Positions 1 to 21,039 of a stretch of 21,039 bases of DNA are shown here, one piece after another. A program made the position numbers and the translations under genes. Positions within the stretch are counted from its first letter, which is position 1. Every line of letters begins with the position of its first letter. The DNA comes from Candidatus Aenigmatarchaeota archaeon (lineage in GTDB: Archaea > Aenigmatarchaeota > Aenigmatarchaeia > Aenigmatarchaeales > JACQIB01): NCBI GenBank assembly GCA_046760225.1, contig JBHIDR010000012.1:1-21039 (forward strand). The letters are read 5' to 3'. The notes under the pieces are model-generated. The model searched no databases. It worked only from the letters and a program-made list of their open reading frames with translations, and was not told the origin of the DNA.

Positions 1-32
1 GTGAGAGTGAAATAAAGAAGCATATGAAATAG
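1..32 (+). CDS. 3' end of an upstream gene (partial, ...ESEIKKHMK*); possibly proteasome beta subunit
   Basis: Frame from nt 3 reads ESEIKKHMK then TAG (30-32), followed by a T5 tract (36-40). The identity is only a guess from the common archaeal adjacency of the proteasome beta gene and aCPSF1. Confidence 0.3.
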   Translation, partial: ESEIKKHMK

Positions 33-71
33 CTCTTTTTGACTTATAATAAGATTCTGAAGAATGGTAGC

Positions 72-1952
72 ATGGTTGAAATAAAGACATCAGAGCTCTT
101 TGAGAAGATAAAGGAAGGACTGCCTGAAGATGCAAAGATATCAGACATCAGGTTTGAGGGGTGTGAGATAGTCCTGTATACAAAGAACAAGAAGTTCTTT
201 ATTTCCAATTCCGCTGTGATTAAGGGCTTGGTGAGCACATTAAAGAAAAGGATAATCCTCAGGCCAGACCCCTCGATATGCGTTGATATGGAAAAGGCAA
301 AGAAAGTGGTTGAAGAGACAGTGCCCAAGGATGCTGGTGTGAAGGAAGTGACCTTTGAACCCGAGTTCGGGGTAATGACAATAGAGGCAGACAAGCCAGG
401 GCTCGTGATAGGAAAGGGAGGGGAGACCCTGAAAGAAGTAAAGAGGAAAACATTCTGGCTGCCCCACATAAAGAGGTCACCTGCAATACCGAGCGACATA
501 ATCAAGACACTCAGGGAGCTGATATACAAGGAGAGCGCGTTCAGGAAGGATTTCCTTGACAAGGTCGGGAGGAGCATACACTCAGGATGGAAGCCAACAG
601 AATGGGTAAGACTTACAGCTCTGGGAGGTTTCAGGGAAGTCGGAAGGTCAGCTATACTCTTACAGACACCTGAGAGCAATGTGCTCATTGACTGCGGAAT
701 AAAACCAAGTACAAATGAGCTGCCCTACCTCAATATCCCGGAATTCGACATAAAGAAGCTGAATGCAGTGATACTTTCCCATGCACATATGGACCATGCT
801 GGTGCAATACCAATGCTCTATGAATACGGGTGCGAGGCACCATTGTATTGCACTGTTCCTACAAGGGACCTGATGGTTCTGCTCTGCATGGACTACATAA
901 ACCTCATGAACAAGGAAGGCAAGCAGCCGTTATATTCAACAAAAGGGATAAAGGAGGCAGTGAAAAGGTGCATACCGCTTGATTATGATGAGGTATCTGA
1001 CATAACACCTGACATGAGGCTCACTCTCCTGAACAGCGGCCACATACTAGGGGGCAGCATGGTGCACATACATATAGGCGATGGTTTGCACAATGTTCTT
1101 TACACAAGTGACATTAAGTTCGACAGGACAGCACTGTTTGAATCAGCAAGCATGAACTTCTCAAGAGCAGAAACAGTGATAACAGAGAGCACATATGGTA
1201 GCAAGGGAGACATACAGCCAAGGAGAATGGAGTCTGAGTCAGCATTAGTTGAGGCAGTGAAGAAAACAATAAAAAGAAAGGGAAAGGTGCTCATACCAAG
1301 CTTTGCTGTTGAAAGGAGCCAGGATTTACAGGTGATTCTTCAGAGAGGAGGCGTGGGCGTGCCCATATACCTGGACGGCATGATATGGGACGCGACTGCA
1401 ATACACACAACCTATCCAGAGTACATGAACAGGGACCTGCAGAGACTGATACTTCAGCAGGGAAAGAACCCGTTTACTTCTGAGATATTCAAGAGAATAG
1501 GAAGCCAGGAAGAGAGGAAGAAGATACTGAACAGCAAGGACCCGTGCGTAATAATAGCAACAAACGGAATGTTGATAGGCGGGCCAAGTGTATGGTGGCT
1601 GAGGCAGCTGGCAGAGGACAAGAAGAACATGGTTGTCTTTGTTGGATACCAGGCAGAAGGCAGCCTTGGCAGAAGGGTGCAGAAAGGATGGAAGGAGGTG
1701 CCAATGGAAGAAAAAGGCAGGACAGTTGCTGTGCCAATAAACTGCGAGGTTGTCACAGTTGAAGGACTTTCTGGGCACAGTGACAGGAAACAGCTCATAA
1801 ACTATATTTCAAGGCTCAAGCAGAGGCCGGAAAGAGTCATAGTTGACCATGGTGAGGCCTCAAAATGTACTGAGCTTGCAAGAGACCTCCACAGGATGTT
1901 CAGGGTAGAGACACTTGCGCCCAAACTTCTCGAGACAATCAGGCTGAAGTGA
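72..1952 (+). CDS. fttA: aCPSF1 / FttA: KH-domain beta-CASP metallo-beta-lactamase ribonuclease (transcription termination factor)
   Basis: N-terminal KH region with GLVIGKGG, then LGGFREVGRS, LIDCG, HAHMDH, SGHILG, SGHSD and DHGE motifs; about 626 aa. ATG at 72 preferred over TTG at 39 because TTATAATA (44-51) lies 20 nt upstream. Confidence 0.95.
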   Translation: MVEIKTSELFEKIKEGLPEDAKISDIRFEGCEIVLYTKNKKFFISNSAVIKGLVSTLKKRIILRPDPSICVDMEKAKKVVEETVPKDAGVKEVTFEPEFGVMTIEADKPGLVIGKGGETLKEVKRKTFWLPHIKRSPAIPSDIIKTLRELIYKESAFRKDFLDKVGRSIHSGWKPTEWVRLTALGGFREVGRSAILLQTPESNVLIDCGIKPSTNELPYLNIPEFDIKKLNAVILSHAHMDHAGAIPMLYEYGCEAPLYCTVPTRDLMVLLCMDYINLMNKEGKQPLYSTKGIKEAVKRCIPLDYDEVSDITPDMRLTLLNSGHILGGSMVHIHIGDGLHNVLYTSDIKFDRTALFESASMNFSRAETVITESTYGSKGDIQPRRMESESALVEAVKKTIKRKGKVLIPSFAVERSQDLQVILQRGGVGVPIYLDGMIWDATAIHTTYPEYMNRDLQRLILQQGKNPFTSEIFKRIGSQEERKKILNSKDPCVIIATNGMLIGGPSVWWLRQLAEDKKNMVVFVGYQAEGSLGRRVQKGWKEVPMEEKGRTVAVPINCEVVTVEGLSGHSDRKQLINYISRLKQRPERVIVDHGEASKCTELARDLHRMFRVETLAPKLLETIRLK

Positions 1953-1992
1953 ATTTTAAAAAGGTATAAAATAGAATATAACTAAGATATCC

Positions 1993-3519
1993 ATGGATAA
2001 GATCATAGTATTAGATTTTGGAGGCCAATACTGCCACCTAATTTCTAGGAGGATTAGGGACCTTGGTGTTTATTCTGAAGTGCTGCCATCGGGTATGACA
2101 AAGAAAGACTTAATTAAGATACCGAATCTAAAGGGCCTGATTCTATCCGGTGGGGCTGCGTCTGTCTATGGCAAGCATTCCCCGAAATGTAACAAAGAAG
2201 TGCTTTATCTGGGCATTCCCATCCTAGGCATCTGCTATGGGCATCAACTGATAATGTTTCTTGATGGTGGGGAGGTGGTTTCAGGAGAACACGGGGAATA
2301 CGGGATTACAGAACTAAAGATTCGGGAAAAGAGCATTCTGCTGAACGGTCTAGATGGTGGAGAAAGGGCCTGGATGAACCATAAGGACATAGTAAAGAAC
2401 TTACCAGCCAATTATTCTGTCATTGCATCAACAACGAATTCCCCAATAGCGGCCTTTGAAAACAGCAAAAACAAGATTTACGGCGTACAGTTCCATCCAG
2501 AAGTTAGTCACACTGAGAATGGAGATAGAATCCTTGAAAACTTTGTTTTCGGGATTTGCAACGCCAAAAAGGAATGGAACACCTCTGATATTGTGAATGA
2601 CATAACCGATGAAATTAAACAGAAAATCGGGAATAAAAAGGCCGTAATTGGTTTGTCTGGTGGTGTGGATTCCTCAACAGCTGCTATTCTTGTAAACAGG
2701 ACAATTGGTAAAAATTTGACCGCTGTTTATGTTGATACGGGTCTGATGAGGCACGGAGAAACAGAATTTATTGAAAAGGCATTTTCAAAATACAATCTGA
2801 ACCTGAAGATTGTCAATGCCCAGGACAGATTTTTCAAGGGACTGGAAGGCATCACTGAACCTGAAGAGAAAAGAAGAATAATCGGGAAATTGTTTGTTGA
2901 CATATTTGATGAGGTTGCGCAGAAAGAAAAGGCAGATATCTTGGTACAGGGGACAATCTATTCTGACAGAATTGAGAGCGGAATCACAGAACATTCTTCA
3001 AAGATCAAATCTCACCACAATGTGGGTGGGTTGCCTGACAACATGAAACTGGAGGTCTATGAGCCACTAAGGAACCTGTACAAAGATGAGGTCAGGAAAC
3101 TTGCAAAGGAACTTGATTTGCCTGATGAAATTGTCAAAAGACACGTCTTTCCTGGGCCTGGGCTGGCTGTGAGGATTGTTGGGGATGTCACGCCGAAAAA
3201 GGCAGAGATTGTGAGAAAAACGAGCCTCATAATTGATGAGGAGCTCGAGAAGTCAGAATTGTACAACAAAGTCTGGATGGCTTTTGCTGTTTTGCTGCCT
3301 GTAAAAAGCGTTGGGATACAGGGCGATGCAAGGAGTTACAAGTATCCGGTTGTTGTAAGAATTATAGAATCAAAAGATGCAATGAGCGCGAACTTCGCCA
3401 AGATACCATATGGAATATTAGAAAAGATTTCCACAAGAATTACCAATGAAATCAATGATGTCAACAGAGTGGTTTATGACATCTCCAACAAGCCCCCATC
3501 CACAATGGAGTGGGAATAG
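1993..3519 (+). CDS. guaA: GMP synthase (glutamine-hydrolysing), fused GATase + ATP pyrophosphatase chain
   Basis: LDFGGQY start, GICYG (catalytic Cys), QFHPE (His/Glu), PP-loop SGGVDS, IKSHHNVGGLP, FPGPGLAVR, C-terminal KPPSTMEWE. Confidence 0.97.
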   Translation: MDKIIVLDFGGQYCHLISRRIRDLGVYSEVLPSGMTKKDLIKIPNLKGLILSGGAASVYGKHSPKCNKEVLYLGIPILGICYGHQLIMFLDGGEVVSGEHGEYGITELKIREKSILLNGLDGGERAWMNHKDIVKNLPANYSVIASTTNSPIAAFENSKNKIYGVQFHPEVSHTENGDRILENFVFGICNAKKEWNTSDIVNDITDEIKQKIGNKKAVIGLSGGVDSSTAAILVNRTIGKNLTAVYVDTGLMRHGETEFIEKAFSKYNLNLKIVNAQDRFFKGLEGITEPEEKRRIIGKLFVDIFDEVAQKEKADILVQGTIYSDRIESGITEHSSKIKSHHNVGGLPDNMKLEVYEPLRNLYKDEVRKLAKELDLPDEIVKRHVFPGPGLAVRIVGDVTPKKAEIVRKTSLIIDEELEKSELYNKVWMAFAVLLPVKSVGIQGDARSYKYPVVVRIIESKDAMSANFAKIPYGILEKISTRITNEINDVNRVVYDISNKPPSTMEWE

Positions 3520-3525
3520 TCCAAG

Positions 3526-3897
3526 TTATTCCTTCCATGGCCTGCAGATGATAATGGCATAGAGCAGGTCAGATATCACATGGAAAAGTGCTCCCAGGAA
3601 TATGGGGAAGTAGAGGATATAGAACACAGCGAGTGCCAATATGTTATGAAAGGGCAAAAGGAACCAGAGCTTGAGGCTCTTAATCTTGCTCTTCTTTGAA
3701 AGTTCCCTGCAATGGTTCCATATTCTCTTTAGGCTCAGTGTCCGCAGCTTTATGCTGAAGAATAGGACATGGTCTGCATCCACTAGGATAGAAGCTGCGA
3801 TGGCAATAAGTAATTCAAGCGGCGTGAGGAAGCCAAAGAACAGATGCAATGGTATGAAGAAGAGCAGTGCGAACAGCAGGTGCCAGTGCGGTAGCAT
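3526..3897 (-). CDS. Small integral membrane protein, YdjM-like putative metal-dependent hydrolase
   Basis: Hydrophobic segments carrying H (PHWH), DADH, PFHN and FHVISD motifs in the spacing typical of this family. ATG at 3897; an in-frame GTG at 3906 is an alternative start. Confidence 0.65.
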   Translation of the reverse strand: MLPHWHLLFALLFFIPLHLFFGFLTPLELLIAIAASILVDADHVLFFSIKLRTLSLKRIWNHCRELSKKSKIKSLKLWFLLPFHNILALAVFYILYFPIFLGALFHVISDLLYAIIICRPWKE

Positions 3898-3907
3898 GTA
3901 AATCACA

Positions 3908-4008
3908 TGGTGGGCGGGGAGAGATTTGAACTCTCGACCACTCGATTATCAGTCGAGCATTCTAACCTGGCTAAACTTTGCGGGTCCGTTCGCACGAACT
4001 ACCCGCCC
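3908..4008 (-). tRNA. tRNA-Ile(GAT) with a 23-nt intron at position 8/9; CCA encoded
   Basis: Minus strand: GGGCGGG-T[intron]A-GTTT-AGCCAGGTTA-GAAT-G-CTCGA-CT GAT AA-TCGAG-TGGTC-GAGAG-TTCAAAT-CTCTC-CCCGCCC-A-CCA. Removing 23 nt gives a canonical 78-nt cloverleaf. Confidence 0.95.
3978..4000 (-). other. tRNA-Ile intron (8/9), 23 nt
   Basis: AGTTCGTGCGAACGGACCCGCAA. Central helix GCGG(3-6)/CCGC, bulges GT|A and AA|A, intron hairpin GTTCGT-GCGA-ACGGAC closed by a GNRA tetraloop. Confidence 0.8.
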
Positions 4009-4045
4009 TTATCCTCGCCCATTAAATCAGTATATCAGCATTACT

Positions 4046-4053
4046 TATATAAA
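4046..4053 (-). promoter_or_regulatory. TATA box for tRNA-Ile
   Basis: TTTATATA on the minus strand, 37 nt upstream of G1. Implies a start site near 4020-4022 and a leader of about 12-14 nt. Confidence 0.6.
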
Positions 4054-4071
4054 TTGGTGGACCGGGCGCGA

Positions 4072-4100
4072 GTTTCACTTCCACCCCTTTGGGTGAGTGC
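4072..4100 (-). other. tRNA-Ala intron (59/60), 29 nt
   Basis: GCACTCACCCAAAGGGGTGGAAGTGAAAC. BHB with outer helix = T stem, central helix TTCA/TGAA, bulges AA|G and AC|T. Confidence 0.85.
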
Positions 4101-4138
4101 TTTGAACGCGCGATATCTGCCTTGCGAAGGCAGCGTCA

Positions 4139-4152
4139 CTCCGGGCAGGTCA
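4139..4152 (-). other. tRNA-Ala intron (21/22), 14 nt
   Basis: TGACCTGCCCGGAG. Central helix CCGG/CCGG (self-complementary), bulges AA|T and AG|T, single C-G and G-C flanking pairs. Confidence 0.75.
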
Positions 4153-4199
4153 TTCCGGGCTAGACCACCGGCCCATAGAATTAGTTGCAGCCAGAAGAT

Positions 4200-4207
4200 T
4201 TAATAAA
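4200..4207 (-). promoter_or_regulatory. TATA box for tRNA-Ala
   Basis: TTTATTAA on the minus strand, 25 nt upstream of G1 (very short leader expected). Confidence 0.5.
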
Positions 4208-4208
4208 C

Positions 4209-4433
4209 CTATGGATTGTCTATTGTGCCTCTGGGTATTTCGTCAAAACCATCCTCATTCTCATGGTTTGGCCTAAGCAAGTAGATATTTCCTTTACTGT
4301 CTATCTTCGTGGAGCAGATGCCCTCCACGAACGCAAAATAGCTTCCCCTTCCTTTTTTATATTCTACCTCATATCTGCCTCCTCTTGAAAGGACCTTATG
4401 AAGTCTGGATACCCTTATTGTATCTTCGTCCAT
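4209..4433 (-). CDS. Hypothetical protein (74 aa)
   Basis: ATG-initiated ORF filling the gap between tRNA-Ala and the divergent gene; TTTATATT (4456-4463, minus) lies 22 nt upstream of the ATG. No recognised family. Confidence 0.6.
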   Translation of the reverse strand: MDEDTIRVSRLHKVLSRGGRYEVEYKKGRGSYFAFVEGICSTKIDSKGNIYLLRPNHENEDGFDEIPRGTIDNP

Positions 4434-4480
4434 GGCATGTTATTTAATATTAAAAAATATAAAGTTTAACAAGTGGTAGT

Positions 4481-5173
4481 ATGAAGATTGCAGCTGTGTC
4501 TGATATTGATTTTCCAGGCTCAATGGAGATGTTCTGGTCAGCACTCCAGAAGACAAAGCAGCCAGATCTGCTTCTTTTTGCGGGCGATATGTGCGATTTC
4601 GGCCACTACAGCCAGTACAAGGTGGTGCTGGACAAGATAAAGAAGAAAGGATGGAAGTGCCCGATATATGCTTGTTTTGGCAACAAGGAGTTTGAGCAGG
4701 ACTATGCAAAGATAAAGGAAATAGCAAGGGGTGTCACCTTTATTGAAGATGAGAAAGTAGAGTTTGAGATAAAAGGTAAAAGCATAGGAATAGTTGGAAG
4801 CAAGGGCGTGCTTGACATGCCAACATGGTGGCAGGCGCAGAATGTCATGGGAATAAAGGACACCTACAAGATGAGAAGGGCATTGATGGTAAAGCTCATG
4901 AATGAGCTCAAGTCAGACATAAAGATACTGCTGACGCACTATGCGCCCACTTACAGGACACTGAAGGGCGAGGACGCGAGCATATGGAAGGTGCTGGGCA
5001 CGAACAAGCTGGAAAAATACATGGTAAAAGCTGGGATTAGCTTTGCAATCCACGGGCATGCGCATTTTGGCACGCACCTTGCTTTTGTTGGCAAGATACC
5101 TGTTTTCAATGTTGCCTTGCCAATAAGCAAGCAGATAACAATGATAGATACTGAAAAGCTGCCAAAAGCTTAA
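4481..5173 (+). CDS. Calcineurin-like metallophosphoesterase family protein
   Basis: MKIAAVSDID, AGDMCD, FGNKE, LLTHYAP and HGHAH motifs in metallophosphoesterase order; two motifs deviate (see findings). Confidence 0.85.
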   Translation: MKIAAVSDIDFPGSMEMFWSALQKTKQPDLLLFAGDMCDFGHYSQYKVVLDKIKKKGWKCPIYACFGNKEFEQDYAKIKEIARGVTFIEDEKVEFEIKGKSIGIVGSKGVLDMPTWWQAQNVMGIKDTYKMRRALMVKLMNELKSDIKILLTHYAPTYRTLKGEDASIWKVLGTNKLEKYMVKAGISFAIHGHAHFGTHLAFVGKIPVFNVALPISKQITMIDTEKLPKA

Positions 5174-5205
5174 AGTTTTATATTTCTCTCAGCTAACAAT
5201 TGGCT

Positions 5206-7617
5206 ATGGAAATGCCGAAAAGATATGATGCAGGGGAAGCAGAGCCAAGAATACAGAAGTTCTGGGAAGACAGCAAGCTATTCATATTTGACCCGAAGAG
5301 CAAGAAGCCCATATTTTCAAATGACACACCGCCCAGGTATGCGAGCGGTCCACTGCACATAGGCCATGCCACATCATATTCGCATCAGGACTTTTTCTGC
5401 CGCTACAAGAGGATGAGGGGCTTCAATGTGTTCTATCCGCTTACATTTGATGTTAATGGCCTTCCAATTGAGGTAAATGTGGAAAAGCAGGGCATCACAC
5501 CTGAAAAAGTTGGAAGGGATGCCTTTGTTAAGGCCTGCAGCAAGTTCGCAGCCAAGAACATAAAGACAATGACAATGCAGTTCAGGCTGCTTGGTCACTC
5601 AATGGACCCAACAATCTATTACCAGACTGATGCTGACTACTACAGGCGATTAACACAGATATCATTCATCAGGCTCTTCAAGAAGGACCTTGTGTACAAA
5701 GGAGAGGCACCTGTGATATGGTGCCCCCGTTGCATTACTGCTCTGGCAGATGCAGAAACAGAGTACAAGACACGCAACACAAGGCTGAACTACCTGAAGT
5801 TCTATATTGATGAAGAAATCAAAAGCAAAGGCAAATGGGTTGGAAAGGATGACAAAGGATACTATGCAGTAATTGCAACAACAAGGCCTGAGCTTCTGCC
5901 TGCCTGTGTCACTGTTCTTGTTAATCCAGAGGACCCAAGGTACAAGGAACTTGTTGGAAAAGAACTGAAAGTCCCGCTCTTTGCCAAGAAGATCAAGGTA
6001 ATAACTGATGAATCAGTTGAGCCAGAGTTCGGAACAGGAATAATGATGGTCTGCACCTTCGGTGACCTGACTGATCTGGAGGTTGTCAGGAAGTATGATC
6101 TTCCGTTTGTAAGGGCACTGGATGATAAGGGCAGGCTCACAGAAGTAGCAGGCAAATACAGGGGCATGATAGTTAAGGAAGCGCGCAAGACCATGATAGA
6201 AGACATGAAGAAACATGACCTTTTGGTGGAGCAGAGGGACACTGAGCAGAATGTGAGCACTTGCTGGCGCTGCTCCACACCAATAGAGTACATAATAACA
6301 AAGGAATGGTTCCTGAAGACCCTTCCCTTTAAGGAAGACGTGCTCAAGGCTTCCAAGAAAATAAAATGGCATCCTAGCTTCATGATAACAAGGCTTGAGA
6401 ACTGGGTGGACTCGCTCAAATGGGACTGGTGCATTTCAAGAAGAAGATATCTGGCAACCCCGCTTCCATTATGGGAATGTGACAAGTGCGAAGATGTGGT
6501 ATTAGCAAAGGAAGAGCAGTGCTATATCAATCCTCTAAGGACAAAGCCTCCAAAAGAAAGCTGTAAGTGCGGAGGAAGGTTCAAAGGAAGCGAGCTTGTT
6601 TTTGATACTTGGATGGATTCGTCCTTAACAGTGCTCTTCAATAGTTACTGGCTCAGGGATGACAAGATGTTCAAAAAGCTCTTCCCAATGGATGTCAGGC
6701 CACAGGCCCATGACATAATAAGGACATGGGCGTTCTACACAATCCTCAGAACCCTTCAGATGGTTGGTGATATTCCTTTCAAGAACATTGTATTGAGCGG
6801 CTATATCATGGGACCTGATGGAACTCCGATGCATGCAAGCAAGGGAAATGTTGTGGATCCACTGGAAGTAATAGAGAAGAACAGTGCTGATGCATTCAGG
6901 TATTTTGCAGGCCTGCTCTCCTTGGGAATGGACACAGCCTTCAAATGGAAGGATGTTGGGCATGCGAGCAGGCTGCTACAGAAGCTGTGGAACATGGGCA
7001 GGTTCACTTCAATGCAGCTTGAAGGCTTTGAAAAGAAGAAAGTGAAGACAAGGGCAGTTGACAAGTGGATTCTGGCAAAGCTAGCAAAGCTGATAGAGGA
7101 GAACACGAAATCATGGGACGAATATAATTTCTCAGCTGCAATGCAGAGGACAGAGAGCTTCCTGTGGAATACTGTTGCAGACAATTATATTGAGATGATA
7201 AAACACAGGCTTTATGGAGAAGGAGATAAGGAGGCTGCGCAGCAGACACTGTATACAGTGATGTTGTCAGTTGTAAAGATGCTTGCCCCTGTTCTTCCGC
7301 ACATAACTGAGGAGATATGGCAAAGGCTCTTCAAAGAATTTGAAAAGGAAAAGAGCATTCATATTTCTTCCTGGCCCAAGGTTGAAAAGAAACCTGAACT
7401 AGCTGTGTTTGAGAAAGCTGGTGATGCTGCGGTTTCAGTGCTTGCTGCCATAAGGCAGTGGAAGCAAGAGAACAGGCTTCCCTTGAATGCAGAGGTAAAA
7501 AAGGTTGTGATAGGCAGGGAGAAGGAAGACATTCTTAAGGATTTTGTGGATGACATAAAGGGAGCAATGAAGGTGAAGGAGATAGGATTCGGGAGCAAAT
7601 TCTTAGTGGAGGCCTGA
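5206..7617 (+). CDS. valS: Valine--tRNA ligase (archaeal type)
   Basis: DTPP..SG.LHIGH (HIGH), WCPRC.TALA, ATTRPELL, FGTG..M.CTFGD editing motifs, WDWCISRRR, DTWMDSS, RPQAHDIIRTWAFYT. The KMSKS position reads PMHAS. ATG at 5206 is 22 nt downstream of TTTTATAT (5176-5183). Confidence 0.96.
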   Translation: MEMPKRYDAGEAEPRIQKFWEDSKLFIFDPKSKKPIFSNDTPPRYASGPLHIGHATSYSHQDFFCRYKRMRGFNVFYPLTFDVNGLPIEVNVEKQGITPEKVGRDAFVKACSKFAAKNIKTMTMQFRLLGHSMDPTIYYQTDADYYRRLTQISFIRLFKKDLVYKGEAPVIWCPRCITALADAETEYKTRNTRLNYLKFYIDEEIKSKGKWVGKDDKGYYAVIATTRPELLPACVTVLVNPEDPRYKELVGKELKVPLFAKKIKVITDESVEPEFGTGIMMVCTFGDLTDLEVVRKYDLPFVRALDDKGRLTEVAGKYRGMIVKEARKTMIEDMKKHDLLVEQRDTEQNVSTCWRCSTPIEYIITKEWFLKTLPFKEDVLKASKKIKWHPSFMITRLENWVDSLKWDWCISRRRYLATPLPLWECDKCEDVVLAKEEQCYINPLRTKPPKESCKCGGRFKGSELVFDTWMDSSLTVLFNSYWLRDDKMFKKLFPMDVRPQAHDIIRTWAFYTILRTLQMVGDIPFKNIVLSGYIMGPDGTPMHASKGNVVDPLEVIEKNSADAFRYFAGLLSLGMDTAFKWKDVGHASRLLQKLWNMGRFTSMQLEGFEKKKVKTRAVDKWILAKLAKLIEENTKSWDEYNFSAAMQRTESFLWNTVADNYIEMIKHRLYGEGDKEAAQQTLYTVMLSVVKMLAPVLPHITEEIWQRLFKEFEKEKSIHISSWPKVEKKPELAVFEKAGDAAVSVLAAIRQWKQENRLPLNAEVKKVVIGREKEDILKDFVDDIKGAMKVKEIGFGSKFLVEA

Positions 7618-7620
7618 AAA

Positions 7621-7917
7621 ATGGGAAATATAATAAAAAAGCTAAAGAAAGAGGGCAAGCTAGGAGGGAAAAGAAGGACTTCTACTTCGCCAATGGGCGG
7701 GTTTAGTGCTGTTGATGCTTTTGGAAGGTACAAGGTAGAGGAAGTAGATATTAATGGCATGAAAATACGGGTTGTTGTTGAAAGGAGCATGACAACGGGT
7801 GAGAAAGAGGTTCTGGGTGTCTATGAAGGCACAAATGAGGACCGCAGCAAGAGCTACTGGACAATAGAGGACAAGGACTTCTATGATAAGCTAACCACCA
7901 AGCTGAAGGAGAGATAG
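7621..7917 (+). CDS. Hypothetical protein (98 aa), probably co-transcribed with valS
   Basis: Starts 3 nt after the valS stop, preceded by GGAGG; codon style resembles neighbours. No recognised family. Confidence 0.7.
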   Translation: MGNIIKKLKKEGKLGGKRRTSTSPMGGFSAVDAFGRYKVEEVDINGMKIRVVVERSMTTGEKEVLGVYEGTNEDRSKSYWTIEDKDFYDKLTTKLKER

Positions 7918-7961
7918 TTAACTTTATATACTAGTTAGTAGTAAATATATTAGTGGTTTTC

Positions 7962-8171
7962 ATGTCAAAAAAGAAGAAAAGCAAGAAAAAGAAGGAGACA
8001 TCTTATCTTACGGGCATGAATCTTGCAGACACTACGATACTTGGTAAGGAACTGCCCCATGGCACCTATGATCCCAGGTCAGCTGACAAGGTGGTACTGA
8101 GAAGCCTTGGGATAATTGGAGAGGAGCCAAGGAGAAAGAAAGACAAGCATGAACTGAGCATGTACCAGTGA
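7962..8171 (+). CDS. Small basic hypothetical protein (about 69 aa)
   Basis: Own TATA box TTTATATA (7923-7930); start ATG 7962 or GTG 7953; Lys-rich N-terminus MSKKKKSKKKK. Confidence 0.6.
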   Translation: MSKKKKSKKKKETSYLTGMNLADTTILGKELPHGTYDPRSADKVVLRSLGIIGEEPRRKKDKHELSMYQ

Positions 8172-8258
8172 CTGCCTAATTTTAAATATCACCAAAAGAA
8201 TACACTTTCTATGCAAACCAAGAGAAAACTTTGACCAAATTCTTCTAGTGTGAGCTCT

Positions 8259-9467
8259 ATGGCTGATGACAAGAATATCAAAAAACTGAAGAAACTGATT
8301 GAGGAACTGCAGAGGATCAAGGGAAGGCATACAGAGCTTGTCACAGTTTATATACCAGCAGGCTACAAGCTGGTTGATGTGATTAACCAGCTAAAGCAGG
8401 AGCAGGGCACTGCTGTGAACATAAAGAGCAAGTCAACCAGAAAGAACGTCCTGGGTGCGCTCGAGAAGGCAATACAGCACCTCAAGGTCTATGCCAGAAC
8501 ACCTACTAATGGCCTGGCTGTTTTCAGCGGCAATATCTCTGAAAAAGAGGGTATGAGCGACATAAAGGTCTGGGGTGTGGAGCCGCCAGAAACACTTAAA
8601 GTAAAGATGTACTGGTGCGGCCAGACATTCAGGATGGAGCCGCTTCTTGACATGGTCAGGGAAAAGGAGGTGTATGGGCTGGTTGTGCTGGACCTCAGTG
8701 AGGCCACAATAGGGATTCTGAGAGGAAAGACCATAAATGTTGTCAAACATATTGATTCAATAGTTCCAGGAAAGGTAGCTAAAGGAGGCCAATCAGCTGC
8801 TCGTTTTCAGAGAGTAAGGGAAGGCCTGATACATGACTTCTTCAAGTCTGTTGCTGAATCCATGAAGAATGTGCTTGGTGATGACATAAGGGGCATAATC
8901 CTGGGAGGACCAGGGCCTGCAAAGGATGACTTTATGAGGGGTGAATTTCTCCAGGCAAGCATAAAGAACAGGATACTTGGAGTAAGAAGCACTGGGTATG
9001 CTGATGAAGCTGGCTTGCATGAGCTTCTTGAAAGGGGCAAGGACCTTATTGCACAGGCAGCTGTTGCAAAGGAAAAGGAAATACTGAAAAAATTCTTTGA
9101 GCACCTGCAAAAGGAAACAGGGCTGGTCACGTACGGAATCCAGGCTGTTTTAAGGGCTTTAGAGGCAGGCGCAGTTGATATATTGCTTATTTCCGAAAAA
9201 CTGGACTGGATAGAAGCAGAATTCGTATGCAGCTGCGGCTATTCATACAAAAAATTCATAAAGAAAGCAAAGATAAGCCAGGAAAAATGCCCTAAATGCA
9301 AAGGACCTGTTAATTTAATGGGCGAGAGGGACATAGAGGAGGCAATGGAGGAGATGGTAAAGGAATATGGCACAGAGCTGGAGGTTGTTTCAAGGGAGAC
9401 AAAGGAAGGGAGCCAGCTGGCAGCATTAGGAGGCATAGGAGCAATGCTGAGGTACAGTCTGGCATAA
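8259..9467 (+). CDS. prf1: Peptide chain release factor aRF1
   Basis: NIKS, YWCGQTF (YxCxxxF), GGQSAARF, zinc-ribbon insert CSCG...CPKC, C-terminal LGGIGAMLRY. Confidence 0.97.
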   Translation: MADDKNIKKLKKLIEELQRIKGRHTELVTVYIPAGYKLVDVINQLKQEQGTAVNIKSKSTRKNVLGALEKAIQHLKVYARTPTNGLAVFSGNISEKEGMSDIKVWGVEPPETLKVKMYWCGQTFRMEPLLDMVREKEVYGLVVLDLSEATIGILRGKTINVVKHIDSIVPGKVAKGGQSAARFQRVREGLIHDFFKSVAESMKNVLGDDIRGIILGGPGPAKDDFMRGEFLQASIKNRILGVRSTGYADEAGLHELLERGKDLIAQAAVAKEKEILKKFFEHLQKETGLVTYGIQAVLRALEAGAVDILLISEKLDWIEAEFVCSCGYSYKKFIKKAKISQEKCPKCKGPVNLMGERDIEEAMEEMVKEYGTELEVVSRETKEGSQLAALGGIGAMLRYSLA

Positions 9468-9484
9468 ACTTTAAAAAGGATAGC

Positions 9485-9492
9485 TTTATATA
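9485..9492 (+). promoter_or_regulatory. TATA box upstream of small ORF 9528
   Basis: TTTATATA preceded by a purine-rich BRE-like stretch (AAAAAGGATAGC); AGGTGA Shine-Dalgarno at 9516-9521. Confidence 0.55.
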
Positions 9493-9527
9493 TTACTTCT
9501 GAGTAATAGTAAATAAGGTGAACAGTG

Positions 9528-9635
9528 ATGTGCGACATGAGAAAATTTGCTATGGATGAAGGAATTAATCCGAGAGAGAAGAGAGAAACTTATCAGTCAA
9601 CTCCAAAGGAAGACGCTTACAGCTCATTTGTTTGA
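9528..9635 (+). CDS. Candidate small protein, 35 aa (MCDMRKFAMDEGINPREKRETYQSTPKEDAYSSFV)
   Basis: Below the ORF-track cutoff; has a TATA box and AGGTGA Shine-Dalgarno 6 nt before the ATG; fills the gap between prf1 and the convergent NYN gene. Confidence 0.5.
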   Translation: MCDMRKFAMDEGINPREKRETYQSTPKEDAYSSFV

Positions 9636-9638
9636 GAT

Positions 9639-9663
9639 AAAAAGGAAGAAAAAGGGAGAAAAA
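9639..9663 (-). terminator. Pyrimidine/U-tract terminator after the NYN gene
   Basis: TTTTTCTCCCTTTTTCTTCCTTTTT (three T5 runs) immediately after the TAG on the minus strand; typical archaeal U-rich terminator. Confidence 0.6.
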
Positions 9664-10140
9664 CTAGCCAACAAGTTCTACGTGGTCTGAGGCGTGCTTC
9701 AGGCTGGTTGCAAGACCGGGCTTAGCGCCAATCAAAACAACAACCTTGCCCTTTTCCTTTGCTTTCTGGACAAGGGCCAAAAAGTCAGCATCCCGGGTTG
9801 CCAGTGCAATTATATCGATTTCAGGATTGCCTATTGCCTCCATGGCATGCACGCACACTGTCACGTCAACATCTGTTTTCTGCTCAGGGTCTCCGAGGGC
9901 AATAATTGACTCGAATCCCTCGTTTGCAACAGCCTCTATGAGCTTCTCGCTTGCGAACTGGTTGAGAAAGACCTTTCCTATGATTATCCTTCCATACTTC
10001 TCAACCCTTCTGCGCAGGTCGCGCAAATCAATGTTGAACTCCTTCCTTATCATGTTGGGCCCGTCCACAAAGAGTGCGACCTTGGCCTTGTCCTCAGACA
10101 ACCTGCCGAGCTTTTTCCTGAAGTTCTTAAAAACAGCCAT
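9664..10140 (-). CDS. NYN-domain (LabA/DUF88, TIGR00288-like) PIN-fold protein
   Basis: ALFVDGPNMIRKEF, KTDVDV, ATRDADF.ALVQKAKEKGK.V, SLKHASD motifs. Confidence 0.9.
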   Translation of the reverse strand: MAVFKNFRKKLGRLSEDKAKVALFVDGPNMIRKEFNIDLRDLRRRVEKYGRIIIGKVFLNQFASEKLIEAVANEGFESIIALGDPEQKTDVDVTVCVHAMEAIGNPEIDIIALATRDADFLALVQKAKEKGKVVVLIGAKPGLATSLKHASDHVELVG

Positions 10141-10176
10141 AAAATTCTCCCTGATAAAGCCTAGTTCCAGAAATAT

Positions 10177-10971
10177 TTAAAGCTTCAAAGCAAAGAAGCT
10201 GATTGCATTATTTCTACAGGCTTCCCATATCTTGTCGAAGGACAGTTTCTTGATTTCAGCTATTTTCCGGGCAACTATTTTTATTGCTGTGGGCTCGTTC
10301 CTGATGCTCTGGTCTATTACCCATGAATCATCCTGCTTCTTAACTCCGAGCCAGGGAGAATCTGTTTCCAACATCATCCTTTCAAGCGGGGTATCTCTTG
10401 CTACCTTCCTGTAGCCCTTGCTCCGCAACACGGTTGTGTTGAGGGAGACAAAATAGCCTAGCTCATTGACCTTGTCCATTAGTTCCTTATGATGGCCTCC
10501 CCACATATGAAGCAGCACCCTGCTTGCCTTGTTCTCCTCAAGGATCCTCAATGTGTCTGGGTGCGCGTCCCTGGAGTGTATGACAAGCGGGAGATTGAGC
10601 CTGTTTGCTAGCCTAATCATTTCAGCAAAGAGCTTTCTTGATTTTTCCTGCAGCTCAGGCTCCTTGATCCAGGCATAGTCAAGGCCAACCTCACCTATTC
10701 CAACTATCTTGTCCTTGTTGTTGATTATTTTCTTGATGTATTCAGACATTCCTTCTTCTGTTATTTTCTTCATGAACTCAGGATGGAAGCCAGCTGTTAT
10801 GAATACAAATCCTTTGTACTTATTGGCTATATTTAACGACTTCTCGAAGTCAACAGGCCGGGAGCAGGAAGAAACAACAGCCCTGAGTCCAGCATTGCGG
10901 CATCTTTGAATGACTTGGTCGAGGTATTCGGAAAACTCAGGTTGCTCTAAATGGCAATGAGAATCTATCAT
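10177..10971 (-). CDS. tatD: TatD family nuclease/hydrolase
   Basis: MIDSHCHL, GFHP, GIGEVGLDY, PLVIHSRDA, LLHMW, LETDSPWL, RNEP. ATG at 10971 overlaps the stop of the upstream small ORF (ATGA). Confidence 0.93.
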   Translation of the reverse strand: MIDSHCHLEQPEFSEYLDQVIQRCRNAGLRAVVSSCSRPVDFEKSLNIANKYKGFVFITAGFHPEFMKKITEEGMSEYIKKIINNKDKIVGIGEVGLDYAWIKEPELQEKSRKLFAEMIRLANRLNLPLVIHSRDAHPDTLRILEENKASRVLLHMWGGHHKELMDKVNELGYFVSLNTTVLRSKGYRKVARDTPLERMMLETDSPWLGVKKQDDSWVIDQSIRNEPTAIKIVARKIAEIKKLSFDKIWEACRNNAISFFALKL

Positions 10972-11066
10972 TTTACCTTTCTCCACTTATGGGAGCCTTT
11001 TTTCTTCTTCCTTTTCTTGCTGTACTTTTTCTGAGCTTTCCTGCATCCATAAGGATATCTTGACAT
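10968..11066 (-). CDS. Small highly basic protein, 32 aa (MSRYPYGCRKAQKKYSKKRKKKKGSHKWRKVK)
   Basis: AGGTGA Shine-Dalgarno at 11071-11076, 4 nt before the ATG; its TGA overlaps the tatD ATG; 16 of 32 residues are K/R. Confidence 0.65.
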   Translation of the reverse strand: MSRYPYGCRKAQKKYSKKRKKKKGSHKWRKVK

Positions 11067-11107
11067 CCAATCACCTTACTTTTATATGGATGTTATAAAT
11101 AAATAAT

Positions 11108-11467
11108 ATGCGCATAGTCCTGGACACCAATTTTCTGGTGCTTGCTGTCAAGGAGAAAATCGGGATATTCCTGCAGCTAAGGGGCAAGAGAATATACGTG
11201 ATAGGACCTGTGATGAAGGAGCTGGATAAAATAGCAAAGGGAAGGAGCAAGGACGCTGTTGCAGCCAGGGTGGCGCTCATGATAGTAAAGACCAAGAACA
11301 TGAGAAAGCTGAGAACAGGGTTCCGGAGCGCAGACAGGGCATTGCTGGAAAAAGCAAGGAAAGGTTATGTTATAGCAACGCAGGACAGTGTATTGAGAAG
11401 GAGGATAAAGAAGGCAGGGGGAAAAGTTTTATATATAAGGCAGAAAAAGTATGTGGTATTTGAATAA
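11108..11467 (+). CDS. PIN-domain protein, archaeal Fcf1/Utp24-like
   Basis: IVLDTNFL, V..EL, ADRALL, IATQD..LRRRI, V.YIRQKK; sits in its usual position upstream of rpo7. Confidence 0.88.
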   Translation: MRIVLDTNFLVLAVKEKIGIFLQLRGKRIYVIGPVMKELDKIAKGRSKDAVAARVALMIVKTKNMRKLRTGFRSADRALLEKARKGYVIATQDSVLRRRIKKAGGKVLYIRQKKYVVFE

Positions 11468-11539
11468 GGGCATTTTAACTGAAATCAATCCACTTATAAA
11501 GGTACTGAGCATAATATCTATAAATTTGAGGTGAAAAAA

Positions 11540-12148
11540 TTGTACCAGGTATGCACAATAGAAGATGTGATAGCAGTTTCTCCAGTAAAATTTGCACTTG
11601 ACCTGGATGCTGCAATAAAGGAGAGCATACAGGAGAAGTATGAAGGAAAAATAGACATGGACATTGGAGTGATATTGGCTGTTGTTGAGGTAAATGACGT
11701 CCAGGAAGGAAAAGTGCTTCCAGGCGACCCCTCTGTGCATTATCCGGTAAAATTCGTGATTCTTACCTGGATGCCAAGGGACCATGAGATTGTTGAAGGC
11801 GAGGTGGTTGATGTCACAGAATGGGGGGCTTTCATAAGGGTAGGGCCACTGGACGGTCTTGTCCATATATCACAGGTAATGGATGACTATGTGAGTTATG
11901 ATGAGAAGAATTCCCAGCTTGCTGGAAAAACAAGCAGAAGGATACTCAAGATGGGCGACAAGGTAAGGGCAAGAGTGATATCAATAAGCCTTAAGGAACA
12001 ATCAAAAGTAGGGCTTACAATGAGGCAGCCGTTTCTTGGCAACCTGAAATGGCTTGAGGAGAAAGCAAAGGAAAAAGCCAAGGAAAAGAAGGAAGAGAAA
12101 AAGAAAGAAGCACCCAAGAAGAAAGCAAAGAAGACAAAGAAGAAATAA
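11540..12148 (+). CDS. rpo7: DNA-directed RNA polymerase subunit Rpo7 (E')
   Basis: EG.V.PGD, EIVEGEVVDVTEWGAFIRVGPLDGLVHISQVMDD (S1 domain), KVGLTMRQPFLG; Lys-rich tail. TTG at 11540 (giving MYQV...) preferred because the GTG at 11531 is part of a GAGGTGA Shine-Dalgarno. Confidence 0.96.
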   Translation: MYQVCTIEDVIAVSPVKFALDLDAAIKESIQEKYEGKIDMDIGVILAVVEVNDVQEGKVLPGDPSVHYPVKFVILTWMPRDHEIVEGEVVDVTEWGAFIRVGPLDGLVHISQVMDDYVSYDEKNSQLAGKTSRRILKMGDKVRARVISISLKEQSKVGLTMRQPFLGNLKWLEEKAKEKAKEKKEEKKKEAPKKKAKKTKKK

Positions 12149-12181
12149 TGCCTATATTATATATGCACTTTGGTGATATGA

Positions 12182-12367
12182 ATGGCTAAGCGGGCATGCA
12201 AGACATGCAGAAGGATTGTAAAGGGCAATATCTGCCCTGTTTGCAAGGCAAGTGATCTTACCAAGAACTGGAAAGGCATACTGGTGGTTGTTGATCCTGC
12301 TAATTCAGAGATTGCAAAGGAAGCTGGGATAACCAGCCCTGGCAAGTTTGCCATAAGGGTCAAGTAA
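12182..12367 (+). CDS. spt4: Transcription elongation factor Spt4 (RpoE'')
   Basis: ACKTCRRI...CPVC, W.G..VV.DP..SEIAK..GI..PGKFAIRV; GGTGA Shine-Dalgarno upstream. Confidence 0.96.
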   Translation: MAKRACKTCRRIVKGNICPVCKASDLTKNWKGILVVVDPANSEIAKEAGITSPGKFAIRVK

Positions 12368-12473
12368 TTCATAAATGATGTACTATTCGGCTTTTTTCTA
12401 AAGAAAACACTACACTAGACATGCCTATTTATATTGTTTCGCTATGTAATTAATGTTAAGCAAGGTATTTTTT

Positions 12474-15400
12474 ATGGCAACAGGGAAGAAGGGACATAGC
12501 TTTGAGAATCTGCCGGAGTTTGAAAAAGAGATAGTAAGGATAATACAAAAAAAGGGCCAGACTGCTTCTATTGACATTGCAAGAATAATGTATCCTGACT
12601 TGCTTAACATCAGACCAAAGGTGTCACAGGTCAGTGTAAGCCTTAAAAGACTGGAGAAAAAGGGTGTTCTGAAGCGAACTAAGAAGGAAGGCAGGAAGGC
12701 CTATTATAATTTGAGGGTGCCGATAAAGCAAAGGAGAATACAGAGAAAAATAAGAACCAGGAAGCCTGTGAGGCCAAAAATACCCATGGAAGAGAAGCCG
12801 AAACAACCTATGCAGCCTGCTGCAAAGCCGAGGATAAGCACATTCTCGAAATACCATACAAAAAGAATAGGCATTGTGTTTGCTGCACTAGTGATTTTGG
12901 GGCTTATAATCAGTTTTGGTGGAATAACAGGACTTTTTCTGCAGGAGAACATACAGCTCAGCATTGTCAGCAACCAGCTAGAAGGTGGGCAGGAGCTGGC
13001 CTATAGCATACGTAATATACAGCCCCAAAAGATGACAGATATTACAGCGCAGATAATACTGCCTGCTGAGAGCAGTATAATGGATTCTGGGGGTGCGGTT
13101 GTCCAAGAAGAGGCTGACAGGACAATATTGACATGGTCTATTGATTCTATGGAGTCAGATGAAACAAAATCCTTTGTTTTTACAGGAGTTGTTGACGGAA
13201 GAGTTGAGATGGCTGCAAGCGGTACAATAAAAGGGACTGAAGTAGCAGCTGCAGACCCTTACCAGGCAAGTGTGGGAGCTGACAGCTATTATTATCATTC
13301 ATTGGATGCAGGAGAAGGCTATGTTGAGGACATCACTATCTTTGCTACTGCAAGTATGATCGGAGTGGAACTGCCTGAAGAAAATATTACAGAGGAAATT
13401 CCGCAAGCTGGGGAGAACATAACAGAAGAGGAAATAATAGAGAACATAACAGAAAACATCACTGAGCAAGAGCTGAACATAACTGAGAACATTACAGAGA
13501 ACATCACTGAAAATGTGACTCAGAACATAACAGAAAATATTACGCAGCCAGAACAAAACATCACAGAAAACATAACGCAGAACGAGACAATTGGGGAGCC
13601 AGAAGCAAATGAGACACAAGAACCAGAACAAAATGAAACAATTGGAACAGAAGAGACTTCACAGGAACCAGAGCAGAATGAGACAGAGGAACCAGAAACA
13701 AATGAAACACCTGAAGAGCAATCAGAAGTCTCGAACATAACAGGAGCGTTCCTTGGCGGCGATAGCTATGTAACATTGAATGTATATATTGACAGTGATA
13801 ATGAGGTGAATGGCAATGAAGGCTTCATAGGAGAAATTATTTTTAGTGGAATCTGGAGCGGAGATGTTAGTGCGTCCTTCCCACCAGAGACATATCCTGC
13901 TTCATCAAATATTGTAACATATTCAACAGATGATGTCAATATCGAGTTCAGTGAAATCATAATCACGAAGAGATTCGAGAAAGAGATAAGCAGCAGCAAG
14001 CTGGTGGATGTTTATGGTGTAAATGTCACAGAAGTTCCTTATACAAAACTTGAGGAAGATGTTACTTATGATGCAATAATAGATTCTGCAGAACTTGATG
14101 AAAGCGGAACACTGACAGTGGTGTTCCATCATGACTCACCTGTTCCACAGCCGATTTACATTGAAGCTGATTTTGATTATACTTTAAGCAAAGACCAGTC
14201 AAGTTCAGGTGAGAGCGTCATTCTTACTGTCCTGAACTGGACAGAAGATGATTACTTTGAGGTATACATAGGTGGTGCAACAGAAGTTGTTGCATTCGGT
14301 GCACCAGAATACTATGACTTTGATGCAAGTGTGCTGGGTGCTGAAGGGGAAAAGCAGAACGTGACAGTCGAGTTCAAGAACGCAAGGACAAAGAAGCTCA
14401 GGAAGAAGACCAAAGGACTAGACAATGTAGTGAAGGTCAAAGAAGGTAAGTATGATATTGAGATGAATCCTGTAGAGGGTCCTGTTAAGAAAATAGTTTT
14501 TGAAAACATAAAGCTTAAAGAAAACATCTCCGAGTTCGTGAAACTTGATACAAATGTTTCTGTTGAGGGTTATGACAAAACATATGCAATTGATCCAACT
14601 GCATTTAATTTCACAAATGCAACTGTCACAGTGACAGCAACAGGAACAACACTGTACAAGTGTAAGGATTGGAACCTTGAAACACAATCATGTTATGGAA
14701 GTTGGGTACTTTTCAAATCTGACCTGGTTCCAGGAGAGAACTATACATTCACATTGACTCCAGAAGATCCCGCGTTTTCAGAAACATTACAGCCAAACGC
14801 GACAATAGGAATTGATACATTTGTCAATCAAAAAGCCCCAACCACAAATTATGGTAGCCAGACAATGCTGGTTGCTGGCGAATCTGGCGGCAAATACGCA
14901 GGCATACTTATAAAATTCACGGGTAACATCCCTGCAAATGCAAACATAACATCAGCTGCATTGAAGCTTTACTTCTATGATTCTCCGACAAACCCAACTA
15001 ATCAAATAAACCTGTCAACAAGACTAATCACTTCAAACTGGAATGAGTCTGATGTAACTTGGAACACAAGGCCTACTTACTCTAGTCAGTATTCCGACAA
15101 AATCACTTTAACAAACAGCTATGGCTGGGTTGAATGGGATGTGACTGAAATGGTTCAGGGATGGGTCAATGGCAGTTATACAAACCATGGTATCGCTGTT
15201 ATTCCAGATACAGGAACAGCCAGCACTGACAAGAGGTTCTACAGCAGTGATTATTCAAATGCATCGCTGCATCCCCTTTTAGAGACCAATTACACAACAG
15301 GACAGATTAACATAAGCATAGCATGGCCCATAAACAATACCCAGCACGGCAATGGCATTGTAATGAGCGAGTTCAATGTTTCAAGCGAGTACAATATAAC

Positions 15401-18400
15401 GGCGTGCTCCCTTGTTGTAAATGGCGTTGTGCTGGATACAGACACGAACATAACGCAGAACACAGTAAAGTATTTTGAGCGGAGCGCAACAGTAGAAGGC
15501 ACATTCAACTGGTACATAAACTGTACAGACAGCATGGGGTATATGGCTTCAAGCAGCCTGATGACGAACACAGTCAATGCGTCCAAAGCAGATGTGCACG
15601 GGAAAGTGGTTGATAGCAGCAACAATCCGGTAAACGTTACCATCAGGTTCAAGCAAAACGGAATTACGAAATATATTAGCCAGGGTCTGATTCACAGGCT
15701 TGTGGTCGATGATGGTGTATATGATATTGAAGTGACGCCGGTCGGTCATATCATTAGCGGGGTGACATTCAAAAATGTCAATATTACAACAGGATTCAAA
15801 AAGGTTGTTGATATAGATACAGTGCAAGATGCGAACAAGACTGCCGGTTACGCAAGAGTGTATGCAGTAGACCCGACAGCACTGAATTTCAATAATGCCA
15901 CAATCACAGTAACAGCATCCCAGAATGCTACTGTGCTCTTCAAATGTTCAAGCTGGAACTTCACCACAGAGGAGTGTCCGGTTATTTCGGAGAACTGCAC
16001 TTCTGATCCGAATGAGAACAGTTCACAGATATGCAATTATACCGGCGGTTGGGAATATTTCATGGATGTGCTGCCCGGACAGGAGTACAATATTACACTA
16101 ACGCCAAATGACCCGGGATTTGCAGAGGGCAGCCCGAGCAACGGGACAGCAGACAATGGCGGGTATACCTTCATAACATCCCAGAACTCATACCAAACAT
16201 CAAGCGGAAGCTACCTCAATACATGGTCTGATGACAGTTCGTATTATTGTACGGGATATCATGATTCCGCGAGCAGCGGAACTAACAGATGGTACACTTA
16301 TTTTGATTTCAACCTTACCAACCTGAGTCTGACTTCCCTGGACAACCTTACATTCGAGTGGAGGGGATATGCAACAGGAAGGGACGGTTTATGCGCACCG
16401 ATTAATGATCCTGCAGAATGTTCTGATGGGCACGGGACATGCCAGCCGTCCTACATAAGGGTCTATGACTGGTCAACAGGACAGTGGGACATACTCAATT
16501 CAACTTCGTACACAGTTACAAGCGCATGGGACACCACGCAGCAGACCATCATAAGGTCCAATAACACACCAAAACAAAGCTGGTACAACAGTACCACAGG
16601 TACGGTAAGGGTGGCATTTGAACAACATGAAACAGGCATGTACTATCGCTATGAGACATACCTGATACATGACTATATACAGTTGAGTGTCGGTTATTCT
16701 TCAGGAGGGGGTTATGTTGTAGTCAACCTGCCTCCGGGCAAAAGGGCTGTCCTCGCTGAAAACACGTCAGTAGATGTGACAGCAGTGCCGCAAACAGGCA
16801 TCAAGGATATTTACCTTGCCCATGGAGCCTTTGGAAGCAACGGCAATATAATAGCAAGATTGACAATAGATTTCTCTTCAGATGTTGACTTGAGCGATAT
16901 TACAGTGGAAACCGACAGGAATAACAAGAAGGCAGTGATACACAAGCCCAGCTACCCGTCTGACGTGGTCCAGAAGAACCTGCTCATACCAAGCACAGGT
17001 GCAGGAGAGGCCTACATATGCCCGGGTGTAACGTCATTAAATGCAGTAAACACGCTCTGCTCGAACAGAGTAACAATTGGAGCAGGCCAAACAAAGAACG
17101 GCATGACGGTTTCCATGACAACACTTGATAACGAGGATTATTATCTCGTTTCCAATATCACGGGAACAGGTGGAGGGGAAGGCAGTGCACCAGTGGCCTC
17201 CAATGTAATTCTGAATTCGACCTCAGGCAGTAACCTCACAACTGATAACTTAACAGTAACTTATGATGTTTCTGATGCAGACAATGATACAGTAAAGAAC
17301 ATAACAAACTGGTACAAGGACGGTTCTTCAATAGCAGTCCTGAACATGCCGTTTGAAGGGGGAAGTAATTCAACCTACATAAAGGATTATTCTGGATACA
17401 GCAACAATGCAGCCTATGTAAATGCAACATGGAACTCATCTACTGGCTTTGATGGGAAGGGAGCATACAACTTTTCATCAACGTACATAGAAGTTTCAGA
17501 TGACAGTTCACTGGACCTCCCGGATGAGATGACGATTCTTGCGTGGATAAAGCCGGATACAGTAAGCAGTATTCATTTCATTGCAGAGAAAGGATACAAT
17601 GACAATGATAATTTCGGTTTCCTGACATACGGCGATGAGCTGTATTTCGAATACAACAGCACTTCAGGTTACCAGTACAAACAAACTTCAAATGTAAATC
17701 TCACAGCAGGCGAGTGGTACCACGTGGGTATTGTTGCAAATTCAACCTTCCTCAAATTCTTTGTGAACGGGCAGAATGTTGAAAATTTTAACCTGACTGC
17801 AGGATTTGTTACGAACGACCACCCCCTCCTTATAGGGCTGCAGAACTACACGGGAGCGCCCTATTACTTTGATGGCATTATTGACGAGGTTATGATATTC
17901 AACATGACGCTGTCGGATGAGCAAGTGGAAACAATCTACAGGAATGAAACAGACCTTATTGTTTCGCAAGAAACATCAGATGGCGATGTCTGGAAGGCGT
18001 GCGTAACGCCAAATGACGGGGCGCTTGATGGTACAGAAGTATGCAGCAATAACCTTAGTGTTGCTTATGATGCCACGCCACCAGCCATAAACATAATATC
18101 GCCAGCCAACAACTCCGAGGACATAGATGGGACAGTGCTTTTCGAATACAATGTCACGGACAGCGAGACATCTGTAAGCTCGTGCGGACTGATAATAAAT
18201 GATGTCACAGACCAGACAGACAACAATGTTACAGAAGGCGTGACGCTGAACTTCAGCAAAACAGGAATGATAGGCGGGAACTATTCCTGGAAGATTAACT
18301 GTACAAGCGAAGGTGGTGAAAGCCATTCGGATTTGAGAACAATCACAATCAAGCAGGCAATATTTGAAGACAATTTCACTCTGGCAGGAGGCTTCCAGAA

Positions 18401-21039
18401 TGATTCGGACAACAAGGCACCATGGGAATGGGGAAATGCCACTCAAATGAACGGCTGTCACAGCCCACCAAGCTGCTGGGGGACCAACCTGACTGGAAAT
18501 TATTATTCAAAGACATCTTCACCTCCGGATCCCTATGATGATTTCCTGACGCAGGTAAATTCAATGGACCTTTCCGATTATACCAACATTACACTGACAT
18601 TTTACCACTACAGGTATTTTGAAGATGCATCAACACTCTGGGATGCCGGAGTGGTTGATATAAATTACAACGGCTCATGGACTAGGCTGACGCCCGAAGA
18701 AGGGTACAGCGGCACAGTAGCCGGCAATGCTGATAGTTCGCTGGCGAACCAGTCAGCCTATGGTTACCATGGCAGCGGCTGGGAACTGGCAACCTTTAAC
18801 CTAACACCTTATGCTGGAAATTCAAATGTCACAATAAGGTTTTACTTTGCAGCTGACATGTATGCGCATGACAGGGGATGGTTCATAGACGATATAAGAG
18901 TCACTGGCGACGCTTCAATTGATACAGCAGCGCCATCATACTCCCAGCTTAAGGAATCACCAGCAGATTCAGCAGTATACAGTTCAGGAGCAAGCTACCA
19001 GTTCAACGCGACATGGACCGATGATACGGCTGTGGACACTGTAATCCTGGAGTTTGACGGTGTTAATTATACAGATGTCTCGAGCAGCGGAAACGAATAT
19101 TACAGGACGTTCACTGACCTGTCGGCTGGCGATTACAATTACCAGTGGTATGCAAAGGACACTTCCAATAACTGGAACAAAACAAGTACGATGATTTATA
19201 CAGTTGAGCAGGCAAATTCATCACTTTCAGTTGCGCTGGACCCGTCCTCGAGCGAAGCATTCGGAACAGAAACAACAGCCAACTGCAGCATCACTAGCGG
19301 GGATGCGGGTGCGACAATAACATTTTACAGGAATGGAACATCTGTAAATAATCCGGATGTTCAAACACTTGGGGCAGGTGTCTATAATTATACATGTATT
19401 TACACCCAATCGCAAAACTATACTGCAAACTCCAGTATTGACAATTATCTGACAATTAACAAGGCATCAACAACAACTAACTTGTATATAGACGGCTCTG
19501 AAGCAAACAAGAGCGTCACTTACGGTGCGCAAACAAATGTCACTGCAACAACATCTGCAGGCTCGGTGACGCTGTACAGGAACGGGCAAGCAGTAAATAA
19601 TCCGGACATAACAGCACTTGCAGCAGGAACTTACAATTACACGGCATACAACGCTGGCAATGATAACTATACAGGCAGTTCAGAAACATGGTGGGTGACT
19701 GTGGTGAAGGCAAACACAACATTAACACTGGTTGCTTCACCGAGCTGGACAGAAACATACGGAACAGAAACAAATATAAGCTGTAATGCCGACAATCCTG
19801 AAGTTTCACCAACATTATACAGAAATGGGGAAGCAGTGAGCAACCAGGATATTCTCATACTGGGTGCAGGGACGTATAACTATACCTGCAACAACACTGC
19901 AACGCAGAATTATACAGCAGATTCGGAGAGCAACACACTGACAGTAAACAAACAAACAACTTCCACCAGCCTATTCATCAACGGTTTTATGTCAAACGAT
20001 ACAATAACATACGGAGCACAGTCGAATGTTACTGCCACAACCTCAAACCTTTCAGTAACACTTTACAGGAACGGAACAGCTGTGAACAACCCGGATATGC
20101 TTGTGCTTGGGGCCGGTATCTATAATTACACTGCTGTAAACGAGGGCAATAATAATTATACTGGAAGCTCGTCTACATGGTGGGTGACTGTAAACAAGGC
20201 AGACAACCCTGTAAATCTATATATTAATGATAAATTAAACCAGAATGATACAATAATATACGGTACACAAAACAATGCTACTGGAACAACCCTGATTGGA
20301 ACAGCATACCTCTACAGGGACAGTGCTCCAGTAACAAACCCGGAAATAACAACACTGGCTGCGGGAACATACGCCTACAAGGTAAACAGTACAGGCAATG
20401 CCAATTATTCTGACAATTCAACTGGGCTGACCTACTATTTGACAACCAATAAGGCCATGTCAGCAATTGAGGTTTCCCTGAGCCCTTCGGACAATGAAAC
20501 CTATGGGACATCGTCCACAGCAAGCTGTGGAATAGTGACAGGTGAATCCAATGCAACACTAACGCTCTATAGGAACAATAATACAGTAGCTAGTGGGTCT
20601 GGCAACCAGTCTGAAACAACAATACTGGCAGCTGGTACATACAATTATACATGTTTGTATACAGAATCTGAGAACTTTTCAGCCAGCAGCAATACAGACA
20701 ACTATCTTACCATCAACAGGGCAACATCAACTGCTTCACTGGTCCTGTCCCCACCATCACCAGTAACATACGGAACTTCCACAACAGCAACATGCACTGA
20801 CACCAATCCGGAAACATCAGCAGGCCTTTACAGGAACAGCACAGATGTGACAGCAGAGAACAACACAGGTGTTGTTCTGGGAGCTGGTGGATACAGCTAT
20901 GTGTGCAATGTCACAGAAACAGAGAACTATACATCAGCAAGCAATAGTTCAGCCTATAATGTTGAGCAGGCATCCAACCCGGTGAACCTCTACCTGAACG
21001 GAACGCTTAATGCAAACAAAACAATAACATATCCTGCTG
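12474..21039 (+). CDS. Giant membrane-anchored surface glycoprotein/adhesin with an N-terminal winged helix-turn-helix (partial, at least 2855 aa, 3' end outside window)
   Basis: One frame from ATG 12474 (MATGKKGH...) to the window end (...NKTITYPA); no stop seen in manual translation and no + strand ORF in the track, as expected for a frame running off the end. Approximate domains by motif recognition: wHTH 12510-12713; K/R/P linker; TM 12867-12941; DUF11-like ~12990-13190; ENIT stalk 13380-13742; unnamed Cys domain x2 (14319-14783, 15594-16127); DNRLRE/CBM96-like 14784-15293; LamG ~17331-17940; InhA/MAM-like sandwich ~18360-18908; tandem Ig-like repeats from 19209. Confidence 0.92.
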   Translation, partial: MATGKKGHSFENLPEFEKEIVRIIQKKGQTASIDIARIMYPDLLNIRPKVSQVSVSLKRLEKKGVLKRTKKEGRKAYYNLRVPIKQRRIQRKIRTRKPVRPKIPMEEKPKQPMQPAAKPRISTFSKYHTKRIGIVFAALVILGLIISFGGITGLFLQENIQLSIVSNQLEGGQELAYSIRNIQPQKMTDITAQIILPAESSIMDSGGAVVQEEADRTILTWSIDSMESDETKSFVFTGVVDGRVEMAASGTIKGTEVAAADPYQASVGADSYYYHSLDAGEGYVEDITIFATASMIGVELPEENITEEIPQAGENITEEEIIENITENITEQELNITENITENITENVTQNITENITQPEQNITENITQNETIGEPEANETQEPEQNETIGTEETSQEPEQNETEEPETNETPEEQSEVSNITGAFLGGDSYVTLNVYIDSDNEVNGNEGFIGEIIFSGIWSGDVSASFPPETYPASSNIVTYSTDDVNIEFSEIIITKRFEKEISSSKLVDVYGVNVTEVPYTKLEEDVTYDAIIDSAELDESGTLTVVFHHDSPVPQPIYIEADFDYTLSKDQSSSGESVILTVLNWTEDDYFEVYIGGATEVVAFGAPEYYDFDASVLGAEGEKQNVTVEFKNARTKKLRKKTKGLDNVVKVKEGKYDIEMNPVEGPVKKIVFENIKLKENISEFVKLDTNVSVEGYDKTYAIDPTAFNFTNATVTVTATGTTLYKCKDWNLETQSCYGSWVLFKSDLVPGENYTFTLTPEDPAFSETLQPNATIGIDTFVNQKAPTTNYGSQTMLVAGESGGKYAGILIKFTGNIPANANITSAALKLYFYDSPTNPTNQINLSTRLITSNWNESDVTWNTRPTYSSQYSDKITLTNSYGWVEWDVTEMVQGWVNGSYTNHGIAVIPDTGTASTDKRFYSSDYSNASLHPLLETNYTTGQINISIAWPINNTQHGNGIVMSEFNVSSEYNITACSLVVNGVVLDTDTNITQNTVKYFERSATVEGTFNWYINCTDSMGYMASSSLMTNTVNASKADVHGKVVDSSNNPVNVTIRFKQNGITKYISQGLIHRLVVDDGVYDIEVTPVGHIISGVTFKNVNITTGFKKVVDIDTVQDANKTAGYARVYAVDPTALNFNNATITVTASQNATVLFKCSSWNFTTEECPVISENCTSDPNENSSQICNYTGGWEYFMDVLPGQEYNITLTPNDPGFAEGSPSNGTADNGGYTFITSQNSYQTSSGSYLNTWSDDSSYYCTGYHDSASSGTNRWYTYFDFNLTNLSLTSLDNLTFEWRGYATGRDGLCAPINDPAECSDGHGTCQPSYIRVYDWSTGQWDILNSTSYTVTSAWDTTQQTIIRSNNTPKQSWYNSTTGTVRVAFEQHETGMYYRYETYLIHDYIQLSVGYSSGGGYVVVNLPPGKRAVLAENTSVDVTAVPQTGIKDIYLAHGAFGSNGNIIARLTIDFSSDVDLSDITVETDRNNKKAVIHKPSYPSDVVQKNLLIPSTGAGEAYICPGVTSLNAVNTLCSNRVTIGAGQTKNGMTVSMTTLDNEDYYLVSNITGTGGGEGSAPVASNVILNSTSGSNLTTDNLTVTYDVSDADNDTVKNITNWYKDGSSIAVLNMPFEGGSNSTYIKDYSGYSNNAAYVNATWNSSTGFDGKGAYNFSSTYIEVSDDSSLDLPDEMTILAWIKPDTVSSIHFIAEKGYNDNDNFGFLTYGDELYFEYNSTSGYQYKQTSNVNLTAGEWYHVGIVANSTFLKFFVNGQNVENFNLTAGFVTNDHPLLIGLQNYTGAPYYFDGIIDEVMIFNMTLSDEQVETIYRNETDLIVSQETSDGDVWKACVTPNDGALDGTEVCSNNLSVAYDATPPAINIISPANNSEDIDGTVLFEYNVTDSETSVSSCGLIINDVTDQTDNNVTEGVTLNFSKTGMIGGNYSWKINCTSEGGESHSDLRTITIKQAIFEDNFTLAGGFQNDSDNKAPWEWGNATQMNGCHSPPSCWGTNLTGNYYSKTSSPPDPYDDFLTQVNSMDLSDYTNITLTFYHYRYFEDASTLWDAGVVDINYNGSWTRLTPEEGYSGTVAGNADSSLANQSAYGYHGSGWELATFNLTPYAGNSNVTIRFYFAADMYAHDRGWFIDDIRVTGDASIDTAAPSYSQLKESPADSAVYSSGASYQFNATWTDDTAVDTVILEFDGVNYTDVSSSGNEYYRTFTDLSAGDYNYQWYAKDTSNNWNKTSTMIYTVEQANSSLSVALDPSSSEAFGTETTANCSITSGDAGATITFYRNGTSVNNPDVQTLGAGVYNYTCIYTQSQNYTANSSIDNYLTINKASTTTNLYIDGSEANKSVTYGAQTNVTATTSAGSVTLYRNGQAVNNPDITALAAGTYNYTAYNAGNDNYTGSSETWWVTVVKANTTLTLVASPSWTETYGTETNISCNADNPEVSPTLYRNGEAVSNQDILILGAGTYNYTCNNTATQNYTADSESNTLTVNKQTTSTSLFINGFMSNDTITYGAQSNVTATTSNLSVTLYRNGTAVNNPDMLVLGAGIYNYTAVNEGNNNYTGSSSTWWVTVNKADNPVNLYINDKLNQNDTIIYGTQNNATGTTLIGTAYLYRDSAPVTNPEITTLAAGTYAYKVNSTGNANYSDNSTGLTYYLTTNKAMSAIEVSLSPSDNETYGTSSTASCGIVTGESNATLTLYRNNNTVASGSGNQSETTILAAGTYNYTCLYTESENFSASSNTDNYLTINRATSTASLVLSPPSPVTYGTSTTATCTDTNPETSAGLYRNSTDVTAENNTGVVLGAGGYSYVCNVTETENYTSASNSSAYNVEQASNPVNLYLNGTLNANKTITYPA
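13380..13742 (+). repeat. Coding low-complexity repeat (ENIT/QNET)n, acidic N-glycosylation stalk
   Basis: Degenerate 12-nt units such as GAGAACATAACA and GAAAACATCACT; 18 N-x-T sequons in about 121 codons. Confidence 0.9.
19209..21039 (+). repeat. Tandem Ig-like repeats of 81-89 aa (7 complete + 1 partial)
   Basis: Consensus KA...L.......TYG....T......LYRNG..V.NP....L(G/A)AG.YNYT......NY..S......TVN. Unit starts at about 19209, 19461, 19707, 19950, 20196, 20451, 20718 and 20967. Confidence 0.9.

Follow-up and report, generated by a model that had tools for sequence, protein, structure and literature searches.

The stretch of DNA analyzed here (21,039 nucleotides; hereafter the window, to which all positions refer) carries on its minus strand an intron-bearing tRNA-Ile(GAU) gene, which Rfam and ARAGORN together show to be real. 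Its neighbors are archaeal housekeeping genes, i.e., those for aCPSF1/FttA, GMP synthase, ValRS, aRF1, Rpo7 and NYN/PIN/TatD nucleases, and the G+C content of the window is 40-47%. The best named relatives of aRF1 belong to Candidatus Aenigmatarchaeota, with a top identity of 72% among the matches listed; hence, the host belongs to the DPANN archaea and has no closely related sequenced counterpart among these matches. No splicing endonuclease gene is present within the window, and Rfam searches with E up to 5 revealed neither a second tRNA or tRNA fragment nor another credible RNA family in it. Partial synteny with the window around tRNA-Ile is seen in distant DPANN/Bathyarchaeota contigs at 37-51% protein identity and involves the genes for ValRS and aRF1 (L021, L039), GMP synthase (L040) and a metallophosphoesterase (L018). 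An open-ended ORF of >2862 aa on the plus strand (12453-21038), with matches to Laminin_G_3, CBM96 and disaggregatase repeats, probably encodes a giant surface protein. Giant surface proteins are common in DPANN archaea.

The tRNA gene and its upstream region consist of the following parts, listed in the direction of transcription:

4053-4046, minus strand: TATA-like promoter box TTTATATA, whose start lies 45 nt 5' of tRNA nt 1 (sequence)
4022-4020, minus strand: predicted transcription start, A4022 to G4020 (-14 to -12), as deduced from the TATA spacing
4021-4012, minus strand: putative leader decoy TGGGCGAGGA (sequence, repeat search, folding models, shuffles)
4011-4009, minus strand: linker TAA between decoy and tRNA nt 1 (sequence)
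4008-4001, minus strand: exon 1, tRNA nt 1-8, GGGCGGGT (sequence, repeat search, ARAGORN)
4000-3978, minus strand: intron of 23 nt at position 8/9 (sequence geometry; ARAGORN calls the tRNA only without 4000-3978)
3977-3911, minus strand: exon 2, tRNA nt 9-73, with the D, anticodon (GAU) and T arms and the 3' acceptor strand (Rfam, ARAGORN)
3920-3911, minus strand: TCCCCGCCCA, nt 64-73, the common target of exon 1 or the leader decoy (repeat search)
3910-3908, minus strand: genomically encoded CCA end (sequence, ARAGORN)

From 4021 to 4009, the minus strand reads T GGGCGAGGA TAA, directly 5' of GGGCGGGT, and all coordinates and sequences given in a preliminary description of the locus agree with the sequence. 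The Rfam tRNA model (RF00005) gives 42.4 bits, above its gathering threshold of 29, but it aligns over model positions 9-63 only, at 3977-3919. ARAGORN does not call any tRNA on the unspliced DNA. When 4000-3978 is removed in silico, however, it reports a tRNA-Ile(gat) with a full cloverleaf of 78 bases including CCA. The acceptor stem, GGGCGGG/CCCGCCC, has 7/7 Watson-Crick pairs (repeat search, ARAGORN), and the repeat search finds this pairing as 10-nt arms, 3912-3921 with 3999-4008, that are 90% complementary.

Two further features adjoin the gene. An ORF of 126 aa without a Pfam match (3526-3906, minus strand) begins 2-12 nt past the encoded CCA, and an obvious T-run terminator is absent between the two, so that the tRNA and this ORF may be co-transcribed. 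On the other side, about 65 nt upstream of the TATA box, a perfect 7-bp hairpin, CTGCCTT-CGC-AAGGCAG (4117-4133, minus strand), without an Rfam match, sits in a divergent intergenic region of 430 nt.

Because AGTT is present at both junctions, the 23-nt insert can formally be placed at five positions, from 8/9 through 12/13. In the bulge-helix-bulge rule of Marck and Grosjean, as far as it is quoted in 10.64898/2026.10.13.758758, two 4-nt strands pair with each other, i.e., the four nucleotides of the exon that lie upstream of one 3-nt bulge and the four intron nucleotides upstream of the other. The intron is assigned to position 8/9, since this is the sole placement with complementary 4-nt strands; those from 9/10 to 12/13 were rejected on this ground. 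In the 8/9 placement, GCGG (nt 3-6, 4006-4003) pairs with CCGC of the intron (3983-3980) in a 4-bp central helix, and putative 3-nt bulges lie at the expected positions, G7-U8-A (4002-4000) and AAA (3979-3977). The repeat search reports the same pairing as fully complementary 6-nt arms (100%; 4001-4006 with 3980-3985). As the central helix uses G3-G6, it excludes the acceptor stem, and the incompatibility that the preliminary description had proposed is thus borne out by the geometry. On the intron side, a helix of five pairs including one G-U, GUUCG/CGGAC (3999-3995/3988-3984), adjoins the 5' bulge. An exon-side flanking helix beside the 3' bulge is absent, with G2 facing G10, and the motif is therefore classed as HBh' and not as hBHBh'. 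It had been suggested that the TAA of the leader plus G1 supply this outer helix by pairing with TTTA (nt 11-14), but the probability of this pairing is only 0.01-0.03; in folding of the growing chain, another register, U-3..G-6 with G10..U13, is favored. Removal of the intron by a splicing endonuclease and subsequent ligation are predicted.

Two other arrangements of the gene were considered and rejected. If the copy of exon 1 in the leader were the true exon 1, followed by a 35-nt intron, the central helix would lack complementary strands, a G would occupy position 8, and A would be mismatched with C in pair 6:67. A split or permuted tRNA does not fit either, as both exons lie in collinear order within 98 nt, and the leader is not part of the motif.

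The box TTTATATA matches the simple TATA consensus in 8/8 positions and starts at -45. For comparison, 150 other distinct archaeal tRNA upstream regions were taken from the matches listed, after exclusion of 13 loci titled bacterial; 74 of them, with a TATA-like octamer matching at least 7/8, were kept, and 76 were dropped. Among these listed genes, the octamer starts most often at -30 to -36 (38 of 74), which implies very short leaders. Relative to this mode of 74 genes, the box at the locus under study lies ~12-14 nt further upstream, and a leader of 12-14 nt that starts at the decoy is therefore predicted. This spacing agrees with the start at 4020-4022 originally proposed from a TATA box at 4046-4053.

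The predicted leader is complementary to the 3' strand of the acceptor stem. In the repeat search, 4012-4021 and 3911-3920 form 10-nt arms with 90% complementarity, which corroborates the pairing at 9/10 positions with tRNA nt 64-73 that was noted before. If A4014 is bulged out as one inserted A, the leader matches nt 1-7 of exon 1 exactly, and the U preceding the copy can pair with A73. To obtain a background, 160 other distinct tRNA genes from 120 loci among the matches listed were each scored for the highest number of Watson-Crick pairs that any 10-nt stretch of the 25 nt upstream can form with nt 64-73. In these genes, the best match is at most 7/10, against 9/10 here, with scores of 2, 3, 4, 5, 6 and 7 found in 2, 20, 64, 55, 15 and 4 genes, respectively. 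The duplex energy, -15.7 kcal/mol, is likewise the strongest in comparison with these 160 listed genes, the next being -12.0. When the 25-nt upstream stretch was shuffled, 9/10 was reached in 3 of 20000 cases; when only the 13-nt leader was shuffled, so that its G-richness was kept, it was reached in 13 of 20000, and the native duplex energy was reached by 12 of 3000 such shuffles. Chance is thus insufficient to explain the complementarity, given this background and the shuffles, and the complementarity between leader and 3' strand is confirmed as a real and statistically unusual feature.

These figures bear on the possibility that an ordinary G-rich initiation leader happens to match the C-rich 3' acceptor strand. 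Leaders of that kind do exist, as G-rich leaders of 12-13 nt have been reported for tRNAs of Methanopyrus kandleri (PMC3695527, in the part available). However, such a coincidence of composition is quite improbable in view of the rarity of an in-register 9/10 match, or of the native energy, in shuffles of identical composition, and of the absence of any match above 7/10 among the 160 listed genes. In addition, the promoters of most sampled archaeal tRNA genes are placed for very short leaders.

The main rival to a function of the leader is that it is a relic, either the remnant of a tandem duplication that copied a short piece of the tRNA 5' end, or the former 5' end of the gene itself, and that the copy is tolerated since RNase P removes the leader. 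With one bulged A, the leader equals nt 1-7 of exon 1, and the two copies are adjacent, at a distance of 12 nt. Counted from the first G of the leader copy, the start of the TATA box is at -33, the most frequent distance to the tRNA 5' end in the 74 genes, and the idea of a former 5' end therefore accounts for the promoter position equally well. After the integration of elements, moreover, tRNA genes are known to be flanked by direct repeats of tRNA 5' ends (PMC3293823, in the part available). On the other hand, no inserted element is present between the copies. Furthermore, the seven acceptor-like bases, which pair with the 3' strand, are intact, whereas divergence is seen in the remainder of the putative 12-nt repeat unit (ATAA vs. 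TAGTT), and this offers a weak argument for function over relic. Taken as a whole, the relic explanation is considered rather unlikely.

Among the loci listed, leaders of intron-less tRNA-Ile genes from Aenigmatarchaeota (L015, L018 and L046) are AT-rich, unrelated and without the mimic; these genes are distant from the locus under study and have different acceptor stems. None of the 120 loci among the matches listed carries the 8/9 intron, and none is a close relative. The pattern by which they were retrieved, i.e., the anticodon arm plus the T loop, is a general one, and the matches span many phyla. Inspection of the matches listed also did not reveal a further tRNA whose intron lies at nt 12 or before; they contain 238 T-arm matches, 68 of them without a nearby 5' strand, and 175 candidates with T arm plus acceptor, 35 of them with extra spacing.

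Several other observations were made in these loci. In L046 (~1360-1560, plus strand; Aenigmatarchaeota), a T arm with 3' acceptor strand lies 174 nt downstream of a matching tRNA-like 5' end (GGGCTCG...), which points to a tRNA gene interrupted by very long or multiple insertions. In seven tRNA-Ile(GAU) genes of Micrarchaeota, Woesearchaeota and other archaea (L010, L031, L038, L049, L066, L100 and L110), the D-loop region contains insertions. In L100, the central helix uses nt 10-13 of the D stem and therefore does not conflict with the acceptor stem, and a leader mimic is absent. A second copy of the last ~23 nt of tRNA-Ile is located ~1 kb from the gene in a Nitrososphaera contig (L008, ~2143-2166, plus strand), as at the border of an integrated element, which it may represent. 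Finally, single or tandem units resembling the 3' part of a tRNA (anticodon plus T arm) occur on bacterial contigs of Pirellulales (L004, 5886-6460), Bryobacteraceae (L029, ~6000) and Ktedonobacteraceae (L079, 2680-3520), where a common GGCGAATGCC...GGACTACAT-like stretch upstream replaces the normal 5' half.

The effect of the leader on the unspliced precursor was assessed by folding. The 113-nt transcript from G4020 to CCA has a minimum free energy of -44.5 kcal/mol (z -3.34), with none of 200 shuffles being as good, and in the corresponding structure the leader is paired with the 3' strand and G3-U8 with the intron. Since plain folding misses the body of the cloverleaf, the anticodon and T stems were forced in the nearest-neighbor models described below. 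Without leader, the probability of the acceptor stem is 0.998 and that of the central helix 0.000. With leaders of 10, 11 and 12 nt, the acceptor stem declines from 0.991 via 0.418 to 0.001, and the central helix rises from 0.007 via 0.58 to 0.997. With 12-14 nt, the central helix reaches 0.997-0.998 and the helix between leader and 3' strand 0.998-0.999. The dependence on leader length is unchanged at 55 and 70°C. Expressed as the free energy of the central helix minus that of the acceptor stem, the difference goes from +5.2 kcal/mol without leader to -4.3/-4.9 kcal/mol with 12-13 nt, i.e., in the model the leader shifts the balance between the folds by ~10 kcal/mol. For the strict bulge-helix-bulge conformer, with both bulges open, the energy compared with the acceptor fold is +8.0 kcal/mol without leader and -1.5/-2.1 kcal/mol with it. 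Thus, the length series and the energies show a switch of fold that is large and depends sharply on the inclusion of G4020-G4019 in the transcript, and folding with and without leader, the comparison put forward in the preliminary description, indicates that in nearest-neighbor models the leader decides the fold (central helix from 0.000 to 0.997).

In the ensemble, G7 and U8 mostly pair with intron nucleotides, and the 3' site is part of an open junction. The intron-side helix GUUCG/CGGAC has a probability of 0.66 in the acceptor-stem fold but of only ~0.07 in the switched fold, where GUUC/GAAC competes with it, and no exon helix closes the 3' splice site in the switched fold. Among shuffled leaders, 180 of 500 also give a central-helix probability of at least 0.5, as do 7 of 154 natural leaders when grafted onto the precursor. 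G-richness alone accounts for much of the effect on folding, and in this respect the shuffles fit a coincidence of composition.

Folding of the growing chain qualifies these results. The hairpin between exon 1 and the intron forms once it is transcribed, with or without the leader, and consequently the leader may be not strictly required. The proposal that the leader sequesters the 3' strand and frees exon 1 for the splice motif holds in the models of the full precursor, but the hairpin does not depend on it, and a fast endonuclease might act independently of the decoy. This also favors the relic explanation, under which splicing would proceed via co-transcriptional folding and a broad-specificity endonuclease.

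In the spliced RNA with leader, the 2D model still favors the decoy helix by 0.9-1.4 kcal/mol, and the true acceptor stem has a probability of 0.08-0.20 at 37°C and 0.43-0.70 at 55°C. A return to the acceptor stem is therefore assumed to take place via tertiary folding or via capture of the minor conformer by RNase P. When the interrupting A is deleted or changed to G, the modeled probability of the true acceptor stem after splicing drops to 0.000-0.001, against 0.20 for the native leader. In the model, the interrupting A is thus what prevents trapping of the spliced RNA, a weak argument for function over relic, as several single substitutions in the leader outscore the native sequence on both counts in the model. 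The same calculations speak against a relic: since the models predict that most spliced RNA is misfolded because of the decoy, a useless one would be costly and should decay, unless it is recent or, after all, useful.

The helix between the leader and the 3' strand could also serve end processing or stability rather than splicing, e.g., by masking the RNA from RNase P or exonucleases, or by providing an acceptor-like helix for 3' trimming of transcripts that read through into the downstream ORF. The helix leaves A73-CCA single-stranded and begins at the predicted 5' end, and the ORF starts a few nt past CCA, as would be expected in that case. However, no other sampled tRNA gene among the matches listed has such a leader, and its single distinctive companion is an intron that needs a free acceptor 5' strand. 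A role in end processing or stability is regarded as quite improbable.

The observations are best accommodated by a strand exchange that would couple the leader to splicing. The pre-tRNA would start with ~12-14 nt of leader, nearly identical to the acceptor 5' strand. In the full precursor, as modeled, pairing of the leader with the acceptor 3' strand leaves exon 1 to the intron and makes the splice-competent fold the most stable one. This fold would resemble a tRNA with almost no 5' extension, so that RNase P would have little to cut. The splicing endonuclease would then cut, and ligase would connect U8 and A9. Intron removal would leave the true 7-bp acceptor stem about equal in energy to the decoy helix (8 bp with a bulged A), and tertiary folding together with irreversible cleavage of the single-stranded leader by RNase P would pull the RNA to its mature form. 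Strand exchange thus implies that splicing would precede 5' maturation; against this order stands M. kandleri, where the ends are trimmed before intron removal according to the part of PMC3695527 available. The models and the promoter spacing, with a start site that is predicted and energies that are nearest-neighbor values, support the physical coherence of the exchange. Overall, a function of the leader as a strand-exchange switch for splicing is plausible but unproven at this single locus, and it is put forward tentatively, with confidence a little short of even. That leader copies of the acceptor 5' strand would be a general, unrecognized device of archaea, especially mesophilic DPANN, for splice motifs that overlap the acceptor stem is a more speculative and, on present evidence, unlikely extension. 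Such a device would include a decoy-stabilized, RNase P-resistant precursor, in which intron removal would be the trigger for formation of the true acceptor stem.

Introns near the 5' end of archaeal tRNAs pose a puzzle, since the splice motif requires nucleotides that the acceptor stem needs as well. If the strand-exchange reading is true, a cis-encoded decoy would be a simple, RNA-only answer to this conflict and an example of a processing order that is written into the folding landscape of a precursor. It would also provide a signature for annotation, as complementarity between leader and 3' end combined with an upstream-shifted promoter could betray hidden tRNA genes with 5'-proximal introns. 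If the leader is a relic, the locus would still record the duplication of a tRNA 5' end and its tolerance.

In RNA switches such as attenuators, riboswitch anti-terminators and toehold strand displacement, one strand is contested by two helices, and the choice between them falls to a third element. Unlike in those systems, the trigger at this locus would not be a ligand, a ribosome or an added strand but irreversible processing, i.e., intron removal and cleavage by RNase P.

A leader that sequesters the acceptor 3' strand is not described in the full-text literature searched, which comprises the available parts of PMC4090602, PMC4033280, PMC3218864, PMC2237900, PMC3695527, PMC5829648, PMC12397907, PMC3728597, PMC3241643 and PMC3293823; earlier remarks in Marck and Grosjean (2003) or Sugahara (2007/2008) are possible. 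Similarly, the word "leader" is absent from the available text of a census in Asgard archaea (10.64898/2026.10.13.758758), a preprint in which acceptor-stem introns are treated in the supplements. The intron itself has known counterparts. Relaxed bulge-helix-bulge introns of the hBH and HBh' classes were defined by Marck and Grosjean (2003), as quoted in the available parts of 10.64898/2026.10.13.758758 and PMC4090602. Like other non-canonical archaeal tRNA introns, the present one is short (23 nt) and located outside 37/38, and like hBH/HBh' introns it has a 4-bp central helix, to which exon and intron contribute four nucleotides each, and an intron-side helix, together with two putative 3-nt bulges. 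In contrast to the known members of these classes, however, the exon strand is the acceptor 5' strand, and motif and acceptor stem are mutually exclusive. Disrupted tRNA genes and broad-specificity endonucleases have been reported for DPANN archaea (PMC5829648, in the part available), and the host of the locus under study belongs to the same group.

The closest parallels to the leader are found in M. kandleri and Nanoarchaeum equitans. The G-rich leaders of M. kandleri are removed by RNase P, and no role of the present kind is proposed for them in the available part of PMC3695527; the switch model requires for this one tRNA the opposite of the processing order described in that organism. In the split tRNAs of N. 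equitans, a complementary leader and trailer pair for cleavage by the endonuclease and are then discarded (PMC4090602 and PMC4033280, in the parts available). There, as at the locus described here, sequence outside the mature tRNA pairs to build the structure that is cleaved. But whereas the complementary flanks in N. equitans join two transcripts and themselves form the bulge-helix-bulge, the leader of this tRNA-Ile would act in cis and only sequester a competing strand, and its removal would presumably be left to RNase P.

Follow-up and report, generated by a model that had tools for sequence, protein, structure and literature searches.

How an archaeon of the DPANN group perceives the cell that it touches, and responds to this contact, is to our knowledge not understood: these organisms possess few regulators, and no signalling pathway for contact is obvious in them. 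The locus considered here raises the question of whether a DNA-binding domain can be part of a giant adhesin and, if so, what it does there. In the 21,039 nucleotides that were analysed (hereafter the window), a coding sequence (12474..21038, + strand) encodes a surface protein of at least 2,855 residues, whose 3′ end lies past the window end; the frame is free of stop codons from the ATGs at 12453 and 12474 up to that end. Amino acids are counted from the ATG at 12474. A preliminary description of this DNA had placed a domain of the winged helix-turn-helix (wHTH) type at residues 13–80 and had supposed that the organism is a probable episymbiotic archaeon. The latter agrees with the aRF1 encoded in the window, which shares 72% identity, and its synteny, with the aRF1 of an Aenigmatarchaeota (DPANN) MAG (locus L001).

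The proposed wHTH domain is confirmed by structural modelling. AlphaFold2, run on an alignment of 14 rows, folds residues 11–80 (12504..12713, +; predicted to be cytoplasmic) with a pLDDT of 95–98, and the order of the elements (helix 15–27, strand 29–31, helices 32–39 and 47–62, strands 66–72 and 75–80) is that of a wHTH: H1, strand, H2, H3 and a β-hairpin wing. The recognition helix spans residues 47–62 and the wing residues 66–80. Foldseek matches this model to ScoC, H1.0, MecI, PerR, RosR and BlaI in the PDB (E from 2e-3 to 1e-2, probability 1.0), and also to MarR-type regulators; wHTH proteins make up most of the matches shown, and a few others are structures of the winged-helix type (ribosomal proteins, a cohesin module).

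The sequence profiles point in the same direction. Residues 15–80 match the Pfam family Penicillinase_R (PF03965) with 25.3 bits when the N-terminus (aa 1–159) is scanned alone, for a gathering cut-off of 22.6, but the score is 20.1 bits, under the cut-off, in the whole window protein, and the match covers only positions 3–64 of the 115 of the profile. The same family is found with 26.8–63.8 bits in 12 of the 13 relatives that were scanned. Searched alone in the ESM Atlas, the wHTH scores 0.90–0.92 against clusters of wHTH regulators, which is a lead only, while the scores obtained with residues 1–170 do not exceed 0.79. From sequence and model, the domain is probably kin to the DNA-binding wHTH regulators, and we infer that it may itself bind DNA.

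The domain is followed by a basic, proline-rich and predicted-disordered linker (aa 81–131, 12714..12866, +; 18 K/R, 2 D/E and 8 P, pLDDT around 60) and then by the sole hydrophobic segment in the 2,855 residues (aa 132–156, 12867..12941, +), which can be read as a signal-anchor or as the h-region of a signal peptide. The uncharged stretch at this segment is 25 residues long in total, with a core of 17 residues, and it is flanked by KYHTKR on the inside and by QENIQ on the outside. The segment carries at its outer end the motif GGITG (aa 149–153, 12918..12932, +), which may represent a signal-peptidase −3/−1 site or a GxxxG helix-packing motif. The part that precedes the segment has a pI of 11.1, no cysteine (aa 1–131) and no sequon. 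The part that follows it has a pI of 4.1 and 133 sequons, compared to 55 ± 6 (maximum 75) in 1,000 shuffles. The basic N-terminal flank and the distribution of the sequons support the predicted bitopic topology, N-in/C-out, as the preliminary description had it, and composition and profiles bear out the anatomy it gave: basic proline-rich linker, single hydrophobic segment, giant lectin/Ig-like ectodomain.

The ectodomain, which is proposed to be N-glycosylated, starts with a family-conserved β-sandwich next to the membrane (aa 157–266, 12942..13271, +). The Foldseek matches of its model are CBM2, Ig and macroglobulin-like β-sandwiches only, and none of them resembles a sensor or has an autoproteolytic fold; a SEA/GAIN-like autoproteolytic domain was considered at this position and rejected, the model being that of a generic β-sandwich. 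An acidic, sequon-dense stalk of NITE(N) repeats comes next (13380..13808, +; tandem DNA repeats at 13413–13710), then the first copy of a duplicated module (aa 615–740, 14316..14693, +), a CBM96/DNRLRE/disaggregatase-repeat domain (14811..15284, +; E-values of 6.2e-24 for CBM96 and 9.1e-35 for DNRLRE) and the second copy of the module (aa 1040–1168, 15591..15977, +), which is 38% identical to the first. Further on are a Laminin_G_3 domain of the concanavalin A-like lectin type (17478..17927, +; E-value 1.6e-25) and eight Ig-like tandem repeats of about 70–90 residues each (aa 2247–2830, 19212..20963, +), which continue toward the window end.

The window protein is not alone. An exhaustive search among 1.84 billion representatives recovered 27 relatives at E ≤ 1e-3. 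Nine of them are 1,459–3,167 residues long with the wHTH at residues ~5–100, and 18 have a hydrophobic segment downstream of the wHTH units. Ectodomain homologues are themselves giants (67 proteins of 1,574–5,009 residues, E down to 3e-282). The wHTH module is missing from 64 of the 66 newly found, most of which, if the N-terminus is complete, have a short signal or anchor there instead; the other two are P0039 and P0080. Homologues with wHTH, membrane segment and giant ectodomain, which it had been suggested to look for, thus number 11; they have one to three N-terminal wHTH copies and only one hydrophobic segment, and their ectodomains vary. Four members (P0013, P0020, P0025 and P0028) have wHTH units and a transmembrane segment without ectodomain.

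A word-indexed search for giant relatives of residues 1–175 returned none among 103 candidates and a profile search among longer proteins returned only P0015; these two sparse outcomes reflect the limits of the index, since the exhaustive search recovered the family. Among 185,579 species genomes scanned with a pattern, 12 matched but not one of these matches was confirmed, so that the family was not recovered from that collection with this pattern, and no family member was found among the six-frame ORFs of at least 50 residues at 11 further aRF1 loci (L002–L012). Sequence comparison indicates a real, if small and unnamed, family, in which a conserved module carries ectodomains that are interchangeable, adhesive in some cases and enzymatic in others. 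This module, as predicted, is composed of wHTH units in one to three copies, a juxtamembrane stretch rich in Pro, the hydrophobic segment, the β-sandwich and the sequon stalk. Its cytoplasmic portion equals or exceeds the ectodomain in conservation (63 vs 50, 75 vs 51, 59 vs 56 and 60 vs 52% in four related pairs).

This recurrence bears on the possibility of an artefact, in which misassembly or a sequencing error would have joined two distinct genes, one for the wHTH and one for the adhesin, or translation would start at Met105 or Met113. Both methionines are present, and internal initiation is possible on sequence grounds, but this explanation is very improbable. The 11 divergent giants keep the frame throughout, with linkers of ~26–57 residues; no stop or frameshift separates the wHTH, the hydrophobic segment and the ectodomain in the homologues, an eventuality raised in the preliminary description. 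P0039 aligns with the window protein colinearly across the junction; the alignment takes in the wHTH, the hydrophobic segment and ~800 residues of ectodomain, with 37% identity over 817 residues. The 90%-identity cluster members of P0004, P0006 and P0027 have the same or nearly the same length, and for each cluster they derive from separate source entries, two or three in number. The wHTH is conserved and confidently folded, and the GC content is even over the junction. The relatives share the same architecture, which confirms, as far as sequences can tell, that the fusion is not due to chance.

The start at 12474 is favoured over the internal methionines by a Shine–Dalgarno-like AAGGT (12463..12467, +; a sequence reading) located 6 nt ahead of it. 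It is kept as AAGGTGG at the equivalent position of L001, the syntenic Aenigmatarchaeota contig, which stops 31 codons inside the orthologous start LPDFEKNIVKII. Upstream, a T-run at 12393–12398 follows the spt4 stop, which suggests that the gene is transcribed separately from spt4, and TTTATATT (12428..12435, +) is presumably TATA-box-like, a candidate only, judged by the archaeal promoter consensus. A scan for bacterial-type promoters and terminators gave no useful result. A perfect 12-nt inverted repeat surrounds the start codon: its 5′ arm, ATGTTAAGCAAG (12453..12464, +), overlaps the block GTTAAGCAA, which is conserved upstream of the L001 ortholog, and its 3′ arm, CTTGCTTAACAT (12599..12610, +), lies within codons 42–46. 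This exact pair is the sole remaining oddity of the region and the sole candidate target motif for the wHTH, none having been found beyond it. The motif TGTTAAGCAA has three matches at one mismatch or less, for 2.4 expected, and the predicted RNA fold of the inverted-repeat region near the start codon is ordinary (z = 0.58).

Across the family, most wHTH units are basic (net charge +3 to +11), and the tail of the window protein is the most basic of the 55 units (+11); one subgroup has acidic, degenerate first units (net −2 to −8). The polar residues R47, S51, R59, K63 and K71 of the recognition helix and wing are kept in 39–49 of the 55 units despite unrelated ectodomains, which points to a common ligand. 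The unit classes differ in a position-specific manner at helix positions 52–54, and this suggests that they recognize distinct sub-sites.

The BlaI, MecI and CopY repressors are soluble, and the sensor of the first two, BlaR1 or MecR1, is a separate protein. The window protein resembles them in that Penicillinase_R is its top-scoring sequence family and in that its best matches by structure include MecI and BlaI. It differs from BlaI and MecI in lacking the C-terminal dimerisation/cleavage region, as the 51-residue low-confidence linker follows profile position 64 of 115, and from CopY/TcrY in its score against TIGR02698 (25.9 bits for a cut-off of 121.95) and in lacking a Cys-rich metal site. 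In bacteria, ToxR, CadC and TcpP are bitopic transmembrane transcription regulators (TTRs), and the window protein would share with them an N-terminal cytoplasmic wHTH, a single transmembrane segment and an extracytoplasmic C-terminus. The likeness to ToxR and CadC drawn in the preliminary description stands for the predicted topology and fails for kinship: their OmpR/PhoB-type Trans_reg_C domain is absent from the seven Pfam families that match residues 1–159 at E ≤ 1. Membership of the ToxR/CadC, BlaI/MecI and CopY families was rejected on the same ground, the absence of their defining parts.

TTRs have been defined as proteins with a predicted DNA-binding domain and at least one predicted transmembrane region, and occur in 367 of the 404 archaeal species surveyed, according to the available text of Demey et al. 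2023 (PMC10269533). By this purely architectural definition, the window protein, with its predicted wHTH and membrane segment, would be a TTR. No entry for "Penicillinase", "CBM96", "Big_3", "Beta_helix" or "FG-GAP" occurs in the accessible supplements of that census, and the Laminin_G_3 entries among those listed are proteins of 370–383 residues with Trans_reg_C (PMC10269533). The ectodomain of the window protein is in contrast longer than 2,700 residues and varies between family members. The earlier statement that no such system has been described thus has to be narrowed: the combination of a DNA-binding domain with a transmembrane region is catalogued in archaea (PMC10269533, as available), while for this sub-architecture no described precedent was found in non-subscription literature, in the portions consulted of PMC4158269, PMC8407114, PMC10556640 and preprint 10.64898/2026.05.12.724683 among others.

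Two other systems act from the membrane in a comparable way. In ArnR, the transmembrane helices are C-terminal and no large ectodomain is known, a contrast with the window protein that is by description only. ArnR and ArnR1 from Sulfolobus acidocaldarius are, in the available text of PMC6396743, membrane-bound archaeal transcription factors that control surface structures. In Clostridium thermocellum and Bacillus, the RsgI anti-sigma-I factors are bitopic, with an N-terminal cytoplasmic output and extracellular C-terminal carbohydrate-binding modules that sense insoluble ligands (excerpts of PMC10328401 and PMC10556640). As described there, their output is the sequestration of a sigma factor and not a DNA-binding domain, and they signal through an autoproteolytic SEA-like juxtamembrane domain, whereas the window protein has a generic β-sandwich. 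No RsgI-type Pfam match was found in the window protein, and the terms "DNA-binding", "helix-turn-helix" and "archaea" are absent from the available text of PMC10556640. A further likeness, on the outer side, is with the giant LamG/DNRLRE/Ig-like surface proteins of DPANN archaea (Woesearchaeota, Nanoarchaeota, Aenigmatarchaeota, Micrarchaeota), whose mosaic ectodomains are homologous but which mostly do without the wHTH module.

With fold, architecture and recurrence demonstrated, the reading that we favour, at a probability of about 40%, is that of an intact, membrane-tethered wHTH regulator carried on a giant adhesin, in one polypeptide of an Aenigmatarchaeota archaeon; its topology, DNA binding, target and regulation are what we infer. 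The first 80 residues would fold in the cytoplasm as a basic MarR/BlaI-like wHTH, tethered by ~50 basic, proline-rich residues to a single membrane span, beyond which more than 2,700 residues of glycosylated β-sandwich, lectin and Ig-like domains would lie outside. The wHTH would remain at the membrane and bind DNA there, as a transmembrane transcription regulator, at a target that all family members share, for which the promoters of the surface-protein genes themselves are the most plausible candidates. Since the window protein has no dimerisation domain, its single-copy wHTH would need lateral clustering of the ectodomains, e.g., at a contact site, to reach a useful avidity, and clustering would couple surface engagement to gene expression. 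The fold and its kinship with DNA-binding regulators, the lone hydrophobic segment with its basic flank, the asymmetry of sequons and charge, the recurrence with the colinearity of P0039, the separate source entries and the synteny of L001, and the conserved, mostly basic cytoplasmic module with its conserved polar residues argue for this tethered regulator, for which membrane-bound archaeal transcription factors provide a precedent (PMC10269533 and PMC6396743, in the text available). On the other hand, winged helices may also bind protein or RNA, Foldseek gave no sensor-like match for the juxtamembrane domain, and the near-constant recognition helix, the multi-copy tails and the members without ectodomain would fit a constitutive tether equally well. 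A ligand-specific sensor with its own regulon is argued against, because the ectodomains vary while the recognition helix is nearly constant.

The motif past the hydrophobic segment may also be a cleavage site, and the protein could then be processed like a polyprotein: an internal signal peptide would be cut by signal peptidase I after ITG (aa 153), the glycoprotein would be released or held otherwise, and a wHTH–membrane stub of ~150 residues would stay in the membrane or be set free by a protease acting within it. With every export event, one DNA-binding stub would be left behind, which would report secretion rather than contact. A cut at GGITG/LFL (the slash marks the putative site), which was not considered in the preliminary description, would physically undo the fusion in the mature protein. 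As a reading of the pattern only, KR, the 17-residue core and GGITG/L are compatible with a Sec signal peptide. The cores are just 15–18 residues long in most family members, and each is followed by a Gly/Asn/Ser-rich stretch of 5–7 residues with small residues at −1 and −3 (GGITG/LF, GGGMG/FF, GAGLG/FF, SSGITG/FF). A scan found an N-terminal hydrophobic segment in 51 other giant homologues; in 16 of them the segment is followed by a similar [ILVF][TS]G[FYLSA] motif, others having Ala-rich endings there (e.g., SASASA, FSMA, PALA). The family members without ectodomain resemble natural stubs. However, 25 uncharged residues suffice for a stable anchor, the GxxxG reading of the motif is equally good, the first β-strand of the ectodomain begins 6–7 residues past it, and a folded region of 130 residues ahead of a cleaved signal is very unusual. 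Processing is unlikely, if still to be taken seriously.

Two further explanations dispense with gene regulation by the intact protein. In the linker histones H1/H5, too, a basic tail comes after the winged helix; H1 is a soluble, nucleosome-bound protein of eukaryotes. A protein that binds DNA irrespective of sequence, as a linker histone does, could pin the chromosome of a small cell at the sites of the giant surface protein, as a structural link between nucleoid and envelope. The extreme charge of the window tail, to which the linker adds 18 K/R, would suit this role, as would the occurrence of the same recognition helix with different ectodomains or with none, and in tandem units. The globular domain of H1.0 is among the best matches by sequence (E 0.21) and by fold (rank 2, 29% identity, TM-score of 0.69 on the target), and the stretch from helix 3 to the wing is visibly similar, which is a lead only. 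Yet the sequence match to H1 is non-significant, the linkers of the relatives are often acidic or mixed, the nearest profile families are sequence-specific regulators, and the differences at helix positions 52–54 are specific to position, so that a purely structural tether is doubtful. By analogy with bacterial RodZ, whose HTH binds MreB, the wHTH and the Pro-rich stretch might instead dock onto a cytoplasmic protein of the cytoskeletal, secretion or division machinery. Some winged helices do bind proteins, a Pro-rich motif (MPSMPHIPP, LPKLPHVPP, IPRPRVPR) immediately precedes the hydrophobic segment in many members, and the acidic degenerate first units cannot be DNA binders. Most units are strongly basic, though, no candidate for such a partner came to light, and all sequence, profile, language-model and fold matches are DNA-binding regulators or H1, which makes docking on a protein, rather than on nucleic acid, quite improbable.

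The combination of an adhesin with a DNA-binding-type domain hints at a direct link from touch to DNA, and the family provides a concrete, clonable candidate for the contact response of DPANN archaea. If the tail regulates genes, membrane-bound transcription control would reach ectodomains that exceed the known ones in size by an order of magnitude, and the system would be a prokaryotic parallel to the contact-dependent signalling of animals. If it is removed along with a signal peptide, it would act as a regulator coupled to secretion, which is unusual, and if it is a plain tether, it would bear on the organisation of the chromosome at attachment sites in very small cells. A bolder version of the tethered regulator, which we consider rather unlikely, is a Notch-like juxtacrine device, in which binding to a host surface, or pulling on it, would cluster or cleave the adhesin, and the wHTH, still tethered or freed by intramembrane proteolysis, would act on shared promoters. 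With such a device, a single protein would lead from host contact to gene expression in a symbiont of reduced genome.

The window protein is encoded by a single long plus-strand ORF, which runs from an ATG at 12453 or 12474 to the last base of the window without a stop codon; its C-terminus lies beyond the window end. A Shine-Dalgarno-like AAGGT is located 6 nt 5' of ATG 12474, the block GTTAAGCAA..AGGT is kept upstream of the corresponding gene of L001 (an Aenigmatarchaeota MAG contig), and the upstream in-frame ATG (12453) has no counterpart in L001. Residues are therefore numbered from ATG 12474, the start already used in the preliminary description.

Archaeal housekeeping genes lie upstream (FttA/aCPSF1, GMP synthase, metallophosphoesterase, ValRS, aRF1, NYN, TatD, PIN, Rpo7, Spt4). 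The aRF1 of the window shares 72% identity with its L001 counterpart, the loci ranking next (46–52% identity) likewise belong to Aenigmatarchaeota or DPANN, and the gene order aRF1-NYN-TatD-PIN-Rpo7-Spt4 is common to the window and L001. The guess of a DPANN-type archaeon was therefore right. Directly after this block, the end of the L001 contig (13617–13709) carries a homologous start of 31 codons (...LPDFEKNIVKIISRRGKS); thus, a syntenic ortholog exists, and the contig is broken there. Giant repeat-rich genes probably fragment such assemblies, which would keep the family out of sight in genome collections.

A perfect 12-nt inverted repeat (12453–12464, ATGTTAAGCAAG, and 12599–12610, CTTGCTTAACAT) brackets the Shine-Dalgarno-like site and the start of the coding sequence up to codon 45. 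The 5' arm coincides in part with the sole block upstream of the gene that is also kept in L001; the L001 contig stops short of the 3' arm. In the MFE fold, which as a whole is ordinary (z = 0.58), the two arms pair into a 12-bp stem. The repeat may serve as an operator pair or control translation. ORFs of 72–145 aa on the plus strand (3907–4203, 7621–7917, 7953–8171) and on the minus strand (3526–3906, 4440–4727, 11429–11866) lack any Pfam match at E ≤ 0.01; the minus-strand ones, all of which overlap with genes or ORFs of the plus strand, are unlikely to be genuine genes.

Structure prediction confirms the winged helix-turn-helix (wHTH) proposed for the N-terminus. The AlphaFold2 model (14-row alignment) has a pLDDT of 95–98 over aa 11–80 and the canonical order helix, strand, helix, helix, beta-hairpin wing. 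Foldseek matches it in the PDB mainly to wHTH DNA-binding proteins (ScoC, H1.0, MecI, PerR, RosR, BlaI, ArsR/SmtB types; probability 1.0, E of 2e-3 to 1e-2). Pfam Penicillinase_R matches aa 15–80 with 25.3 bits when the N-terminus is searched alone (cut-off 22.6) and 20.1 bits within the whole protein. The NCBIfam CopY/TcrY match is partial and far under its cut-off, and PDB sequence searches return MarR, PadR, MecI, ArsR and histone H1, all as weak matches. A language-model look-up with the domain alone gives 0.90–0.92 to wHTH regulator clusters, one of them BlaI/MecI/CopY, and is a lead only.

The linker (aa 81–131) contains 18 K/R, 2 D/E and 8 P, and model confidence is low there. It is followed by the one hydrophobic segment that a Kyte-Doolittle scan finds in the 2,855 residues (aa 132–156). 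The part before this segment has a pI of 11.1, no cysteine and no sequon, whereas the part after it has a pI of 4.1, 28 cysteines and 133 N-x-S/T sequons (55 ± 6 expected, maximum 75 in 1,000 shuffles). This asymmetry in pI and sequons supports the predicted N-in/C-out orientation, in line with the earlier proposal.

The ectodomain is indeed a giant, sequon-rich assembly of lectin- and Ig-like domains. Directly after the hydrophobic segment, a juxtamembrane all-beta domain of ~100 residues is modelled with pLDDT >90, and its only matches are sandwiches of the generic CBM2, Ig and macroglobulin types. Next comes an acidic stalk of NITE(N) sequon repeats, whose ENITENIT / EPEQNET sequence is encoded by tandem DNA repeats of 12, 24 and 69 nt (13413–13710). 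Further on are a duplicated module (aa 615–740 and 1040–1168, 38% identical), a CBM96/DNRLRE domain, a Laminin_G_3 domain and eight Ig-like repeats (aa 2247–2830).

An exhaustive HMMER search with aa 1–164 against 1.84 billion representatives gave 27 relatives at E ≤ 1e-3. Nine are giants of 1,459–3,167 aa that match at residues ~5–100, and in 18 of the 27 the wHTH units are followed by a hydrophobic segment; the remaining nine have 64–225 aa, and several resemble fragments of longer members. Two extra wHTH giants, P0039 (1,617 aa) and P0080 (3,438 aa), were found by an ectodomain search. P0039 is colinear with the window protein through wHTH, linker, hydrophobic segment, beta-sandwich and stalk into the ectodomain (37% over 817 residues), and the relatives P0004, P0006 and P0027 each have cluster members of equal or near-equal length from 2–3 separate source entries. 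It is therefore very unlikely that the fusion results from misassembly or a lost stop codon; the homologs sought in the preliminary description exist, and they keep the wHTH and the TM-adhesin in one frame.

A profile built from the relatives detects 55 wHTH units in 28 proteins, N-terminal without exception. The family module consists of 1–3 units, a linker of ~26–57 residues (often with a terminal Pro-rich motif, e.g., MPSMPHIPP), a hydrophobic segment with a Gly-rich motif at its end, a juxtamembrane beta-sandwich (25–32% identical and at the same position in six relatives) and, in most members, an ENITENIT / EPEQNET-type sequon stalk. Past the module the ectodomains vary: CBM96/disaggregatase repeats, beta-helix/NosD, PQQ propeller, subtilase, FG-GAP, LamG, Big_13. 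The window protein and its relative P0015 are 72% identical over 338 ectodomain residues and just 39% in the cytoplasmic part, and therefore cassettes have been exchanged. Conservation of the cytoplasmic part equals or exceeds that of the ectodomain in four related pairs (63/50, 75/51, 59/56 and 60/52%).

Units mostly group with those at the same position in other proteins (first with first, etc.), and the classes diverge at helix positions 52–54. In the recognition helix and wing, polar residues are kept in 39–49 of the 55 units. Most units are basic, that of the window being the most basic (+11); in one subgroup, the first units are acidic and degenerate. Four members of ~285 aa consist of two units, a TM, a short loop and a second TM, and have no ectodomain. 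The ectodomain-less P0013, P0020 and P0028 have PG-x(4-6)-PL followed by a hydrophobic helix and RR(K/R) at their C-termini, which is reminiscent of archaeosortase-type C-terminal sorting signals. The full-length P0004, P0005, P0009 and P0027 share a C-terminal domain (last ~160 residues, 49–63% identical) that ends ...CFLDW.D..D.AE......VP......GAK.ST..FI.TQA and has no C-terminal TM; P0024 ends differently, with a TM plus a basic tail.

The module is absent from 64 of 66 other giant ectodomain homologues, whose source names include Woesearchaeota, Nanoarchaeota, Aenigmatarchaeota and Micrarchaeota; most of those with a complete N-terminus open with a short signal or anchor. Two of the homologues, P0045 and P0068, carry a different small basic cytoplasmic domain before the TM (residues 1–45, MVYKKY..GK.YGPY.Y.S.R..GKV..YLG; DUF6788 sub-threshold, 13.5 and 16 bits vs 27.2), and P0054 and P0071 have cytoplasmic N-termini of 132 and 65 residues for which Pfam gives no match. 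Giant adhesins may more generally carry cytoplasmic heads.

By definition, the window protein is a transmembrane transcription regulator (TTR). It does not belong with ToxR/CadC (no Trans_reg_C domain), BlaI/MecI (C-terminal half absent), CopY (no Cys in the tail) or RsgI (neither RsgI_N nor SEA-like domain). The census of Demey et al. counts 1,384 TTRs in archaea, and 56% of all TTRs as single-pass; its supplementary tables, as far as accessible, have no 'Penicillinase', 'CBM96', 'Big_3', 'Beta_helix' or 'FG-GAP' entry, and the Laminin_G_3 rows among those listed are 370–383 aa proteins with Trans_reg_C (PMC10269533). The earlier view that no such system had been described thus holds for the wHTH-TM-giant ectodomain sub-architecture, of which no description was found in the literature outside subscription journals and bioRxiv supplements, but not for the general class, since TTRs are catalogued in archaea (PMC10269533).

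These results establish the fold, the architecture, its recurrence and constraint on the tail; DNA binding by the tail is an inference. The favoured reading is a membrane-resident DNA-binding tail of the TTR type with a target common to the family, because the family has an almost invariant recognition helix but diverse ectodomains. The tail would stay at the membrane and bind this shared target. BlaI/MarR-type domains normally act as dimers, and the single wHTH of the window protein is not accompanied by a dimerisation domain. Avid DNA binding would therefore require clustering via the ectodomain, which would link engagement at the surface with occupancy of DNA. A constitutive nucleoid tether, which the multi-unit and ectodomain-less members suit particularly, accounts for the data about half as well as this TTR-type reading.

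Cleavage would separate the two halves. The hydrophobic cores of the family are mostly 15–18 residues long and are followed by GGITG|LF, GGGMG|FF, GAGLG|FF and similar; in the window, GGITG is at 12918–12932 (plus strand, aa 149–153). The small residues at -3/-1 after short cores in several members are compatible with the signal peptidase I rule, but the same motif equally suits GxxxG helix packing. Among P0036–P0101, 16 of the 51 other DPANN-type giants with a detected N-terminal hydrophobic segment have [ILVF][TS]G[FYLSA] a few residues past it (e.g., SITGFA, SITGYA, GITGFQ and VITGFS), and some others have Ala-rich stretches at the same place instead. The motif may mark processing typical of the lineage, or it may serve in packing. 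If cut there, the mature adhesin and the wHTH-TM stub would no longer be one molecule. The closest analogy would then be viral polyproteins, in which a nucleic-acid-binding N-terminal protein is split from a glycoprotein by an internal signal.

The family is real, conserved and unnamed, and belongs to an architectural class that is already known. In the most exciting readings, its members may be contact sensors or secretion-coupled regulators.
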